A stretch of DNA of 64,000 bases, taken from positions 1 through 64,000 of IMG/VR virus record IMGVR_UViG_3300050014_000310. One strand, 5' to 3'. How positions within the stretch are numbered: position 1 is the stretch's first letter; every line of letters starts with the position of its first letter. The translations under genes were made by a program, and so were the position numbers. Positions 1 through 64,000 of this stretch are shown here, piece by piece. This DNA comes from a virus. Below the pieces are notes generated by a model. That model was given only the letters and a program-made list of their open reading frames with translations, had not been told where the DNA came from and searched no databases.

Positions 1-658
1 CTTCGATCTCTTTGTCTTTGGCGGCAAGATTTGTCCGAAGTTGGTAATTTTCCAGGCCTAGCAATGTACGCCCCGAATCATAGGTTTGCCGATTGACACA
101 TGTTATTTCCTTGCGTAGGCCGATGTTTTCTTCCTCTACCGCAGATACCCGGTCGGTGAGGGTGGCGATCTCCTCTTCTTTATCAGCGGCTAATCCCATC
201 CAACTGCCTTTTTCACAGTCGTGTTCGATGTTCATCTCCTCGACTGCCTGATCGACCTGTCGAGCGTTTTCAGCCAGGTCGATTTTAAGCTCCGAGATCT
301 CGGCATCCTTGGCGGCTATCTCTTGCTGTAACTGCCTGATCTGCCTGTTCTGTGTAGCTTCATGCACTATCGCATTAATGGCATTCTTTTCCCGCCGGAG
401 TAGAGCTTTGTCGAGGACGTCATTTCGCTTCTGCAGTTCGGCGTTCTCGTCGGCCAACACCCTTGCAGTCTCCATATGAGCCTCAGCAATCTCGACAAAT
501 TTTATGGCAGATCGTAGAGTTGTCCCGTTATACTGTTCTGCCGCGTCCAGCAGATCAGGCAGGGCACCCCACGCTTTCTTAAGGGTTTGTTGCGTAGGGT
601 AAAATCCTCTGTTCCACTTCTCCAGTTCCCGAAGATCCTTAATCTCCTGTGGTGTCAT
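1..658 (-). CDS. Ead/Ea22-like coiled-coil protein, runs off the window edge
   Basis: Hand-translated MTPQEIKDLRELEKW...LPDLLDAAE...; ATGA overlap with upstream stop at 655-658; heptad-rich. Confidence 0.6.
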   Translation of the reverse strand, partial: MTPQEIKDLRELEKWNRGFYPTQQTLKKAWGALPDLLDAAEQYNGTTLRSAIKFVEIAEAHMETARVLADENAELQKRNDVLDKALLRREKNAINAIVHEATQNRQIRQLQQEIAAKDAEISELKIDLAENARQVDQAVEEMNIEHDCEKGSWMGLAADKEEEIATLTDRVSAVEEENIGLRKEITCVNRQTYDSGRTLLGLENYQLRTNLAAKDKEIE

Positions 659-1107
659 CCAGCAAACTTCCTCCCGTCGTCTAGGTTGCTAAGTGAGCTG
701 ACCTGCTCCCGGAGATCCTCGATCTCCTCATCCATCTTCTCCCTCAGCCGCAACTCGGCTTCCAGAGTCTTTGCGCTATCGGCAGTTAACTGGGCATAAT
801 GCGCTTTCCAATAATTAGCGGCCTTCTCCCACATTTCTACATCGTCGGCCAGCACCCTCAACTGCTCCTGAAACGCCTGCCCCTCGTTGTGCCAGGACAA
901 AGCGGTCTCAGAGAGCATGTTAAACTGCTCATGCCCATACGTGCAGGTCACACAACCTTTGGCGAAGCTCTCTGCCGCGTCCAGCAACTGAAACATATCT
1001 CCCCGGACAACGCGAACAGGATCATATTCGGGGTGTTTTAGCAGGTTATTTCGCCAGTTTTGTATTGCTTTACTGTCCATCGATTTTCGCCTCCCTGTAA
1101 TCAGCAA
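655..1107 (-). CDS. Ead/Ea22-like protein, paralog of the downstream gene
   Basis: Shares LLDAAE motif; coiled-coil C-terminus. Confidence 0.55.
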   Translation of the reverse strand: MLITGRRKSMDSKAIQNWRNNLLKHPEYDPVRVVRGDMFQLLDAAESFAKGCVTCTYGHEQFNMLSETALSWHNEGQAFQEQLRVLADDVEMWEKAANYWKAHYAQLTADSAKTLEAELRLREKMDEEIEDLREQVSSLSNLDDGRKFAG

Positions 1108-1118
1108 TCACGTTTCCC

Positions 1119-1385
1119 TCAGCGTCGAAATACGTTGTTTGTGCCACTTCTGCCCATCAAATCTGACTGGTATCCCCAACTTAGTTTCGCCTCGTACAAT
1201 TTGTACAATGGCAGCAGAATAGGGCGGTACGCGTTGCCATCTTTGTCGGTGACGGTCTCGATCTCGTTGGCATCGCACACTGTTTGTGCAAAGCGGCATC
1301 TAGTGTTCTGCTTGGCTTCATCTTCCGTCTCTCCGGGAGCAATACAAGAACAACCATCCTCGTCATCTAGCTGCCATAATTTCAC
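1119..1385 (-). CDS. hypothetical phage protein
   Basis: 88-aa ORF, GTGA-coupled in operon. Confidence 0.55.
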   Translation of the reverse strand: MKLWQLDDEDGCSCIAPGETEDEAKQNTRCRFAQTVCDANEIETVTDKDGNAYRPILLPLYKLYEAKLSWGYQSDLMGRSGTNNVFRR

Positions 1386-1561
1386 AGGTTAGCAGCCTCC
1401 TGCCCCATTTCTCCAAGTGCAATAGAGACTTCGGTAATCATCTCCATCGCTTTCCTGACTACCGGGTCTTTCATGCTGGCGACCAGCAACCGCCCAGCAG
1501 CCCCGTCTAATGCGCTGATCATCTCGTTGATAGTCATGGTCAGATCGTCCAGGTTTCGCAT
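1382..1561 (-). CDS. small hypothetical protein (59 aa, not in ORF track)
   Basis: GAGGAG RBS then MRNLDDLTMTINEMISAL...; stop overlaps next start. Confidence 0.6.
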   Translation of the reverse strand: MRNLDDLTMTINEMISALDGAAGRLLVASMKDPVVRKAMEMITEVSIALGEMGQEAANL

Positions 1562-1588
1562 AGGTTCGCTCCTCCTCAGAATGCATAA

Positions 1589-1813
1589 TTATTCATCCTC
1601 AAAAAGTTGTTGCTGCACTGCTTTCCACGGTCGTTCCCCGCAAAACGGGCACACCTGCACCTGTTTGGCCTCAGCCTTCCGGATGAGAAACGTCTTGCCG
1701 CATTTGCAGACGATGGCGTAGTATTCCTTGTTCGCCACCCGCTTCATCTCGCTGAGCTCACGGCTTAGATCGGCGTTGCGTTGGACCAGTTTCTTGGTGT
1801 TCTCGTTGGTCAT
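1589..1813 (-). CDS. zinc-ribbon protein
   Basis: CKCG...CPFCG; GGAGTG RBS; ends QQQLFEDE. Confidence 0.65.
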   Translation of the reverse strand: MTNENTKKLVQRNADLSRELSEMKRVANKEYYAIVCKCGKTFLIRKAEAKQVQVCPFCGERPWKAVQQQLFEDE

Positions 1814-1823
1814 GGGTCACTCC

Positions 1824-2324
1824 CTAGCGAACGACATGGCCAAACTTTTCTAGCGCATCAGTCTGCTCTTGCCATAACGGTCCATCCTTGAACACTACCA
1901 GCGCGCTGGGGAACATGGCCGGGTCTTTCGCCCCCACGAATTTGATCCGTCCCCGGATGAAGCAGATCGCCTGAGCATGGGGAAAGATTACATTCTGCCA
2001 CGCTTTGGTATCTGGCCGGGCCGCGACCAGGCAGACAACGGTGCAACCTTTCAGGGCTTCCTCATAGGCTTTCTTGAGCCATTTCTCTGCCTGGTTGTAG
2101 GGCGGGTTGCACCAACAAACCGGAGCGTAATCTCCTTCTCTTTCTTCAAACTTTTCCTTCCAACCGGTTTCTAGGCTGCCGTTGTAGATAAAGTGTGGAC
2201 ACTTGGTATTAGTGTCATTGGCGCATACGTCGATATCAAAGTGAAACGCATTGTCAAGCGGGTTGAATAGTGTCCACGGTGTCTCCCAGTCCTGCTTATC
2301 ACTTGATAGAATTGATCTATTCAA
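1824..2324 (-). CDS. phage N6-adenine DNA methyltransferase (Dam/PF05869-like)
   Basis: DWETP, FDIDVCA, WCNPPY, IRGRIKF motifs; TTG start overlapping upstream stop. Confidence 0.9.
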   Translation of the reverse strand: MNRSILSSDKQDWETPWTLFNPLDNAFHFDIDVCANDTNTKCPHFIYNGSLETGWKEKFEEREGDYAPVCWCNPPYNQAEKWLKKAYEEALKGCTVVCLVAARPDTKAWQNVIFPHAQAICFIRGRIKFVGAKDPAMFPSALVVFKDGPLWQEQTDALEKFGHVVR

Positions 2325-3130
2325 TCGAACAGCCTCCCCTGCCGCCTCACACATTCCGGGTTCATCCACAAAATTTCCGTCCGCTTCTTTCCTCGTTCCG
2401 CCGTGGCATCATGGGTCAACCGTGTCCAGTGTTTCAGCCTGTCATCGTAGAGCGGACAGGCGTAGCCGGAGAGGATGACCGGGCCCGGGTGAGCATCTAA
2501 GACATCGAGTAATTCAGCGTGATCGGCGTCGGTCAATTCGGCGCTGTACATTTCTCCGCTCCATCTGTCGCCTCGTATTTTCTGAACGTAGGGCGGATCG
2601 CAGTAGATAAGCACTTCAGGATTGCTGTACCGCTTAATAACTTTGACCCCTGGTTGATTTTCGATCTGGGCATGTAGCAAACGGTCAGCAACAACCGCGA
2701 TTCTCTTCGGCAATGCTCTCCAGTTCTGAGTACAATAGCGGCCTCTGGATGATATGGAGTGCGCCCAGCCTGTTTCATCGTTGAACTTTGCACCAAAGGA
2801 TTGCCAACACCTTACGAGAAATCTCCGGGCATCTTCTAGCTCATCGCCGGCGTGCGTAAAACTGGCATCGTATTCTTCGCGGCTCCAGGGAGTCATTTCA
2901 ACTGCGGCAGCTAGTTCATCTTTGCGAGTCCGGATCACTCGGAACAGGTTTGTAACATCACTATCCAAGTCGTTGATCGTCTCAAACTTCGAGGGTTGTT
3001 TGCAGAAGAACACCGCGCCGCTTCCGAAGAACGGCTCCAGGTAATGCACATGTTCGGGCATTTGGTCAATGATCCACTGAGCGAGAGTCCATTTGCTCCC
3101 CGGCCATCTAAGCACTGGCGCGATGTTCAT
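2321..3130 (-). CDS. dam: DNA adenine methylase (D12/Dam class)
   Basis: LRWPGSK, EPFFGSGAV, INDLD, CDPPY. Confidence 0.92.
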   Translation of the reverse strand: MNIAPVLRWPGSKWTLAQWIIDQMPEHVHYLEPFFGSGAVFFCKQPSKFETINDLDSDVTNLFRVIRTRKDELAAAVEMTPWSREEYDASFTHAGDELEDARRFLVRCWQSFGAKFNDETGWAHSISSRGRYCTQNWRALPKRIAVVADRLLHAQIENQPGVKVIKRYSNPEVLIYCDPPYVQKIRGDRWSGEMYSAELTDADHAELLDVLDAHPGPVILSGYACPLYDDRLKHWTRLTHDATAERGKKRTEILWMNPECVRRQGRLFD

Positions 3131-3315
3131 GCCTCTGCCACCCCTTCGAATAAACATCTGTCGTCTGGGTAACGGCTACTGCTGGTCCACCCACCGCCAA
3201 TATCCCGTTGCCCTACTTTGCCGCAGTCGAGGGTCAACTTGATCGTGCTTCCTCTCAGCGGGCACAGGAAGCAGCATTCCGGCCTGCTATCGGCTATGAC
3301 CTTGTAGATTTTCAT
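3127..3315 (-). CDS. small Cys-rich hypothetical protein
   Basis: MKIYKV...PECCFLCPL; ATGA coupling at both ends. Confidence 0.55.
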   Translation of the reverse strand: MKIYKVIADSRPECCFLCPLRGSTIKLTLDCGKVGQRDIGGGWTSSSRYPDDRCLFEGVAEA

Positions 3316-3521
3316 GCCTCCGCCACCCCCTTTGTGCATACTGCACTGTCGCTCTCTGTCCCGTAGTACTCCCAAGTCCCTCGCTGCTCGATCTCGGACA
3401 CCCTCAGTCTGATCAGCCCCGGGTGCTTCTTTTCGATCTTCTCGACCGCCGTCTCCCTGCTGGCTGCGAATACGCGTCCCATGTGGCAAATGACTGTGCC
3501 TGCGATGTAGTCTTGGTTCAT
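3312..3521 (-). CDS. hypothetical protein
   Basis: ATGA-coupled ORF. Confidence 0.5.
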   Translation of the reverse strand: MNQDYIAGTVICHMGRVFAASRETAVEKIEKKHPGLIRLRVSEIEQRGTWEYYGTESDSAVCTKGVAEA

Positions 3522-4018
3522 ATTGCCACGCTCCATCTCCACTTTTTCTCCACGAACAAACTGGGTTGCCGATGCCTACCGTCAACGTCCCAACTACCGC
3601 CGCCGTGCAACCCCTCGTTGATCCACCCGACCGCCCGGAGTGATGCGCCTGATTCCTCCTTGAAGGTGTAGGTGATCAGCCGTTTGAACCCCATGGCCTT
3701 TGCTGCCCGCTGACAAGCTCCGTACAGCATACTGTTGGCGTTCCTGGTGCCGTCCGTGCAGGTTCGTCGGACTTCCGCTGTCAGACCGATCTCCATTGGA
3801 TTCTCTGACCAAGAAAAGAGCCACACCTGTGCTGTCAGGCCATTTTTCAGGTATTGAGAGAGCGGATTCCCGCCAATCGCCACGCCACAGAGTCTTCCAT
3901 CGTCAGCCACGCCAAGGCAGAAACGGTATCCATTGTTGATCGGTTTGTGGTGCCGATGATAGGCAACGATGAAGGCGTTGGCCTCTTTCAGCGTGACTGG
4001 AACGACGGCCAGACTCAT
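3518..4018 (-). CDS. XF1762-family protein (GNAT/Mom-related, putative DNA modification)
   Basis: EANAFI..YHRHHKP, CTDGTRNA.SMLYGA, LITYT..EESGASLRA.GW. Confidence 0.8.
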   Translation of the reverse strand: MSLAVVPVTLKEANAFIVAYHRHHKPINNGYRFCLGVADDGRLCGVAIGGNPLSQYLKNGLTAQVWLFSWSENPMEIGLTAEVRRTCTDGTRNANSMLYGACQRAAKAMGFKRLITYTFKEESGASLRAVGWINEGLHGGGSWDVDGRHRQPSLFVEKKWRWSVAI

Positions 4019-4245
4019 ACCTCACACCCCCAAAACTGTTCAAACTCTGGTGCTGGATACCTCACGCAGTCGAGCGGCGGCGTGTAGCTCAGGCCGTGAT
4101 TCTCGCAGGTTTTGGCCGCCATTCGCTCGTTGATCGGCATGCCATAGGGGATATCGTTGATTTCGCAAAAACGTTTGATCATTGATTCGCTCGGTTCTTC
4201 ATCATATCGGTTTTTGATGAACTCTTTGTATTCATTGACTGTCAT
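4015..4245 (-). CDS. hypothetical protein
   Basis: Operonic ORF. Confidence 0.5.
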   Translation of the reverse strand: MTVNEYKEFIKNRYDEEPSESMIKRFCEINDIPYGMPINERMAAKTCENHGLSYTPPLDCVRYPAPEFEQFWGCEV

Positions 4246-4741
4246 AGATATACTCCTGCATATGCTTTATGCTTTTTATCTTGCCATCATATTTAGAATG
4301 GCAGGATCGGCACATTCGCTTATAATCAGCGGGATCTTCATAATTACCGGTGAGATTTGCCCAATCATATCCTTTGCTTGGATCTGTTGTTCCGCATATT
4401 TCGCATTTTTGCGGTTTGCCATAAAGCGCATATAGCCTCTTGTGCAAAGCAACATAACAAGAATTTGAACCTTTCCATGATTTTTTACGACCAATATCTC
4501 TTTTAATCTCTATTCTTGGCTTGTATTGATTGCGCCGAAATGTTTTGAGTATAACCGTTTGCGTTGTTCCCAGGGCTGCACCAACTTCTGATTGAGTCAT
4601 GCCTGATTCGTATAGCCTCTTAACGTCTTCAAAAGAAATCGGGTACATTCGCGCTTTTACAGTGCATTGCCTTGAGCAGCATTTTGCTTTCGAATTATAG
4701 CTAATAAATTGCTTACCGCATTGCTGGCAGATATGATTCAT
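4232..4741 (-). CDS. HNH-like homing endonuclease with Zn-finger/HTH N-terminus
   Basis: CQQCG..CCSRQC, HTH segment, ALHK...CEICG...WAN...MCRSCH; lower GC than flanks. Confidence 0.7.
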   Translation of the reverse strand: MNHICQQCGKQFISYNSKAKCCSRQCTVKARMYPISFEDVKRLYESGMTQSEVGAALGTTQTVILKTFRRNQYKPRIEIKRDIGRKKSWKGSNSCYVALHKRLYALYGKPQKCEICGTTDPSKGYDWANLTGNYEDPADYKRMCRSCHSKYDGKIKSIKHMQEYIYDSQ

Positions 4742-4821
4742 GTGGAATTACTCCCTTCTCGACGAAGAATGATCTCACCTCGGCGCAGGAGGTGAATCGG
4801 GCGCGGACGGTGGTGGTATCG

Positions 4822-5678
4822 TCAAGGTTCAAAGAAGAGCACCCCGCTTTCGTCTGTCATCCTCAATTGATCCTTGAACTCTTTTGGTGCTGCTTTTCCG
4901 CTGATCCACCAGTTGAACATGTCTTCACCTGATTGCCAGCAAGAGTCTGCCAATTTGCCTTTCTTTTCTATCAGATGGGCATATGCTTTGTTGCAAGTCG
5001 TTTATACTGGTCGGCTACTTTCGGCCAATATGCCATGTCTTTTTTGATGGCATGGGGTGATTGCTGGGGACACATGATACAGCCCAATCGCTTGAAAGCC
5101 CGTGGCGCTTCTCCCCCGCTGGACGAAGGCCACTCAGTACGAATGTCGTAAAGGTTGCAATATGGAATGCTGTGTTTGTGGATATATTCCCAAACATCTG
5201 CCTCTGTCCAATCAAAGATCGGGTGCAGAAACCGCTTGGAATTGTCGTTATAACAGGCCTCTACCTGCTGCCTTTTGCGGCGTTTGGTGCTCTCCCATTT
5301 CCTCACGCCTGTTACAACAAAGCGGCCAGCACCACCACGCTCTTTCAGGTAAGCGCAGCAATAACGCATGATATGGGTAGGTGGAATCATTTTCTTCTCA
5401 ATCAGCCGCCACATACTGATTGTTGGCCTCTCCCTAATCGTCTCCGGGTGATTATCCCGGATGAAATGCACCAGCTCCGGCGGGTCAACGGTGGTAATGT
5501 GGTAGTGGGCATCGAACTTGACGCCAGAGCGAATAAGCAGATCGCGGACGACGGTTGAATCCTTGCTCCCGGAATTGGCGAAGTAGTAACCTTCTGGCGG
5601 CTCAAAATGGCGCAGGGCTGCGATGGAATTAGCTATTTTATCGACGTCGCCGAATAGGGTATGCTCGATCAGGCTCAT
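4822..5678 (-). pseudogene. PAPS-reductase-family protein, frameshifted near 4997
   Basis: NSGSKDS PP-loop, RYCC..LKE, TGVR..ES..R, HPIFDW, RLGCIMCP; C-terminus (WQSGEDMFNWW) continues in the -1 frame to a stop at 4822. Confidence 0.75.
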
Positions 5679-5839
5679 CTCTCCAACTCCCTCACCCTGG
5701 CTTCTAGCCGCTTGCACTCGGCGATCCTCTGCCGTAGCAGGTTCAAATATCTGCCGGCGCGGGCTTCAGCCATGTAGCACTTTTGCTCCCAGGTGCTCTT
5801 GTGGGGGATGTTGTTTGTGGGATCGGGGCATCGGTTCAT
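5675..5839 (-). CDS. small hypothetical protein
   Basis: GAGGTG RBS, TAATG coupling. Confidence 0.55.
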   Translation of the reverse strand: MNRCPDPTNNIPHKSTWEQKCYMAEARAGRYLNLLRQRIAECKRLEARVRELER

Positions 5840-5990
5840 TACTGCACCTCGATCCATTCCGGCGCCTCATTCTGTCCGCTCACCCACACTCCCGTGCATC
5901 CCAGCACCCACTCGCCTGCAGCAGCTACTAGCAGCGATGTCAGGATCTCCTCGCCCATCGCCTGGGCACTTTTAGTAGGAACCATGTTAT
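5839..5990 (-). pseudogene. displaced duplicate 3' end of the C5 methyltransferase gene
   Basis: NMVP..SAQAMGEEILTSLLVA..EW.LG.TGVWV...PEWIEVQ aligns with the MTase C-terminus at 6545-6700. Confidence 0.85.
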
Positions 5991-5993
5991 TTC

Positions 5994-6545
5994 TCATTGA
6001 GCAACACTCTCCAATTCCGGCTGTTTCTTGAGCCGATCCAGCCGGGCGTGTTCTCTGCCGTGATGTTTTCTGCACAACCTGACTAGGTTCGATGGTTCAT
6101 TGTTGAAGGGGTCCTCATCTTTGTGATGCACGTCTACCCCGTTATGGTCACACTGAGCGCATGGCCCCGGTGGAAGCAGATGCCTTGCCCTCCACCTGGA
6201 TTCAGCAGCCGTTATGGACTCTTTCCAGTTGGAGTTCTCCGGGCCGAATTTTGCTATTGCTTTATGCGTCTCAGAACGTTTCTGCTTTGTCGCTTCGCTC
6301 TGTTTGATGCCCGTTAACGATTGAGCAATTTTAGCCCGGTTCTCCGGTGTCCTTGTTCGTCCGGAATTGATCTGTGACTTGATTTTGGCGAAGATTTCTG
6401 GTCGCTTTTTAACTTTTAACCGGGACGCTCGATGCTTGATGGCATTGTGGGTACGCTCAGGTAAGAAACCTTCATTCCAGCCAAGATTCGGGTAGACTTC
6501 ACGAATCCAAGTATCTTCTTGGGGTGTCCATGGTTTGCTTGACAT
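5994..6545 (-). CDS. free-standing HNH homing endonuclease with NUMOD3 repeats
   Basis: TPENRAKIA and SEATKQKRS repeats; CAQC..VHHKD..PFNN..NLVRLCRKHH. Confidence 0.85.
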   Translation of the reverse strand: MSSKPWTPQEDTWIREVYPNLGWNEGFLPERTHNAIKHRASRLKVKKRPEIFAKIKSQINSGRTRTPENRAKIAQSLTGIKQSEATKQKRSETHKAIAKFGPENSNWKESITAAESRWRARHLLPPGPCAQCDHNGVDVHHKDEDPFNNEPSNLVRLCRKHHGREHARLDRLKKQPELESVAQ

Positions 6546-9500
6546 CACCGTACCTCGATCCATTCTGGACTATTTGGGTTTTTGATTACCCATACTCCAG
6601 TGCTACCGAGCGTCCATTCGTCCATACTAGCTACCAATAAAGCAGTCAAGATTTCTTCACCCATTGCTCTAGCTGAGGCAACAGGAACAGCATTGCCGAT
6701 GCGTTCTCTATGGCGGGAGTCCGATTTCCCGGCCAGCACCAGGGGCGATCCGTCCGGCATGGTTGGCTCCATCCCCTGCAAAACTGCCAATTCCAATGTT
6801 GTGAGGGGCCGGTGCCAGGTCCCGTCCAGGGCAATAATCAAGTAAGCTCCGGTCTCGTTGTCGGCCGGAACTCTCGGGTCGGCTATCGCATTGGTTCCGG
6901 AATGAATGTCAGCGGCGCCGCAGACGGTAACGCCTGATTTGTCCCAGTCCATGACACCGTAGATACCATTGCGCTTGCGGGGATCGGCAACTGATGGCGC
7001 CCCGTTCGTTGGCCCTGCGGCTCCGGTCACTACCTTGGCCGGAGTGTCCCATTGACCAACCTGCAAAATATTGGGCATTGCATTTGGGTTAAGGTTATAG
7101 CGAGGGTCGGCCACAGTAGCAACCCCATTGGAACTGCTGACCGTGACGCTGCCAGTCACGGTTTTTGCTGGCTTGCCCCAGTCGGCCACGCCCATGAGGT
7201 TCGGTCTCGAGTTACACCCGATGCGAGGATCGGCAATCGAAGGCGCTCCGGCCTGAACGTCGGCAATCCCTGTCACGCAGGCAGCCGGTTCGTCGAAGGC
7301 GCACAGTTGATACTTGTTGTGGAAGCGAGTCTTAACCTGTGGCAATCTCGGATCGGCCACGCCCGGGGCCCCGCTGCCGAACCTGGTCCCGGTCACGCAT
7401 GGCGCTGGATCATCGAACTTGATCACCTGGTAGACGGAAGGATACCGGCCGTCCCGGGGATTGAGCCGGGGATCGGATACAGAAAGTGATCCCGCTATCG
7501 GCCGGGTCGCTCCGGTCACCACATAGGACGGTTCATCCCAGGCCTGTACCTGATGGCAATTAGAGAATGTTTGTCCGCTCACCCGGGGATCGGACACTGC
7601 AGCCACTCCATTACTTCCACCTGTCCGGGCATGCCCAACAACTGCCTTACTCGGTTCATTCCAATCTGCAACCTGGAACACTCCAGCCCGTGGTTCATGC
7701 CCGAGCCTCGGATCTGCAACGCTGGTGGCGCCGTTGGATGGAGAATGTCCACTCGTAACCGTCCCGGCCGCTTCGTCCCAGGGCACGATCCGGTAGGAGT
7801 TTTTAAACGAGTCTCCGATCTTCTCGAGGTCCCGCCAATCACCCCCGGCCGGAATCAGCGCCAACCTGACCCACGTCTTCCACTGCAGATTTGGCAGTCG
7901 GTGCATGGGGCCAAGCGAAGGATCTCCCGGCAACGCCAACGGGCCGATGATCTCGCCAATAGACTTTACCCGGCGCTTCGGAGGCAGGTAGATGTGGTTC
8001 GGCATCTTCTCTTTGTTCCGGGCGATCAGCAGATACCGTGTCCTGTGCTGTCCCAGTCCGCCGATCTCGCCGCAGTCATAGGAGTTTTCGTCGAATTCGT
8101 AGCCATGGGCGCCCAGCATCTTTTTGATCTGGTCGAGTAGGGCTTTTCCTCGAGATGTGATCTTGGGCACGTTCTCGAATAGAAGCACAGCCGGCGGGTC
8201 ATCCTCGAAAGCCTCAACAACCAGACTGAGCCCCCGGTATGCCAGTTTGTTCAACGCCTGATACTTCGGGCTCTCCGCCGCTTTCTTGGGCAGCAACCCG
8301 CTGAAGCCCTTGCAGTTATGGGTAGCCATCATTGGTACACAGAAGGTATTATCTTCGTCAACTTCAAGATTCCAGACCTGTGCGATTGTTTGATATGACT
8401 TAATTTCTTTAACTCTTACCCAAATTGCTCCATCAATAAATTCATGAACAGGCCTCTTTTTTGGATCAAATCGAAAAGCTAGTTCCCATCGTTGCTTTGT
8501 CTGGACATCTCTGCCCATAATCGTTTGTTTTCCGCCTGGCCAACAGTTATTAATGCCTCCATATAATCCTAAACGAAGCATGAGGATCTGTAGACTCTTG
8601 AGAAGTTGCAGAGATACTGATGGTAGTTTCCACCGCGCCTGAAGCTCATTATTTGCTTGGCACCGGGGTTGTATGCTGCCATCTGTAGCCATATAGCCAT
8701 CGAATAATGCTTTAATGAGCGGTGTTTCTAGTTCCATGAGACTCCATGGGATATTTTTGTTTTCCGCTCCATCTCCGAAGGCACCCATTATCATGCTAAG
8801 ATGACGTGAATCGAGACGGATCTTGATATTATTTTCTCCGTTCGAAGCATCTTCGTTCCAATTCAAACCGAGATGTTGCAGGATTGAGCGAATCCTGACT
8901 GCTAAGTCACTTTTTGAATCTCCAATGCAGAAGTTAGTTCCATATCGATCATGGCGGCGATAACCATCCCCAAGATAAGCACCGATAAGAAACCAGAGAT
9001 CAATATCTTCAGCATAGGGATTGAGATCTATGATTTTTGATATTCTGGCTGTGTGGGAAGCATTTTTTTCGCCGTTTTTCTGGACAACCTGTGGATCTCC
9101 GAATGATTCAACAAACTTTCTTGCACAACCAGGAGATTCATTGATTACCGGAAATCCTATTCTGTCGCCTACTTTTATTTTATTTGCTGCCACAAATTCC
9201 GGTTTTCCCAGTGCTCTTTTTCTGTTGGTTGCTTTGCAACGAATAACCTTTCTTCGCCAGATTGGGTGATCAGCAGTAAGATCTCGAAAATCAACGTCTC
9301 CATTAAGACGGATCTCAACCATGTTACCTTGATACAGTTCAGTGCCCACCTTATTAACTTGCCGATACCGTCCCCTGTGGGTGAGTACCATATCGCCGTG
9401 TCGAATGGCATCAATACGCCGTGGGCCATCGATCGCCAGAACTTTTTCATATCCTGGTAGGCAGGGTGCCGAAAAGAAAACAGTGTCGGGAGTCTTGTAT

Positions 9501-9781
9501 CCGCAGATTCGCCGGATGTCTTCGGCCGTGACTTCCTGCCACCCGGCCGGAGGTTCGCTGCCGTGGAATGCTACGTAATCTTCCCTCGAGAATAGATCCA
9601 TCTGGACGGCCGGCGCGCCGGTTAACATCTCGAAGTCCTGGCAGGCCTCGGGATCGCAGTCGATACCCGCGATGGTCCGGAACTTGGCGACTACGCCCCG
9701 GAACTCTCCGGCCGCCTGCTGGAAACCTAGAGCGGCGCCGCCCAGGCCGCAGAACATATGTAAAATGGTGAACTCTTGCAT
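6545..9781 (-). CDS. DNA cytosine-C5 methyltransferase with intein and tandem repeat array
   Basis: HMFCGLGG (I), SAP/CKGFS (IV), FENVP (VI), QHRTR (VIII), RPLTTLE (IX), IGNAVP (X). Confidence 0.93.
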   Translation of the reverse strand: MQEFTILHMFCGLGGAALGFQQAAGEFRGVVAKFRTIAGIDCDPEACQDFEMLTGAPAVQMDLFSREDYVAFHGSEPPAGWQEVTAEDIRRICGYKTPDTVFFSAPCLPGYEKVLAIDGPRRIDAIRHGDMVLTHRGRYRQVNKVGTELYQGNMVEIRLNGDVDFRDLTADHPIWRRKVIRCKATNRKRALGKPEFVAANKIKVGDRIGFPVINESPGCARKFVESFGDPQVVQKNGEKNASHTARISKIIDLNPYAEDIDLWFLIGAYLGDGYRRHDRYGTNFCIGDSKSDLAVRIRSILQHLGLNWNEDASNGENNIKIRLDSRHLSMIMGAFGDGAENKNIPWSLMELETPLIKALFDGYMATDGSIQPRCQANNELQARWKLPSVSLQLLKSLQILMLRLGLYGGINNCWPGGKQTIMGRDVQTKQRWELAFRFDPKKRPVHEFIDGAIWVRVKEIKSYQTIAQVWNLEVDEDNTFCVPMMATHNCKGFSGLLPKKAAESPKYQALNKLAYRGLSLVVEAFEDDPPAVLLFENVPKITSRGKALLDQIKKMLGAHGYEFDENSYDCGEIGGLGQHRTRYLLIARNKEKMPNHIYLPPKRRVKSIGEIIGPLALPGDPSLGPMHRLPNLQWKTWVRLALIPAGGDWRDLEKIGDSFKNSYRIVPWDEAAGTVTSGHSPSNGATSVADPRLGHEPRAGVFQVADWNEPSKAVVGHARTGGSNGVAAVSDPRVSGQTFSNCHQVQAWDEPSYVVTGATRPIAGSLSVSDPRLNPRDGRYPSVYQVIKFDDPAPCVTGTRFGSGAPGVADPRLPQVKTRFHNKYQLCAFDEPAACVTGIADVQAGAPSIADPRIGCNSRPNLMGVADWGKPAKTVTGSVTVSSSNGVATVADPRYNLNPNAMPNILQVGQWDTPAKVVTGAAGPTNGAPSVADPRKRNGIYGVMDWDKSGVTVCGAADIHSGTNAIADPRVPADNETGAYLIIALDGTWHRPLTTLELAVLQGMEPTMPDGSPLVLAGKSDSRHRERIGNAVPVASARAMGEEILTALLVASMDEWTLGSTGVWVIKNPNSPEWIEVR
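6872..7795 (-). repeat. 8 tandem ~36-42 aa repeats (W/FD.P..VTG....G..SVADPR) in the MTase variable region
   Basis: Eight (A/S)DPR-terminated units counted in the translation. Confidence 0.9.
8315..9463 (-). mobile_element. intein (383 aa) with LAGLIDADG endonuclease, in the C5 MTase
   Basis: Starts CLPG, block B TADHP, LIGAYLGDG and FDGYMATDG, ends THN followed by C; low GC. Confidence 0.93.
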
Positions 9782-9785
9782 CGTC

Positions 9786-9947
9786 TCAGCCTCTCTCCTC
9801 GAAATACTCCGTTACTCGCTCGATGCACTTCGTACTGTCCTGGCTATACGCGCATCCCTGCTTGACAGGGCAGAAGTGGCAGGGAGATGTTACGGTCTCG
9901 AATACCTTATCCATGATTGATTCTGAAGCGAAGTTATAAGTTGGCAT
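9786..9947 (-). CDS. small Cys-rich hypothetical protein
   Basis: CHFCP..C; TAATG coupling. Confidence 0.5.
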   Translation of the reverse strand: MPTYNFASESIMDKVFETVTSPCHFCPVKQGCAYSQDSTKCIERVTEYFEERG

Positions 9948-10303
9948 TAGGACCGCTCCTTCTCTTTGCACGTTTCCGAAATACCCACGATCTCGCATAT
10001 TGCCTCAAGCTGTTCGACGGTTAGCCCATTCAGACCACTGTTGTTTACCCATCTACCGATCATGCTCATGAGGTTTTCCTTGTGCAATCTCGCCTTCAGG
10101 TTGTCATCGTAGAGCACCAGCCGGGCATAGTAACCGTCTCCTATCGATCTGCCATCAGGGTTGAAAGATAAGTCCCTGCTCGTCCGTATGATCCCCGATG
10201 GCGTGATCTTCGTGATTGTGGCCGTGATGTATGATTCGAAGTTGTATCCGACTTTGTAGCAGACTTCATCCCCGGCTTTCAGTGATTTCAGCCAATCATC
10301 CAT
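9947..10303 (-). CDS. hypothetical protein (SH3-like beta barrel)
   Basis: WLKSLKAGDEV..ITKITPSG; GGGGAG RBS. Confidence 0.6.
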   Translation of the reverse strand: MDDWLKSLKAGDEVCYKVGYNFESYITATITKITPSGIIRTSRDLSFNPDGRSIGDGYYARLVLYDDNLKARLHKENLMSMIGRWVNNSGLNGLTVEQLEAICEIVGISETCKEKERS

Positions 10304-10317
10304 TTTTGATCTCCCCT

Positions 10318-10476
10318 TTATTGCTTTTTGCGCCAGCCATATTGCTCACCAACCTGTTCCCATACCCACTGCTTCCATTCTTCTTCGATTTCCTCATCGG
10401 TGGCATCGTCTTCAAATTCCATTTCTTCTTCAGACTGGTTCATGTTTTCGTAGCACTCAAAGATTATGGTTATCAT
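10318..10476 (-). CDS. small acidic hypothetical protein (52 aa, not in track)
   Basis: MITIIFECY...EEIEEEWKQWVWEQ. Confidence 0.55.
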   Translation of the reverse strand: MITIIFECYENMNQSEEEMEFEDDATDEEIEEEWKQWVWEQVGEQYGWRKKQ

Positions 10477-10482
10477 TTCACT

Positions 10483-10689
10483 TCACTCCTTCAAATCGAC
10501 TCCCCATATTTCTTCAACCAGACCGATAATCCAGGCGCTCCACCCGATGATTCCTTCCCAGTGCAGACATTCGTTGAGGACGTGATTTTTGTTATACTTC
10601 ATGATTTCTTCATCCACTGACGTATCATTAGGCTTGAGACCTTCTCTTTGCCGCAAGCGCTCCATTATTGGCCGTGAGTAGGTTTTCAT
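10483..10689 (-). CDS. hypothetical protein
   Basis: MKTYSRPIMERLRQR; ATGA coupling. Confidence 0.6.
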   Translation of the reverse strand: MKTYSRPIMERLRQREGLKPNDTSVDEEIMKYNKNHVLNECLHWEGIIGWSAWIIGLVEEIWGVDLKE

Positions 10690-10847
10690 GGTTTGATCGT
10701 TCCCTCGTCCAGAACGATCTCTCCGAGGGTGAAGTCCTCTCCGCAGAACGGACAAACCTTGATATGCTCGACATCCTTGTCTTCAGCGTAGAACGATCTT
10801 CCGCAGTAGCAGCACTCACATTGGTTCGCCATGATCTCAGTTGGCAT
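10686..10847 (-). CDS. small zinc-ribbon protein (53 aa, not in track)
   Basis: CCYCG...CPFCG; GGAGTG RBS. Confidence 0.55.
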   Translation of the reverse strand: MPTEIMANQCECCYCGRSFYAEDKDVEHIKVCPFCGEDFTLGEIVLDEGTIKP

Positions 10848-10853
10848 TGGTAT

Positions 10854-11051
10854 TCACTCCCTATCTAGGATTTCATAGCCTGCTTCTACGTCGCCAATTC
10901 CTTCTGCCGAATCTACCCATTCTCTTGGATTGCTTTCGAAGTTAGTCAGATCCATCTTTGCCATCTCTTCAATGGTGCGATCTGGCTTATAGTCATTTGG
11001 ATCAGGCTTATACTCAATCGTGTAGGTCACGGTCAATTTAATCCTTTGCAT
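10854..11051 (-). CDS. hypothetical protein
   Basis: Operonic ORF with RBS. Confidence 0.55.
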   Translation of the reverse strand: MQRIKLTVTYTIEYKPDPNDYKPDRTIEEMAKMDLTNFESNPREWVDSAEGIGDVEAGYEILDRE

Positions 11052-11325
11052 GGTTGATCATCTCCTTCACGGCATCCGGCCAGTTGCACGTCACCATATA
11101 CTCTTTTTTCTGGTTCTTCCGCGTACCCCCATAGAACTGGCAAGGAGCCACTATTAGACCATCCGGACCACGATAGACGCAGGTAACATCCTCTTCCCTT
11201 TGGCCATATAATCGCTGAATCGGGCATGAACCGAGAGCGATATGGACTTCCTCGATCCTCACTGATTTGCCAGTGTTCAACTTGGCGCTTCCGAAGCAGC
11301 AGCAACTTGAACGGATTTTAGGCAA
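11038..11325 (-). CDS. hypothetical protein
   Basis: Operonic ORF. Confidence 0.5.
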   Translation of the reverse strand: MPKIRSSCCCFGSAKLNTGKSVRIEEVHIALGSCPIQRLYGQREEDVTCVYRGPDGLIVAPCQFYGGTRKNQKKEYMVTCNWPDAVKEMINHAKD

Positions 11326-11851
11326 TTTTGATCATCTCCTCGATCTCCTCGGGTACGTTCCACAGTCCCTGCTGCCCACGGCACGGAACCGGTGTCTCTA
11401 GCACCCGCATACTTTGCAACACCAAAGCTTTGCGTCCACTTGAGTAGTCCCCGAACGATCGCTCCGGCTCTCCCGGCAGCGGGGCTATTCGTACTTCCAT
11501 CTCCTCGGATCCGCTCACCATACCCGGCAGTTTAACCCGCTGGTACAATCCGCCCTCTTCTATCCGCAGCACGTCCGCTAGTTCGCAGACGGCGATGATA
11601 CAGCCCATTCCCGGCGTCAGTATGGAGCACTTCCCGTTGTTCAATATGGCATCCCCATGCAGCGCCTCCAATGCCGAGTAGAACGGTTCCTCGTGAGACA
11701 AATTCATGTGCCACGGCTTGCGAGACTTGCTCACGTGAATGGCGAGAGGGCCGCGATAGTTTGATGGGAAATTCCACGGGCGAGTCTCATGAGGCTTCTT
11801 ATTTAACGCCAGTAGCCAGGGGTACGGGAACAGCACGGTTATTGCCTTCAT
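11318..11851 (-). CDS. ASCH-domain protein
   Basis: MKAITV..PY..L....K.HETR.W, YRGPLAIH, P.PCRGQQGLW. Confidence 0.85.
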   Translation of the reverse strand: MKAITVLFPYPWLLALNKKPHETRPWNFPSNYRGPLAIHVSKSRKPWHMNLSHEEPFYSALEALHGDAILNNGKCSILTPGMGCIIAVCELADVLRIEEGGLYQRVKLPGMVSGSEEMEVRIAPLPGEPERSFGDYSSGRKALVLQSMRVLETPVPCRGQQGLWNVPEEIEEMIKIA

Positions 11852-12048
11852 CACTTCATCATCCCTTCCCGGTACAAATAAACGATGTTTCTGACCATAC
11901 AGATCGCTGAAGCGCACAGGAAGCCTTCACCTAATAAAAATAGCGCACAGTTGAACGGGGTAAGTCGTAGCATGGGCAGGCTCACGACGAATAGGAAGAT
12001 GGCAAGCGCCAGCATAGCGGCTGGGCAGAGCCAGATTATGTGTTTCAT
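11851..12048 (-). CDS. small membrane protein
   Basis: Two hydrophobic segments. Confidence 0.55.
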   Translation of the reverse strand: MKHIIWLCPAAMLALAIFLFVVSLPMLRLTPFNCALFLLGEGFLCASAICMVRNIVYLYREGMMK

Positions 12049-12560
12049 TTGGGCACCTCGCTCTGCTTCTCCAGTTCTTGTTTCAGCGCCTCGGCCAACC
12101 TGGGCATCAATTTTTCAGCAAACATCCGGGCGTCCATATCGTAGCCCTCGCTCATGAACTCCCCGGCGTCGCTAATTTTTGTGGCGTCATACCACCTAGT
12201 GCAGGCAGGTATGCTGTCCAGGCCGTCACATTCAGCGAGTAGATCCCATTCTTCCCGGGCCTCTTCCTTCGACCATTCGCCATCTCGGCGGCACTCCAGG
12301 ATATATTCTTTAACGCTCTTTAGGGTCGCCTCTCCGTCGTGCTCCACCTTTGCCACTTTCCCCAGTAGGTAGCCAGGACTCAGCCCGATCACGAACTTCC
12401 GGAAATCCCCCGGCCCCCAGTTGCTCCATTTGAAAGCATAGTTGCCGTAGTCAGTTACCGCTGCAAACATGCCGGTGGAATCCAGGAGGAAGATGCCCCA
12501 GCCGGAGAGGCCGTCCTCGGTAGGGATGCAGTAGCGCCATATTTTTATATCCTCAGGCAT
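12045..12560 (-). CDS. phage hypothetical protein
   Basis: 171 aa, TDYGNYAF..YLLGK; RBS. Confidence 0.65.
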   Translation of the reverse strand: MPEDIKIWRYCIPTEDGLSGWGIFLLDSTGMFAAVTDYGNYAFKWSNWGPGDFRKFVIGLSPGYLLGKVAKVEHDGEATLKSVKEYILECRRDGEWSKEEAREEWDLLAECDGLDSIPACTRWYDATKISDAGEFMSEGYDMDARMFAEKLMPRLAEALKQELEKQSEVPK

Positions 12561-12723
12561 CTGTTTTCACCTTCCTCACGTTCCGTCTTGGTACTACTAC
12601 CACCAGCCCGATCCCCGTCTGCACCAGGACGTTCTTGCGGCTCCACACCAGCACCCGGCAGGACTGATCTCTCAGGCGGGGGTCGATGGGATTTTGGGGC
12701 GCGTAATGCAACCTATATGGCAT
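12553..12723 (-). CDS. small hypothetical protein (56 aa, not in track)
   Basis: MPYRLHYAP...CRVLVWSRKNVLV...VPRRNVRK. Confidence 0.5.
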   Translation of the reverse strand: MPYRLHYAPQNPIDPRLRDQSCRVLVWSRKNVLVQTGIGLVVVVPRRNVRKVKTDA

Positions 12724-14118
12724 CTAAATGGGCATCAGACAAGCGCTATAGCCATCCGCGGGCATCACGTCGCGGGCATCCCGCATTAATTGTTCCAGAA
12801 ACACCTTGAACTCTTCCTCGACTGCAGCCGGTCGCCTCTCCACGATCGGGATGTCCGTTCGTGGGTCATATCCAAGGTTGCTCCATCCAACGTAGGGCAT
12901 CAGGATCTTGGCTTCCGTGGTCAGCATTTCATTGTCAATTTCATTGATGCAATCAGCCTCGATCGGGTAAGCGCCCGGGATGTCCAGAGCACAAAGGATC
13001 GTGCGGTGAATCCGATCTTCCATATCTTGATAGCCTTTGAGATAGGGCTTGATCGGGCGTGTGACGTCAGAAACGTAGGCTTCTCCAGCATCATGAAGAA
13101 GGGCCAGCAGTTGAATCCGAGGATTAAAGTGGTTGATCCTGGCCAGAATTGCACAAAGGATAGAGTGCTGACCTACGGAGTTGTGCGCCCCATATCCCTC
13201 GCAGATATAGGTGTGCGTTGATGTTTCTATCCCCATAAGATCTTGTACTCCATCGTCGTATGCCCCCACAATTTCTATGGGTTCACCCAAACCAGCAAGC
13301 TCTTTTCCTCCGTATGCCAACCCTTCTTGAAAGTTGTCCAACAACCTTATTGGGCGAACGGTACCCAAGAGCCGTAGAATTTCACGCCAACCACCCTGTA
13401 TCTGCAAGTTAACAACCCCTGCCCCTTCAAGATGATGCCCCGCAAAAGATTGCCCGTACTGAAAACCAAAATGGTCTAGCATCGTTCGCATTCTATCGAG
13501 AATATGTCCTTGTTTTTGGGAGACTCCGCACTGGAACCCCTGTCTATTTTTGAATGAAATAGAACCCTCTCCATCGCAAATCCCTGCTAACCAACCAGAG
13601 TTATAGCTGCTATCTGTGTCCCACGGCACCAAGAATCTGTGTATATATCTTTTTCTACCAAGGGATATGTCTTGCGCTATTTGGCTGGCAGTAACCCACT
13701 TTTGGTTGCGGCTTACCTTTGTTGCAACAAGCCAAGGGTGCTCAGGCGAAGACTTTATTGTTGAACCATCAGACATTTCTAACCTTATCGTCCTACCCAT
13801 AAACGGTGCAGCTTCAACAATAAACGCTGGTCTTAGCTTGCGTTTTTTGCGTTTCATATCGCCAATAGCGTATTCATCGAAACCTAATATTCTATCCCCA
13901 GCAACAAGCTCGCCAGCGCGCACCCATCTTAAATCTGCCGTCAAGATGCGTTCATCAACTGTGGGGCAGTAGAAATGCTTGCAATGGCCGTTGTAGCGGC
14001 AGGTCAATGATAGAGCGTGAGCAATGTCGTCGATTGAAACCTCTTCGGGCTTCGGGTCTAATGGCCAAAAATGCTTGCCAGTATATGTTTCGCACCAATC
14101 GTCAAGTCTTGTGCTCAT
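12724..14118 (-). CDS. HD-superfamily 5'-deoxynucleotidase (YfbR-like) with intein
   Basis: DIAHALS..CRYNGH..FY/SVGQHS, ALLHDAGEAY.SD..RP.K. Confidence 0.88.
   Translation of the reverse strand: MSTRLDDWCETYTGKHFWPLDPKPEEVSIDDIAHALSLTCRYNGHCKHFYCPTVDERILTADLRWVRAGELVAGDRILGFDEYAIGDMKRKKRKLRPAFIVEAAPFMGRTIRLEMSDGSTIKSSPEHPWLVATKVSRNQKWVTASQIAQDISLGRKRYIHRFLVPWDTDSSYNSGWLAGICDGEGSISFKNRQGFQCGVSQKQGHILDRMRTMLDHFGFQYGQSFAGHHLEGAGVVNLQIQGGWREILRLLGTVRPIRLLDNFQEGLAYGGKELAGLGEPIEIVGAYDDGVQDLMGIETSTHTYICEGYGAHNSVGQHSILCAILARINHFNPRIQLLALLHDAGEAYVSDVTRPIKPYLKGYQDMEDRIHRTILCALDIPGAYPIEADCINEIDNEMLTTEAKILMPYVGWSNLGYDPRTDIPIVERRPAAVEEEFKVFLEQLMRDARDVMPADGYSACLMPI
13180..13968 (-). mobile_element. intein (263 aa) with one clear LAGLIDADG motif, in the HD hydrolase
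   Basis: Starts CPTVDE, block B SPEHP, WLAGICDGEG, ends AHN followed by S. Confidence 0.9.
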
Positions 14119-14131
14119 CTATGGGTTCCTC

Positions 14132-14407
14132 CTATTGTTCGATTTCCACTGTTTTCACCCGTTGGTACTCCCCATCAGGGCAGACCACATATTTCTCGAT
14201 CCGTCCCTTCGCCTCTGCCGCCATCCCCGGTGTCGCAAACGTGCCGATGTCAACGCCGGTCACCGTTCCCCAGTCGCCTACTAGCCGGACATGGCAGCCT
14301 TCAACTTTAACGATGGCCTGAGTCTGGCTTCTCTGTGACCAGAAGCTTATTGATTGAGGCCACAGCCAGCGGATACCACCGTCTAGATCTGCGATTATTG
14401 GAGTCAT
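14132..14407 (-). CDS. hypothetical protein
   Basis: ATGA-coupled ORF. Confidence 0.5.
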   Translation of the reverse strand: MTPIIADLDGGIRWLWPQSISFWSQRSQTQAIVKVEGCHVRLVGDWGTVTGVDIGTFATPGMAAEAKGRIEKYVVCPDGEYQRVKTVEIEQ

Positions 14408-14802
14408 GGTAAGATCCTCACTTGTAGCTTTTTTCTCCCGAATTTTCGGGCTGATTGTTCATCGTGCATCCAAACATCCAAACGATCATTGGTTATTCCG
14501 CCACCCCTATCCGCAACCACCGCTGGGCCATAACCGGGTATTTCGAGCCTCGTCCCCGGCGGGAGTGTATGCCAGTCGGCTGCTACAGTTCCCGGGCCTG
14601 CCTTACTTCCTGTGGCCGTGATGCCGTCATGTTTCCCGCAGTCGGCATCGGTCGAGGTGTAGGCGGTCACCTCGCATTCGATCACCCTGTCTGGTGCGGC
14701 CTGGCGGCTGGCGATCATTTTGTTGGTGTCACCGATATGGTCAACGGCGACGGAGCGCGGCCAGATCACCAGAAGCAGCATGGCCAGCGCTACCCGCCGC
14801 AT
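14404..14802 (-). CDS. secreted 3D-domain (MltA-like) protein
   Basis: Signal peptide; VTAY, GITATG, TVAAD, IPGYG..V.DRGG, RLDVW. Confidence 0.85.
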   Translation of the reverse strand: MRRVALAMLLLVIWPRSVAVDHIGDTNKMIASRQAAPDRVIECEVTAYTSTDADCGKHDGITATGSKAGPGTVAADWHTLPPGTRLEIPGYGPAVVADRGGGITNDRLDVWMHDEQSARKFGRKKLQVRILP

Positions 14803-15128
14803 GGCTTCCCCTCGGCCTTGGGCGCATGTGCTATGCCTGATGCCCATAGTGAGAACCACGGACATTCCTTGTAATAAGTCGGGCATGATCCGCTGACGCA
14901 TTTATGGCAGTCGGCGCAGGGCGTGTGCCCGTGCTTGTGCATGATGGCGTAGACCTCGGCGGCGTAGGGCTCGTCGATGTTGAGCACGAGGTAGTGGTTA
15001 TTCGGTTGCTTGCCCTCTTGCTTGCGGTAATCAGTTATTTCGTCAAGTATGTTGTATAGCGTATTAAGCCTTGATTCTGTAAGCGTTTTATTGATGTCGC
15101 CCTGTTTGACTACCAGATATTTAGACAT
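14790..15128 (-). CDS. phage hypothetical protein
   Basis: KYLVVK..DI...YLVLNIDEPYA. Confidence 0.6.
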   Translation of the reverse strand: MSKYLVVKQGDINKTLTESRLNTLYNILDEITDYRKQEGKQPNNHYLVLNIDEPYAAEVYAIMHKHGHTPCADCHKCVSGSCPTYYKECPWFSLWASGIAHAPKAEGKPCGG

Positions 15129-15444
15129 CCTTCGCATCTCCTCTCAGCCTTGCAATGATCTCCTTGGCCTGTTTCTCCAGATCCGGATCGAGCCAGTCAC
15201 GTTTTGTCGGCAGATCGTCGATGATCCGGGACAGGATACGGAGCAGATCAGGCGCCGCCGCCATTGCCTTGGCGTTCTCTCCTGATTGCTCATAAGGCGG
15301 TTGATCGCCCTGATTGGTAATGGCATCCGCATAGTCGCTCCAACCAATACGGCTTCCGTTTTCGGTCTCGATGATCCAGCCCATATTTCTGCCTGTTCTG
15401 CTGTTTGTCTGTTGCCGGGCTACCCACGGTCCTGGAGTTAACAT
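15121..15444 (-). CDS. phage protein, TPGPW...AAAPDLL type
   Basis: TPGPW and ENAKAMAAAPDLL. Confidence 0.7.
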   Translation of the reverse strand: MLTPGPWVARQQTNSRTGRNMGWIIETENGSRIGWSDYADAITNQGDQPPYEQSGENAKAMAAAPDLLRILSRIIDDLPTKRDWLDPDLEKQAKEIIARLRGDAKDV

Positions 15445-15780
15445 TTAGATATCTCTCCCCTCAGCCTTGGCGATAACTTTCCTTGCCGCTGCTATCTTGT
15501 CGCTCGTCACTGTTGAGCCGTAATCAGGTCTGCCTTCCTTACTGGTCACCGGGATATCGTCAACAATGGCTTTCAGGGCTTTCAGCAGATCGGGTGCCGC
15601 AACTATGAGGCTGGCATTATCCCGATCTTCATGCGCCTCTTCTTCCGTATATCCCAATGTTAGGGTTATATCTGCGACAACACGGCTATCATCCATGTCG
15701 CCACGGTATCCAGGCGCTCCAATAATGGTCAGCGTACTTTCGTCGAATGCTGTGACCATCCACGGTCCTTGAGTTATCAC
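15445..15780 (-). CDS. phage protein, tandem paralog of the above
   Basis: TQGPW and DNASLIVAAPDLL. Confidence 0.7.
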   Translation of the reverse strand: MITQGPWMVTAFDESTLTIIGAPGYRGDMDDSRVVADITLTLGYTEEEAHEDRDNASLIVAAPDLLKALKAIVDDIPVTSKEGRPDYGSTVTSDKIAAARKVIAKAEGRDI

Positions 15781-16184
15781 ATCTCCCCCGCTGTTTCCAG
15801 CCCTGGCGCTATCGAAGTTTCCATTTCCACATATTTCAAACTTGAATTTCTAGCTTTCCATCCTGGCCAGTCTTCCGGAGGCTCAAAAATCATTTCCCAG
15901 TCAACGTGGGTGTTTACGCAACCATTGGAGACAAGCCATGTCCGGTTAAGTTGCCAAACAGGTAGTTTATTGTCTATCGCCACAGAAAGAGCCCTCATTC
16001 CCTCTTCCTGCGATCCACGGAAACTGACCGTTGGCCAGTAATAACCATGTCCGGGGCTTCCTTCGCAGGACCCGAAAGTATCCACCCCATTTTTTCTCAG
16101 CAAATAAACGATGTCGCGGATACCCACGTCCATGCTATCCAAGCCGGCCTGTTCATAGGCAGTCAGTTTTTTATCGTCGCTCAT
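15777..16184 (-). CDS. hypothetical protein
   Basis: D.GI..IV..L...GV.T..SCEG motif. Confidence 0.6.
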   Translation of the reverse strand: MSDDKKLTAYEQAGLDSMDVGIRDIVYLLRKNGVDTFGSCEGSPGHGYYWPTVSFRGSQEEGMRALSVAIDNKLPVWQLNRTWLVSNGCVNTHVDWEMIFEPPEDWPGWKARNSSLKYVEMETSIAPGLETAGEM

Positions 16185-16650
16185 CTACGGCCACCCCCCA
16201 TCTCACGAACAACGCTGTCACCGGCAGGAAGAGCAGCGGCAGGATGCCAATGCGGAGACGGCTAAGGCGGAGGGCGAAGTCGGTCATGGCTCTCTGTTGA
16301 GCATCGTTGTCAATGTACGTGATTGCTCCTGTATCCTGATCGAGTCTTAATGACACATTTGGCAGGTTATACTTTTTTATGATCTCATCCCATGACTGTC
16401 CATGCATGAGTCGCATGGTCTCAAAATGGCCTTGCGCTGCAACTAAACAACCATTGATCGAAGCCATATGTGCATTTTCTTTCGTGGATAACGTGACTAA
16501 TGTTTCGGTCAAAGCGATCTCTCCTTTCAAAATTGTGCGGGGCGGGCAGGATTCCCCACCCTGCTCCTTCAGCACTATCCCGAACCCGCGGCAGTAGGGG
16601 TTCATGATCTCCAAGCCCTTACCCTGTGCTACCTCACCGCCGCCCCGCAA
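16171..16650 (-). CDS. hypothetical protein with hydrophobic C-terminus
   Basis: Operonic ORF; start uncertain. Confidence 0.45.
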   Translation of the reverse strand: MRGGGEVAQGKGLEIMNPYCRGFGIVLKEQGGESCPPRTILKGEIALTETLVTLSTKENAHMASINGCLVAAQGHFETMRLMHGQSWDEIIKKYNLPNVSLRLDQDTGAITYIDNDAQQRAMTDFALRLSRLRIGILPLLFLPVTALFVRWGVAVDERR

Positions 16651-16653
16651 CCC

Positions 16654-16941
16654 CTATGCGCTCCGTTTCTTCTTCCTATCAGCTAGCCACACCCGATGAG
16701 CCGCTTGCTGCCGCAGCCACACGCCACGTCTTTCCGTGTTATCCGCCTGCCTCTTTCGCCGCTTTTCTAACCGGTTCAATTTATCGGCGCATTCCTTGCA
16801 CAGACGCTTATTGGACATGTGCTTATCCGACTTCTTGCTGTGGCAGTGATGGCATTCCTGTTTCTGCGGCAAGTTCATCTTGTTTTGAATCAGTGAGCGG
16901 TCTACGAGAATGCGCCGGAATACTTTGTCCATGGTTTTCAA
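16654..16941 (-). CDS. basic Zn-finger protein
   Basis: CHHC...CKEC; GAGGAG RBS before TTG. Confidence 0.5.
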   Translation of the reverse strand: MKTMDKVFRRILVDRSLIQNKMNLPQKQECHHCHSKKSDKHMSNKRLCKECADKLNRLEKRRKRQADNTERRGVWLRQQAAHRVWLADRKKKRSA

Positions 16942-17046
16942 TGCGTGATCATCTCCTCTCAAAATCGTAGTATAGAATCGTTTGCTTCCGGGGACCATAA
17001 AACTGGGTGAGCTGTTCCGAGAGGGGCGGTTCTTTTTATGGCTTAT

Positions 17047-17400
17047 TTATTTCGTTTTATTAACAAGTTTCTCATAGACCTTGATTTCCAGTTCCCTGCA
17101 CTTCTGATACCCTGGATTGTCAGGATCGTTGTTCCACCCGATATATTCCTTCGGGTCTTGTTGCAAGGCCGTTTTAAGCCGCCTGAATGACTCTTCCTGA
17201 TACATTTTCAGAATAAAAGGTTTGGTATCCGGCTGGATGTCCATTGTCAGGGTATGATGATCCATGTTCGACAGGAAATCTAAGACCAACAATGCGTAAC
17301 GCAATTCCTCATAGTCAGGTTTACCACCAGATTTTACTTCTTCGACGATCTCGCTCAGATTTCGCATTTGCGTTTCCTCTCTTTTTAAAGGTATGTTCAT
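17047..17400 (-). CDS. hypothetical protein
   Basis: YEELRYALL, GWNNDP.NP.YQ. Confidence 0.6.
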   Translation of the reverse strand: MNIPLKREETQMRNLSEIVEEVKSGGKPDYEELRYALLVLDFLSNMDHHTLTMDIQPDTKPFILKMYQEESFRRLKTALQQDPKEYIGWNNDPDNPGYQKCRELEIKVYEKLVNKTK

Positions 17401-17421
17401 TTTCCCCTCAAGGTAAAAGTT

Positions 17422-17847
17422 TTACCCCGTTTTCCCCCGCCATTCCCGCCAAGCTATCGCTTCGATCAACTGGATGTAGCAATCCACCGATAGATCCTGC
17501 AACCTTCGGCACCTTTTCGTAAACTCGTACCGAAAGTAGTCTTTGCCCACCGGCGTTAATTCGATCAGCCCCACTCTTGGGTCCAGCTCTTCCGGCTTAA
17601 TAATCCCTTTAGGACTAAGGAAATAAAGATGCGTCGCGTATGGGAGATATTTTTGCCACTTTTTATCCGCTAAAAAGTCACTTCTTGATATTTTGATCTC
17701 AATTATTCTGGAGATGCGCTTACTTCTTCTGATACCCACAACGTCGAACCTGATAGAAGAGTGGTAGGGCCCCATCTCGGCAGTGACGAAATCATAGCCG
17801 GGATACAAGTTTTGGACTGCGAAATTTGCGATTTGTTGAGCGGTCAT
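17422..17847 (-). CDS. MmcB-like PD-(D/E)XK nuclease
   Basis: RFDV...IIEIKISRSDFLADKKWQKY....YF..P. Confidence 0.8.
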   Translation of the reverse strand: MTAQQIANFAVQNLYPGYDFVTAEMGPYHSSIRFDVVGIRRSKRISRIIEIKISRSDFLADKKWQKYLPYATHLYFLSPKGIIKPEELDPRVGLIELTPVGKDYFRYEFTKRCRRLQDLSVDCYIQLIEAIAWREWRGKTG

Positions 17848-17859
17848 TGGAAGTTACCT

Positions 17860-17898
17860 CTGCTAAGATTGTTCTGCTAAGATTCTAAGATTGTTCTG
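17860..17898. repeat. short tandem duplication of the dnaN stop region
   Basis: Three CTAAGATT copies at 17863, 17877 and 17885. Confidence 0.75.
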
Positions 17899-18967
17899 TC
17901 CCTATTCTCCTAACTGGTAGCACGAGCCCCAGAAAACATCCATCCCGGTATACTCCCGGCTTCTCCCCCGCCACGTCCAACCGCGCCTTCTGTCCCAAAC
18001 ATCCCAGTGGCTCCAACAAATAGGCTACCGTGAACATCCCGCTTACACTCTCCGGGATTTCTTCAATCGCCAGCACTTCGCGTAGCGATTCCCCCCTGTT
18101 TTCGGCGTCGATCACCAATTCATTCCCCGACGCATTAAACGTCACTACGGCCTGCTGCGTTCCGTCAGAGAACAATGCCGCCCTGCTCAAAGTCTTTTTC
18201 AGTGCGTCCCGGTCGATCACCAGCGGGTGGTCAACTTCGGGCGGGATTACCCTGCGATAATCGGGGAAAGCAGAGTCCATCAATCGACCAATAATTTCCC
18301 AAGAACTCGTTGAAAATTTGATCATACTGTCCTGCCAGACTACGGTCAGGGGTTCATCGTCAACCATCCGGTTAACTTCCTGCAAAAGCTTGCCGGGGAT
18401 CAGCAGATTCGCTTCGCAATCTGTTTCAAGATCGATTCTGTCGTGGCAGAGCCGATAGGAGTCGGTTGCAGTGATCCTGACGCGATCTGGCAGTATTTCT
18501 GCGTAGACCCCGGCGCAATTCGGTCTGATCTCCTGTGGTGCGGCAGCAAACAGCACTTTTGAGATGTGCGACTTCCAGGCATCTCCAGGCAGTGTAAAAT
18601 TGTCGCCATCCACTTCTGGGATGACCGGGTATTCGGCGGCGTCGATTGTGGTTAATTTGACGTTGCCTTTGTTGCCGTAGCGGATATGCAATAAGTCGTC
18701 TTGTTGATCGATTTGAATTTCGCCTTGCAACTTTTTGACCAGGTTAAGCAAGGATTTGGCCTGGACGCAAACGATGCCCGGTTCCTCTATTTGGCAGGGG
18801 ATAGTTATTTGCATATAGGTTTCCAGATCTGTAGTGGAGAGCGTCAGATTGTTGTCTGCTTCGATTTTGACGGCGGCTAATTGCGGATAGGTTATTTTGC
18901 CCGATGTTAGCCGGGAGACTGACGACAATGCTGATTGGAAAGACGATTGTGAAACGGTGAATTTCAT
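17885..18967 (-). CDS. dnaN: DNA polymerase III beta sliding clamp
   Basis: TTDLE, EYP, ATDSYRL, FPDYRRVIP, VLPVR; 360 aa; GGAGG RBS. Confidence 0.92.
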   Translation of the reverse strand: MKFTVSQSSFQSALSSVSRLTSGKITYPQLAAVKIEADNNLTLSTTDLETYMQITIPCQIEEPGIVCVQAKSLLNLVKKLQGEIQIDQQDDLLHIRYGNKGNVKLTTIDAAEYPVIPEVDGDNFTLPGDAWKSHISKVLFAAAPQEIRPNCAGVYAEILPDRVRITATDSYRLCHDRIDLETDCEANLLIPGKLLQEVNRMVDDEPLTVVWQDSMIKFSTSSWEIIGRLMDSAFPDYRRVIPPEVDHPLVIDRDALKKTLSRAALFSDGTQQAVVTFNASGNELVIDAENRGESLREVLAIEEIPESVSGMFTVAYLLEPLGCLGQKARLDVAGEKPGVYRDGCFLGLVLPVRRIGTEQS

Positions 18968-19025
18968 GTTGCCTCCTATTAATGAATGGGACGTGAAGCG
19001 TACATTGGTTTTATCTCGCATTCCT

Positions 19026-19280
19026 CTAAGTATCAAAGTACCCTAGTCTCCCCGACCCCGAATACTGATTCCCCGGCCCCTTCTTCTTTCTGATTTCCTG
19101 ATTCCGCCGCATCGTCTCCAGGTCAGCAGGGTTCACATTTTGACTTTGCCGGCACAAATTAGGGTCATTCCGCCATGGGCTTGCGAGGCTACCTTTTAAC
19201 CCGGCTTTTGTGTTGCCATGGTACTGGATATGTTTGTTACCTGATTTGGTTTCCTGGCCGCAGCCGCAGGCACAAAGCAT
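19026..19280 (-). CDS. small CxCGCG-motif protein
   Basis: LCACGCGQET resembles the N-terminus of the HNH at 25925. Confidence 0.55.
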   Translation of the reverse strand: MLCACGCGQETKSGNKHIQYHGNTKAGLKGSLASPWRNDPNLCRQSQNVNPADLETMRRNQEIRKKKGPGNQYSGSGRLGYFDT

Positions 19281-19313
19281 TTAGGATTCACCTCACCCTA
19301 TTGGAATTCCTAA

Positions 19314-19535
19314 TTAATCATTTTCGTGGTGGTCATCCTTCGTTAATGCTGAGATCATAGCTTCCGCTGAAATTTTTAACAGTTGGAAATAGTGATAACG
19401 AGAGTTTAACTTTGTAACATCAGCCAGGTGTTCGTCAATCTTCTTATTGACTTCTGCCTGCTCATATTCACATTCTGCAATTAATTCTTTATAGGCTGCT
19501 GGAGATTGCAAAATACGAATTCCAACGTTGCTCAT
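19314..19535 (-). CDS. hypothetical coiled-coil protein
   Basis: Operonic ORF. Confidence 0.5.
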   Translation of the reverse strand: MSNVGIRILQSPAAYKELIAECEYEQAEVNKKIDEHLADVTKLNSRYHYFQLLKISAEAMISALTKDDHHEND

Positions 19536-19565
19536 CCCTCAATCGCTCCTTTCAACGAATCTCGC

Positions 19566-22469
19566 CTACATTGCCCTCCTAACTTGATTTCCGAACATCC
19601 CCAACTTCGCGTATACGCTTCTCCTGGCCCAGAATTGCGCCGCCAGCACCGGAACTTCGTCGATAAAGTCGAACACCATGCAATCCCGTTTTCCCCAGCA
19701 AACCCCTTGAATCCGTCCAACCTCTTGCTCTATTTTTGCCTTGCTGTTGCACCCCGCTACCAGGAACAGCCTGTCAAACCTTGAGATATCAAGGCCTTCG
19801 CGGGCCAGGTTAACGGCGAACAGGATGTCAAGGTGTCCGTCCTTCATCGCCTTCAAAATCTCTTCCCTCTTGCGATCGGGTAATTCGCCATATGTTACAG
19901 CGCATTTCAATCCTGCGTCGCTAGCATAGAGCATGTTCGCCAGCGTCTGAATATGGTCTATCTTTTCTGATAGGACTAGCGAATAATGCCCGGGGCACTC
20001 CTGGATCAAGGTTTGGACGATCAGGTGATTCCTTTCCTGATCGCATAAAATATCATTCAGGATTGCCGTATAGTTCATTTGTGGCGGCCTGGGCTCTTTG
20101 ACCAGGTTCAACCGGGCTTCTTCGCACTTTTTTTCCCATTCTTTTATACGTTCCTCATGCTTGACGAAACTCTCCGAAACCGTTGATACGTGGATAGTAC
20201 GAAGGCTCGGAATCATTATTTTGCCGGATGCCTGAACCGCGGATCGGTCTATCTTGGCTAATGTTGGGCCAATGAACCGGTCAATCATGTCCGTGAGTCC
20301 ATCAGCCCGCTCTTTTGTGGCCGTGTTATGGACTAAAAAACCGTTAGCAATGAAAGTTTCAACAGATTGATCAACTGAAACATCGTAAACATATTTCTCT
20401 GAGACTTCTTCTATAGATCGTATCTTTATTGGATGCCCTTCTATGGAGTTGCTCATAAATATAGAGTGATGTCCAAAATATCCGCTTGTATTTCCATTGT
20501 AAGACGCTTGAGACCAAGTAACATCGTAACGCCAATGTCGTCCAACAATCTGACGATTTCCCTCTACAATACCTCCTTGACGGGGTTCGTTCCGATAAAG
20601 ACTACCAATTACTCCGCAATGGCTTAAACAATGTAGAAGATCATTGGCTAACCCTTCAGATGTTGTTGTGTAGCAATAGCGATTACGATTTCTTGTGGCT
20701 TTGCAAAGGCTGCCATCTGTTACGAGTAAGCCATCGATCATTTCCCTGATTGCTTCAATCGGCCATGACCAAACTATAGATGGAATGCGCTTTTCATAGG
20801 ATTTTGGTCGTCCACCCATAATTGTTTGAATTAAATTAAGCAGCGGCATACAGAGGAGAATAATTTCTTTTGAATTTTTCCCTCTTGTAGGCTCTATGAT
20901 CCTTATCTTCATATGAATTAAGTCTGAAAAGCTTTCGAGAAAAGTTATCATTTCATCAACTTGATGATTTGCGACAAAAATGCGAATTTGATCTTTGGAA
21001 ATTGCACCATCTCCAATAAGGATTCCGATTAGGCGTGCAATCCTGGTTACCGGCAACAATGCTTTTATCCAATGGCCATTTGCGCCTTCAGTGTAGATGC
21101 GCGATTCTTTATCTAATGGAAAACTATTACGATGAAATTTGAAAAAATCTAAGGGTAAATAAGGTCCATATACTCCAGTTTTATATTCGTATCTTTTGCC
21201 TCGGTTTTTTGCTCCGCTACCATTTATTATTTGTGGAATGATAGTTTTCCATGCTCCGGTTATATATAAATTGTTTTCATCCAATAGAGATGTAACGTCT
21301 AAGGTTTCTTGTATTTTTGTACAAGAGAACGCCTGATCTTCCAGTAATAAATAATCTCCGATTTTTAGTTCTTTGCCAATTGCCAAAGACAATTTTGGTT
21401 CATACTTAATGCCACGCACCTCCGTATTTATTTTCGTTGATCGTTCAACCTTAAAGATTGAATGATCTTCAGTTATGGTTAATTCACGTCCATGGGTTGT
21501 CTTTACCTTAAATGTTTGTTTTGTATTAAGATATTTATGAATATGCTCAAGATTCAACCATTCATACGCTCTGACATTTGTGTTATAGCCCCATATTTTA
21601 TAGTTTGGAGTGGCAACAATTGCGTTTGGTTCTACATTGAATCTATTAGCCAGTTCACTGATTTTGAGATGTTCGATTGTTCCTTTATACTCGACGATAA
21701 TCCATGAATCTCCTCCTACGCTTAGGCCGTAGCGCCACCGCGCAGGTAGCCGGTCAATCACATTACTAAACGTAGCCGCGGGCACATGATGGCATTCATC
21801 GAGTGCAACTAAACCGAATAACCCGGCGATCTCGTCAAATTCTTCCGTGCCCATAGCGGCTAACGTCTGCACCATGCCGATAGTGATCCTGCTTCCTATG
21901 CGTCGTTTCTTCCCGGCGATCAGGCCGATCTCGCCTCCTGGGATGCCAAGCCTCTCTTCAATCCGATCCATGGTCTGCCCGGCCAGGTCTTTAGTGTGTG
22001 TGACCCATAGCGCTGGTTGACCTACCCTGGCGATGATTTCCAGGCCGCATTCTGTCTTGCCACTACGGGCCGGCGCTTCCAAAACTCCCTGGGTGCCCCT
22101 CAGCATGGCCGTGATGGCCGGCTCCTGATAGATACGTAGTTCGATCTGGCTTTCGAATGTCACCATCGGCAGTTCCCTGCGCAAATCCTCAAACGTGTAT
22201 TCGATCCCGTATCGTTTCGCCCACCCCAGCACTCGTGAGGCGTAGCCCCTGGGTAGCGAGATACCACCTTTTTCTGCCCGGACTAGTGGGATCACCGGTG
22301 AAATTCTGCCGGTCCACCGTCCCCTTTTTTCCGCTTCGGCGAAGGCAGGGTTGGAGAGCGTATTCTCCTCTCTGATTTTGGACAGGAAAGCATCGAGATC
22401 AGGCGTGAGAACGTCCGTGGGGATCTGTATGAATATTCTATTGGATACATAAATATTAATCTGTGGCAT
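19566..22469 (-). CDS. SF2 DEAD/DEAH-type helicase with intein
   Basis: LRIYQ, APARSGKT, DECHH, YGL/TAT, EGLDI, QEVGRI. Confidence 0.9.
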   Translation of the reverse strand: MPQINIYVSNRIFIQIPTDVLTPDLDAFLSKIREENTLSNPAFAEAEKRGRWTGRISPVIPLVRAEKGGISLPRGYASRVLGWAKRYGIEYTFEDLRRELPMVTFESQIELRIYQEPAITAMLRGTQGVLEAPARSGKTECGLEIIARVGQPALWVTHTKDLAGQTMDRIEERLGIPGGEIGLIAGKKRRIGSRITIGMVQTLAAMGTEEFDEIAGLFGLVALDECHHVPAATFSNVIDRLPARWRYGLSVGGDSWIIVEYKGTIEHLKISELANRFNVEPNAIVATPNYKIWGYNTNVRAYEWLNLEHIHKYLNTKQTFKVKTTHGRELTITEDHSIFKVERSTKINTEVRGIKYEPKLSLAIGKELKIGDYLLLEDQAFSCTKIQETLDVTSLLDENNLYITGAWKTIIPQIINGSGAKNRGKRYEYKTGVYGPYLPLDFFKFHRNSFPLDKESRIYTEGANGHWIKALLPVTRIARLIGILIGDGAISKDQIRIFVANHQVDEMITFLESFSDLIHMKIRIIEPTRGKNSKEIILLCMPLLNLIQTIMGGRPKSYEKRIPSIVWSWPIEAIREMIDGLLVTDGSLCKATRNRNRYCYTTTSEGLANDLLHCLSHCGVIGSLYRNEPRQGGIVEGNRQIVGRHWRYDVTWSQASYNGNTSGYFGHHSIFMSNSIEGHPIKIRSIEEVSEKYVYDVSVDQSVETFIANGFLVHNTATKERADGLTDMIDRFIGPTLAKIDRSAVQASGKIMIPSLRTIHVSTVSESFVKHEERIKEWEKKCEEARLNLVKEPRPPQMNYTAILNDILCDQERNHLIVQTLIQECPGHYSLVLSEKIDHIQTLANMLYASDAGLKCAVTYGELPDRKREEILKAMKDGHLDILFAVNLAREGLDISRFDRLFLVAGCNSKAKIEQEVGRIQGVCWGKRDCMVFDFIDEVPVLAAQFWARRSVYAKLGMFGNQVRRAM
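20325..21722 (-). mobile_element. intein (466 aa) with LAGLIDADG endonuclease, in helicase motif III
   Basis: Starts SVGGD, block B TEDHS, LIGILIGDG and IDGLLVTDG, ends VHN followed by T; AT-rich. Confidence 0.92.
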
Positions 22470-22471
22470 CG

Positions 22472-23146
22472 TTACCCCGCCTTTCTGACTAGCTGCCCTA
22501 CCTGTTCCCAAACATAGTCATAGACGTGGAGCCCCTTGCTGGATACGATCATTCCGCCGTCCTGTACCCCAATCTCTTCGGCCATATATTCTTTTAGCAG
22601 TTGCAACCCCCCAAGGTTTTCCGGCAAGCCAGCCCAGAGATCCCATGACCGGAAGTAGACTATGAAGTGCAGTTGACCGTCTTTGATACGGCAGTCGATG
22701 TGGCGCAGGCACGGCGGGTCACTGATCATAATGTCACCGGGTTGCCCGATCTCGATAATGGCCTGATTGGTGTTCGGGCCTTCTTTTAGCATCTTGATCA
22801 CCAGATCAAGACTTTGATTGATCCGGCAACCATAGGTATACGTCTCGTTGGGTGCCACAGTCGTGCCCATGATGTAGTTGGCGAAGTATTGTTCAATGCG
22901 CTCCATGTCGGTCGTCGGAGCGATGTTCAAATACTCCGGGATGATTGGCACAAATGGCCTGTTGCCTGGGTTGGTCACATAGGCCTGGAAGTAGTCGAAC
23001 TCCCTGCGCTGGTGCATCCCGGCAAAGCTGCCCTGCTGTACCATGTACTCCCGGCTGTTTCCTGAATGTTGGTGCCAGAGTTCATATAGCGCCCGGAACC
23101 ACAATTCCGGGAGGTCAAATACTTGAAGCACTGTTGGTTTAAGCAT
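22472..23146 (-). CDS. thyA: short thymidylate synthase-family protein
   Basis: YTYG.R, DPPCL, YFRSWD..AG.P.N, LHVY. Confidence 0.85.
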   Translation of the reverse strand: MLKPTVLQVFDLPELWFRALYELWHQHSGNSREYMVQQGSFAGMHQRREFDYFQAYVTNPGNRPFVPIIPEYLNIAPTTDMERIEQYFANYIMGTTVAPNETYTYGCRINQSLDLVIKMLKEGPNTNQAIIEIGQPGDIMISDPPCLRHIDCRIKDGQLHFIVYFRSWDLWAGLPENLGGLQLLKEYMAEEIGVQDGGMIVSSKGLHVYDYVWEQVGQLVRKAG

Positions 23147-23765
23147 GTTGTTTTTCCCCTTTCAGGTAATCAAGCACGGCGTTCAGTGCTTCCTCGCAAA
23201 CCTTTTCAATCGGGCATAATGCGTCAATCGGGTAAATATTCTTGGAGTTCCGCGCCCAGTATCGCCAGTAACCAAATTCAACGCCCTGCCTAAATCGAAG
23301 CCCCTCTTGCTCGATCCGGTCTTTGCCTGCAGACCTTTTAGCTCCGATTTCAGGGTTTATATGAAGCAAGATCGTGAAGAAGGAGCCGGCTTTCTCGATA
23401 GCCGGTTTATTGATTGCCTCGATGTACTCTGCCCCAAGCCCCCTGGCATCTCCCTGGTAAGCGTAGCTGGATCCCACGAAGCGGTCACATAGCACCACTT
23501 TGCCCTGGAGCAGTGCCGGCAGGATAACCTCTGCTACAAGTTGCGCTCTGGCTGCCGCATAGAGCAGGGCTTCGGCGCATGGTTCGATCTTGGATGCAGG
23601 GTTCAACAGTATCTGCCTGATGTCTTCGGCTAGCTTGGTGCCTCCTGGGTCCCTGGTGCAGACGACGCTGAACCCTCTGTCGGTTAACTGCTGGGCAATT
23701 TCCTTCATAACCGTTGTCTTGCCCGCTCCGTCTGGGCCCTCAAACGTGATGAATTTCTGTGGCAA
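23139..23765 (-). CDS. tmk: thymidylate kinase
   Basis: FEGPDGAGKTT, RDPGGT, LYAAARAQ, CDRF..SSYAYQG, DRIE. Confidence 0.93.
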   Translation of the reverse strand: MPQKFITFEGPDGAGKTTVMKEIAQQLTDRGFSVVCTRDPGGTKLAEDIRQILLNPASKIEPCAEALLYAAARAQLVAEVILPALLQGKVVLCDRFVGSSYAYQGDARGLGAEYIEAINKPAIEKAGSFFTILLHINPEIGAKRSAGKDRIEQEGLRFRQGVEFGYWRYWARNSKNIYPIDALCPIEKVCEEALNAVLDYLKGEKQHA

Positions 23766-23770
23766 CTTTG

Positions 23771-23971
23771 TTACCCCGCCTCCTTTGCTTCTTCCCTGCA
23801 GATCGCCACGATCACCCGGTCTAAAACTTCGCTGCACCCCACCACTTCCGGTGCTGTCAGGCTTTTGTGTTGCTCGATCTTCTTGGCCAGTTGCTTCTCC
23901 AGTTGTTCTCTCTCGTAGTTGAGACAGTAGAGACGAATGTTTTGGTGGTTGTCTACAATTCTTTCAGGCAT
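23771..23971 (-). CDS. Spo0E-family aspartyl-phosphate phosphatase-like protein
   Basis: 66 aa, two helices, SLTAPEVVGCSEVLDRVI matches the L...EV...S..LD.LI pattern. Confidence 0.55.
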   Translation of the reverse strand: MPERIVDNHQNIRLYCLNYEREQLEKQLAKKIEQHKSLTAPEVVGCSEVLDRVIVAICREEAKEAG

Positions 23972-24288
23972 CCGGTCACCATCTCCCGCAGCGCCATCTT
24001 CAGGGCAACCCTGTCCTCTTCGTCCGGCATCGCCTTGATCATTTTGATCGTGTCATCGAGCAGCACCTTGGTTCCCAGCACCAGTTCAGCTGGGTTGCAG
24101 GCCGCTAGAACTTTGACATCAGGTAATGTTGCGCCGACGTCCGTGAATCCGACCGTGGCGAAGGAATCATAGTGGGCCAGGATTTTGCCGATCTTGACCT
24201 CGCAGGTGTGAGGCGGGATGATCTTGCTACCGCTGTCGGCTATGAGCAGCATTTCGTCGAATTCTGTTAAGTTTTCTGATTTGTTCAT
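23953..24288 (-). CDS. hypothetical protein
   Basis: Operonic ORF. Confidence 0.55.
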   Translation of the reverse strand: MNKSENLTEFDEMLLIADSGSKIIPPHTCEVKIGKILAHYDSFATVGFTDVGATLPDVKVLAACNPAELVLGTKVLLDDTIKMIKAMPDEEDRVALKMALREMVTGCLKEL

Positions 24289-25278
24289 TTAGGCAACCCT
24301 CCCTTGCAATGCTTCGCGTGCCTCACTAATCCGTCGTAGAGAGTCCTGTATCACCGGCAACGGCAGCGCATCTCTTCTCGCGATGTCCTCGACGATCTCC
24401 CGCGTTGACAGGAAGCGGGATTCGCCCTCGCTTGCTAACAGGGAAAGGAAATTCGCGGTGCGGTCCTCCCGCTCCAACTCCTGCGTCAGGTAGTCACGAG
24501 ATAGTACCTCTGAGCCTGGCCGGGCACATTCAAGTGGTAGCAACTCCATCTTGATTTCTCCATCCTCATATACCTCGATCTTGGATACCTGTACCGTCCT
24601 GGTCATGTCCCCTATCCCCGCAGACAACCGCCCCAGGGCGCCTGGATTGATGATCATGCTCTTGCCTATCTGCCTGTACCCGATCCCCGGGTGGTAGTCG
24701 CCTACGCAGAGCACGTCGGCATCGGTTTTCAGATCAGATAAGGGCGTGCATCGGATGTCGAAGCCTGGTTTGCTCTCCATCACCAGACCGTGCGCCAGGT
24801 GGATAGTAATAATGCCATCCTCGGTCGGCGGAGTATTGTAATAGCCGTTGTCGCCCCCATCGGCGTCTGTGTCGTAGTGCCGTCCGCTGATCCTAACCTG
24901 CTTGTCCCCGATGGAAAACCAGGCCTCGTTGTTGTCCACATCCTGGATGTACCCAAGCCGTCTCAGGAGTCCAAATGGTGTCCGGTAAAGCGTCTCCGGG
25001 TTATGTTCCCACTGGTCATGCTGGCCCGCGATGGCCAGGATCGGGCAGGGAGACTGATCCAGCAGAGCGGCCAGTTCCGTGATGGCATTCAGACTGAGCC
25101 CGGGGGTGTCCGTGATGTCCCCGGGGATCAGGATGGCGACAGCGTGATAGACTTGTGCCATGGCGAAGATTTCCCTGATCTTCTCTGCCATTGCATCGTT
25201 GTAATTGTCTAATCTGGCTCGGGGGTTGGCCAGCCGCCAGTGAATGTCGTTGGTTTCGATGAAAGTTAGCTTGCGCAC
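24289..25278 (-). CDS. SbcD/Mre11-like metallophosphoesterase nuclease
   Basis: DIH, GDITD, GQHD, AHG, GDYH, NPGAL.R. Confidence 0.88.
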   Translation of the reverse strand: MRKLTFIETNDIHWRLANPRARLDNYNDAMAEKIREIFAMAQVYHAVAILIPGDITDTPGLSLNAITELAALLDQSPCPILAIAGQHDQWEHNPETLYRTPFGLLRRLGYIQDVDNNEAWFSIGDKQVRISGRHYDTDADGGDNGYYNTPPTEDGIITIHLAHGLVMESKPGFDIRCTPLSDLKTDADVLCVGDYHPGIGYRQIGKSMIINPGALGRLSAGIGDMTRTVQVSKIEVYEDGEIKMELLPLECARPGSEVLSRDYLTQELEREDRTANFLSLLASEGESRFLSTREIVEDIARRDALPLPVIQDSLRRISEAREALQGRVA

Positions 25279-25925
25279 AGTAATCCCGCCTCTCCTAAAG
25301 CGTTATTCCAAGTACCGAAACGAGCCTTAATAGTTTTAATGTTGGGGAGAAGCCTAGCATGATCCCAGGCAATTAACGTTGGCTTTTTCCCATGGACGAT
25401 TACATAATTTTTGAGTGCGTTCAGCATTTCTTCTTTGCTGTATTTAATATTGCTAAAAGAGCTATGCTTCCCCCAAGGAACTAATTGCAGATTTTCTGGG
25501 CGGTCATCTGTTGGATCTTCATTGATGTGATGTACTATTTCTGTACTAAGTAACGGGCGCTTTAAGATACATTCCATTACCGCCCTATAATAAAGTACAT
25601 AATGACGACCATCTCGGGGGTTGATATAGCAACGCCCATCGTTTGTGTTATCAACCCAGAGCCCACCATTATAGGAATGACTCTCTGTGCCGCGTTTTGC
25701 CCCACGCCTAACAGCTTCTTTGTGCCCTTCAGTTAGTGGCTTTCCTATGTGACATTGTCTTATTTTTTCTTTAGTTTCAGGGCTTAAGTGTGCTCCTTTT
25801 CTTTGATGACCATGAATATAATCAAATGGCTGTCCTTTAACCCAGTTACGGGATTTATTATTGTATGGAGCTATTTTTGTTTTCTGCCCGCAGCCACACT
25901 TGCATAGCCCACCGGGGTTAGCCAA
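25266..25925 (-). CDS. free-standing HNH homing endonuclease
   Basis: CKCGCG, NUMOD3 (SPETKEKIR), VHHINEDPTDDRPENL; AT-rich. Confidence 0.85.
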   Translation of the reverse strand: MANPGGLCKCGCGQKTKIAPYNNKSRNWVKGQPFDYIHGHQRKGAHLSPETKEKIRQCHIGKPLTEGHKEAVRRGAKRGTESHSYNGGLWVDNTNDGRCYINPRDGRHYVLYYRAVMECILKRPLLSTEIVHHINEDPTDDRPENLQLVPWGKHSSFSNIKYSKEEMLNALKNYVIVHGKKPTLIAWDHARLLPNIKTIKARFGTWNNALGEAGLLCAS

Positions 25926-26559
25926 GTTGTTTCACCTCCGAGATCCCGTCCGTCTGGATCACTTCGTAGCTCCTATCCGCGGCCTCGATCAGCTGAGCAC
26001 TATGTGAAACCATGATCACCTGCCTGCCCGTTTTGGCGGCGTACTGCTTCAGAAAGTAGGCCAGGTTAGGCGCATACTCGGACGATAAATGTTTCCCCGG
26101 CTCGTCGCAGAGCAGGGGCCCGTCTACATGCGGCCGTAAAATTTCCAGCATGGCCAGCCTTAGCGCAATGGAAATCACATCGACCAGCCCGCCACCGTGA
26201 GAGCTCTCAGGGTCTGCCGCTACCTCTACGCCGCCATAATTCGTTATTACCTGCCACTCCGCAGCGGCCTGGTTGCCAATAGTTTTCAGGTTGATCTTGA
26301 ATGTGTAGCCTTCACCAAAGACTGCAAATAGGGCAGCAGAGACGATTCCTTCTACGTGCGATACCATTTGAACTTTGGCGAAATCACTGACTTTGCCTAA
26401 TAGAAGCTGCGACATTTCCCAGGTGGCGATATCCCCTTTGGCCATGGTCAGCCCGGTCTGGGCGGTTTGAAGCTGGGACTGCAGCAGGTCACGCTGACCC
26501 TTGCCGGTGTTGTAGTCTTTGCGCATTTTGGCGAGACAGGAATCATAAAGATCGAACAT
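25918..26559 (-). CDS. SbcC/Rad50-like ATPase, C-terminal half
   Basis: HGGG signature, LLCDEP Walker B, IMVSH. Confidence 0.85.
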   Translation of the reverse strand: MFDLYDSCLAKMRKDYNTGKGQRDLLQSQLQTAQTGLTMAKGDIATWEMSQLLLGKVSDFAKVQMVSHVEGIVSAALFAVFGEGYTFKINLKTIGNQAAAEWQVITNYGGVEVAADPESSHGGGLVDVISIALRLAMLEILRPHVDGPLLCDEPGKHLSSEYAPNLAYFLKQYAAKTGRQVIMVSHSAQLIEAADRSYEVIQTDGISEVKQLG

Positions 26560-26572
26560 TGCTTCGGCCCCC

Positions 26573-26824
26573 CTATCCGACCTTATATTCCGCAGGAATC
26601 AAATCATCGAGCCTCAAAAAGTCCTCATCAATCCCCGTCCTCAGTTCCAGGATCACCTGGTCCAACTGGTCAGGCTCCACGCCCTGCGCTCTTATTTCAC
26701 CAACGATTCCTTCCTGCTGCTTCTCCAGCGATTCCTTGGTCGTTTGCGCTTTGATGCGATCGGTCTTGGCCTTGTCAATGGAGACTTTCAGGGACTCCAG
26801 CTTTGGGGTGTAATTCTCTGACAT
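26573..26824 (-). CDS. small coiled-coil protein between the SbcC halves
   Basis: GGAGG RBS; heptads. Confidence 0.65.
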   Translation of the reverse strand: MSENYTPKLESLKVSIDKAKTDRIKAQTTKESLEKQQEGIVGEIRAQGVEPDQLDQVILELRTGIDEDFLRLDDLIPAEYKVG

Positions 26825-26826
26825 TT

Positions 26827-28410
26827 TTATACAGCCTCCCTCAGAATTTTTGGTGTTATCTCCGACCCGCACACCGGGCAGACCCCGGCGGCAAGTAAAG
26901 TGTTCTTGTAGTCTGCGATTGCGCTTTGTTCCCTAATGGTGAACGTGTCAATCGCCCTGCTGCAGTCTCCGATCTCGCCTTCTACTGCTCCATGCTGCAT
27001 TCCTAAATGCTGAAGCCGGTCGGCCTTGATTGCCTTTGCCCTAACTGTGTCCAGGATAGTTTCGGCTTCGTCGATCCCGGCCAGTTTACTCAGTTTCATG
27101 TCCTGCATGATGATCGCATTGGCGCAGTTGTCGTATCTCTCAGAAGCGTTTCTGAGCGCTCGCAGCTTCACTAAGTTGTCCTGTATCGTCTTGCCTACCA
27201 ATATGGCATGGTCAATGCCCTGTGTAGCATCTAGCGTCTTTTGAGCGTTTTGCAGATGGAAGTTGACCATGTTTAAGGCTTCCCTGCGGCCTTGCAGATA
27301 GGAACGTCTAGCTTCATGCTTAACTGCGCAGGAGAGGATGATCTCGGCCTCGCCAATAGTCTGAGTCCGGAGCAGGGTACATTCCTCGTTGGCAAGCTTG
27401 CCGCCGATCACCGCGTATTCGTGCCGGGCATTTTGCAAATTTGTGAGCCTATCAGCCTTTGCAGTCGCCTGGGCGTGCAGGGTAGCGGCCTCGTCAATGT
27501 GCTGGGTGTGGTCCAGGATGTCCTGTACTTTGCTTATCTGCCCGATGGCCATCTCCCAATTGGTATTCAGCGCCTGCAGCCTCTGATAGCGGTCAAGCTT
27601 CTGCGCGGCTCCGGCCAGGATAGGCTCAGCGACGTTGACGATGCCGTCAAGGTAGGCAATCTGGTAAATTGTCTCTTCCTGGTTCTCCATGACTTGCATC
27701 AGTTGGTCTTGGAGGCGTTTCAATTGGTTCAGCCGCTCACTTTTTTCTTTGATCGAGGCCAACAGGATCTCTGCCACTTGTATTTTGGTTGCTAATTCTT
27801 CGAGGTAGGCATATCCTTCAATGCTTTTTGTCAGCCTGATCTCATCATTTTGGTGCCTCTCCTTGTCCTGCCTGCGTCGGTACAGGTCTGTCCCTGCAGT
27901 TTTCGCGGCGTAGTCCACTTCCTCGGTGCCGGCCAGTTTGCCCAGGACTTTGGCGCGGGCCGGGGCAGACACCGCGGACCCAAGGAATGGCCCCTGAAGC
28001 TGATCGGCCAGATTAATAAGTAAAGTCATGTCGCCGATCTCGACCGGCCTCACGCCAGTTATTGTCTGCACTTCTAATGGAACATTTAACCCGAAGCCTT
28101 CAAATTTCTCTGGCGCCTTGTCCGGGTAAATAACTTCGTAGCGGTTAAGCCCCTTGTGACTTTTCGTTCTTGTTACTGAGTGACCATCAGCGTAGTCAAT
28201 TCTCACCACGGAGGAATTCGATCCGACCTGGATGAAATCAGTACCCGTGGGCAGGTTGTAGTAAACGTGGCGCAGCGCCCTCAAGATAGATGTTTTGCCT
28301 TGATCGGACGCCCCGACCAAAACAGTCAAAAATCCTGACGGGGCCGGGATGATCTCGGTGTCACTGTGTGATTGGAAGTTTTTTATTGTGATCTTGCTGA
28401 TCTCGTTCAT
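26827..28410 (-). CDS. SbcC/Rad50-like ATPase, N-terminal half
   Basis: NFQSH, GASDQGKTS Walker A, Q-loop, coiled coil, terminal CPVCG. Confidence 0.88.
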   Translation of the reverse strand: MNEISKITIKNFQSHSDTEIIPAPSGFLTVLVGASDQGKTSILRALRHVYYNLPTGTDFIQVGSNSSVVRIDYADGHSVTRTKSHKGLNRYEVIYPDKAPEKFEGFGLNVPLEVQTITGVRPVEIGDMTLLINLADQLQGPFLGSAVSAPARAKVLGKLAGTEEVDYAAKTAGTDLYRRRQDKERHQNDEIRLTKSIEGYAYLEELATKIQVAEILLASIKEKSERLNQLKRLQDQLMQVMENQEETIYQIAYLDGIVNVAEPILAGAAQKLDRYQRLQALNTNWEMAIGQISKVQDILDHTQHIDEAATLHAQATAKADRLTNLQNARHEYAVIGGKLANEECTLLRTQTIGEAEIILSCAVKHEARRSYLQGRREALNMVNFHLQNAQKTLDATQGIDHAILVGKTIQDNLVKLRALRNASERYDNCANAIIMQDMKLSKLAGIDEAETILDTVRAKAIKADRLQHLGMQHGAVEGEIGDCSRAIDTFTIREQSAIADYKNTLLAAGVCPVCGSEITPKILREAV

Positions 28411-28424
28411 GGCTACCAACCCTC

Positions 28425-28685
28425 TCAGTCTTTCAATTGTTCATTGATCTCGGGCTTCTGCATTTCCTTGAACCTTTGCAAGGCAGCAATCAGGTCATCA
28501 ATGCCCATCGGCGTCAGCGCAGCGGGAAGATCAGGCAAACTGGAAGTAATACTTTCCGCTGGCACCCACGTTTCATTCTCGCCCGTTTTCACTAGATAAG
28601 GTAGATCATCGTCATCTTTATCCACCTCAATGATTTTGCCTGTGAAATTAAGCGTGTCACCAACCTTGAATTTGAGCTTAGGCAT
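28425..28685 (-). CDS. hypothetical SH3-like protein
   Basis: KFKVGD..G.I.EVD..PYLV. Confidence 0.55.
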   Translation of the reverse strand: MPKLKFKVGDTLNFTGKIIEVDKDDDDLPYLVKTGENETWVPAESITSSLPDLPAALTPMGIDDLIAALQRFKEMQKPEINEQLKD

Positions 28686-28908
28686 TGGCGATCACCCCCT
28701 CAACAACCGCACTACCCCCTATTTCCCGGTTGCACCCGGGGCAAACATAGCTGCATTCATCTCTGTTCGCAGCATCATCGATTGATATGCATCCGTCGCC
28801 AAAACGCTGGGCAGTTGCCGTGTCCCATTGCTCTGTCGTGGAACTTTCATGACATTCTGGGCATTGAAACGTCTTTGTGATCTCGCTCACTTCGGTTTTT
28901 TCAGGCAT
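28678..28908 (-). CDS. zinc-ribbon protein
   Basis: CPEC...CPGC. Confidence 0.6.
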   Translation of the reverse strand: MPEKTEVSEITKTFQCPECHESSTTEQWDTATAQRFGDGCISIDDAANRDECSYVCPGCNREIGGSAVVEGVIANA

Positions 28909-28911
28909 CTC

Positions 28912-30909
28912 CTATCGTTCCTCCCCCATAAATCGTTCAACTTCCCCCAACGACCGTACAATCGAAGCCCCCGGCAGCGACTTCAGTACGGTCGCCCCGT
29001 ACCTCTTCGTCGTAACCCGGTTGTCCAAGATACAAACCACTCCCCGATCGGATCTCGTCCGAATTAGGCGCCCAAACCCCTGCTTCAATGACAGGATGGC
29101 TTCGGGCAGGGTCAAAGCATTGAAGATCTGATAATCGTTCTTCCCCTGCTTTTTGAGCCGATCAACTCTGGCCCGAGAAATAGGTTCGTCCGGGACCGCG
29201 AAGGGCAGCCGGTCAATAATGACGCAGGAGAGAGATTCGCCATCGATGGAAACCCCTTCCCAAAAGCTCGAAGTGGCGAACAGCACAGAATGCACGTCGT
29301 CCCTGAATGCGTCCAGCAGTGCTCTCTTGGGCATGTCACTCTGCTTGTAGACCTGGTAGGGCAACTTACCTTCTAACCGCTGATAGACCTCGTTCATCCC
29401 CCTGTAGGACGTGAACAGACATAAGGCACGGCCCTGGGTAACCGCCAGCAGGTCATAAATCGTTTTAACAATCCCCTGGTGGAAACTCGGTGAGTTCGGT
29501 TCCGGCAAATCTTGCGGCAGGTATAGTAAGCATTGCTGCGAAAAGTCGAATGGAGATTTTACGATTAATTCTTCTGCGGCCGGGCACCCAATTTGCCCTT
29601 TCAGGTAAGAAAAGCTGCCGCCAGTGGATAAAGTGGCAGAGGTTAAAATTACTGAGTTCATCTTGCTAAACAGCATCTCAGACAACATTTCAGACACGTC
29701 AATGGGCGTTCCGTGGAGCACTATCTTCTGTCCGCCTCGTGATGTTTTGCTTTTTTCGACCCAGTAAACATTGCTTTTCTGGTTGTCGGCCGATAGGATG
29801 TAAACTAAATCGTCGAAATATTTGCCCACGTTACTTAAAACGATGGTGTCATGGTCAGACATGCCATCTGACTCTGTTTTAGCAATACTCTCGACCAGTT
29901 CCAGCACTTTGTTGCCCTGGATGATTAATTCGTCGGTCGGTATGAGGCAGAACCGGTCTTTGCCGTCTGGGGTACCTGCGACTAGGTTGAAAAAAGCCTC
30001 ATTCTGCAGCAAGGCGTCCTCGCATAGGTTGAAATCGACGCCTGGGACTTTTCTGGCCTGCTTCAATAAAAGTGGTAGCCGGTAATTGGAGCACTGGGTA
30101 CTGAGCGCTGACTGGGCAATGCTTGACAGTTTGTGGCCTTCATCCAGCACCACAATGGTATAGTCTGGCAGGAGCGACGCATTCCCGTCTGTCTTGTCCT
30201 TGATGACCAGGTCGAGCATGAGCAGGTTGTGGTTCGTTATTATCAGTTGGGCATCGTTCAGCAGCGCCTTGGCCTTAGCTAAAAAGCAGTTAGAGTACGA
30301 TAGACATTTGCGGCCGGGGCAGTTGTCGTCTACGCAGATTTTTGCCCATAGGGAAGAGGGTTCAACTTTCAGATCGGCGCGGTCCCCTGATTTTGTGCTG
30401 TGCGCCCATTCCTCTATCTCGATCAGTTCCTGCGCTTCTTTGTCGTGGAACATGCCGCCCAGTTGGGTGAGTTCAGATTCTAGGCGTACCCGGCATAGAT
30501 AGTTGCTTTTCCCCTTGGCCAGCCGGGCGTGAAACGATTCTTTTAATATGTTTTCCAGTAGCGGGATGTCTTTACTAATTAGCTGTTCCTGCAAGGCAAT
30601 CGTCCCGGTAGAAACGACGGCGCGGCCCCCTGTAGCCTTCAAGTGTTCGTGCAGGGGGGCCAGGTAAGCAATCGACTTCCCAGTCCCCGTGCCAGCCTCG
30701 AAGAAGCCGTGTCGCTGCTCTGTTAGGGCAGATTCGATCATCAGGGCCATCTCGATTTGAGGCTCTCGGATCTCGTATCCAGGAATTTCGCGGGGCAGCG
30801 TTCCCCGGAGAATTGCTTCTACCGGGGAGAGATGCTTTTTCACCAGTTCGGGGGAGCGCGCCGCGAGTCTGTCTGATAGGTCAATGAGGTTGCTTGCCGG
30901 GAGGCTCAT
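28912..30909 (-). CDS. dinG: DinG-family Fe-S DNA helicase
   Basis: EAGTGTGKS, KGKSNYLC, Cys cluster, DEGH, TSATL, FWEGV, QGFGRLIR. Confidence 0.93.
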   Translation of the reverse strand: MSLPASNLIDLSDRLAARSPELVKKHLSPVEAILRGTLPREIPGYEIREPQIEMALMIESALTEQRHGFFEAGTGTGKSIAYLAPLHEHLKATGGRAVVSTGTIALQEQLISKDIPLLENILKESFHARLAKGKSNYLCRVRLESELTQLGGMFHDKEAQELIEIEEWAHSTKSGDRADLKVEPSSLWAKICVDDNCPGRKCLSYSNCFLAKAKALLNDAQLIITNHNLLMLDLVIKDKTDGNASLLPDYTIVVLDEGHKLSSIAQSALSTQCSNYRLPLLLKQARKVPGVDFNLCEDALLQNEAFFNLVAGTPDGKDRFCLIPTDELIIQGNKVLELVESIAKTESDGMSDHDTIVLSNVGKYFDDLVYILSADNQKSNVYWVEKSKTSRGGQKIVLHGTPIDVSEMLSEMLFSKMNSVILTSATLSTGGSFSYLKGQIGCPAAEELIVKSPFDFSQQCLLYLPQDLPEPNSPSFHQGIVKTIYDLLAVTQGRALCLFTSYRGMNEVYQRLEGKLPYQVYKQSDMPKRALLDAFRDDVHSVLFATSSFWEGVSIDGESLSCVIIDRLPFAVPDEPISRARVDRLKKQGKNDYQIFNALTLPEAILSLKQGFGRLIRTRSDRGVVCILDNRVTTKRYGATVLKSLPGASIVRSLGEVERFMGEER

Positions 30910-31184
30910 AGGGTCGCTCCTTTCCAAAACACATGAAACATCAGGCGTCCACCGTATAAATTCACAGTTCCCAAGAAGGCGTGACCGTCGATATTTGAAA
31001 TAGGATGACCAGTGCCGTGGATTCTAATGCCGTACCTTATAGTGGTTGGCTGATCGGGGTCAACCAGGGCATACAGAACTATGTCATCATCTTGGGTGGC
31101 AACTGATAGAACCTGGCTACCTATGGGCAGGGATAGCGTTTGGTCATCGACTACTTCTAGGACATACTTGTAAACTGTTTTCAT
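30906..31184 (-). CDS. phage hypothetical protein
   Basis: MKTVYKY...GTGH..FLGTV...FHVF. Confidence 0.7.
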   Translation of the reverse strand: MKTVYKYVLEVVDDQTLSLPIGSQVLSVATQDDDIVLYALVDPDQPTTIRYGIRIHGTGHPISNIDGHAFLGTVNLYGGRLMFHVFWKGATL

Positions 31185-31693
31185 AATGGCACCCCGATTC
31201 CCCACGGATGGTAGGCGCTGCAAACTTTCATCCACATTTCGATCGGTTCAGGCTTCATGCTTTCCCCGAAGCAGAAACCGATATTTGCTTTGGATGTATC
31301 TTCTACCGGGCATCCAGCAGAATAGTTATCCTTGCCCCACTCGATCAGGCCGTTGTAGAACCTGGTTGCGTCCTCTTCGTTGTCGATTGCCATGACAGCC
31401 CGGACGAACTGGCCGACATTGTGAGATTCTCCGCCAACTTTTTGGACGAAGAATTCCCGGTCAGTCAGGGATGGAGTCTCTTTCCTAAACATGGGCAATT
31501 CCTGTTTCCCTGCAGACTTCGGCCTGAAATAAAGGTGAGAATCGCTCTTCTTGATTGCTACACAGTCGCAGCAAGGCATAAACAGGGCGATATCCTGTCT
31601 GTGGGCGCAGAACTGGCAGAGAGCGAAAATGTGAGTGTCATCGTACTCGACAAACTGCCACCCGTCTTTATCCGGCAACGGGATCGCCCCCAT
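31181..31693 (-). CDS. hypothetical protein
   Basis: CQFC..CCDC; operonic. Confidence 0.5.
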   Translation of the reverse strand: MGAIPLPDKDGWQFVEYDDTHIFALCQFCAHRQDIALFMPCCDCVAIKKSDSHLYFRPKSAGKQELPMFRKETPSLTDREFFVQKVGGESHNVGQFVRAVMAIDNEEDATRFYNGLIEWGKDNYSAGCPVEDTSKANIGFCFGESMKPEPIEMWMKVCSAYHPWGIGVPL

Positions 31694-32072
31694 CTACTTG
31701 TTCATCAGTGGCGATGGCCTCAGTTTCGCCCTGCCCATCGTCGTCAGCGCTGGTCACGGTTTCGCCCTGCTCCGCTCCATCGCCCACTTCATCCTTCTTC
31801 ACCGGCTTCTCCCCTTCGGCCACGTCAATGGCTTCCTGCAGCATCCTGGTCAGCGCCGGTTCATCGCAGACCCCGATATAGTCCCGGGCATCCTTGCAGG
31901 CGGCCAGCAGCAGCTTCTTGGTCTCCACTTCGTCCTTGAGCGCCCCAACAAGAAAGCGCATATTCTCCGATGCCTGCACCAGACCCGCGTTCTCCTTCTG
32001 CAGAAAGCTTACTTTAACTTTCAGCACGTCTCTTTCCAGGGCTAATTCCCTGATTTTTACTTCACCTTTCAC
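31668..32072 (-). CDS. hypothetical coiled-coil protein with acidic tail
   Basis: Operonic ORF. Confidence 0.55.
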   Translation of the reverse strand: MKGEVKIRELALERDVLKVKVSFLQKENAGLVQASENMRFLVGALKDEVETKKLLLAACKDARDYIGVCDEPALTRMLQEAIDVAEGEKPVKKDEVGDGAEQGETVTSADDDGQGETEAIATDEQVDGGDPVAG

Positions 32073-32092
32073 TTGGTTTCACCTCGACTTTC

Positions 32093-32788
32093 CTAATTGT
32101 CGAACCAGAACACGATACGCACGTCCTCGGGTTTGCCCAAGCGGAGTAACTGAGGAATGGAGTCAGAGAGAAATGCCCGGCAGGTTTTGTAGTATGGCTG
32201 TTCCCACGTGCACAGACCGTAGTAACTCCGCCCGATTTCATCCAACTCCTGCTCCTGATTGGCATAGGTGTTGCCGTTTTCCCGGATCGGTTTGACGATG
32301 GCCTCTAATTCTTCTTGCGTTATATGCTCGATGTTGCCGCCGCCTATGCCGCCACAATAGCTATCAGGGCCTTCCCCGTGGCTCTTGTCGTAGCGAGACC
32401 ATTGCCAGTATTCTTTGAGCGACAACCAACCCCGCAGTGTGACCGTTTGCGTCCAATCATAGTCAAGCAGGTCTTGCAAGAGATGGAAGCTGTGGCTATG
32501 CCCATCGCAACCCCAGTCATCGGAGTTGGCCTGGACGTCAGGAGACATATCAGTAGGTAAACCCTTTGGCATGGCTATGGGGCTAAATCGTTTATCTGAA
32601 TTGCAGCCATCAACATCTTGTTCATTGCGGACATTAGCCAAAATAGAGAACAAGTTGTAGGATCGTTGTCCTGCCAGCCAGAAAAGCGTGGATTTTCCAT
32701 AGTCCCATGTATCCTCGCTGGGGCGTTTGACCGCAACCCACTTGCCATCAATCTTTTGTTCTACGCAGAGGTGTATATCGCAACCCAT
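32093..32788 (-). CDS. phage protein, MGCDIH...RIVFWFDN type
   Basis: MGCDIH, RSY.LF..LA.VRN, DGHSHS, VFWFDN. Confidence 0.75.
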   Translation of the reverse strand: MGCDIHLCVEQKIDGKWVAVKRPSEDTWDYGKSTLFWLAGQRSYNLFSILANVRNEQDVDGCNSDKRFSPIAMPKGLPTDMSPDVQANSDDWGCDGHSHSFHLLQDLLDYDWTQTVTLRGWLSLKEYWQWSRYDKSHGEGPDSYCGGIGGGNIEHITQEELEAIVKPIRENGNTYANQEQELDEIGRSYYGLCTWEQPYYKTCRAFLSDSIPQLLRLGKPEDVRIVFWFDN

Positions 32789-32817
32789 TTTCCTTGTCCC
32801 CCTTCTAATCGTTTTCT

Positions 32818-33036
32818 TTAGTACCCGCCAAACCCGTACCCCAACGTGGCGATCCGTTCGCCCCTATATTTGATTGCCTTGACTACCCGGGACTCCGCCT
32901 CTTCGTGCTGGCTCGTGCCGACAACGGCGTGGCGGTCATTACCCGGCAATACGTGGACTCTGAATTTGTGCTTATCGAGGTTCCGTGATATTACCTTGTG
33001 GCCGCATAGTCGGCATTTTGTGTATCTGGGCATCAT
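32818..33036 (-). CDS. C2H2-like Zn-finger protein
   Basis: CRLC...H...VH. Confidence 0.55.
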   Translation of the reverse strand: MMPRYTKCRLCGHKVISRNLDKHKFRVHVLPGNDRHAVVGTSQHEEAESRVVKAIKYRGERIATLGYGFGGY

Positions 33037-33076
33037 GTCACCCCTTCTACTATTGGGATTAAGGTTCGATGTATTT

Positions 33077-33352
33077 TTATGGCATTAGCAAACTTTGATG
33101 CGATACACCCCTGAAGGTACAGCCACCGGGATTTTGATTCCATACTTGTCTTTTTTCTATTTGACAGCACATTTGTTCCAAGCAATCGTTATGAATTATG
33201 TAGGCATCTTTATCGCCAATCTTTTGAATATTTAAATGCCCAATGTGATCAAATAAACTAGCTATTCTATTTATGGATTCACTCTTGTTCTTTATTTCAT
33301 AAACCTGAGAGTTAGCTTCGTCGCACTTCTTATAGCACCAAGAACAATGCAT
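33077..33352 (-). CDS. AT-rich hypothetical protein
   Basis: AAAGGAG RBS; CSWC...HNDC. Confidence 0.5.
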   Translation of the reverse strand: MHCSWCYKKCDEANSQVYEIKNKSESINRIASLFDHIGHLNIQKIGDKDAYIIHNDCLEQMCCQIEKRQVWNQNPGGCTFRGVSHQSLLMP

Positions 33353-33376
33353 TGCTCTCTCTCCTTTAAAAAATGC

Positions 33377-33517
33377 TGCGGGGACGGGCAGGGATTCGTA
33401 CCCTGCATGACTGTCTAGCCTCTGCCGCTTTCTGACTACATGAGCCAAGGATTTGAACCTTCAAGACAGCCTCGCCCGGCTTAGCTAAGCGTCTACCCTA
33501 TTCCGCCACCGCCCCGC
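33377..33517 (-). ncRNA. tRNA-like RNA (~140 nt) without a canonical anticodon arm
   Basis: Acceptor GGGGCGG/CCGTCCC; Leu-type D arm GCG-GAATAGGGTAGA-CGC; T arm GCAGGG-TACGAAT-CCCTGC; ~80-nt central domain. Confidence 0.7.
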
Positions 33518-33779
33518 AACCTTCTATGTCAATGTGATTGATTTCGTAGCGCCGCCTCGTGGACCGGGTTGGGCGAGGCGGCTATAAAGTTGTATTTGAG
33601 GTGTTACTCTGCGCCCAAGGTAGCTTTACCTCCGCCGCATCCGCATGGTAACCACCTGCCTTAATTTTCAAGAATTATTCTTTAAGATTTATTGCCGCCC
33701 CGCCGTTGGCTGGAACAGACGAGGCGGCCAGTTTCCGGAAGCGGGGGCAACCGGAAAGGTTATTTTTACGTCAGATAGG

Positions 33780-34901
33780 CTAAATGATGGGTTCCTCGGG
33801 CAGAACCTCGGCCTTGCCTGTGTAGACCTTCTGCGTTGTCGTCACCGTCGTCTGCCCTTCAGCACCGCCAGCATCCACTACCCCGCCCGACCCTTCATCG
33901 TCCTCGTTGAAGTAATCATCTGCTTCGACTTCCTGCTGCAGGCAGATGTCCCGGTATTCGTCCTGCTTTTTCTTGTATTTCATCGTCTCCAGCGGCTTCA
34001 GCACTGCCCCGTTGCGAGGCTTGATCACTGCGAAGGTAAATCCTCCAGCAGTCGCCTTATCCAGCCCCAGGATGACCTCAGCCTTGAGATCGGTATAGCC
34101 ACAGGCCAGGCGACCGGAGATGAACGTATCCCAGATTTTAATTGACTTGGGCGACAGGGAGACGAAGAACGGGAACTCGGAGATTGGCAGCATCATGTGC
34201 AGCCTTCTCATTTCCTTGCACGCCTTGCCCTTGCTGGGATCTCCCTTCTCGTCCACGCTGGTGCCCCATTCGTTCTTCTCGCACAGGGCACAGAGCGGAA
34301 CCATGTCCTCGCAGTAAGTGTCATCGCGGTGCGCCAGCACGGCCTTGTGCAGTTCCAGCATCCTTGTCGCGCCTTCGGATAGGACCATTTCTTCCAACTT
34401 CTCAGCGTCAGCGCCGTTGAATGCTTTCCAGTTGAGCACCGGATGGGTGCTGAACGGCCAGACAACGCCTGCGTCCCGGAAACGATTGCATTTGCCGAAG
34501 TGCAGGCAGACTCCGCAGACCTGATGGTCAAACACTTGCAGCAGGTGTCCATCATCATCGGAGCGCATCTTGCCGACCAGCGCATCCTTAGACGTGCACA
34601 TCGGGATCTTGTCCGGACCACCCTTGATCCACAGTCCCTTGGTCGCTTGCTTGGCGATCAGGACGCCCCGGACCTCGTCGGAGATGGCATTCATGGGATC
34701 GACAAACTTCTGGAGGTCCTTGTTGATCTTGATCTGCTGCAGCTTGAATGTCACACCTACGGCACTGTTCTGCCAGTCCTGCCAGAGCACCAGGGTGTAC
34801 TCGTCGATGTCCTGCGGCGTCATGCCCGCGGTGTCCACGTTGACGAGGAGCATCTTTTTCTGTTCTTCTGTTGGGGCGCTTGCTATCATCGGTACTGCCA
34901 T
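33780..34901 (-). CDS. putative ssDNA-binding/recombination protein
   Basis: C.S.D...C..C..NEWG...KGKACKEMRRL; acidic C-terminal tail. Confidence 0.5.
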   Translation of the reverse strand: MAVPMIASAPTEEQKKMLLVNVDTAGMTPQDIDEYTLVLWQDWQNSAVGVTFKLQQIKINKDLQKFVDPMNAISDEVRGVLIAKQATKGLWIKGGPDKIPMCTSKDALVGKMRSDDDGHLLQVFDHQVCGVCLHFGKCNRFRDAGVVWPFSTHPVLNWKAFNGADAEKLEEMVLSEGATRMLELHKAVLAHRDDTYCEDMVPLCALCEKNEWGTSVDEKGDPSKGKACKEMRRLHMMLPISEFPFFVSLSPKSIKIWDTFISGRLACGYTDLKAEVILGLDKATAGGFTFAVIKPRNGAVLKPLETMKYKKKQDEYRDICLQQEVEADDYFNEDDEGSGGVVDAGGAEGQTTVTTTQKVYTGKAEVLPEEPII

Positions 34902-34951
34902 TGTTTTTGTCTCCCTTCGAATTCTTAAATCGAATTGCTGATCGTAAGGTT

Positions 34952-35119
34952 TTACTTGTTTACTTCGCCTTTAATAAATCTGATTGCATCTCCTAGAGTA
35001 TTTTCACTGTTATAGTCGCTCCACCGTCCGTTGGAAGGATCGAGATGATAGATATACCACCTGTCGTCGATTCCTTGTTTGTAGCACCACTCATGGTTAA
35101 GCATTTCCGCAAAAGTCAT
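34952..35119 (-). CDS. small hypothetical protein (55 aa, not in track)
   Basis: MTFAEMLNHEWCYKQG... Confidence 0.45.
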   Translation of the reverse strand: MTFAEMLNHEWCYKQGIDDRWYIYHLDPSNGRWSDYNSENTLGDAIRFIKGEVNK

Positions 35120-35148
35120 TTTGCTGTTGGCATCCCTTCGAATTTGTC

Positions 35149-35649
35149 TTACACTGTCCCGCCGAATATGGCGGTTAATTGCGCTGCTCTCGACGACAGG
35201 ATCGCCCGGTAATTTGCCATTGTGCTTTCCAGTTTGGAGACCTCATTCTTCGCCAGACCGATGTCCAGATATTCGGTAGAAATCTGTTCCTCATATCCCT
35301 GGGCCTCTTCCCTGGCCGCCTGATATTCCTCGCTTGCCGCCAGCCGCCGGGTAGTCTCGGCGCTCCGTAGTTTGTCGTTGCTGAAACGCGGTTTGCCGTC
35401 TCCGTTAGGCTCGACCGTGACCTCGGCCTCAGTGACCGCCTTGATGTCGCCGGCCGCCGCCTTGTACTCCTCAGCGGAGCGTTTCAAGGCCTCAATAGCC
35501 GCTTGATTTGCCGTGATCTGGTCCTGCTTCTCCTTGATCCTGTCCGGCAGTCCCATCAGCCTGGTTTCAATGTCGGACAGACCGAAGTCGATGATCAACT
35601 GTTTCGCTGAATCTTGGAGCGCCTTGGTGATTTCCTGGGAAAATATCAT
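35149..35649 (-). CDS. coiled-coil protein (possible recombination mediator)
   Basis: GKPRFSND..R motif; heptads. Confidence 0.55.
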   Translation of the reverse strand: MIFSQEITKALQDSAKQLIIDFGLSDIETRLMGLPDRIKEKQDQITANQAAIEALKRSAEEYKAAAGDIKAVTEAEVTVEPNGDGKPRFSNDKLRSAETTRRLAASEEYQAAREEAQGYEEQISTEYLDIGLAKNEVSKLESTMANYRAILSSRAAQLTAIFGGTV

Positions 35650-35677
35650 TTTGGGATCTCCTCTCGTAAGCTAATTT

Positions 35678-35890
35678 TTATTTCCTCTCGGGGTTGATGA
35701 ATTCTCCAAACTGTGCCATCTGCTCCCGGCTATACAGGCAATCCCGCGGAATATTGTGCAGTTTCCTGAACTCCTGATGTCTCCCGCTGATCCAATGGAT
35801 ATACCCAAAGCGTGCATGTGGCGGAGGATTGCTGGCGTCATAGCCGAATGTTTGCAGGTACGCCTGGTAATACGGCTGGTAAGGCGTCAT
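35678..35890 (-). CDS. hypothetical protein
   Basis: MTPYQPYYQAY; ATGA coupling. Confidence 0.5.
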   Translation of the reverse strand: MTPYQPYYQAYLQTFGYDASNPPPHARFGYIHWISGRHQEFRKLHNIPRDCLYSREQMAQFGEFINPERK

Positions 35891-36321
35891 TTCCTTATTA
35901 CCCAGAACTGCCAACAGTGCCGGCACATCGCTACCAGCGCCAGACCCCCGTCGCATCCATACGAGTCCACGATCTCCCCGTGATCCTCGTTCAGCAGATC
36001 AAGTTTGCAACTGGGGCAGCGGTGATCCGGACCGCAGCGCTGTTCGACGTGCAAGCAAATATGGGGAAGCAGACTCTTTTCAGTGGGAAACCGGGGATCC
36101 GACCCGCTTACTCGCTCGACCACGATCCCCTGAGATGTGGTGTATTTCGCATAGTCCGCGGGTAACGCCGTCTCGATGACCAGGAGCATTTCGGTCCGTA
36201 TTATGGTTGAAGTGGTATGGAAATAGGCTTTACTGGCTGCGTCCACGGTTTCGAGACGCAGGTTAAGGGGAATTTTGGGGATAGAATTATTGACTTTGTC
36301 TGACGTTGCCTGTATACTCAT
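35887..36321 (-). CDS. Cys-rich hypothetical protein
   Basis: CPSC...CRHC; AAAGGA RBS. Confidence 0.55.
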   Translation of the reverse strand: MSIQATSDKVNNSIPKIPLNLRLETVDAASKAYFHTTSTIIRTEMLLVIETALPADYAKYTTSQGIVVERVSGSDPRFPTEKSLLPHICLHVEQRCGPDHRCPSCKLDLLNEDHGEIVDSYGCDGGLALVAMCRHCWQFWVIRK

Positions 36322-36377
36322 TGGTAGATGTTCCTTTCTAAGCCTTTCAACGAAGGCTTTTTTCTTTTTTACGCGAT

Positions 36378-36581
36378 CTACGCTGCCGGCAACGATCCGT
36401 TAGAGCCGTGAATCTGTAGCAGCGCATCCTTGGCCTTGGCCTGGCGCATCATTCGCTGAACCTTCTTCTGATCGTCTTTCAGCGAGAGCCCCAACATGGC
36501 CGCTTTCTTCAATGCCGGCAGCACATATTCCCTGAAGCCCCTAGCCGTGCCTGCGAAACCAATGCCACTCAAGCCGCTCAA
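36378..36581 (-). CDS. small hypothetical protein
   Basis: GFAGTARGFREY; TTGA coupling. Confidence 0.5.
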   Translation of the reverse strand: MSGLSGIGFAGTARGFREYVLPALKKAAMLGLSLKDDQKKVQRMMRQAKAKDALLQIHGSNGSLPAA

Positions 36582-36847
36582 GCTGCCTCCTCCTTTTCCT
36601 GCTCGTTGTAGAAGTAATCCACCAGCCCATCAATGCCGTACGCCTGCTCCATTAACCGGAGTATGTGTTCCTTTGGCATGACCTCTCCGGACTCGTAGCG
36701 TTTCAGTTGTCTCTCGCAGATGTGGATCCTCATTGACGCTGCTAGCTGACTGCATCCCCTGCCGCTGTCCGCCGCTTCTCTCGCCAGTCTCATGTACATT
36801 TGCAAACTGGCTACCTTGAATTTTGCGATTGTCACTTTTTGTGACAC
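36578..36847 (-). CDS. XRE-type HTH regulator
   Basis: RLARE..SQLAASMRIHICERQLKRYESG. Confidence 0.7.
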   Translation of the reverse strand: MSQKVTIAKFKVASLQMYMRLAREAADSGRGCSQLAASMRIHICERQLKRYESGEVMPKEHILRLMEQAYGIDGLVDYFYNEQEKEEAA

Positions 36848-37104
36848 TCCTCTCTGTTATATTTGTGGCGGCAGGGAATTTGGGTCACCTGATATGACCC
36901 GATGCTTTCAACAATTTTTCAACTGTGGTCAATTTTCTGTGAAACAGCTTCCGCAACCATTTGCCCATTTGCCCACCTCACTTTTTGGTCTTTGACAATT
37001 TCTTCATCTTTGCCTTGGCCACCAGGTCATACCGGCCCGATGGCCAGGCCAAAAACGAAGCTATATGGGAAGGGATGTACTCCGGGCTATGCCGTAACCC
37101 GGAA

Positions 37105-37368
37105 TTATAAGTGCTGAAGCAATGCTTTGATCTTTAGGATCTGGTCGGCATACCAGTCTGCCAGATTGGGTTCCTCGGGGACCGGGTGCTGATCTAGATG
37201 TTGGGCATTGTCCTGGTATTTTTGTAGCAGGTCCCGCAGGGCAATCTTGATGATGACCGAGTAATCAGGGTCGTCGGTGGTGATGGTCAGGGTTCCAAAG
37301 CTTTCTTTGGCGTATTTGCGGTCTACTGTAGTCATGTCGGGATGCCTAGCCTTTCTGCTATTTGACAA
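37105..37368 (-). CDS. hypothetical protein
   Basis: Operonic ORF; start uncertain. Confidence 0.45.
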   Translation of the reverse strand: MSNSRKARHPDMTTVDRKYAKESFGTLTITTDDPDYSVIIKIALRDLLQKYQDNAQHLDQHPVPEEPNLADWYADQILKIKALLQHL

Positions 37369-37423
37369 TAAGCGGATTCAATGATACCGATGAGGCAGCA
37401 GAGGATGACCAGTAAGTCTTGCA

Positions 37424-38077
37424 TCATGACGCAATGGCCTTCATTGCTCGGCGCTGGTATGAATCTGTTAGAACACGTTTTCTCTCCTGGAAATCCGGGA
37501 TTGCCATGATTAAGCCGATGTCAATTCTCTGGAGCGATCTGACTGATGCGATTTGTTCCGGTGACAGGTAGGGGCGAATAGACGGCACTTTTTCTATCCG
37601 ATGTGCTTCCCGGAATTGCTTTGATGACACACCCAGCACTATGCGATTGATCATGTCGAGCTCATTGGAAAAGTGATAATGTTTCGGCTCCTCATGGGTC
37701 AGCATGATCGCCTGGGTAAATTCGGGGAAATCGGCCTTCGCCTCGTAAAGGTTTTTGATGAAGGTTTCCATGTTGTTGAAACTATTGATATAGGCTTCCT
37801 TGAACTGAGCGGCCTTCTTGCCAGTAAAACCCATTACCGTGAAGGCGAATCCATCTCTGGTTAACAGATATTCCGGCTGCTTTTTGTTCTGAGAGTTTTT
37901 GTATGAGGACTCCACAAAATTGCGTTGTCTAAAATCTTCACTGCACTCGCAGTTGTCGATTGCCCTAAGTACGATGTCGTGTCTTTTCTTAAATTTCTCA
38001 GCCACGTAGCGACTACCCACAACTGGGATCCCCTTGTACTCGGTTACTCCGAATTCATCAATCGGCTGAATGTTCAT
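37424..38077 (-). CDS. Rha-family phage regulatory protein
   Basis: SRYVAE.F.KRH..VLR.I, YLLTRDGF...VMGFTGKKA.QFKEAYI..FN.ME. Confidence 0.92.
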   Translation of the reverse strand: MNIQPIDEFGVTEYKGIPVVGSRYVAEKFKKRHDIVLRAIDNCECSEDFRQRNFVESSYKNSQNKKQPEYLLTRDGFAFTVMGFTGKKAAQFKEAYINSFNNMETFIKNLYEAKADFPEFTQAIMLTHEEPKHYHFSNELDMINRIVLGVSSKQFREAHRIEKVPSIRPYLSPEQIASVRSLQRIDIGLIMAIPDFQERKRVLTDSYQRRAMKAIAS

Positions 38078-38367
38078 CGTGCTACCGCTTCCTCTCTATG
38101 CTTCCGTCCGCAGCCGGGCTTCGGTTTCCATTGCATCTGGGATGGCACTCTGGCTTGTATCCGCAGCGGTTCCCTGAGAGCAGATTGCAAATTGTTCAGC
38201 GCCGTCTCGGCTAGCCATTTTTCAAAGGTTTCCTTCGGAATGGAGAGTTTGCGATTGCCAGCTCGCACGAAAGGTATCTGATGGTTTCTGACCATGCTAT
38301 AAATGAGATCCTTGCTCCATCCAGTGCGTTTTGAAGTTTCCGTGATGCTCATGTTCAGTTCTGCCAT
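38074..38367 (-). CDS. xis: excisionase-like HTH protein
   Basis: MSITET...G.S...IY.MV....IP.VR.G......P...F.KWL. Confidence 0.8.
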   Translation of the reverse strand: MAELNMSITETSKRTGWSKDLIYSMVRNHQIPFVRAGNRKLSIPKETFEKWLAETALNNLQSALREPLRIQARVPSQMQWKPKPGCGRKHREEAVAR

Positions 38368-38426
38368 GGGTGCTCCTTGTAAAATCTTGATTTCCGGGCA
38401 CACTACCCGAAAAAGGGGTGTGTGCA

Positions 38427-38612
38427 ATGGTGCAGTACAAGTTTCAGTTGATAGCCGACAACGATCACGAATCGCTTAAAACTAAGTTGAATGCCTGGTT
38501 GCTTGAGGAGAAACCTGAGCGAATATTGAAGACGGATTTTGTAACAGATGGAAGCGAGTTCACTTACTGTGCGATGGTTCTTTACATTGGGAAAAAGCAG
38601 ATCGCTGGTTAG
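38427..38612 (+). CDS. small protein, weakly Cse60 (sporulation protein)-like
   Basis: AAGGGGTG RBS; L...LNAWL...I...Y.AMVLY pattern; antisense to the cro operon. Confidence 0.45.
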   Translation: MVQYKFQLIADNDHESLKTKLNAWLLEEKPERILKTDFVTDGSEFTYCAMVLYIGKKQIAG

Positions 38613-38845
38613 TCTCCGTCCGTGCCTGTAGCATTTAGCTGTGGCGTACCGCCACTTTCTTGGTTAAAAAAAATGGTCCAGTCAAAGCTAAGGACATCAG
38701 CAATTTTCTTTGCAGTCTCTACGCTTGGGCTTCTTATCCCAGATTCTATCTGGGTATAAAAAGAGCGGTCAATTCCTGCTAAATCGGCAGTTTCCTGATG
38801 CGTCTTATTTCCTCTGAGTGTTGTGAGCCAAACCCTCTGCAACAT
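38609..38845 (-). CDS. Cro-like XRE repressor
   Basis: THQETADLAGIDRSFYTQIESG.R.PS...AKKIA; divergent from cI. Confidence 0.88.
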   Translation of the reverse strand: MLQRVWLTTLRGNKTHQETADLAGIDRSFYTQIESGIRSPSVETAKKIADVLSFDWTIFFNQESGGTPQLNATGTDGD

Positions 38846-38858
38846 TATCACCTCTATT

Positions 38859-38964
38859 GTGGCGTTACGCAACCTTTGCATCCTTATTATAATGGTGCGC
38901 TACGCAACATGTCAATAGGTCTTGTTGAGAATCGCCACAAATATTTTAAGTTGCAGAGCGCAAC
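38859..38964. promoter_or_regulatory. immunity switch: four GTTGCG-N3-CGCAAC-like operators with divergent SigA promoters
   Basis: Operators at 38859, 38894, 38924, 38950 (fifth at 38641); leftward TTGACA(38915-38910)-N18-TATAAT(38891-38886); rightward TATAAT at 38967. Confidence 0.8.
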
Positions 38965-38992
38965 GATATAATAAGATAAAGGCGGTGATTTT

Positions 38993-39349
38993 ATGCTAGG
39001 CAACAGGCTCACTAAATTAAGAAAAGAGGTTGGTCTGACCCAACAACAGTTGGCAGATAAACTATACATCTCAAGAGATACGTACGCTCAATACGAAATT
39101 GGCCGAAGAAACCCTGATTACGAAACTCTAACCAAGATAGCCGATTATTTTCATGTATCAACAGACTATTTTCTTGGGCGTACCGATGTTCGGAGTGCTA
39201 TTCAATCTGCTTCTGTTTCCGAAAAAGAGGTGGATGACGCTGCCCTGGCCGCCGCTAAGGAATTGGGGAGTGTTGACGTTAAGGTATTGAGAAAAATTGT
39301 CAAAGAAACTATCATGGAGGCCTTTGAATCCGACAGAAGAGGAAGATAG
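38993..39349 (+). CDS. CI/ImmR-like XRE repressor
   Basis: RL..LRK..GLTQQQLA..L.ISR......E.G.R.PD..TL..IADYF.VSTDY.LGR. Confidence 0.92.
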   Translation: MLGNRLTKLRKEVGLTQQQLADKLYISRDTYAQYEIGRRNPDYETLTKIADYFHVSTDYFLGRTDVRSAIQSASVSEKEVDDAALAAAKELGSVDVKVLRKIVKETIMEAFESDRRGR

Positions 39350-39351
39350 CC

Positions 39352-39849
39352 ATGGATAGTCTCCTCGAAATTGTCCACAGGGAAAATATCTATCTGGCGT
39401 ATAAGGATTTGAGATCGGCGGGCCCCCTTTTGGGGTTATATATCAATTGTAAAAATAAGGGGATCATTCTCTTGGACAACTCTTTATTTTACGGTTATAG
39501 ACTTCATAGGTGTATTCTGGCGCATGAGTTGGGACATCATTTTTTCCCGCCTCGATCTAGAATTATTGCCTTTCACCGGAGTGACTTCAACCAGGATATA
39601 ACTACGAGCCAAGACGAGCAGAAAGCTATGAAATATGGCACTAACCTGCTTTTGCCAACAGAGCAGGTTTGGACGGCGATCAAGAATGGTTACGATAGCG
39701 TTTCCCTGCTAGCTGAATATTTCTATGTCACAGATTGGTTTGTTCGAGCAAAGATAGGATTTATCCGGTTGGATGAACGAGAACGAGGGAACAAACTAAA
39801 ATGGAGAGACATCCTGAACAGACCGCCTAACGGCGGTTTCTGTATCTAA
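39352..39849 (+). CDS. ImmA/IrrE-family metallopeptidase (anti-repressor)
   Basis: LAHELGHH, E.KA, LLP, LAEYF.VT. Confidence 0.9.
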   Translation: MDSLLEIVHRENIYLAYKDLRSAGPLLGLYINCKNKGIILLDNSLFYGYRLHRCILAHELGHHFFPPRSRIIAFHRSDFNQDITTSQDEQKAMKYGTNLLLPTEQVWTAIKNGYDSVSLLAEYFYVTDWFVRAKIGFIRLDERERGNKLKWRDILNRPPNGGFCI

Positions 39850-39856
39850 TAAAGCA

Positions 39857-39883
39857 TTCGACAGGTTACGACCATATTCGACA
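39857..39883. promoter_or_regulatory. putative Spo0A boxes upstream of integrase
   Basis: TTCGACA (reverse complement of TGTCGAA) at 39857 and 39877; degenerate TACGACC at 39867. Confidence 0.55.
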
Positions 39884-39922
39884 TTAACCAGGTTTTTAGC
39901 CCTACATAAGAATTATTGTGAG

Positions 39923-41086
39923 GTGATCCCTACGTTCAGCAGTCACGTTGAAGACCGCGGCAATGCATGGCGAATCATAATCAACACAAAGCCCAAACGC
40001 ACACTTAAAAACATCAAAAAGAGCATCTTGAAAACTCAGAAGGAAGCAGAAAGATATGCGGATAGGTTGGCTGAAGAGATAGAAAAAGGTCTCTACCAGG
40101 AATCTTCGAACATGTCTGTGTCCGCCTACTTTGACAAGTGGCTGCAGCACATAGAAAGCACTAACGCGTGGGAATACAAAACGTATGTCCGCAATAAAGG
40201 AATTATTGATAATTATTTCTTACCGGCGCTGGGAATCATCAAAATATCCCAGCTTAAACCATTGGAAATCCAAGAACATCTTGATCGGACACAGCAGACG
40301 GAAAATGATGGACCAGGGCTTAAAGCCAGCACAGCCTTGAAACATTACAATTTGCTCCATGCAGCTTTTAAGCAGGCATTTAAGTGGGAACTCATACCCG
40401 GCAACCCCGTTGATAAAGTTAGCCCGCCAACAGTCAAAGAAAAATATGATGTGCCAATCTTGCCAAACGGCAAAGCTATAGTAGAGTTCCAAGAATCCTT
40501 CGAGCCGGGTACGACGCTATATCTGCCGGTATTGATTTCAACCACTGGAAGTTTAAGGCGTGGCGAGGTATGCGGGTTGCAATGGCGAGATATGGAGTGG
40601 GAAACCAGAAGGCTTTGGGTCAGGCGCAGTTTGCAGCGGATCACAGGCGAAGGGTTGAAGTTAAAACCATACACAAAAAATGACAAAATAAGGTCGGTTG
40701 TTTTGCCACCAACAGTTGTAGAAATTTTAAAGAAAGAATACATGGCTCGCTTTAATGGGGACGATCTCGGTCTTCACGGCGAAGAATATATATGCCTGAA
40801 TACCAAGGGATGTCCGGTCGCCCCCGATCTTATAACCCTCACGTTTAAGAGGAAGAAGTTGCCGATCACCTTCCACGGTTGCCGGCACTCCCACGATAGC
40901 CTTCTGGCAAGACTAGGCGTAAGGAACAAGTTGATTGCCGACAGAGCAGGAAGGGGTGAGGTGCTAACAGAGAAAATCTATACGCATCTCCAGCCCGATC
41001 AGCAAGATGAGGTTTCGCTAATTGTTGAAAAGGACTTGTATAAGACAAAGAAAAAAATCAGAATGAAACTGGTCAGGAAGAAATAG
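39923..41086 (+). CDS. int: tyrosine integrase
   Basis: GSLRRGE..GLQW.D, TKN, FHGCRHS, IYTH. Confidence 0.93.
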   Translation: MIPTFSSHVEDRGNAWRIIINTKPKRTLKNIKKSILKTQKEAERYADRLAEEIEKGLYQESSNMSVSAYFDKWLQHIESTNAWEYKTYVRNKGIIDNYFLPALGIIKISQLKPLEIQEHLDRTQQTENDGPGLKASTALKHYNLLHAAFKQAFKWELIPGNPVDKVSPPTVKEKYDVPILPNGKAIVEFQESFEPGTTLYLPVLISTTGSLRRGEVCGLQWRDMEWETRRLWVRRSLQRITGEGLKLKPYTKNDKIRSVVLPPTVVEILKKEYMARFNGDDLGLHGEEYICLNTKGCPVAPDLITLTFKRKKLPITFHGCRHSHDSLLARLGVRNKLIADRAGRGEVLTEKIYTHLQPDQQDEVSLIVEKDLYKTKKKIRMKLVRKK

Positions 41087-41353
41087 CACCTATTTTAGCA
41101 CCTTTTTGAGTTTAACGCCCGATAATGGACAATCAAAAACCCCGCAATCGCTTGCGGGGCTTGCTTTCTGCTGGAGCCCACATCCGGGCTCGAACCGGAG
41201 ACCTCCGCCTTACCAAGGCGACGAGCACCATGCTACTGTTGTGATTACCGTTGATGCAACCCTGATATACCAAGCGTTTCATGTCTCTAGTTCTGGCTTT
41301 TTAAGGCGCTTTATAGGTGCTTTCGGGTGCTGATTAGCACCTGTTTTAGCACC
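41084..41353. other. attP: tRNA-Thr-derived core flanked by arm-type repeats
   Basis: TAGCACC at 41084, 41096, 41335, 41347; inverted GGTGCT at about 41316 and 41326. Confidence 0.85.
41172..41220 (-). other. att core: 3' half of tRNA-Thr(GGT), not a full tRNA
   Basis: Minus strand CGCC-TTGGTAA-GGCG GAGGTC TCCGG-TTCGAGC-CCGGA TGTGGGCTCCA; no D arm. Confidence 0.88.
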
Positions 41354-41367
41354 TGAAAAACTCTAGC

Positions 41368-41547
41368 CTACAACGACTGTTTCCTCCGCTTCACCCGCTC
41401 GATCAGATCATCCTGTTTCCCTTCTAAAACTTCATCCACCAGGGCATTGATCACGTCATGCATCGTCACTCCCTGCTGCGCGCAATAAACCTTGAACGCC
41501 TGCTTCTTGTCGTCCGGCATCCAGACAGATAGTTGTGGCTGTCTCAT
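41368..41547 (-). CDS. ribbon-helix-helix (ParG-like) protein (59 aa, not in track)
   Basis: MRQPQLSVWMPDDKKQAFKVYCAQQGVTMHDVI; GAGG RBS. Confidence 0.7.
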   Translation of the reverse strand: MRQPQLSVWMPDDKKQAFKVYCAQQGVTMHDVINALVDEVLEGKQDDLIERVKRRKQSL

Positions 41548-41628
41548 TATTCCTCACCTTCCATATTTTACTACACACATTTTAACATTCCTGCTCATAT
41601 AAATAAATAAAATCGCACAAGGGGGAAT

Positions 41629-41811
41629 GTGAACATGTTAAGAAGCGTGAGAAATACTGCCCTGGCCATGTCAGCAGGATTAATAATCTCCGGCTTTCTG
41701 TCTATCGGCCTACCGCTAGCCCTAATCAGCGTCTCCACCCTGCTCGGTTCCGGCATCGCCGCCGGCGTGATCGGCATCGGACTGGAGGTGATTTCACATG
41801 GAAATAACTAA
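41629..41811 (+). CDS. small membrane protein
   Basis: Two hydrophobic helices; AAGGGGG RBS. Confidence 0.6.
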   Translation: MNMLRSVRNTALAMSAGLIISGFLSIGLPLALISVSTLLGSGIAAGVIGIGLEVISHGNN

Positions 41812-42175
41812 ATTGGCAGAAGAAGACATTCATGTGATCCGTACCTGCGTCTCATTGTTTCTCAAAAGCAGGAACGGCCCGGCCCGCGACATGATGGCGA
41901 GATCGATCAGATACATTTTGAATCAGTACGGCATTCCAAGGTTACAGTTGGATACATTTTCGGTGAGGGCGACCGGGAAAAAGTTCGCGGTGGTGGAAGG
42001 GATCGATTGGATTTCGGGGGATCGGAGATGTCCTTCCTGCGAGGCACCTATTTATGGAGATGATTCCAAGGTGGCAATACTCTCGATTAGAGAGAATCAG
42101 CCGGAAGGATTTGACGAATGTTCCTACGGGTGTGTTTGTGGAAGGATTTTTCGCAAGCTAGAAAAAAACGAGTGA
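41798..42175 (+). CDS. hypothetical protein with C-terminal Zn ribbon
   Basis: GGAGGTG RBS; CPSC...CVCG. Confidence 0.65.
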   Translation: MEITKLAEEDIHVIRTCVSLFLKSRNGPARDMMARSIRYILNQYGIPRLQLDTFSVRATGKKFAVVEGIDWISGDRRCPSCEAPIYGDDSKVAILSIRENQPEGFDECSYGCVCGRIFRKLEKNE

Positions 42176-42254
42176 GGGTTGGCTGATAAAGCTTGTCCAC
42201 GGTTGAACCGAATATAAACTAAGAACATGTTTTCGTCATGCGCCACTTTGCAGA

Positions 42255-42352
42255 TTGACACCCTTAAAATTTATGATATATTTTGACCATGGCGTAAGTT
42301 GGTTTTCCAGCTAGAAGGGGTGATGCCAAAAAGTATCACCCCTTCTCTGTTT
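42255..42352 (+). ncRNA. candidate small RNA (promoter plus two hairpins)
   Basis: TTGACA-N16-TATATT with TG extension; AGTTGG/CCAGCT hairpin; AGAAGGGGTGAT/ATCACCCCTTCT terminator-like stem. Confidence 0.45.
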
Positions 42353-42582
42353 CTGGGCATTTAAGGCTCGGGTGCGTTCTGATAGGACAGAATCAGACAG
42401 GATTTGCCCCAGGTTGCGCGATCGGCGGCTCCTACGTGTGATTCTACCTATGGGGATGCTACACCCCCCTAGAATCGCAAAATATGAGGGTATTGATTTA
42501 GCCTTCGTGTAGGTTGGATAAAGTTAGCAAGAGGATGGAATATTTCGGGGAATATTTTACGCGGGAAATGCAAAGCCCCCGG

Positions 42583-42798
42583 TCATTTGTCGGGGTCTCT
42601 GCATGCTTTGTACTGCTCAATCGTCGTTCGTAGCCACACCGGTTGCATCTTCCCATTGCTTTTATCGATCTGTTCATCCGCCGGCGGGAACACACCCCGT
42701 TTGATGTATTCCGCTACCTGTTGCTTTTTCCATCCCAGGACAGCGGCCGCTGCTGCCACCCCGAGCATCGGCTCTCTAATATTCGTCGTATCGCTCAT
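42583..42798 (-). CDS. small HTH DNA-binding protein
   Basis: LGV..AA..LGW.KQ.V..Y..RG.FP.......PVW....IE.Y. Confidence 0.7.
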   Translation of the reverse strand: MSDTTNIREPMLGVAAAAAVLGWKKQQVAEYIKRGVFPPADEQIDKSNGKMQPVWLRTTIEQYKACRDPDK

Positions 42799-43319
42799 AA
42801 TGGATTCTCCGATATGAATTTAGCCTTGACCAGGTCAAAATCTCCGCCGCCGGTACGGGCTATAATTGCCTTTGCTTTTTCGATGATCTCTTTAGCCGTG
42901 TCTCGCTGCAGTTGTTCCCAATGTATCCCTGATGACCGGACATACTTCAGATTCTCGTCATACCAGTGGAACACCATCCATTCCTGCTCAGCCAGGGCCT
43001 CGATGGCCGGCTCATGATCCCGGTCTGGCCGGTTGATATTAAGGAAGGCGTCCATGTGAAGCGGATCACCAGGCCGGTCATAAACCTTCACGTCCAGCCG
43101 AATCAGAGGGCAGCCGTCCACTTCGTGCAGCTCCAGTTTGACACTGTGGACCGCGTTCTGACAATCCCTAATAGTCTTAGCATCAACATGGGTGAAGAGG
43201 GCGCAACCGGTATTGGTCCAGGTAGGGATGCAGCCGAAGCCCATAAGCCTGAATCCGGTGATCATATTTTCGTCAAGGTAACTGAGGGGTGCCTGTAGGA
43301 TATGCTCAGGAATTTTCAA
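42795..43319 (-). CDS. hypothetical protein
   Basis: GGAGG RBS, 174 aa. Confidence 0.7.
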   Translation of the reverse strand: MKIPEHILQAPLSYLDENMITGFRLMGFGCIPTWTNTGCALFTHVDAKTIRDCQNAVHSVKLELHEVDGCPLIRLDVKVYDRPGDPLHMDAFLNINRPDRDHEPAIEALAEQEWMVFHWYDENLKYVRSSGIHWEQLQRDTAKEIIEKAKAIIARTGGGDFDLVKAKFISENPL

Positions 43320-43331
43320 GGTAATTCCTCC

Positions 43332-43628
43332 CTAGTATTCGTCGTATTGATCATCTGTCAGCAACCCCAATTCGCTGCTGTAGTCAGCCTCGACAACCAC
43401 ATACCCGTCAACGAATCTATACCCCTTCTCCAGCACGTACTTAACCGGGACAGGCACTTCGTAATCGTCCATATTTCCTTTGGCCTCTTCTAGGTGCATC
43501 TCCAGGACGCACATGATCGAATGGCCGGAGTCCAGGATGTAATAATGATACGGTTTCAACTCTTCCGGCAAACCGGGATATGGCCGATTTTGAACCATGT
43601 GGGCGATGTCTTCTAGACTTTTGCGCAT
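43332..43628 (-). CDS. acidic hypothetical protein
   Basis: GGAGG RBS. Confidence 0.7.
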   Translation of the reverse strand: MRKSLEDIAHMVQNRPYPGLPEELKPYHYYILDSGHSIMCVLEMHLEEAKGNMDDYEVPVPVKYVLEKGYRFVDGYVVVEADYSSELGLLTDDQYDEY

Positions 43629-43645
43629 ATTGCCCTCCTGCAATT

Positions 43646-44155
43646 TTAGTTGCCTTCCCACGCTCGGGAAAATTCGCGATCCTTAAACAGCGCTGCCAGG
43701 CCGGTGATCTGTTTCAGCCGCAGCACCTCCTCGGCATCCATGCCCAGATGCTTGGCGATCCAGGTGTCGCTCCGGCCGAGATCGTGCAGTTCCGCAACAA
43801 TGTTGCTCATCAGGTCGATGTCATGGCTACCTCTGGCGCGGTTATGCCTGATCGTGCTGGCTATTCTGTCGGCCATAGGTTTATCAATCACAGACACCGG
43901 CAAACAACCGTTTTCCCGCTCGAAGATGTCTTTATGCTTCAGCATTACAGTGTAACGGTGGAAGCCATCCACGATCTCATAGGTGTCGGTTTCAGGGTCA
44001 TAATAGCAGACGATAGGCATCGTGTAGCCGTCCTCTTTGATGCTCCAGTAGAGCAGTTCCATCTCCGGGGGAGCAACGGCATTGGGATTCCAGGAATTGG
44101 CCTTTATCTTTCCAATTGGCACTGATATCACATTGTAAGCAGGGCTTTTAAACAT
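43646..44155 (-). CDS. ibrB: IbrB-like ParB/Srx-domain protein
   Basis: ANSWNPNAVAPPEM.LL..SI.EDGYT.PIV, IVDGFHRY, ASTIRHNRARG.H. Confidence 0.9.
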   Translation of the reverse strand: MFKSPAYNVISVPIGKIKANSWNPNAVAPPEMELLYWSIKEDGYTMPIVCYYDPETDTYEIVDGFHRYTVMLKHKDIFERENGCLPVSVIDKPMADRIASTIRHNRARGSHDIDLMSNIVAELHDLGRSDTWIAKHLGMDAEEVLRLKQITGLAALFKDREFSRAWEGN

Positions 44156-44167
44156 GTTATCACCCTC

Positions 44168-45478
44168 TCAAATATCTCTGTATTTTTCTTTTATCGCGTT
44201 GATCCTTGACTGCTGCTCCTTGTTGGGGCCGAACCCCATAAACCTGCACATATGGTCGTTTTTCAGGATGCAAGCGCACATTCGCTTCCAACTTGGAATA
44301 TCAATGGTACCCCTTACATTGTCGGTATCGTCGGCCATCTCTCCTTCAAAAACTATCTTACTTTTTCCATCCTTGGTGAAATTGGAAACACCGTTGCGCT
44401 GTATTCCGTAGCCGCACGCTTCTATTTCTCTTATCACATCTTCAGCGAACCCTCCCCCAGTCTTTGCCCAGAACTCAGCAGATGTCTTGAATTTCTCCAG
44501 ATAGTTCTCCCGGATTCTCTCCGGCAATGTGCTCAGCAAAAACTCAGTATAGCTTTTCCAAGTGTGCCCTTCCGGTAGTGTCATGTTCCGGTAGCCCATC
44601 GCCTTGGTACCGCCGTAGATGGCGCCGAAGTTCGCCCCTTTGACTCTGCCCACTAGTTTGGCCCAGGTCTCGGGTTCAAGCACCCGGTACATATTTAGTG
44701 ATTCCATCGCCCACTCGTTGAAGGGGGACGCCACACGCATCTGATCGATTGTCAGCCCGGCCTTGTAATAGAGATCATACAGCTTGTTGTAATCGTACCC
44801 GAATTTCCCGTTAGCCGTCCAAACGTCCTCCACCCGCCAATCATACAGAGGTGATGCGCTCCAGACATCCTTGAAGCCGGCGGTGATCCAATTCTTACCC
44901 TGATAGGGATGGCGCTTGTTTATTACAGCGCTATACCGGCTCAGCGACTCATCAGCCCTGAGGCCCAGCAGCCCTATGGTAGTGCCGCCCATTTTGTTTT
45001 TGTACCAGCGCCCAAACTGCTTGAATATATCTTCCTGGTTCATCTTGTGCTTGTAAAAATCGAATGGATTATTCTCAAGGTTGATCACATAGGGCATTGC
45101 CGGCATATCCCGGACCCAGATATCCTTTTTGGCATCATCCCAGGGATACCAGTAGATCTCCTCGTTGCTCAGGGGTGTCTTGGATGCCATAGGCAGGCAT
45201 GTCCAATAGGGGTCAATGTCGTCAAGATTATCTGCGAACATTCTGGTCACATAATCGGTTGTTGCCTGGTATTGAGCTTCGAAATCCTGGTGAAACAGGC
45301 CGATCTTTTTGGCTATGCCGTTCCTGCGCTTGAAATCTAAGACCAGGTTGAGCAGCAGTCCGCTGTCCTTGCCGCCGCTGAAAGAAATATAAACGTTGTC
45401 AAACTCACTAAAGATAAATGCCAGCCGGTCTTGGAAAGCGTCGTAAACGTTCTGTTTCAGATACTTTTTCTCACTCAT
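44168..45478 (-). CDS. ibrA: IbrA-like PAPS-reductase/DUF3440 protein
   Basis: SFSGGKDSG, GLRADES..R, PLYDW, MRVASPF, RV.GANF, PSWKRMC..ILKND..C. Confidence 0.9.
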   Translation of the reverse strand: MSEKKYLKQNVYDAFQDRLAFIFSEFDNVYISFSGGKDSGLLLNLVLDFKRRNGIAKKIGLFHQDFEAQYQATTDYVTRMFADNLDDIDPYWTCLPMASKTPLSNEEIYWYPWDDAKKDIWVRDMPAMPYVINLENNPFDFYKHKMNQEDIFKQFGRWYKNKMGGTTIGLLGLRADESLSRYSAVINKRHPYQGKNWITAGFKDVWSASPLYDWRVEDVWTANGKFGYDYNKLYDLYYKAGLTIDQMRVASPFNEWAMESLNMYRVLEPETWAKLVGRVKGANFGAIYGGTKAMGYRNMTLPEGHTWKSYTEFLLSTLPERIRENYLEKFKTSAEFWAKTGGGFAEDVIREIEACGYGIQRNGVSNFTKDGKSKIVFEGEMADDTDNVRGTIDIPSWKRMCACILKNDHMCRFMGFGPNKEQQSRINAIKEKYRDI

Positions 45479-46884
45479 AGCGACTTGATCATCTCCCTGA
45501 GTTTCCCCTTCTTATCTTTCACTTTGTCAACCTCATTCTTAAATTCGCTTACTAAATTGCCTTTTTTAGCTAAGTTTTTGGCGATCCGGTCATCAATACT
45601 GGGAGTACATTGGAGACTGGTATATAAAACTTGGTATTCCTGCCCTCTCCGATAATTACGGCCTTCTGCTTGCAACCTATCACTAAATTTGAAGCCATCA
45701 TTATAAAAAATTGTATGATGCGCCTCATTCAGCGTCAGACCATGACCGCCGCAACTCTGAGTCGCTAGAAAAAATTTAGCCTCATCATCGTGAAATCGTT
45801 TTTCCTGCCGGTTTCTTTCCTTTTCCTTAATCCCGCCGTGGAATAGAGCGATGGAGTCCTGACCGTATAGTTTTGTCAGCGCAGCGCTTATTCCCTTGAT
45901 GTCGTATTGATATTTGCACCAAATGATCACTTTCTTATCTGCCGGGATGCTAGTAATAGTGTCGAGCAGCACCTCGATCCGATGATGGTTGAACTCAAGC
46001 AGCGTAAAACCCTTTTTGGTGCGCCGGTTCCAAAATCCGCAGGTAATCGATTGCAATACCGAAAACAGCCGGAAAATAGAGATCGAATCAATTTCCTCTA
46101 AGTTTTCCAGCAATTCATCTTTGGCCAATCCATAATAGTGCATCTGCTCATCGGTCATCCAGAAATACCGGGTTTCGTAGAATTTATCCGGCAGATCTAG
46201 GCACTCCTCTTTCGTCACTTGATAGATGTAAGGTTGAATCTTAGCCGCCAGATAATTGACGTTGTGACTCCGGACTATGCGACCGGGGTACTTCTCTGAA
46301 TACTCCAAATGGTTGGCAGCGAAGGAGTAGAACGAATCGTAGCCCAGGATTTTCGGGCTGAGGAAACGCATCTGACCAAACAGATCCACTACGCCCTGAC
46401 TTAATATTGTACCGGTTAGGATCATCCGGTAGCGTGCCCGCTTGCAGATCTCGGTAATCCGCAGCGTCCGCATAGAATTATGTCCCTTGATGTAACTGGA
46501 CTCGTCCAGAATGGCCATTGTCTCTTCAGTGACCAATTCGTTGACTGCCAACGTTACCCGGGTGCTGGTGCTCATAGACTCGATGCCGACGATATACCAG
46601 AGCACGTTTGGCAGGTTCCTCTCGTTTGTTTTGTCATCGAATACGCAGATGTCAGCATCAGAGCAGTCAGTGTGCTTTAGGATCTCCCGCCGGATCGTTT
46701 CTTTGACCGACACAGGGCAGAACCACAGCGCATGATCGATCTTGGGTAGGCGCCGGCTCACGAGCTCAATAGCCGTCCGCGACTTGCCAGTTCCTACGTC
46801 CATTAGGAGGCCGCCGATCCGGGATGGAGATACCTTGTTCACGGCATCGGCCTGGTGAGGCATGAGATTAGTCCTTAAATTCAT
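45475..46884 (-). CDS. SNF2-family helicase
   Basis: MDVGTGKS, DESS, LTGT, DLFGQ..FL, GHGLTL, QAEGR.YR.GQ. Confidence 0.9.
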   Translation of the reverse strand: MNLRTNLMPHQADAVNKVSPSRIGGLLMDVGTGKSRTAIELVSRRLPKIDHALWFCPVSVKETIRREILKHTDCSDADICVFDDKTNERNLPNVLWYIVGIESMSTSTRVTLAVNELVTEETMAILDESSYIKGHNSMRTLRITEICKRARYRMILTGTILSQGVVDLFGQMRFLSPKILGYDSFYSFAANHLEYSEKYPGRIVRSHNVNYLAAKIQPYIYQVTKEECLDLPDKFYETRYFWMTDEQMHYYGLAKDELLENLEEIDSISIFRLFSVLQSITCGFWNRRTKKGFTLLEFNHHRIEVLLDTITSIPADKKVIIWCKYQYDIKGISAALTKLYGQDSIALFHGGIKEKERNRQEKRFHDDEAKFFLATQSCGGHGLTLNEAHHTIFYNDGFKFSDRLQAEGRNYRRGQEYQVLYTSLQCTPSIDDRIAKNLAKKGNLVSEFKNEVDKVKDKKGKLREMIKSL

Positions 46885-48016
46885 CGGCGATAGCGACATG
46901 TTCCGGGACCTCCAGTATAGGCGGTTTGCCTAGCGGGGTAACGTGCTCCTGTTCCGGGCCAGGACCAACCTTGACCACCAGCATATTCTCCCTGCTTATC
47001 TGGGCAGCATCGGCAAACCCTTGCGCCGTTTCCGACACCTTGAAATCGTACATCTTGGCGAAGTCGAGTACATCCTCGAACCGTTCTGCCGGCACTACAA
47101 CATTGGGCTTATCGTAGCGGCTTCCAGAGATCTTTCTGGCCGCTTGGTAGAAATCTTCATCCCGGCTCCAGGAGATGGAGAACCAACCCTTGTATTCGCC
47201 TTTGACCATGCCCATTACCCACCGGGTGCGCTCAGGCTCATACTCCCCGGCGATGGCCTTCTCTCTGATTGCCTCGTCGTAGATCCGTATAGGGAATCCT
47301 GCCGCTAATAGCCGATGTCCAGCCTCTGCCGCCCGATCTGCCGGAGTTCCATTCCGTGGTTTCAGAACGCGGACCCACCGATCTTTCCACACCATCTTCA
47401 GTTTTTCTTTGACCAATTCTCGGAAGTCATCCCGGCGCTCCGGGAAAGAGATTTCAATCGAGTTTTCGAGGACGCGGATCTCGGCCACCGTCTCGGTTAT
47501 AGAATGTTCCGGCCTAATCGTGGCCTCTGCCTTGGCATCGGCGATGATCTCCGGCGGGGGTGCCATCTGTTCTGCCTGGATATTCCTGGCTGCTTCTTCG
47601 AGCAGCTGCTCAATTCCCTGCGACATACTCAGATTCCGGTGGTCGATCCACCAGTGAGCATTGGTTTTATTGCTAATTCGTTCTACGGATTCGACCAGTT
47701 TAGGGCTGTTTCGCTGTTTCATGGCATACCGGTAGATAAAATCATCGATGTTGGTAAGCAGTTGCTGCCTAACCGTCTCTGCCCAGGCAACCTGCTTCTC
47801 AGACCCGGTGAGGGGAGGCAGACCCCGCTCCTTTGCCACCTCGGCGGCCTCCTGGTTTTCCTTTTCCCGCTGCCGGACAAGATCCGTCTGCCAGCACGCA
47901 TAGCACATCTTGTTTGATTCGACGTGCTCCAGTCGCCAGTCACGATCCCTGGTTGGGCCTATTAGGGCAACGGTCTCTTCGTGGCCGCAGGAGCGGGTAA
48001 CGGAGTATTTTGCCAT
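46868..48016 (-). CDS. hypothetical protein with N-terminal Zn motif
   Basis: SCGH...CYAC, LP.L.GSEKQVAWA..VR, A.WWID.R. Confidence 0.75.
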   Translation of the reverse strand: MAKYSVTRSCGHEETVALIGPTRDRDWRLEHVESNKMCYACWQTDLVRQREKENQEAAEVAKERGLPPLTGSEKQVAWAETVRQQLLTNIDDFIYRYAMKQRNSPKLVESVERISNKTNAHWWIDHRNLSMSQGIEQLLEEAARNIQAEQMAPPPEIIADAKAEATIRPEHSITETVAEIRVLENSIEISFPERRDDFRELVKEKLKMVWKDRWVRVLKPRNGTPADRAAEAGHRLLAAGFPIRIYDEAIREKAIAGEYEPERTRWVMGMVKGEYKGWFSISWSRDEDFYQAARKISGSRYDKPNVVVPAERFEDVLDFAKMYDFKVSETAQGFADAAQISRENMLVVKVGPGPEQEHVTPLGKPPILEVPEHVAIADEFKD

Positions 48017-48028
48017 CGATGATCACCC

Positions 48029-48568
48029 CTATTTTAATTCCCATCGCATGTTCGCGAGTAACCTGAACGCCCCAGAGCACTGCCCGGCGAGGTAGTCATT
48101 CAGGTATGCCTTGGCATCGGCACCGGCCACCGTCTTCACAAATTCATCTGACAGGTGGATATCTTCAGCCTGGTTGACGAACCTTTGAACATTCAGCGCC
48201 CGGTCAGCAGGAGCGCCGTCGATGATTTTGAATTCGCTGCGCAGGAAAGGAGCATACATGATGCGGGTGCTAACGTTGTCGGTGTATTTGATGCGCTGCA
48301 TCGCTATCACCTGCATTGTCTGCAGGTCGATGCCGTAGGTGGCCGGATCGTCCTCGAAAACCTCTATATTGCGTTTTCGGACAGGATCATACAGGTAGCC
48401 ATCCTGATTGTCGCCTGGCCGCACAGTGTACTCCGTAGGCGCATTGTGCTTTGCCTGGCAATCAGGGCACAGATCGGAATCGCTCTCCGGATAGGTGATA
48501 CCCAGGATATCCAGGGCATTGATACCATCACTCCATGCCTTGCCGCACTCTTTGCAGATGATTTGCAT
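48029..48568 (-). CDS. hypothetical protein
   Basis: CKEC...CPDC; GGAGGT RBS. Confidence 0.6.
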   Translation of the reverse strand: MQIICKECGKAWSDGINALDILGITYPESDSDLCPDCQAKHNAPTEYTVRPGDNQDGYLYDPVRKRNIEVFEDDPATYGIDLQTMQVIAMQRIKYTDNVSTRIMYAPFLRSEFKIIDGAPADRALNVQRFVNQAEDIHLSDEFVKTVAGADAKAYLNDYLAGQCSGAFRLLANMRWELK

Positions 48569-48611
48569 CTTTCGAGACCTCCTTCTGCCGGGGCAACCGG
48601 CAAAATCATGT

Positions 48612-48968
48612 CTATTTTTGTCCCATTCTTTTGTTGCTGCTGAGGTTAAATCGGCCACCATAGATGGATATACCCTCTACGGCCTCTTTGATCTCGTCCT
48701 CGATATCGCGCCAATCTGTGAATCCCATAGAACTGATGCTATAATTATCGAGCCCATCAGGAGGATTTTGCCATGATACCGCTACGCCATCTCGGCCATT
48801 CCCAGCAACCAAAATGTCCGAAACAGGAACCTTGGTGCTCCTATATTTTCCGTCCAGGACATGGGTGGCTATATCCTTAATCGCCGTAGCATAGGCATCA
48901 TGGTCAAAATTATCCCCTACCAAATCCCTAATGTCATCAGAGCAATAACTGATTGAAATCTGTCCCAT
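48612..48968 (-). CDS. hypothetical protein
   Basis: GGGAG RBS. Confidence 0.6.
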   Translation of the reverse strand: MGQISISYCSDDIRDLVGDNFDHDAYATAIKDIATHVLDGKYRSTKVPVSDILVAGNGRDGVAVSWQNPPDGLDNYSISSMGFTDWRDIEDEIKEAVEGISIYGGRFNLSSNKRMGQK

Positions 48969-49010
48969 TTTGTTGTCTCCCTCTACCGGGTTGACCGGTT
49001 TTCTCCCTGG

Positions 49011-49220
49011 CTAGTATGTCAGGTAAGACTGCGAAAACGTGTTCCAATATTTTTTCCCTTTTTCGCCTATTAACTCGACAAGTTCTGCTCTCCTGGTCTC
49101 ACGCTTCGCAATCCGCTTGATTGTCTTTTCGTTCGCTGGATTTTCTTCCAGAATCCGTTTGCAATTTATCAACTCAGCATCCAGATCCGTGATTTCATTC
49201 TTCATTTCGTCCTTCGTCAC
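49011..49220 (-). CDS. small hypothetical protein, first gene of the operon
   Basis: GGGGGT RBS, GTG start. Confidence 0.55.
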   Translation of the reverse strand: MTKDEMKNEITDLDAELINCKRILEENPANEKTIKRIAKRETRRAELVELIGEKGKKYWNTFSQSYLTY

Positions 49221-49250
49221 TTTGAAAACCCCCTTCTTCCTCTTGATCCT

Positions 49251-49282
49251 ATTATAGATCATCTGATTTACCGAGTAAATCA
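49251..49282 (-). promoter_or_regulatory. SigA promoter overlapped by a palindromic operator
   Basis: TTTACT-N17-TATAAT; TGATTTAC-CGA-GTAAATCA at 49264-49282. Confidence 0.65.
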
Positions 49283-49334
49283 TAATGTTATAAGTATGCC
49301 CAAACGTCCTATATTATCTGAAAATAGACAAAAT

Positions 49335-49378
49335 AAAAAGCCGCCGAACCAACGCATCGCTGCGCGGCCCGGCGGCTT
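49335..49378 (-). terminator. intrinsic terminator ending the late/lysis operon
   Basis: GCCGCCGG...TTCGGCGGC followed by TTTTTA on the minus strand. Confidence 0.7.
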
Positions 49379-49413
49379 GAGAGGAGAACCCCGGAGGACC
49401 GGGATTTCTTTAT

Positions 49414-49776
49414 TTACATCGGTTGAACCCGACCGGACATGATCGCGGCCGGATCGGTTGATTCGCTGTTGTAAGTCTTCGTGGATGCCGTCAACCCGTG
49501 CTTACCGGTTGCAGAAGTCGTAATAACCGGCGGGGGCGCCAGGGTACCGATAACTGTCATTGCTGCATCGATCTGCTTGGACTGTGCGGCTGAAGGTATC
49601 TGCTTCGCCAGATTGCCGATACCCAGATAGCCGATCAGCGTCAGGAATATCGTGATCCACGATGTGTCAACGGTATGCCCGAAGAATTCACTGACTAGGA
49701 TATACGCCAGGATCAGCAAGGCGAACAGAAAAGCAGCGATGTCAACGAAGGTCACGTTGTCGAGTATGTTGTTCAT
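49414..49776 (-). CDS. putative holin
   Basis: Two TM helices, AAGGAGG RBS, follows the lysin-like gene. Confidence 0.6.
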   Translation of the reverse strand: MNNILDNVTFVDIAAFLFALLILAYILVSEFFGHTVDTSWITIFLTLIGYLGIGNLAKQIPSAAQSKQIDAAMTVIGTLAPPPVITTSATGKHGLTASTKTYNSESTDPAAIMSGRVQPM

Positions 49777-49799
49777 GATGTTTTCCTCCTTCTCAGATT

Positions 49800-51272
49800 T
49801 TAACCGGGAAAATTTGCTACTATGTCCGTCAACTTCGCTTCGAGGTCGGCCAGCTTCAATTGAGTCTGCGAGAGAATGCCCTGCGTAGTCGCCAGTTCTG
49901 CCCGCGTAGTCGCCAGTTCACTCTGCGTCGCTTCCAACTCCGCAGCAGTCCCATCCGTGACCGTCATCGTGGCCGTTTTGGTCGGAGTGTCGTAAACCAG
50001 GGCTGCCTTGATCGCCTGGGCGACAAAGTGGACTGGCACCATCATCCTGCCATCGGAGCCGGAATCGACGATGACCGGCGCCTCATCCATCAATATGGTT
50101 ACTCCGTTGTCGATCATATTCTTGTTGCCTACCTGCATGACGACGACGGTATCCGTAGTAATTGCAGTCACGGTAACAATCGCCTCCCCACTGGCATTTC
50201 CGTCAATGGCCAGAATATTGAGCACCCCCGGGGCAATCGCCGTGACCAGCCCCTGACTGACAGTGGCCATATCTTCATTTGCGGATTGCCAGTTAACTAA
50301 TGAGGTAATGTCGTTGCCATTCTGATCAGTCGCGGCCAGTTGAACCGTTGAGCCTACCGGGATACTGGCAGTCGCCGGAGTAACAACTATGGTCAAAGTA
50401 GGTGGCGGTGTAGGTGTAGGTGTCGGTGTCGGTGTCGGTGTCGGTGGCGGTGTCGGTGGCGCATTGTCGATCTCCGCCAGATCCGTCTGCAGCGAAGCCA
50501 GGTCGTAACCTTCCAGCGAAGCCCCGTTTTTGAGCATCTCCGGAGACAGAATCGCGTACAGTTCGTCGCAATACTTCTGAAGGAATGCCTTGGTCATCTT
50601 CTGTGCCCGCGTCCAGGTAACAACGTCCATAACGAGCGTGGCATATTTCTTGACCGCCGGGATGTAATGCCCGCCCTCAATGCCGCCGTCATCCTCTACG
50701 ACGTCCCAGGGCTCTCCGGCGTCGAACTGGGTCATGGCCGAAGCGGGGAACTCAATTCCGATCGCCACGGCCTCAAATAGGTACAGGGCCTCGTACAGCT
50801 CGGAGAAATCACCGGCCTTGATCTTGGACACGTCAAGCGCCACGAAAGCGCCGATTTTGTGCCGAACCCCGTTGACGTCGATCAGGCCGGTCTTGCGCCG
50901 GTAATTCAGGGCAGTCAAAATGTCCGTGCCGTTGTCGGTGCTGGGATCGTTTATAATGTACCCGGTCACCGCGGAGTAATCAGAGATGGCGGTTTTACCG
51001 TTGAATGTTGCCGGGTCGGAGGCTGCCGTCGTCCAGAGCAGGGTCTCGTTGTCACCACCGGCAAATACGCAGTCGCCGGCTCCCCCGAAGCCGGGCTCCA
51101 CGGTAGGGTCCGGGCCATTGCCCCCCATTGGCCAGGCTGAGACTAGATTTTCATCCCCGATGTCGTCCGGGGGAATCGGGAGGGGGCCGGTGCGGTATTT
51201 GCTGAATGGGAGGGTGCGGGGGTCGATTACGGGGGGAAGTTTGCCTAGGTGCATTCCGTTTCTTAGACGCAT
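49800..51272 (-). CDS. papain-like cysteine peptidase + PT linker + Ig-like + stalk domain + coiled coil (putative lysin)
   Basis: GDC, GGHY..V, VTW; (PT)n; VTPATASI.VG.T.QL.A; MDEAPVI...GRMMVP. Confidence 0.6.
   Translation of the reverse strand: MRLRNGMHLGKLPPVIDPRTLPFSKYRTGPLPIPPDDIGDENLVSAWPMGGNGPDPTVEPGFGGAGDCVFAGGDNETLLWTTAASDPATFNGKTAISDYSAVTGYIINDPSTDNGTDILTALNYRRKTGLIDVNGVRHKIGAFVALDVSKIKAGDFSELYEALYLFEAVAIGIEFPASAMTQFDAGEPWDVVEDDGGIEGGHYIPAVKKYATLVMDVVTWTRAQKMTKAFLQKYCDELYAILSPEMLKNGASLEGYDLASLQTDLAEIDNAPPTPPPTPTPTPTPTPTPPPTLTIVVTPATASIPVGSTVQLAATDQNGNDITSLVNWQSANEDMATVSQGLVTAIAPGVLNILAIDGNASGEAIVTVTAITTDTVVVMQVGNKNMIDNGVTILMDEAPVIVDSGSDGRMMVPVHFVAQAIKAALVYDTPTKTATMTVTDGTAAELEATQSELATTRAELATTQGILSQTQLKLADLEAKLTDIVANFPG
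50398..50460 (-). repeat. Pro-Thr linker hexanucleotide repeat
   Basis: (ggtgtc/ggtgta)n. Confidence 0.85.
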
Positions 51273-51359
51273 TGGTGCTCCTCTCTGTGAGTGTTGTTGG
51301 GGATCAAAAAAGGACTGCCCATGTGCAATCCTCGTGAAACCATTGTTTACTTTTAGTTG

Positions 51360-52151
51360 CTACTTTTCATAATAAGCCCAGCGATAGCCACCCGCCGTTT
51401 TCCGTTTTCCTCGACAAACCTCAGTAATATGAATATGGCAGTTTTGACCACTGGATTCTCTTGCTTTAGCTATGCTAATAAACACCATTCCAGTGTCTAG
51501 ATTTATTACTGAAACGCTTGTTGCTTCTGTAGACGGTTGACGTTTTTTTCTTACTACCCAAGCATCCCGTAGTTTTTGTATATGTTCTTCAGAAAAGCAT
51601 ATGCCCATCCTGGCTAATGAAATTTTTGCCCTTGTTTCCTCAGAAACACAACGGCCCAACAGGGCAGCAGTTATTTTTTCGCAGTGTTCTTTGGTAAGCG
51701 TTTTTCCACGGTGGGCAGCCGATAATTTTGCCCTGTGCTCATCAGAAAGTATTTTTCCCATATGCGCAATAGATATTTTTCTCTTCGACTCTTCTGTGTG
51801 TGGCTTAGATTGCCCTAAATGCGCGATACTAAGTTTTTTCCGATATTCCATGGAACGTTTTATCCCAAGAGAACTGCCAGCAGTAAGACAGATATTGTAT
51901 TCTGGCTTTAGTTTGTCGATATATTTCTGCTCCATTGGGACACATTCTTCTGGAAGTTCTACGGTTTCAAGAATTTTAAAACATAGTGTACTTTCTCCGT
52001 ATTTGTTATAGGCATTTTGAAGACGTGAATTTCCGTGGATACCGTGCCGAAGAGTTCTCAAATGATCGCTTAATCGTTCCGCAATGCTGTGCGCTGCACT
52101 TCCCACATACTTTTTACCATTTAGTTCAATTAGATAAACGCCAATGGCCAA
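51360..52151 (-). CDS. GIY-YIG homing endonuclease with NUMOD3 repeats and NUMOD1 tail
   Basis: GVY...YVGS, EQKYID....YN, repeated H.GK.LS.EH.AK.S, KTAGGY.W. Confidence 0.92.
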   Translation of the reverse strand: MAIGVYLIELNGKKYVGSAAHSIAERLSDHLRTLRHGIHGNSRLQNAYNKYGESTLCFKILETVELPEECVPMEQKYIDKLKPEYNICLTAGSSLGIKRSMEYRKKLSIAHLGQSKPHTEESKRKISIAHMGKILSDEHRAKLSAAHRGKTLTKEHCEKITAALLGRCVSEETRAKISLARMGICFSEEHIQKLRDAWVVRKKRQPSTEATSVSVINLDTGMVFISIAKARESSGQNCHIHITEVCRGKRKTAGGYRWAYYEK

Positions 52152-52258
52152 AATAAATACACCCCCCGTAGTGTCTCCCGAATTTGTTTATGTGGGAAAC
52201 ATAGTCGGGAAACTATGCTTTCAGGCCGCGAACCCTATCCCACATATTAATTATAGCA
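52152..52258 (-). ncRNA. structured 5' leader of the GIY-YIG gene, with its own extended -10 promoter
   Basis: TGcTATAAT; TATGTGGGA/TCCCACATA stem; CATAGT-TTCCCG-ACTATG hairpin; downstream CGGGA. Confidence 0.6.
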
Positions 52259-52264
52259 TTTTTG

Positions 52265-52726
52265 TTAGCTAATTGATAATACTCCCTGATATATTTCGTG
52301 GACAAAATCGCCTCCTGTGCCCCAGAGCGAAAGCTCTTTTTGCCCAGCCGCACTAAAGAACAGCGTAGCGTTCGCTGTTAGCAAAGCCTGCAGCAGCGTG
52401 GGATACAGGCCGTTCCGCAAAGTTTCAACCGTTGCCACGACGCCTTCAGCCAGGGTTTCATATTCCTTCACGCCAGCGCTGTTCACGTTGTGATCAGGAA
52501 CCATCGCAAAAGTTGTGTTCATCGGGTTGTTGTTCAGCACGTCATTCCAGCCCTGCTCACCGATGATCCAGGCATCCAGGGGTAAACCATTCCCCCCCGT
52601 TGGTGGCCAGATGCCCAGGGCATTGATTATATCTGCTGCCGCGGCATGGATAGGTGCCCCGATCCCGGTAGAGGGAGCAGTCGCCGTTACCATCCTGCCG
52701 TTTCGTGCTGTTCTGGTTGTCGCCAT
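52265..52726 (-). CDS. lysozyme-like glycoside hydrolase (putative endolysin)
   Basis: AW..GE, NNPMNTT, NSAGVKEY....G..AT..TL.NG.Y; GAGGAG RBS. Confidence 0.6.
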   Translation of the reverse strand: MATTRTARNGRMVTATAPSTGIGAPIHAAAADIINALGIWPPTGGNGLPLDAWIIGEQGWNDVLNNNPMNTTFAMVPDHNVNSAGVKEYETLAEGVVATVETLRNGLYPTLLQALLTANATLFFSAAGQKELSLWGTGGDFVHEIYQGVLSIS

Positions 52727-52981
52727 TTTGTGTCTCTCCTCACTAAGCGCATATTCGATCGCATGCTCCGCTTTTTCAAACATTGAGCACCGGGGCAGGG
52801 ATTTCACTAATTGTAATGTTTCTCTTAATTTAGTTTCGCTCATTAGGCTCCTGGCTGCCCTTCTCGTTGCTGTCTCTCATGGTTCTCACCTCGTTTCCAC
52901 TTCTTGAAGTCCTCGCAGAACCGTTGGCAACTCAGGCCAGGTAGCGGAGCAGGACAATGCTTGCAGGGGTCTTTCGCTGGG

Positions 52982-53200
52982 TCACGCATCTTTCTTTGGC
53001 CACTCCCATTCGCCCGGCAGGCCACCGTGGTCACAATACTCCACGCCGCGAATTGCCTGATTTTCGACTGCTGGGCTATTGAACGCCCAGCCAGCAATCC
53101 TGCCGGACTTGTCAGGGTGAGATCCCGTTACAATCATTGGCTTCTTAACTCCATTCGGGTCGTTGAAAATCACAATCTCGCCAATTTCAGGCACTCTCAT
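52982..53200 (-). CDS. hypothetical protein
   Basis: P.IG.IV.F...PGEW.WP; ATGA coupling. Confidence 0.6.
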   Translation of the reverse strand: MRVPEIGEIVIFNDPNGVKKPMIVTGSHPDKSGRIAGWAFNSPAVENQAIRGVEYCDHGGLPGEWEWPKKDA

Positions 53201-53571
53201 TTACCGTATTTCCTCCCTTCCAGATCATCGCTCAACTCGCCATCCCTCAGATACCCGTGCCAGCCCTCGGCTTCCCCTGCCCAGTGGTTGATCGACGGCG
53301 ACACTGTAATCCCAGGCGCCTCACCGGTCACTATCCAGCCGTGTCCATCCTGTGAGCCGCCGCAGACGCAGTCCACACAGAAATCGGTGCCCGTAGGCAG
53401 CACCACTATGATCGGCGGTCGCTTGCCCATGTGGTCCCGCTTGTACTCCAGGGAAAGATAATTTTTCAGATAGTAGGCAGCGTCTTCGCCTTCGACCAGC
53501 CAGGGAGCGAAAAACATATCCCCCGGCTTTTTGGCTGCGTTATGGTCAACTATGCGGCATGGTATCGGCAT
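53197..53571 (-). CDS. DUF6527-like protein
   Basis: W...G....TVSPSI.......WHGYLRDG. Confidence 0.65.
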   Translation of the reverse strand: MPIPCRIVDHNAAKKPGDMFFAPWLVEGEDAAYYLKNYLSLEYKRDHMGKRPPIIVVLPTGTDFCVDCVCGGSQDGHGWIVTGEAPGITVSPSINHWAGEAEGWHGYLRDGELSDDLEGRKYGK

Positions 53572-53663
53572 CAGCGATCAAGCCCCCTCAACGGTGTAAT
53601 TCCACATTTTGTCGCAGTGGGCGCAGTCTGGACAATCGCAGTAACCACAGATCCACACGTCCA

Positions 53664-53876
53664 TCAGCCATCATCCCCTTCCTTCTCAAGCGCTGTCCGT
53701 AGTCCCGCCGGGTTCCGGTGCTCCCTGAAGCACAGATAAATGGTGCGTATCCCGTATCTGCCGTCTGCCCGGGGTATTCGGACGCAGGCAAAGGTCTCCT
53801 TTTCGCATAGAGCACACGGGCCTAATTGGTATGCGCCCCCGTATTCCGCCTGTTCGATAATTTCCGCTATGGTCAT
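53664..53876 (-). CDS. small Zn-binding hypothetical protein
   Basis: CALC...C..H; GGAGG RBS. Confidence 0.5.
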   Translation of the reverse strand: MTIAEIIEQAEYGGAYQLGPCALCEKETFACVRIPRADGRYGIRTIYLCFREHRNPAGLRTALEKEGDDG

Positions 53877-53952
53877 AGGCCGCCTCCTCAGTAAATGAAG
53901 TTGCGCTAACCATTTTTTACCCGCAGCACGGGGATCACCCCCATTATTCGAA

Positions 53953-54357
53953 CTATTCTCCTGGCGCTTCCTCGGTCACGGTAACTTCAACCTCATTTGC
54001 TCCGACTTTGATATGTATCTGGCTAACCAACTCCCGGAGATCGTCGTGGGATTCACTGATCAATCTCAGTTCATTCATCGTGCAGTCGTGGGTCTCCTGG
54101 AGCAATGCCTGCTGAGCGGCGCCCTCTTTCTTGCTCACAAAGGCTAAAACCGGCAAAGCTGAAGCCTGAAATACAGCCGTAGAGAAGTACGTCACCCAGC
54201 CCACTAGGGACACTGGTCGCTGCCAGAAGAGGACGACGACGACCATGGACGTGATGATCCAAAAACAGGCCATCGTAGATAACGTATTTGCCAGGAGATC
54301 AGCGATTAGGTCATTGAATCTGGTGAGCATCACATTTCCCCTATTCGCTCGCATCAC
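53953..54357 (-). CDS. membrane protein
   Basis: Two TM segments plus a coiled tail. Confidence 0.6.
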   Translation of the reverse strand: MMRANRGNVMLTRFNDLIADLLANTLSTMACFWIITSMVVVVLFWQRPVSLVGWVTYFSTAVFQASALPVLAFVSKKEGAAQQALLQETHDCTMNELRLISESHDDLRELVSQIHIKVGANEVEVTVTEEAPGE

Positions 54358-54359
54358 CC

Positions 54360-54749
54360 CTACATGTGAACCAAAAAGGCGACTGTCAATCCCACGCTCA
54401 GGGAAAACAGGGCCGCGATCAGCACAGTCACTGCCCAGGTCGGGCGCCCTGTCGAAATCTGATCAAGTTTGGTAAAGATCGTCTCGAATTTGGGATTGAG
54501 GTTGTCCATCCGGTCATTCATCGTTTTTTCAAGCTTGTCTGTTCGATCGTTCATTGCTTTCTCAAGCGACGTCTGCTGGCATTCGAGCGCGGCCGTTCTC
54601 GTCTGTAGTACAGCGATCGCTGTTGCGGAGTTTTCCTTGGCCAGCACCTGCGCCGTTGCCTGCGCTGCTTCCGCGACTGCCAGCGCCGTAGCTTTGGCGG
54701 CATCCGCTATCGCACGGGCAACAATTTCCTCGTGGGTCTCTTCAGGCAT
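54360..54749 (-). CDS. XhlA/holin-like coiled-coil protein with C-terminal TM helix
   Basis: Coiled coil then RPTWAVTVLIAALFSL; first gene after the tail fibre. Confidence 0.6.
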   Translation of the reverse strand: MPEETHEEIVARAIADAAKATALAVAEAAQATAQVLAKENSATAIAVLQTRTAALECQQTSLEKAMNDRTDKLEKTMNDRMDNLNPKFETIFTKLDQISTGRPTWAVTVLIAALFSLSVGLTVAFLVHM

Positions 54750-54831
54750 ATTCCACCGCCTCTCCTAATAAAAATGCCGCCTCGCTGGGGCGGGATCTGT
54801 CACCGTTCTATGATGACATCACCTCGCTTTA

Positions 54832-55884
54832 TTACCAAACAATGATGACCTCTCCGGCTGTGCCTGCCGCGCCAGAACCCGCTCCATAGTAGCCGCCGCC
54901 GCCGCCGCCATAGCCCGAGGCAGCGCTAAACCCCTGTCCGTTTACTCCCCCAGCGCCTAGCATGGAACCGCCGCCGCTCCCGCCCATCTGCACCGACGAG
55001 TAGTAGCCTGGCCCCCCAGGTGCGCTAATAGAGGCCAGAGTCGTGCCGCCGGTGTTGCTTACTGTGCCGGGCGTCCCGCCAGCACCCATGTAGGGATAGG
55101 TCACCCCGCTTGCGCCGCCGCCGCCGCCAGTGGCATAGATCGCTACACCGTTGCCTACTATTGACGATGCCCCGCCCGTGCCGCCAGCGGATGAGCCCGA
55201 TCCATAAGCGCCGCCAGCGCCTACGGCAATCGCGTACTGTTGCCCTGGAGACACAGCGATGGATGTCAGTATCGATCCACCGCCGCCGCCGCCGCCGCCG
55301 CCCGTAGCAGCCCCGCCGCCGCCGCCGCCGACAATAGTAGCATAGATCTCATTTACTCCAGCAGGGACAGTGAATGTGCCTCCGGAAGTAAACGCTTGTG
55401 CCCCATGCCCCTGATTCGCCACCGTGCCGGCTGTATAATATCCGGTACCCCCAGCAGAGCCTGGAGATAAAGACGATATGGATCCCTCAGCAGGTAACGA
55501 CGCTGTGATCGTGCCCCCAGGGTTATACCCGGCAGGAACAGTGACTTGACCACCCTGGGTGGAAATCGTCGCTGCCGGGCTGGGGTTGTCAGGCATAGTG
55601 CCGATCACTAATACGCCGTTGACAAAAGCAGTAGTGCTGTTGGCGCCGCCTACATTTCTGATATTGGCTGCTGTGGCCGTAGCGCCGGCCGTATCGACGA
55701 CTGAGGCTTTACCATTGACCCCAAAAATGTTGATCCCAGACTTGATATTCCCTGTCACCAGATCGGGATCACCCAAAATAGTCAATATGGCATCGTACCG
55801 GCTGGGCGGCAGAACAATATTGACCGTCCCGGGCGTGATCGTGCGGCCTTTAAAACCTAACTGAACGCCATCCCTGATCATCAC
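54832..55884 (-). CDS. glycine-rich tail fibre protein
   Basis: GDPDLV.GNIKSG..IFGV.G; FTVPAGV...VGGGGGG. Confidence 0.75.
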   Translation of the reverse strand: MMIRDGVQLGFKGRTITPGTVNIVLPPSRYDAILTILGDPDLVTGNIKSGINIFGVNGKASVVDTAGATATAANIRNVGGANSTTAFVNGVLVIGTMPDNPSPAATISTQGGQVTVPAGYNPGGTITASLPAEGSISSLSPGSAGGTGYYTAGTVANQGHGAQAFTSGGTFTVPAGVNEIYATIVGGGGGGAATGGGGGGGGGSILTSIAVSPGQQYAIAVGAGGAYGSGSSAGGTGGASSIVGNGVAIYATGGGGGASGVTYPYMGAGGTPGTVSNTGGTTLASISAPGGPGYYSSVQMGGSGGGSMLGAGGVNGQGFSAASGYGGGGGGYYGAGSGAAGTAGEVIIVW

Positions 55885-55892
55885 GTCACCCC

Positions 55893-56255
55893 CTATTGGA
55901 CTTCCACTCCGGAGATTGTCACCGTGATCGCATTTGCTGTCCCCTGCAACCCCTGGATCATGTCTGCCGCCGATAGCATGGTGTCGAGGCCGCTGATAAC
56001 CTTGAAGTCGTTGGCCGCTATAGTCAATGTTCCGATAAACTGATTAGCCGCGGCGACTCCGTTGATACCTAGTGTGACAATCGCCGCCAGCCCGGTAGTG
56101 TTGCACAAAATAATCTCTTTGACAACCGCCGTAGCAGAAGGAGTAGTCACGTTTGAGTCGTAAGCAGGCGCCGTGTAGAGAGTAGATCCCCCTGTGCTGG
56201 GCTGCCCAATGTACATCCTCCTGGGGCTTGCAATTGCCGAGTTTAAATATGCCAA
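55893..56255 (-). CDS. virion structural protein
   Basis: TLYTAP...I.LCN...TISGVE. Confidence 0.65.
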   Translation of the reverse strand: MAYLNSAIASPRRMYIGQPSTGGSTLYTAPAYDSNVTTPSATAVVKEIILCNTTGLAAIVTLGINGVAAANQFIGTLTIAANDFKVISGLDTMLSAADMIQGLQGTANAITVTISGVEVQ

Positions 56256-56281
56256 GGGTGGTTCCTCCTATCTGATATGCT

Positions 56282-56581
56282 TTAGACCCAATATGTTGGG
56301 CTGGATATGCCCGCCGGTATGATCATGGATTGAATCGTCGCCGTCAGTGCCGCGGTTAAAGCAGATTCACTTGTATCCAGCGCAGATTGCCCCTGGGCGA
56401 CCATGATGTTGGCCAGAGCCTTAACCATGATTGTCGCCTGGTGGAACAGTTTATCGTGCATCTGCGGAGAAGCCATCCCGTTTGAAAGACCACCAGTAAC
56501 TGAAGAATCGGATTGATAGGTTGCATCGGATTCGGCGTTAATTAGGGATGGATTAAAAGTTACAAAATTGGTGCTGGCCAA
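56282..56581 (-). CDS. tail-fibre N-terminal-like protein
   Basis: G.AS....KLF.Q......ALA. Confidence 0.6.
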   Translation of the reverse strand: MASTNFVTFNPSLINAESDATYQSDSSVTGGLSNGMASPQMHDKLFHQATIMVKALANIMVAQGQSALDTSESALTAALTATIQSMIIPAGISSPTYWV

Positions 56582-56625
56582 TCAAAGCCCTCCTTCCTAA
56601 ATAAAAAGCACCCCTTTCAGAGATC

Positions 56626-58320
56626 CTAAGCAGGCTCGACCCAATAGCCCTGCCCATAGCCTTGGAATACCGCGTTTTCTTCCCCGTAAGCGAACACAGG
56701 ATTAACCGGGTAATAGTAAAGATATTGAACTCCTTCCGGCCTGGGGATGATGAACCCATTGGAAATTAGATTCTGCTGCAGCACCGAGCTTAACCCGATC
56801 ACCAAAACATCGCACGTCATATTCTGGTTGTCCGTCAAAATCAAATAAACCGAATCAGGGAACAGCGAAGCAAATAGCGAGTAGATGCCTGGCGTAGTGC
56901 CGTCCCACATGTTCTGCGCTATCCTTGCCTTTAAAACAAGTTGGTAGGTTGCGTCATCCAGAATTGGAGAGGTGGAAACGTAATAACTGGTGCTGCCATC
57001 AAACGGAAGCAAGAGCGTGGTAGCTGAGTCTACGACCTGCGCTACTCCCCCATTCACATACGCCTGGTGCTCCACCAGCGTCCTCGCCCTAGATGAAATG
57101 CGGAGATCGTCGATGATGCCGTTTACTCCGCTAGATCCACCTGCGTTTAACATCATAGATGCTGCTAGTATCCCTGCTGGTTCTACATAAGCTATGTCAG
57201 AACCTATCTGGACTCCATTGACGCACAAACGCATTACAGATCCATTTCCTGCTATCATGATCGCGTATGATTGTCCAACATTAAAAATTTGATTACTATG
57301 TATAACGATTGTGGCTCCGCTTGAAGCTACCTGTAAGAATATCTGCTTATTATCTGCAAATAGCCAATAGTAGTCACCACTATCATTCTGTAAAAGCCAT
57401 AAACCTTGTGATGCAATTGACAGAGTATCAGTTGGTATATAGATCGTCTCTACCGCCCAACTTCCCGGCGTAAACACGCCTGCCGTGGGGATGGTCAGGG
57501 ATTCAGTTGCGCGGGTGGTACTTCCAAGCGTCCAACTTGTAGCGTAGGCTTTCTGCTCAAACTGGAGGCCATCAATCCAGAAAGTAATTGCCTGTGCAGT
57601 TGAGGTAACTACCCCTATCCACATGCTCGATCCTGCGGCTGTTGTTGTCAAAGAATACCTCGTCCATATAGAGGTAAGAGTAATTGTATTACTATATAAT
57701 GCTGGACTTGTAGTGATTAGATCTACTGTTCCTGATCCCCTTACCCATACCGAAAAGGTATATGTATTCCCTGATATAGAGGCAGGGTTTATCATTGCCC
57801 CCTCTCGGCTATATGTGCCAGGAGTTACCACTTTTAAGCTATGGGAACCCTGCCACGCATAAGTATTATCTTGGGTAAGCGTTTCATCCCCATGATTGCC
57901 GGTAAATCCTGTTGTTCCGTTCTCTATATTGGATTGGTTTGCCGTTAAGAGGTTGACCGTAGTCTCCTCGAACATGATCCCCTGATTAAACATAGCCGCA
58001 TCATACCGGGGCACACCTGACAGAACCTGTGCGCCAGTCAGGTAATCGTAGGCAACGGATGCCCTGGTAAATGTGCCCGAGACAGGCCCGAACGCGTCTG
58101 TGGGCTGAAAATTCACTACCCGTGAGACGCCTAGGATTTGTCCCAGAATATCAAGTTGCGCCCCCACGGCCTGGTCGATGTCGAAGGCATCATTCAGGCC
58201 TGCGGCGCAGGTTGTGGTGTCGTCAGCGTGGCTGAGCATTGAACTGACAGTGGCCATGAAGTTGGGCTTAGGGCGATGTTGACTGGTTATCAGATTGAGA
58301 TATTGGGTAATATTGGACAA
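56626..58320 (-). CDS. DUF2612 baseplate protein with inserted CBM-like and LamG-like domains
   Basis: LITSQHR.KP.F, FDID.AVG.QLD.LG, LKARI..N.WDGT, DNQNM, P.PEGV. Confidence 0.82.
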   Translation of the reverse strand: MSNITQYLNLITSQHRPKPNFMATVSSMLSHADDTTTCAAGLNDAFDIDQAVGAQLDILGQILGVSRVVNFQPTDAFGPVSGTFTRASVAYDYLTGAQVLSGVPRYDAAMFNQGIMFEETTVNLLTANQSNIENGTTGFTGNHGDETLTQDNTYAWQGSHSLKVVTPGTYSREGAMINPASISGNTYTFSVWVRGSGTVDLITTSPALYSNTITLTSIWTRYSLTTTAAGSSMWIGVVTSTAQAITFWIDGLQFEQKAYATSWTLGSTTRATESLTIPTAGVFTPGSWAVETIYIPTDTLSIASQGLWLLQNDSGDYYWLFADNKQIFLQVASSGATIVIHSNQIFNVGQSYAIMIAGNGSVMRLCVNGVQIGSDIAYVEPAGILAASMMLNAGGSSGVNGIIDDLRISSRARTLVEHQAYVNGGVAQVVDSATTLLLPFDGSTSYYVSTSPILDDATYQLVLKARIAQNMWDGTTPGIYSLFASLFPDSVYLILTDNQNMTCDVLVIGLSSVLQQNLISNGFIIPRPEGVQYLYYYPVNPVFAYGEENAVFQGYGQGYWVEPA

Positions 58321-58332
58321 ATGAAATCACCC

Positions 58333-59763
58333 CTATGTGTAAATAAACTGATCCGCGCTACTCACCGGCGATGTCCCGGCCACGTTAATCACCGTCACAT
58401 CGACCGTCCCCGCTGAAACAGCCGGCGAGACGCAGGTGATCTGCGTATCGGAAACCACCACCACAGAAGTCGCGCTGGCGCTCCCAAACTTAACCGCAGA
58501 AGCCCCGGTAAACCCGGCCCCTGTCAAAGTTACCGCGGTCCCCCCGGTATGCGATCCCGTAACAGGTGACACCCCAGTTACCATCGGGGTAATTATGATA
58601 TACAAAAGGTTCCCCTGGGTGACCTGATTGAAGGCCATTACGATCACCGCAGTCCCCTGGGATCCCCCATGCAGGGCATCAGTAACCGTGCTTACCGCGA
58701 ACAAGGGACTGGTAATCGACCCACACTGACCCATCGCCGTCGCCCATATTGCGGAGTTCTGCAGACTCTTTCCAATGGCGATACTGTTCAGATAGTTGTA
58801 AACAGCGGTCCGGATATTCGCCAGCGTCTGCGTCGTATACCCGGTTAACTGCGTGATCGGGATCACCACATCGATGGCCTCGTAGGTCGGCAGGAAGAAA
58901 TAGATCGTGGTTGTCTGCCCGTACTGGTCTATGATGCCAAATGAAGAAGTCCCCCACGTCCCGCAACCCGGCCCCTTATTGTCGCATATAGCCTGGGCAA
59001 TATTTGCTGGTGTAGCAGTGCCGTCCACAACCGCATAGATACAGTGTGAAGGCGCTCCGTTGGCATCTGCTGAAGATGTGAAATTCTCGTAGACAACGAA
59101 GCGGGTTACGCCGATTACTGAGGCAATGGCAGCTTTCGTCTGGTCTAGCAAAGTCGTGTTGCTCTCTGCCGTACTGATTGCTTGCCTAGCTTTCAACGCT
59201 GAATCAGATTCCTGCGATTGCCCTATCTGGGATGCGGAAACGGCGTTAGGATTTGTCACGCTAGACCACCCATAGGTTGGAGTGGCCATGATTGAAATTG
59301 CCCCCGGATTGGCTGCGATGGGGCCCAAGGTGGTGCAGGTAGCCGTGACGGTCACTGTCCCCCCGGTACCGATTACCGTAGCGGGGATTGACCACTGGTA
59401 GCCGGATGTGTCCTGGGCAATGCAGTTGGTCAGCGGGGTTCCTGTGATGCCGGCGCAAATCACTGGGCAGATTGAGTAGGTGGATGATTCCCTGGCGATG
59501 CCGTTTAGCTTGATGATGGAGTCCAGGCCAGAGCCTACGGCGGTGCCGGGGCCGCGGGAGTTGTAAACCTGGACCAGGAGTTGATTGGTATCGTTGATCT
59601 TTGAGGCAAAGGATGAAAGCATTTGGTAGTCCTGGCTTGAGGGTGCCAAGTAGATGTCCTGGCCGTAAATACTCTGCATGTCGGAGACAAGATCGGCGAT
59701 GATATCGGCGAATAGGGGAATGTGGCACCCCGTGGAATCGATGCTAGGCGGTACGTAGCTCAT
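58333..59763 (-). CDS. baseplate J/gp47-like protein with C-terminal IPT/TIG domain
   Basis: G.IAA.PG.I....TP..GW..VTNP, ESD..L..R, YEN.T; GGT.VT.TG.GF....VKFG. Confidence 0.88.
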   Translation of the reverse strand: MSYVPPSIDSTGCHIPLFADIIADLVSDMQSIYGQDIYLAPSSQDYQMLSSFASKINDTNQLLVQVYNSRGPGTAVGSGLDSIIKLNGIARESSTYSICPVICAGITGTPLTNCIAQDTSGYQWSIPATVIGTGGTVTVTATCTTLGPIAANPGAISIMATPTYGWSSVTNPNAVSASQIGQSQESDSALKARQAISTAESNTTLLDQTKAAIASVIGVTRFVVYENFTSSADANGAPSHCIYAVVDGTATPANIAQAICDNKGPGCGTWGTSSFGIIDQYGQTTTIYFFLPTYEAIDVVIPITQLTGYTTQTLANIRTAVYNYLNSIAIGKSLQNSAIWATAMGQCGSITSPLFAVSTVTDALHGGSQGTAVIVMAFNQVTQGNLLYIIITPMVTGVSPVTGSHTGGTAVTLTGAGFTGASAVKFGSASATSVVVVSDTQITCVSPAVSAGTVDVTVINVAGTSPVSSADQFIYT

Positions 59764-59779
59764 ATGGATCACCTCCTTT

Positions 59780-61010
59780 AGCGGCAAGGAAGCCCACGCC
59801 TTCAGCCGTGGGATGAATTGCCGTATCCTTGCCGTATTCTTTCGTATGTGATATAATTAACCTATGAAAACCGCTAAAGCCGTCAAGTGCAAGCTCCAAG
59901 TTAATACCGAAGAAGCAACTATCCTGGCGGAAACACTGTGCAGATTCGCTTCCGCTTGCAACGACATCCTGCAAGTTTCTCAGGATAACCACACCACCAA
60001 CAAGGTCAATCTCCAGCACCTCTGCTACTATGATCTCAGAGAGCGATATAACCTGAACGCCAACCTGGTCATTCGTGCCATCGCCCGTGTCGCCGCGGCC
60101 AGCAAAGAGAAGCGCAAACTGAGCAAGCCCCGGAAATTCAACCCCACAAGTATGAACCTGGACGCCAGGACGTTTGCCTTCGTGGAGAAGCGGGAGGAAA
60201 TAACCGTCTCCACCATTGGCGGCAGGCTCAAGCTTAAACTTGACATTGGTAACTTCCAACGCGGACTCCTTATTAACCAGAAGCCCACTTCGGCTGTCCT
60301 CTTCTACCACAAGCAGAAGAAGGCGTTTTACATCAACATGGTCATCAACCGGGATGTCCCTTTTCCCCCCAACAACGGAAGGGTGGTCGGTATCGACCGG
60401 GGCATCTACAACCTCGCTACTACATCCACCGACTTGAAGTTCTCTGGCCGTCAGGCCATGCACATGAGAAAACACTATTCCAAACTGCGGCAGTCTCTGC
60501 AAAAGAAAGGCACAAAAGGGGCAAAATGCCTCCTGAAACGGCTGTCTGGCAAAGAGCAGAGAGTTATGCGCGATATCAACCACAAGATCAGTAAGGCGAT
60601 TGTCCAGTCCTGCAAACCCGGAGATACCTTGGTCATGGAAGATTTGAAATACATCCGCGACCGCATCCGGGTAGCAAGGAAACAGAGGCAGATCCAGCAC
60701 TCCTGGGCGTTCGGTGAACTCGGTGATTTCATCGAGTATAAGACTACAGAGAGAGGGATCAACGTGGTCTATGTCGATCCCCACTACACCAGCCAGCGAT
60801 GCCCTGTCTGCGGACATGTTTCCCGGAATAATCGTCATAAACACCTCTTTAAATGCGTCTCCTGTGGCCATACCGCTAATGCTGACCTCAATGCTTGCCG
60901 CAATATTCGTCAGGTACACTTGGATACGCTGGCGGATGGGCTGTTGTCAACCAGCCCCGAAGCAGACGATTTGATCTGCAAGCCCCTTGCTTCATCTGTG
61001 GGCAGTTGAC
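59780..61010 (+). mobile_element. non-autonomous IS200/IS605-family element (tnpB only)
   Basis: Left hairpin CCCACG-CCTTCAGC-CGTGGG; right end AAGCCCC...GTGGGCAGTTGAC; no tnpA; exact left junction ambiguous. Confidence 0.85.
59864..61009 (+). CDS. tnpB: TnpB RNA-guided endonuclease
   Basis: GIDRG, VMEDL, YTSQRCPVCG, CVSCG, NADLNA; TTGCCG-N17-TATAAT just upstream (leaderless). Confidence 0.95.
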   Translation: MKTAKAVKCKLQVNTEEATILAETLCRFASACNDILQVSQDNHTTNKVNLQHLCYYDLRERYNLNANLVIRAIARVAAASKEKRKLSKPRKFNPTSMNLDARTFAFVEKREEITVSTIGGRLKLKLDIGNFQRGLLINQKPTSAVLFYHKQKKAFYINMVINRDVPFPPNNGRVVGIDRGIYNLATTSTDLKFSGRQAMHMRKHYSKLRQSLQKKGTKGAKCLLKRLSGKEQRVMRDINHKISKAIVQSCKPGDTLVMEDLKYIRDRIRVARKQRQIQHSWAFGELGDFIEYKTTERGINVVYVDPHYTSQRCPVCGHVSRNNRHKHLFKCVSCGHTANADLNACRNIRQVHLDTLADGLLSTSPEADDLICKPLASSVGS

Positions 61011-61016
61011 CTCCCA

Positions 61017-61379
61017 CTAGAACGATATATTTGTAAGCGTGACAGCTCCATAAGCGGTGTTAACAACGCAATTGCCGATGGAATATTGCCGGGTTGGGGG
61101 GCTATATGTGCTACTGAAAGACGAAATCGACGAGACATCCTGAGTGCTCAGAATCTGATTGCGTATAAGCATATCAACGGATTCCTTGGTGACACCAGGC
61201 TTGCCAAGAATCGACTGGAAGGCAGGTAACCCTATTGATGTGTTCTCCCACCATTCGCCGGCCAAAAGCTTTAAATTAGTAAGGATTGCTTGCCCGATAG
61301 CATCTGTGCCTTGCAGGAAATCTTGTGCCCCTTGGCCAAAACTGTAGTCGCCATTCTGGTCTAATTGACGGTATATCAT
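61017..61379 (-). CDS. baseplate wedge gp46/W-like protein
   Basis: YR.LD.NGDYSFG, L.L..GEWW.N...G.P. Confidence 0.8.
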   Translation of the reverse strand: MIYRQLDQNGDYSFGQGAQDFLQGTDAIGQAILTNLKLLAGEWWENTSIGLPAFQSILGKPGVTKESVDMLIRNQILSTQDVSSISSFSSTYSPPTRQYSIGNCVVNTAYGAVTLTNISF

Positions 61380-61990
61380 AGCGCTCCCCCCGTATTCCCA
61401 CCACCGGCCGGCGCCAGATGATAATGTGGAGCGAATGCCACCCCATCCACGGTCAGGCCCCCGGTAATGTTCACCCCGGATGCAGATAATGAAAGCTTAA
61501 CCGTGCCGGCTTCGTTGCGAAGTTCGACGGCCGACATATTGTAATTGCCTATAGGATTGTGCTGCGATGTAATGCCCACTTTGGCAACTGCATCAGATAT
61601 GTCATGGCGCCGCTGCTCCATGGGATTCTGCACGCCACCGTTAGACCACCAGGCATCGATACAGGAATCGCAGAAAGAAAGCTCGCATTCGTCACCCGGA
61701 TTGATGGGAAACGTAAGGAGAAAACCACCACCCCGCGGCCACTGCACTGGCACATCCACTAGGAGAGGGAGATTCACGTAAGAAAAGGTTCCATATTGAT
61801 CCTTGACGCGCTCTCTGATTGCTGGTTGAACGGTGACTGTCTGCTCGCCTGGGGTAGGATTAAAAGATTGAATTATGCCGATGCAAGCCACACGTATGTC
61901 ATTCGAGATATTGTCGCTCATTTTGTCGTAAAACGTGCTCGGATTCTTGTCATTTGTGACTCTCTCACTAATAGGCTGAACGATAATCAC
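61376..61990 (-). CDS. Gp138-like baseplate spike protein
   Basis: TVQP.I, P.LVDVP..PRGGG, GDEC...F.D..ID.W, R.HD.SD, HYH. Confidence 0.85.
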   Translation of the reverse strand: MIIVQPISERVTNDKNPSTFYDKMSDNISNDIRVACIGIIQSFNPTPGEQTVTVQPAIRERVKDQYGTFSYVNLPLLVDVPVQWPRGGGFLLTFPINPGDECELSFCDSCIDAWWSNGGVQNPMEQRRHDISDAVAKVGITSQHNPIGNYNMSAVELRNEAGTVKLSLSASGVNITGGLTVDGVAFAPHYHLAPAGGGNTGGAL

Positions 61991-62044
61991 CCCCAAATAA
62001 AAAAGCACCCCGAAAGGCGCTAATATTTGATTTGATTTTAGTCG

Positions 62045-63556
62045 TTAGTATGGACTTTGCGCGCTACTTGTGATCATCGAAGGCTGAACCCCTGCTTGAG
62101 TGCATGTTTCTACGGTCGTGTACCATGCTTGACCGCGCGAGTCTGCTTCAATATTGTATTGGATTACGCGATATAACCCCGACTGATCAAGCTGGTAGAT
62201 CGCGGAACCCTGATTGTATTCTTGATTTGCAATCAAACTATTGTCCACATGCACTATACTACCTATCTTAATTGCAGGATTCAGCAACATTTTGATGGTT
62301 GCCCCATAATTGTTCTGCGCTGGCACCCCGATCAATCCGGTATTCGGCGTAAGATCGACAACCTCGTCTGTCGGCAGATCAGTCATCTTAATGAAATTAA
62401 CCTGCCCATTCTCCAGATAGTAAGCAGCATTCTCACTTTGAGCAAGTTGCCTCAAGTATTTGTTTGCTTTGCCGAAATACGACTTGCCACGGGTCAACTG
62501 CGTCTGGGAGAAGTCAGAAGTAAGCTTCCCTAACTGAGTCGGAACCGAATTAGCAGAAGCTATGTAACCGATCTGCGACCGGGCATTCTGCCCCCTGGTT
62601 AATGTGCCGATCAGAGCGCCGTAGGTCTGAAATTGCTGGGCATTCATGCAAACTAAGGTTAAAGTGTAAGTTGCTGCATCGGGCTTATCTCGAAGGCATT
62701 GCACGATCTCACCCTGGTAAATTTGACCATATTGAGTTCCAATGTATCCGGCCTCAATTATTATGGTATAGCCTTCCTGGATAATCGTATTTTCTGTTTC
62801 TGGCGATAAATTGTAAATTTTGACCGTTGACCATTGCGGAGCGGTGATCATTGTCACAGTTAGAGAAAATTGGCAATGAAGCTGGCTTACGTCCAGGGCA
62901 GTTGTCGGGGTCAGGGGATTCACCAAACTTTGCCCCTGGGTAGCCGTATCCTCGCCTGCCACGCCTGTGATCGGAACACCGCCTATTGTGCCTGTTATGA
63001 ACGGGTTTGGATCTCCCTGTCTTGTTACCAGGATTCTGTATCTGCGGCCATATAAAACGTTGCCCTGCGCCTGTGTGCCAGCGACAACTTCAAAATTTGT
63101 GGCCGGGATTATAAGGTTCGAATATGGACTCGCGAAGGCAGTTGGACTAGTGGGACTTGAAATCCCTGTCAGCGGGACCCCTGAAAGAGCATTATGGGCA
63201 TCCGTCGTATAGTTCAGGTATGCCCCGGAATTATATGTTGACCAGGCTCGGAAGCCTTGCCGATTATAGATTGCCAAGGCAACTTGGGCATTGTTTGCCG
63301 GAACGAATAGCCACTGCTCCCAAGTATCGGGGCTAGTCGATCCTGTAAACTGAATCAACAGATCAGAGTTCGCATTATGTATCTGCCACAATCCCCAGCT
63401 TGTAGCGCCATCCCCACTAGTAGGGCCACCTAGACCGAAATCCCCCGGGCAATTATTGACCCAGGATGATTCAGCACCGGCGATGGCGACCATTGTAGAT
63501 ATAATAGACGAGGGAAAGGTTGCTGCCGCGGCTGTAGCTGCATCTTGGATCGACAT
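62045..63556 (-). CDS. baseplate hub with N-terminal lytic-transglycosylase-like domain
   Basis: AIA.AES, S.GLWQI, NA..A..IY..QG..AWSTY; IYNLS, EAGY, GLIG.P, DSRG..WY. Confidence 0.8.
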   Translation of the reverse strand: MSIQDAATAAAATFPSSIISTMVAIAGAESSWVNNCPGDFGLGGPTSGDGATSWGLWQIHNANSDLLIQFTGSTSPDTWEQWLFVPANNAQVALAIYNRQGFRAWSTYNSGAYLNYTTDAHNALSGVPLTGISSPTSPTAFASPYSNLIIPATNFEVVAGTQAQGNVLYGRRYRILVTRQGDPNPFITGTIGGVPITGVAGEDTATQGQSLVNPLTPTTALDVSQLHCQFSLTVTMITAPQWSTVKIYNLSPETENTIIQEGYTIIIEAGYIGTQYGQIYQGEIVQCLRDKPDAATYTLTLVCMNAQQFQTYGALIGTLTRGQNARSQIGYIASANSVPTQLGKLTSDFSQTQLTRGKSYFGKANKYLRQLAQSENAAYYLENGQVNFIKMTDLPTDEVVDLTPNTGLIGVPAQNNYGATIKMLLNPAIKIGSIVHVDNSLIANQEYNQGSAIYQLDQSGLYRVIQYNIEADSRGQAWYTTVETCTQAGVQPSMITSSAQSPY

Positions 63557-63568
63557 GGGAAATCACCT

Positions 63569-63934
63569 CTACGTAAGCGAGTCGCCCCAAACCAAAATGA
63601 ATTCTTGACCTAATACCCCTGCCTGGTCGTTTGGCGAATCTAGCATCGAATTGCCAACATTCATGATAAAGCACGATCCAATGCCGAGATATTGGTATTG
63701 CCCTAAAAGATCCTGCGCGGGTGGTTGCCCACAGAGTAAAGGTATAGAGTCAAGGATCATGTTATTTGATTGATCAAGAATAGTCATGACCCAGTATTGT
63801 GCTTGTTGATTATATGAAAACTTGAGATTAAGGGTAATATTAGAACCGTTGATCGAAATCGTAGCTGTTAAACTTTGATTTGGCAAACTGCTTAAAGGAA
63901 TCACTGAATAAGTTGCCGTAAGATCATCCCCCAA
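63569..63934 (-). CDS. baseplate plug-like protein
   Basis: IPL...PNQ, YN....YW.M.I, IPL..G...DLL.QY.YLGIG. Confidence 0.7.
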   Translation of the reverse strand: MGDDLTATYSVIPLSSLPNQSLTATISINGSNITLNLKFSYNQQAQYWVMTILDQSNNMILDSIPLLCGQPPAQDLLGQYQYLGIGSCFIMNVGNSMLDSPNDQAGVLGQEFILVWGDSLT

Positions 63935-63937
63935 AAT

Positions 63938-63961
63938 AAAAAGAAGCCCCGAAAGGCTTCT
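63938..63961 (-). terminator. intrinsic terminator-like hairpin
   Basis: GAAGCC-TTTCGG-GGCTTC-TTTTT on the minus strand; similar hairpins at about 62000-62020 and 56603-56625. Confidence 0.6.
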
Positions 63962-64000
63962 AAATATTCATTTTTATTTACTTTTAAGATTTATTGAATT

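Follow-up and report, generated by a model that had tools for sequence, protein, structure and literature searches.

A phage-borne C5 cytosine DNA methyltransferase with a modular array of eight variable units between motifs VIII and IX

The window analyzed here (64,000 nucleotides, positions 1 to 64,000 of the IMG/VR virus record IMGVR_UViG_3300050014_000310) contains on its minus strand a gene (6545..9781; stop codon 6545-6547) that, according to the ORF list and its translation, encodes a precursor of 1078 aa including an intein. The original prediction that its product is a C5 cytosine DNA methyltransferase was borne out by a match to Pfam family PF00145 (E 1.1e-15; 58.4 bits versus a cut-off of 22, over three stretches) and by the C5 motifs I, IV (Pro-Cys), VI, VIII, IX, and X, all of which were found in canonical order (FCGLGG at aa 10-15; FENVP at aa 535-539; QHRTRYLLIA, motif VIII, at aa 578-587; motif IX at aa 990-1003; GNAVP at aa 1029-1033). 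In a Pfam search, this was the sole PF00145 gene across the 128,693-base virus record, and no restriction enzyme was detected by Pfam in the seven neighboring ORFs scanned. Judged by its sequence, the gene product is an orphan phage enzyme that belongs to a very large family of C5 cytosine DNA methyltransferases found in phages and prophages.

The precursor begins with an N-extein (9464..9781, minus strand; aa 1-106), which reaches from motif I through the Pro of motif IV (FFSAP) and is 95-100% identical to that of P0002, an intein-less homologue. It is followed by an intein of 383 aa (8315..9463, minus strand; aa 107-489) that splits the catalytic Pro-Cys of motif IV. The intein has Cys1 (C107), the block B T-x-x-H (TADH, aa 169-172), the terminal His-Asn (aa 488-489), and two LAGLIDADG motifs; its +1 residue (C490) also serves motif IV as the catalytic Cys. 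In Pfam, it matched LAGLIDADG_3 (E 1.2e-9), and also Hint_2, the latter with 18.1 bits and hence under the cut-off of 28.4. Its GC content is 40-48%, compared with 57-63% for the exteins. P0002 reads FFSAPCKGFSG without interruption, which corresponds to an empty intein site, and an intein at the identical site was found in another viral locus (L026). Because the intein separates the Pro from the catalytic Cys, motif IV would be contiguous, and the enzyme active, only after protein splicing. The first part of the C-extein (7796..8314, minus strand; aa 490-662) contains CKGFSG with the catalytic Cys, motifs VI and VIII, and the constant start of the variable region; this constant part ends in GGDWRDL (aa 646-652), for which a weak profile alignment to DNMT1 was obtained. 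The C-extein tail (6548..6871, minus strand; aa 971-1078) comprises the conserved segment AYLIIALDGTW, motifs IX and X, which align to DNMT1 and M.HaeIII in profile alignments, and a C-terminus that has diverged from that of P0002.

The methyltransferase gene has at its 3′ end a second gene (5994..6563, minus strand; 189 aa), for an HNH endonuclease, the start of which overlaps the preceding stop codon. Its match to Pfam HNH_3 (E 5.1e-4) lies under the cut-off of that family, and its GC content is 46-52%. Downstream of it, a stretch of 49 codons plus stop (5839..5988, minus strand) encodes 48 of the 49 residues of the P0002 C-terminus, whereas the tail now in use has diverged from it. The HNH gene is an insertion at the methyltransferase 3′ end, and the original end has been displaced and survives as a remnant. 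Two selfish elements share one host gene at this locus, the intein, at the catalytic Cys, and, at the 3′ end, the gene for the HNH endonuclease.

The stretch 6872-7795 (minus strand) coincides exactly with the array, starting with unit 1 at aa 663 and ending with unit 8 at aa 970. The array is situated between motifs VIII and IX, as had been proposed. It consists of exactly eight units of 29-31 residues, repeated with a period of 35-41 aa, and the frame of the units is Y-x-V-x-x-W-D-x-P-x-x-T-V-T-G, loop, G, x-x-x-V-A-D-P-R. Every unit is closed by D-P-R (aa 690, 731, 770, 810, 851, 892, 933, and 968; spacing 35-41 aa), contains W or F, and has a Gly after the loop, and the Pro of W-D-x-P is present in six of the eight. 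Eight units with a conserved frame had been predicted, and all eight loop strings quoted at the time were found, in the order given. Beginning with the one next to motif VIII, and all on the minus strand, these are unit 1 (7706..7795; aa 663-692; loop TSGHSPSNG; type 7), unit 2 (7583..7675; aa 703-733; VGHARTGGSNG; type 6), unit 3 (7466..7552; aa 744-772; TGATRPIAG; type 2), unit 4 (7346..7432; aa 784-812; TGTRFGSG; type 3), unit 5 (7223..7312; aa 824-853; TGIADVQAG; type 5), unit 6 (7100..7192; aa 864-894; TGSVTVSSSNG; type 6), unit 7 (6977..7063; aa 907-935; TGAAGPTNG; type 2), and unit 8 (6872..6961; aa 941-970; CGAADIHSG; type 1). Thus, at a clustering distance of 50%, types 2 and 6 are each represented by two units in the window protein. 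A profile made from the units recovered all eight of them at domain E<0.01. On the level of DNA, TRF detected no tandem repeat (0 rows), and across units only stretches of 11-31 nt recur (62-100% identity), the clearest of them at the junctions marked by A-D-P-R. The repeat must therefore be an old one, recognizable in the protein sequence alone. A degenerate junction pattern matched seven times in the whole window, a number that was reached in one of 100 shuffles and is not clearly above chance.

Relatives of the enzyme were found at no fewer than 676 IMG/VR loci (obtained with an alignment query; a single-protein query returned none), protein searches returned thousands of matches, and the array alone matches 258 50%-identity clusters at E<=1e-10. 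The comparison of units was made on 247 relatives, the best-scoring hits of searches returning thousands of proteins, in which the unit profile found 1346 units. The number of units in these 247 proteins ranges from 3 to 11, and protein length grows by ∼40 aa per unit. Among the best 80 of the at least 676 IMG/VR loci, 79 have 3-8 units and one (L087), with a cut-off frame, has none; 145 further 50%-cluster representatives have 3-11. Complete members with two units were also found, as were forms with one intact unit. Clustering at 50% distance divided the units of the 247 proteins into 83 types, of which type 3 accounts for 184 of the 1346 units. Within a type, loops are 0.71 identical, compared with 0.24 between types; for the scaffold, the values are 0.75 and 0.63, respectively. 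The loops, which had been called hypervariable, are so between units but not within a unit type, where they are conserved across distant homologues. Internal unit types are conserved even across proteins whose cores are only ∼40-60% identical.

Units of the same type rarely occur twice in one protein (at 50% distance, 32 duplicates versus the 222 ± 10 expected when labels are shuffled; at 40% distance, 11 versus 132 ± 8). Type 1 is terminal in 200 of its 215 occurrences, one first type leads in 95 of 100, and a clade from proteobacterial phages has its own fixed last type. With last and first types nearly fixed, the array is therefore partly constrained in position. The order is partly shuffled, both orders being seen for 30 of 79 co-occurring type pairs at 50% distance and for 12 of 68 at 40%. 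One member (P0246) retains an intact first-type unit, the loop of its last unit being deleted. It should be considered that a structural array with positional orthology would likewise yield non-redundancy and conserved types.

The composition of the array changes between close relatives. Unit architecture differs in 148 of the 171 protein pairs with cores at least 85% identical, some pairs with identical cores have four versus three units, and between 184 and 215 distinct architectures were counted among the 247 proteins. P0002, which also has eight units and is 84% identical to the window protein, differs from it mainly at units 1-2, where identity is 25-70%, compared with 95-100% over most of the remaining length. 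This difference is a cassette swap in which the window protein itself is involved, and comparison of the sequences indicates that unit turnover outpaces core divergence. The prediction of a modular, shufflable array therefore stands, with counts from 1-2 to 11, discrete and non-redundant types, and swaps, gains, and losses of units; the condition named beforehand as refuting it, a fixed number of repeats in a single fold, is excluded.

Phage methyltransferases acting on several restriction sites together have been known since the 1980s from a few Bacillus phages. These multispecific C5 enzymes of temperate Bacillus phages (M.SPRI, M.Phi3TI, M.SPBetaI, M.Rho11sI, and M.H2I) have three to four active modules, each of which gives one target, and the modules can be recombined; the work on them is reportedly that of Behrens in 1987, Wilke in 1988, Trautner in 1988 and 1996, and Lange in 1991. 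Like the SPR/phi3T/SPbeta group, the window enzyme is an orphan phage C5 methyltransferase with several short tandem modules between motifs VIII and IX. In the modules of the SPbeta/phi3T enzyme, a P-x-T-[LVF]-T-like core can be read. In contrast to the Bacillus group, the present family has up to 11 units, a sharply periodic A-D-P-R frame, and dozens of unit types. No Bacillus phage was matched by tblastn with the window enzyme (39 records) or with that of PBC5 (43 records), and the unit profile scored the SPbeta/phi3T enzyme with E 0.9 (domain E 5). As no sequence kinship with SPR/phi3T is detectable beyond the general C5 motifs, the comparison is one of analogy, not of membership. The parallel drawn in the original prediction holds for the architecture, through the tandem modules between motifs VIII and IX.

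A second group for comparison is formed by enzymes of relaxed specificity, namely JCM7686_0772 and JCM7686_2655 of Paracoccus aminophilus prophages, ARM81ld_p31, ARM81mr_p29, and RHXG_00060 of RR1-A. They are likewise orphan C5 enzymes of phages and prophages (∼550-700 aa). RHXG_00060 of the Rhizobium phage RR1-A has nine units and ARM81ld_p31 of an Aeromonas phage has five; these units, 32-42 aa long and with the core [DE]-P-x-x-T-[VI]-T, form a tandem array that separates motif VIII from motif IX. Next after the RR1-A gene comes a gene for a PAPS reductase, which is also the case in the window. However, the group belongs to another C5 subfamily (motif IV SPDCKHFS; motif VI ENVEEF) without the A-D-P-R frame, and although RR1-A and ARM81ld were in the phage collection searched, neither was matched by tblastn with the window enzyme or with that of PBC5. 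In the accessible parts of the respective reports, the Paracoccus members are described as conferring partial DNA protection at many unrelated sites that contain cytosine (PMC3925955, PMC5537653, PMC6536676), and those parts make no mention of a repeat architecture. The arrays were read in RR1-A and ARM81ld_p31, and it is the homology statement in the same accessible parts that ties the Paracoccus enzymes to them. A further paper (PMC4936722) deals with an m4C enzyme that is unrelated. In the literature searched, which covers few subscription journals and makes this provisional, no paper was found on the architecture of the A-D-P-R repeat family or on a tested member of it.

AlphaFold2 was run on two homologues of the window protein, P0002 (with 80 sequences) and the two-unit P0268 (with 50 sequences). 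In both, the core was predicted with pLDDT >90, dropping to ∼55-65 just before the units, and neither of the two runs gave a confident structure for the units (pLDDT 30-55 for the array of P0002 and 32-43 for the two units of P0268); variable unit numbers hinder the alignment register, which may have contributed to these low values. Foldseek with the homologue models retrieved MET1, DNMT1, and ZMET2 (E 1e-15 to 1e-13) as well as M.HaeIII and M.HhaI (E 1e-12 to 1e-11), all by way of the core only, and a sequence profile matched the solved structures of DNMT1 (1.4e-9) and M.HaeIII (7e-5). The window enzyme thus shares core fold and motif order with monospecific C5 enzymes and with the DNMT1/MET1 catalytic domains. 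The difference is that theirs is one element inside a folded recognition domain, whereas here eight are present in an array predicted with low confidence. In a monospecific enzyme (PMC11954522; multispecific enzymes are not discussed there), the unit skeleton occurs a single time and immediately precedes motif IX. A profile of the terminal unit plus tail placed the last unit on M.HaeIII residues 234-255, weakly (E 0.025) and with the alignment driven by motifs IX-X. The unit-only profile retrieved no solved methyltransferase or repeat fold; its matches to a clostridial toxin repeat, viral VP3, and NF-kB were rejected as chance, as were an antibody match of the whole C-extein in a single-sequence search and the single-sequence matches of unit 8 plus tail. 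The notion that the W..P..T element is the recognition scaffold of C5 enzymes is therefore backed by the single copy in a monospecific enzyme and by the weak M.HaeIII alignment, but not by the unit-only profile.

With moderate confidence, we favor the explanation that the array is a set of recognition cassettes, one per target, which would make methylation multispecific and give the enzyme a role in anti-restriction. The variable region is composed of the constant scaffold and, following it, eight different cassettes of ∼40 residues, each of which would repeat the element present a single time, just before motif IX, in ordinary C5 enzymes. A cassette would provide a strand, a T-V-T-G turn that matches the position of the conserved "TL", a loop of 5-9 residues equivalent to recognition Loop 2, and a second strand closed by A-D-P-R. 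Each cassette type would read one short DNA word, with one cassette at a time docking between the catalytic core and the major groove and the others held out of the way. A single enzyme could then methylate several sites and protect phage DNA during replication against several restriction systems of the host, and by recombination at the conserved cassette boundaries, phages might retune their repertoire. The docking of single units is without structural support because the pLDDT of the units was low in both AlphaFold2 runs. According to the accessible part of PMC2790894, M.HhaI and M.HaeIII read DNA via two loops around a conserved TL dipeptide, both of which are needed; one 30-residue unit may not supply the two.

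Alternatively, the whole array may be one loose DNA-binding surface for a very short or degenerate target, such as a dinucleotide context, with unit content tuning affinity or processivity. The sole experimental reports on array-bearing phage C5 enzymes, which concern the other family, speak in their accessible parts of "relaxed substrate specificity" with partial protection, a result equally compatible with a short, degenerate target and with many discrete ones, and the lack of ordered unit structure in the AlphaFold2 models is in line with this possibility. However, a generic binding surface would not be expected to conserve its loops within types or to avoid repeating a type in one protein, and members with 1-2 units persist beside those with 11. 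On balance, we regard a single loose surface as unlikely.

It is also conceivable that a single element works and the remainder is a reservoir, so that most likely the last unit, next to motif IX, reads DNA and the upstream units are inert "pseudo-domains" or spacers for recombination. Inactive "pseudo" domains are on record for the Bacillus phage methyltransferases, ordinary enzymes carry their single copy at this same place before motif IX, and the last type is nearly fixed, both for type 1 and in the proteobacterial phage clade. Inert upstream units are difficult to reconcile with internal types that are conserved across strongly diverged cores and have loops 0.71 identical within a type, which argues for purifying selection, and, provided that P0246 is active, with its first-type unit, which is intact despite the deletion in the last one. 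Such a division of labor therefore appears decidedly improbable. That the repeats together form one closed or solenoid domain, for instance a propeller-like clamp in which all blades are needed, is suggested by the ∼40-residue period with its conserved hydrophobic positions, reminiscent of a beta-repeat, and by the fixed positions of the first and last unit types; yet this is largely refuted by unit numbers that range from 1-2 to 11 and change between proteins with identical cores, and neither AlphaFold2 nor the unit profile revealed a repeat fold, so that it has very little left to recommend it. Equally hard to credit is a gene inactivated by the intein or by the HNH-associated tail replacement, with the array as a relic: the catalytic Pro-Cys is indeed split by 383 residues and the tail replaced, but all 1078 codons are open, the intein retains Cys1, T-x-x-H, His-Asn, and the +1 Cys, and the exteins are 95-100% identical to those of the intein-less P0002.

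If the array consists of recognition cassettes, as we favor, one can go a step further, albeit tentatively. The family might amount to a combinatorial library, assembled in nature, of DNA-reading cassettes that are self-contained and ∼40 residues long, set on a common catalytic chassis and exchanged at the A-D-P-R joints; the low order predicted for the array would then reflect cassettes that fold and dock singly on DNA. To our knowledge, target reading by C5 enzymes is still unpredictable from sequence. Were the library real, pairing cassette types with 5mC motifs across phages would yield a recognition code for C5 enzymes and open a way to programmable multi-site cytosine methylases.

The family is far larger than the Bacillus group and has more modules per enzyme (up to 11), which are exchanged between near-identical enzymes. 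Protection of phage DNA at more than one kind of restriction site by a single enzyme is probable. Should every module set one target, this would explain how many temperate phages evade diverse restriction systems with one gene, and nature would have performed hundreds of module-swap "experiments" in this family, from which a module-to-motif code may be derived.

The methyltransferase is encoded on the minus strand by a single open frame of 1078 codons (6545..9781), the sole PF00145 gene of a virus record that comprises 128,693 bases and is rated 92% complete. Pfam recognized the C5 cytosine DNA methyltransferase domain (PF00145; E = 1.1e-15) and, in addition, a LAGLIDADG domain. Direct reading of the protein located motif I (FCGLGG, aa 10-15), FFSAP (aa 102-106), an intein of 383 residues (aa 107-489; window 8315-9463), CKGFSG (aa 490-495), motif VI (FENVP, aa 535-539), motif VIII (QHRTRYLLIA, aa 578-587), and a constant stretch ending with GGDWRDL (aa 646-652). 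After eight repeat units (aa 663-970, by direct reading and unit profile) come a brief conserved stretch and the motifs IX (aa 990-1003) and X (GNAVP, aa 1029-1033). The original prediction had placed such an array between motifs VIII and IX, which proved correct: its coordinates (6872-7795) span exactly the stretch from the start of unit 1 to the end of unit 8, and every one of the eight loops it had named was found, in the order it gave. All eight units end with D-P-R (aa 690, 731, 770, 810, 851, 892, 933, and 968), have a period of 35-41 residues, and conform to the frame Y-x-V-x-x-[WF]-D-x-P-x-x-T-V-T-G, loop, G, x-x-x-[VI]-A-D-P-R. No tandem repeat was detected in the array DNA. Recurrence is limited to stretches of 11-31 nt with 62-100% identity, and most of those located at A-D-P-R joints lie about one to three unit lengths apart; the unit copies are therefore old and diverged. 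On the opposite strand lie two long open frames (7052-7489, 145 aa, and 7553-8140, 195 aa; both plus strand), probably shadow frames of the GC-rich coding region.

The intein is inserted between Pro106 and the catalytic cysteine of motif IV, so that this cysteine doubles as the intein +1 residue (nucleophile). In the intein, Cys1, T-x-x-H, His-Asn, and two LAGLIDADG motifs are preserved; its GC content is 40-48%, compared with 57-63% in the exteins. A viral relative (locus L026) contains a related intein at the identical site; in P0002 (705 aa, without intein), which among the matches listed is most similar to the window enzyme, the site is empty (FFSAPCKGFSG). After the methyltransferase stop follow an HNH endonuclease gene (5994-6563, minus strand) and, downstream of it, a 49-codon remnant (5839-5988, minus strand). 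Except for one residue, the remnant is identical with the P0002 C-terminus; the present tail of the methyltransferase has diverged, and after both gene ends an overlapping start, M-D-R-G-[TA]-V-M, is found. Judged from this arrangement, the HNH gene seems to have been acquired along with a foreign copy of the methyltransferase gene end, which looks like a homing event. Two further minus-strand ORFs lie nearby. One (3518-4018, 166 aa) matches the Mom family (PF25680) below threshold (23.5 bits versus a cut-off of 27.1) and may be a second DNA-modification gene; the other (4232-4741, 169 aa), without Pfam match at E ≤ 0.01, has many Cys-x-x-Cys pairs and an HNH-like C-terminal part and may be a further free-standing endonuclease of the same gene block.

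Relatives of the enzyme are numerous. Searching deposited phages (tblastn) retrieved 39 records, every one with less than 60% identity, mostly from Pseudomonas phages but also from Sinorhizobium phage PBC5 (8 units), Marinobacter phage PS3 (4), and Achromobacter phage CF418P1 (6); the Pseudomonas phage enzymes H66, BR228a, and LKA5 (4, 5, and 6 units, respectively) differ from one another by whole units. At least 676 IMG/VR loci code for a relative, among the 703 matched stretches listed, and 79 frames of the best 80 loci contain 3-8 units, the exception being a cut-off frame with none (L087). In a large protein collection, matches numbered 5047 among the 7999 scored candidates of near length and 3251 among the 8000 shorter ones; the best 120 of each, to which the window protein and six phage-encoded ones were added, formed a set of 247. 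A profile of the eight units, iterated on relatives, recovered all eight in the window enzyme and 1346 in the set, distributed over proteins with 3 (n = 17), 4 (52), 5 (74), 6 (52), 7 (29), 8 (10), 9 (9), 10 (3), and 11 (1) units, each extra unit adding ∼40 residues to the median protein length. Number and order of the units both vary among these homologues; an invariant number is ruled out.

Because ranking was by total score, low unit counts are under-sampled in both best-120 lists. A search that scored nothing but the constant region matched 2480 of 3484 candidates, among them complete two-unit enzymes (P0243, P0247, P0249, P0251, P0266, and P0268). P0246 and P0269 have one intact and one internally deleted unit each. 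The deletions are in frame; one protein has W-E fused directly to S-D-P-R, and from the other the N-terminal half of the first unit is missing, as expected if recombination occurred between conserved unit boundaries. Querying 1.84 billion cluster representatives with the array only gave 382 matches at E ≤ 0.001, of which 258 remained at 1e-10 and 68 at 1e-30. Among the best 150 were 145 new representatives, many of them fragments, with 3-11 units; seven (P0300, P0302, P0322, P0377, P0406, P0410, and P0413; 998-1203 aa) are well longer than their unit count accounts for and may hold inteins or fused domains.

The family is common, and the idea of a tandem recognition array is old; the classic multispecific C5 enzymes of Bacillus phages carry recognition modules in tandem. 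The likeness to SPR/phi3T proposed in the original prediction holds for this architecture only. The variable region of the SPbeta/phi3T enzyme has P-T-L-T-T and P-A-F-T-V-N elements, but is not recognized by the unit profile (E = 0.9), and tblastn against deposited phages did not connect the two families. Searches of an incomplete literature collection found no published description of the window family's architecture and no test of a member. On balance, we favor the reading that each cassette type of the spliced enzyme specifies one DNA word, that several sites are protected, and that the repertoire changes by recombination. A parallel exists in another C5 subfamily, to which RHXG_00060 of Rhizobium phage RR1-A and ARM81ld_p31 of Aeromonas phage phiARM81ld belong. 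Like the window enzyme, both have tandem units between motifs VIII and IX, in their case with a [DE]-P-x-x-T-[VI]-T core: nine in RR1-A (spaced by 32-42 residues; pattern search) and five in ARM81ld_p31 (four by pattern, one by eye). Arrays of such an element have thus emerged in two or more lineages of phage methyltransferases. A PAPS-reductase gene (2470-3001 of locus L099) directly follows the RR1-A methyltransferase, and in the window one of this family (PF01507, E = 1.7e-18; 4971-5717, minus strand) closely follows the methyltransferase block. Papers of one research group describe JCM7686/ARM81/RR1-A-type enzymes as proteins of about 700 aa that have homologous counterparts in phage RR1-A and the Aeromonas ARM81 phages (PMC5537653, PMC6536676); the relevant passages speak of relaxed specificity, report that members of this lineage protect many sites, and do not mention repeats. 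This parallel raises the odds of a multi-target window enzyme by analogy, not as evidence on the window family itself, and it fits many discrete targets as well as one degenerate target. The alternative that the array works cooperatively with relaxed specificity has a precedent in those reports; we consider it unlikely.

When the 1346 units were clustered by identity across 26 aligned columns, 83 types resulted at 50% distance, 34 of them with at least five members. The loops had been called hypervariable, which is true between types (0.24 identity in loop columns) but not within a type, where they are conserved and type-specific (0.71, units of different proteins only); scaffold columns are 0.75 identical within and 0.63 between types. 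A type is rarely present twice in one protein: same-type duplicates numbered 32 at 50% distance and 11 at 40%, versus 222 ± 10 and 132 ± 8 with shuffled labels, a shuffle that ignores relatedness and position. At the coarse 50% threshold, the window enzyme reads 7-6-2-3-5-6-2-1 and hence has two type-2 and two type-6 units. Of 215 units of the type with loop G-D-I-H-A-G, 200 stand last in their array, and another type is first in 95 of 100; internal types are less fixed, and both orders (minor order ≥10%) were seen for 30 of 79 type pairs co-occurring in at least eight proteins (12 of 68 at 40% distance). It is the last unit that, in a further alternative, would be the only working one, the upstream units serving as its reservoir; we regard this as distinctly improbable.

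Units turn over between close relatives. Unit architecture differs in 148 of 171 protein pairs whose cores (first ∼276 residues) are at least 85% identical (for example, 4 versus 3 units with identical cores and 9 versus 7 with 97% identical cores), and the number of different architectures among the 247 proteins is 184 with types drawn at 50% distance and 215 with types drawn at 40%, both measures being somewhat inflated if some short proteins are incomplete. Compared in steps of 20 residues, most of P0002 (4-8-2-3-5-6-2-1) is 95-100% identical to the window enzyme; identity falls to 5-14 of 20 over aa 644-732, a stretch that includes units 1 and 2, and drops again at aa 893-912 and within the C-terminal tail. 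By this comparison, the difference at units 1 and 2 is a cassette replacement within an otherwise near-identical gene.

Target reading by C5 methyltransferases is the task of a small variable domain. M.HhaI and M.HaeIII contact bases through two loops around a conserved Thr-Leu dipeptide (PMC2790894). The variable region of a monospecific enzyme (target CATCGATG; Methods of PMC11954522) ends with Y-G-R-M-E-W-D-K-P-S-P-T-I-T-T, a short loop, and G-x-x-G-H-P-E-Q-D-R, immediately followed by motif IX, and so shows the unit skeleton in a single copy. When the last unit and the C-terminal region were combined in a profile, the unit aligned to M.HaeIII residues 234-255 (E = 0.025, driven mainly by motifs IX-X), but a units-only profile matched no methyltransferase among solved structures. 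The proposed identity of the unit with the TRD scaffold is therefore only partly borne out, and to see in the unit a multiplied copy of the recognition domain's C-terminal element is reasonable but not proven. AlphaFold2 predicted the cores of P0002 and the two-unit P0268 with pLDDT >90 (Foldseek neighbors: MET1, DNMT1, ZMET2, M.HaeIII, and M.HhaI), and the units with pLDDT of 30-55 and 32-43, respectively, and nearly no secondary structure. Such models are compatible with units that order on DNA only, and the low values may reflect alignments losing register over variable arrays. A single structural fold (propeller or solenoid) formed by the units, weakly disfavored by the lack of a predicted repeat fold in both models, seems highly improbable; an inactive gene is equally hard to credit.

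If cassette types do specify words, intein splicing would first produce the common catalytic core with its constant scaffold, on which cassettes would dock in turn, each type reading one short DNA word. The repertoire would change through recombination at conserved boundaries (A-D-P-R and W-D-x-P), and one gene would protect the phage from several restriction systems.
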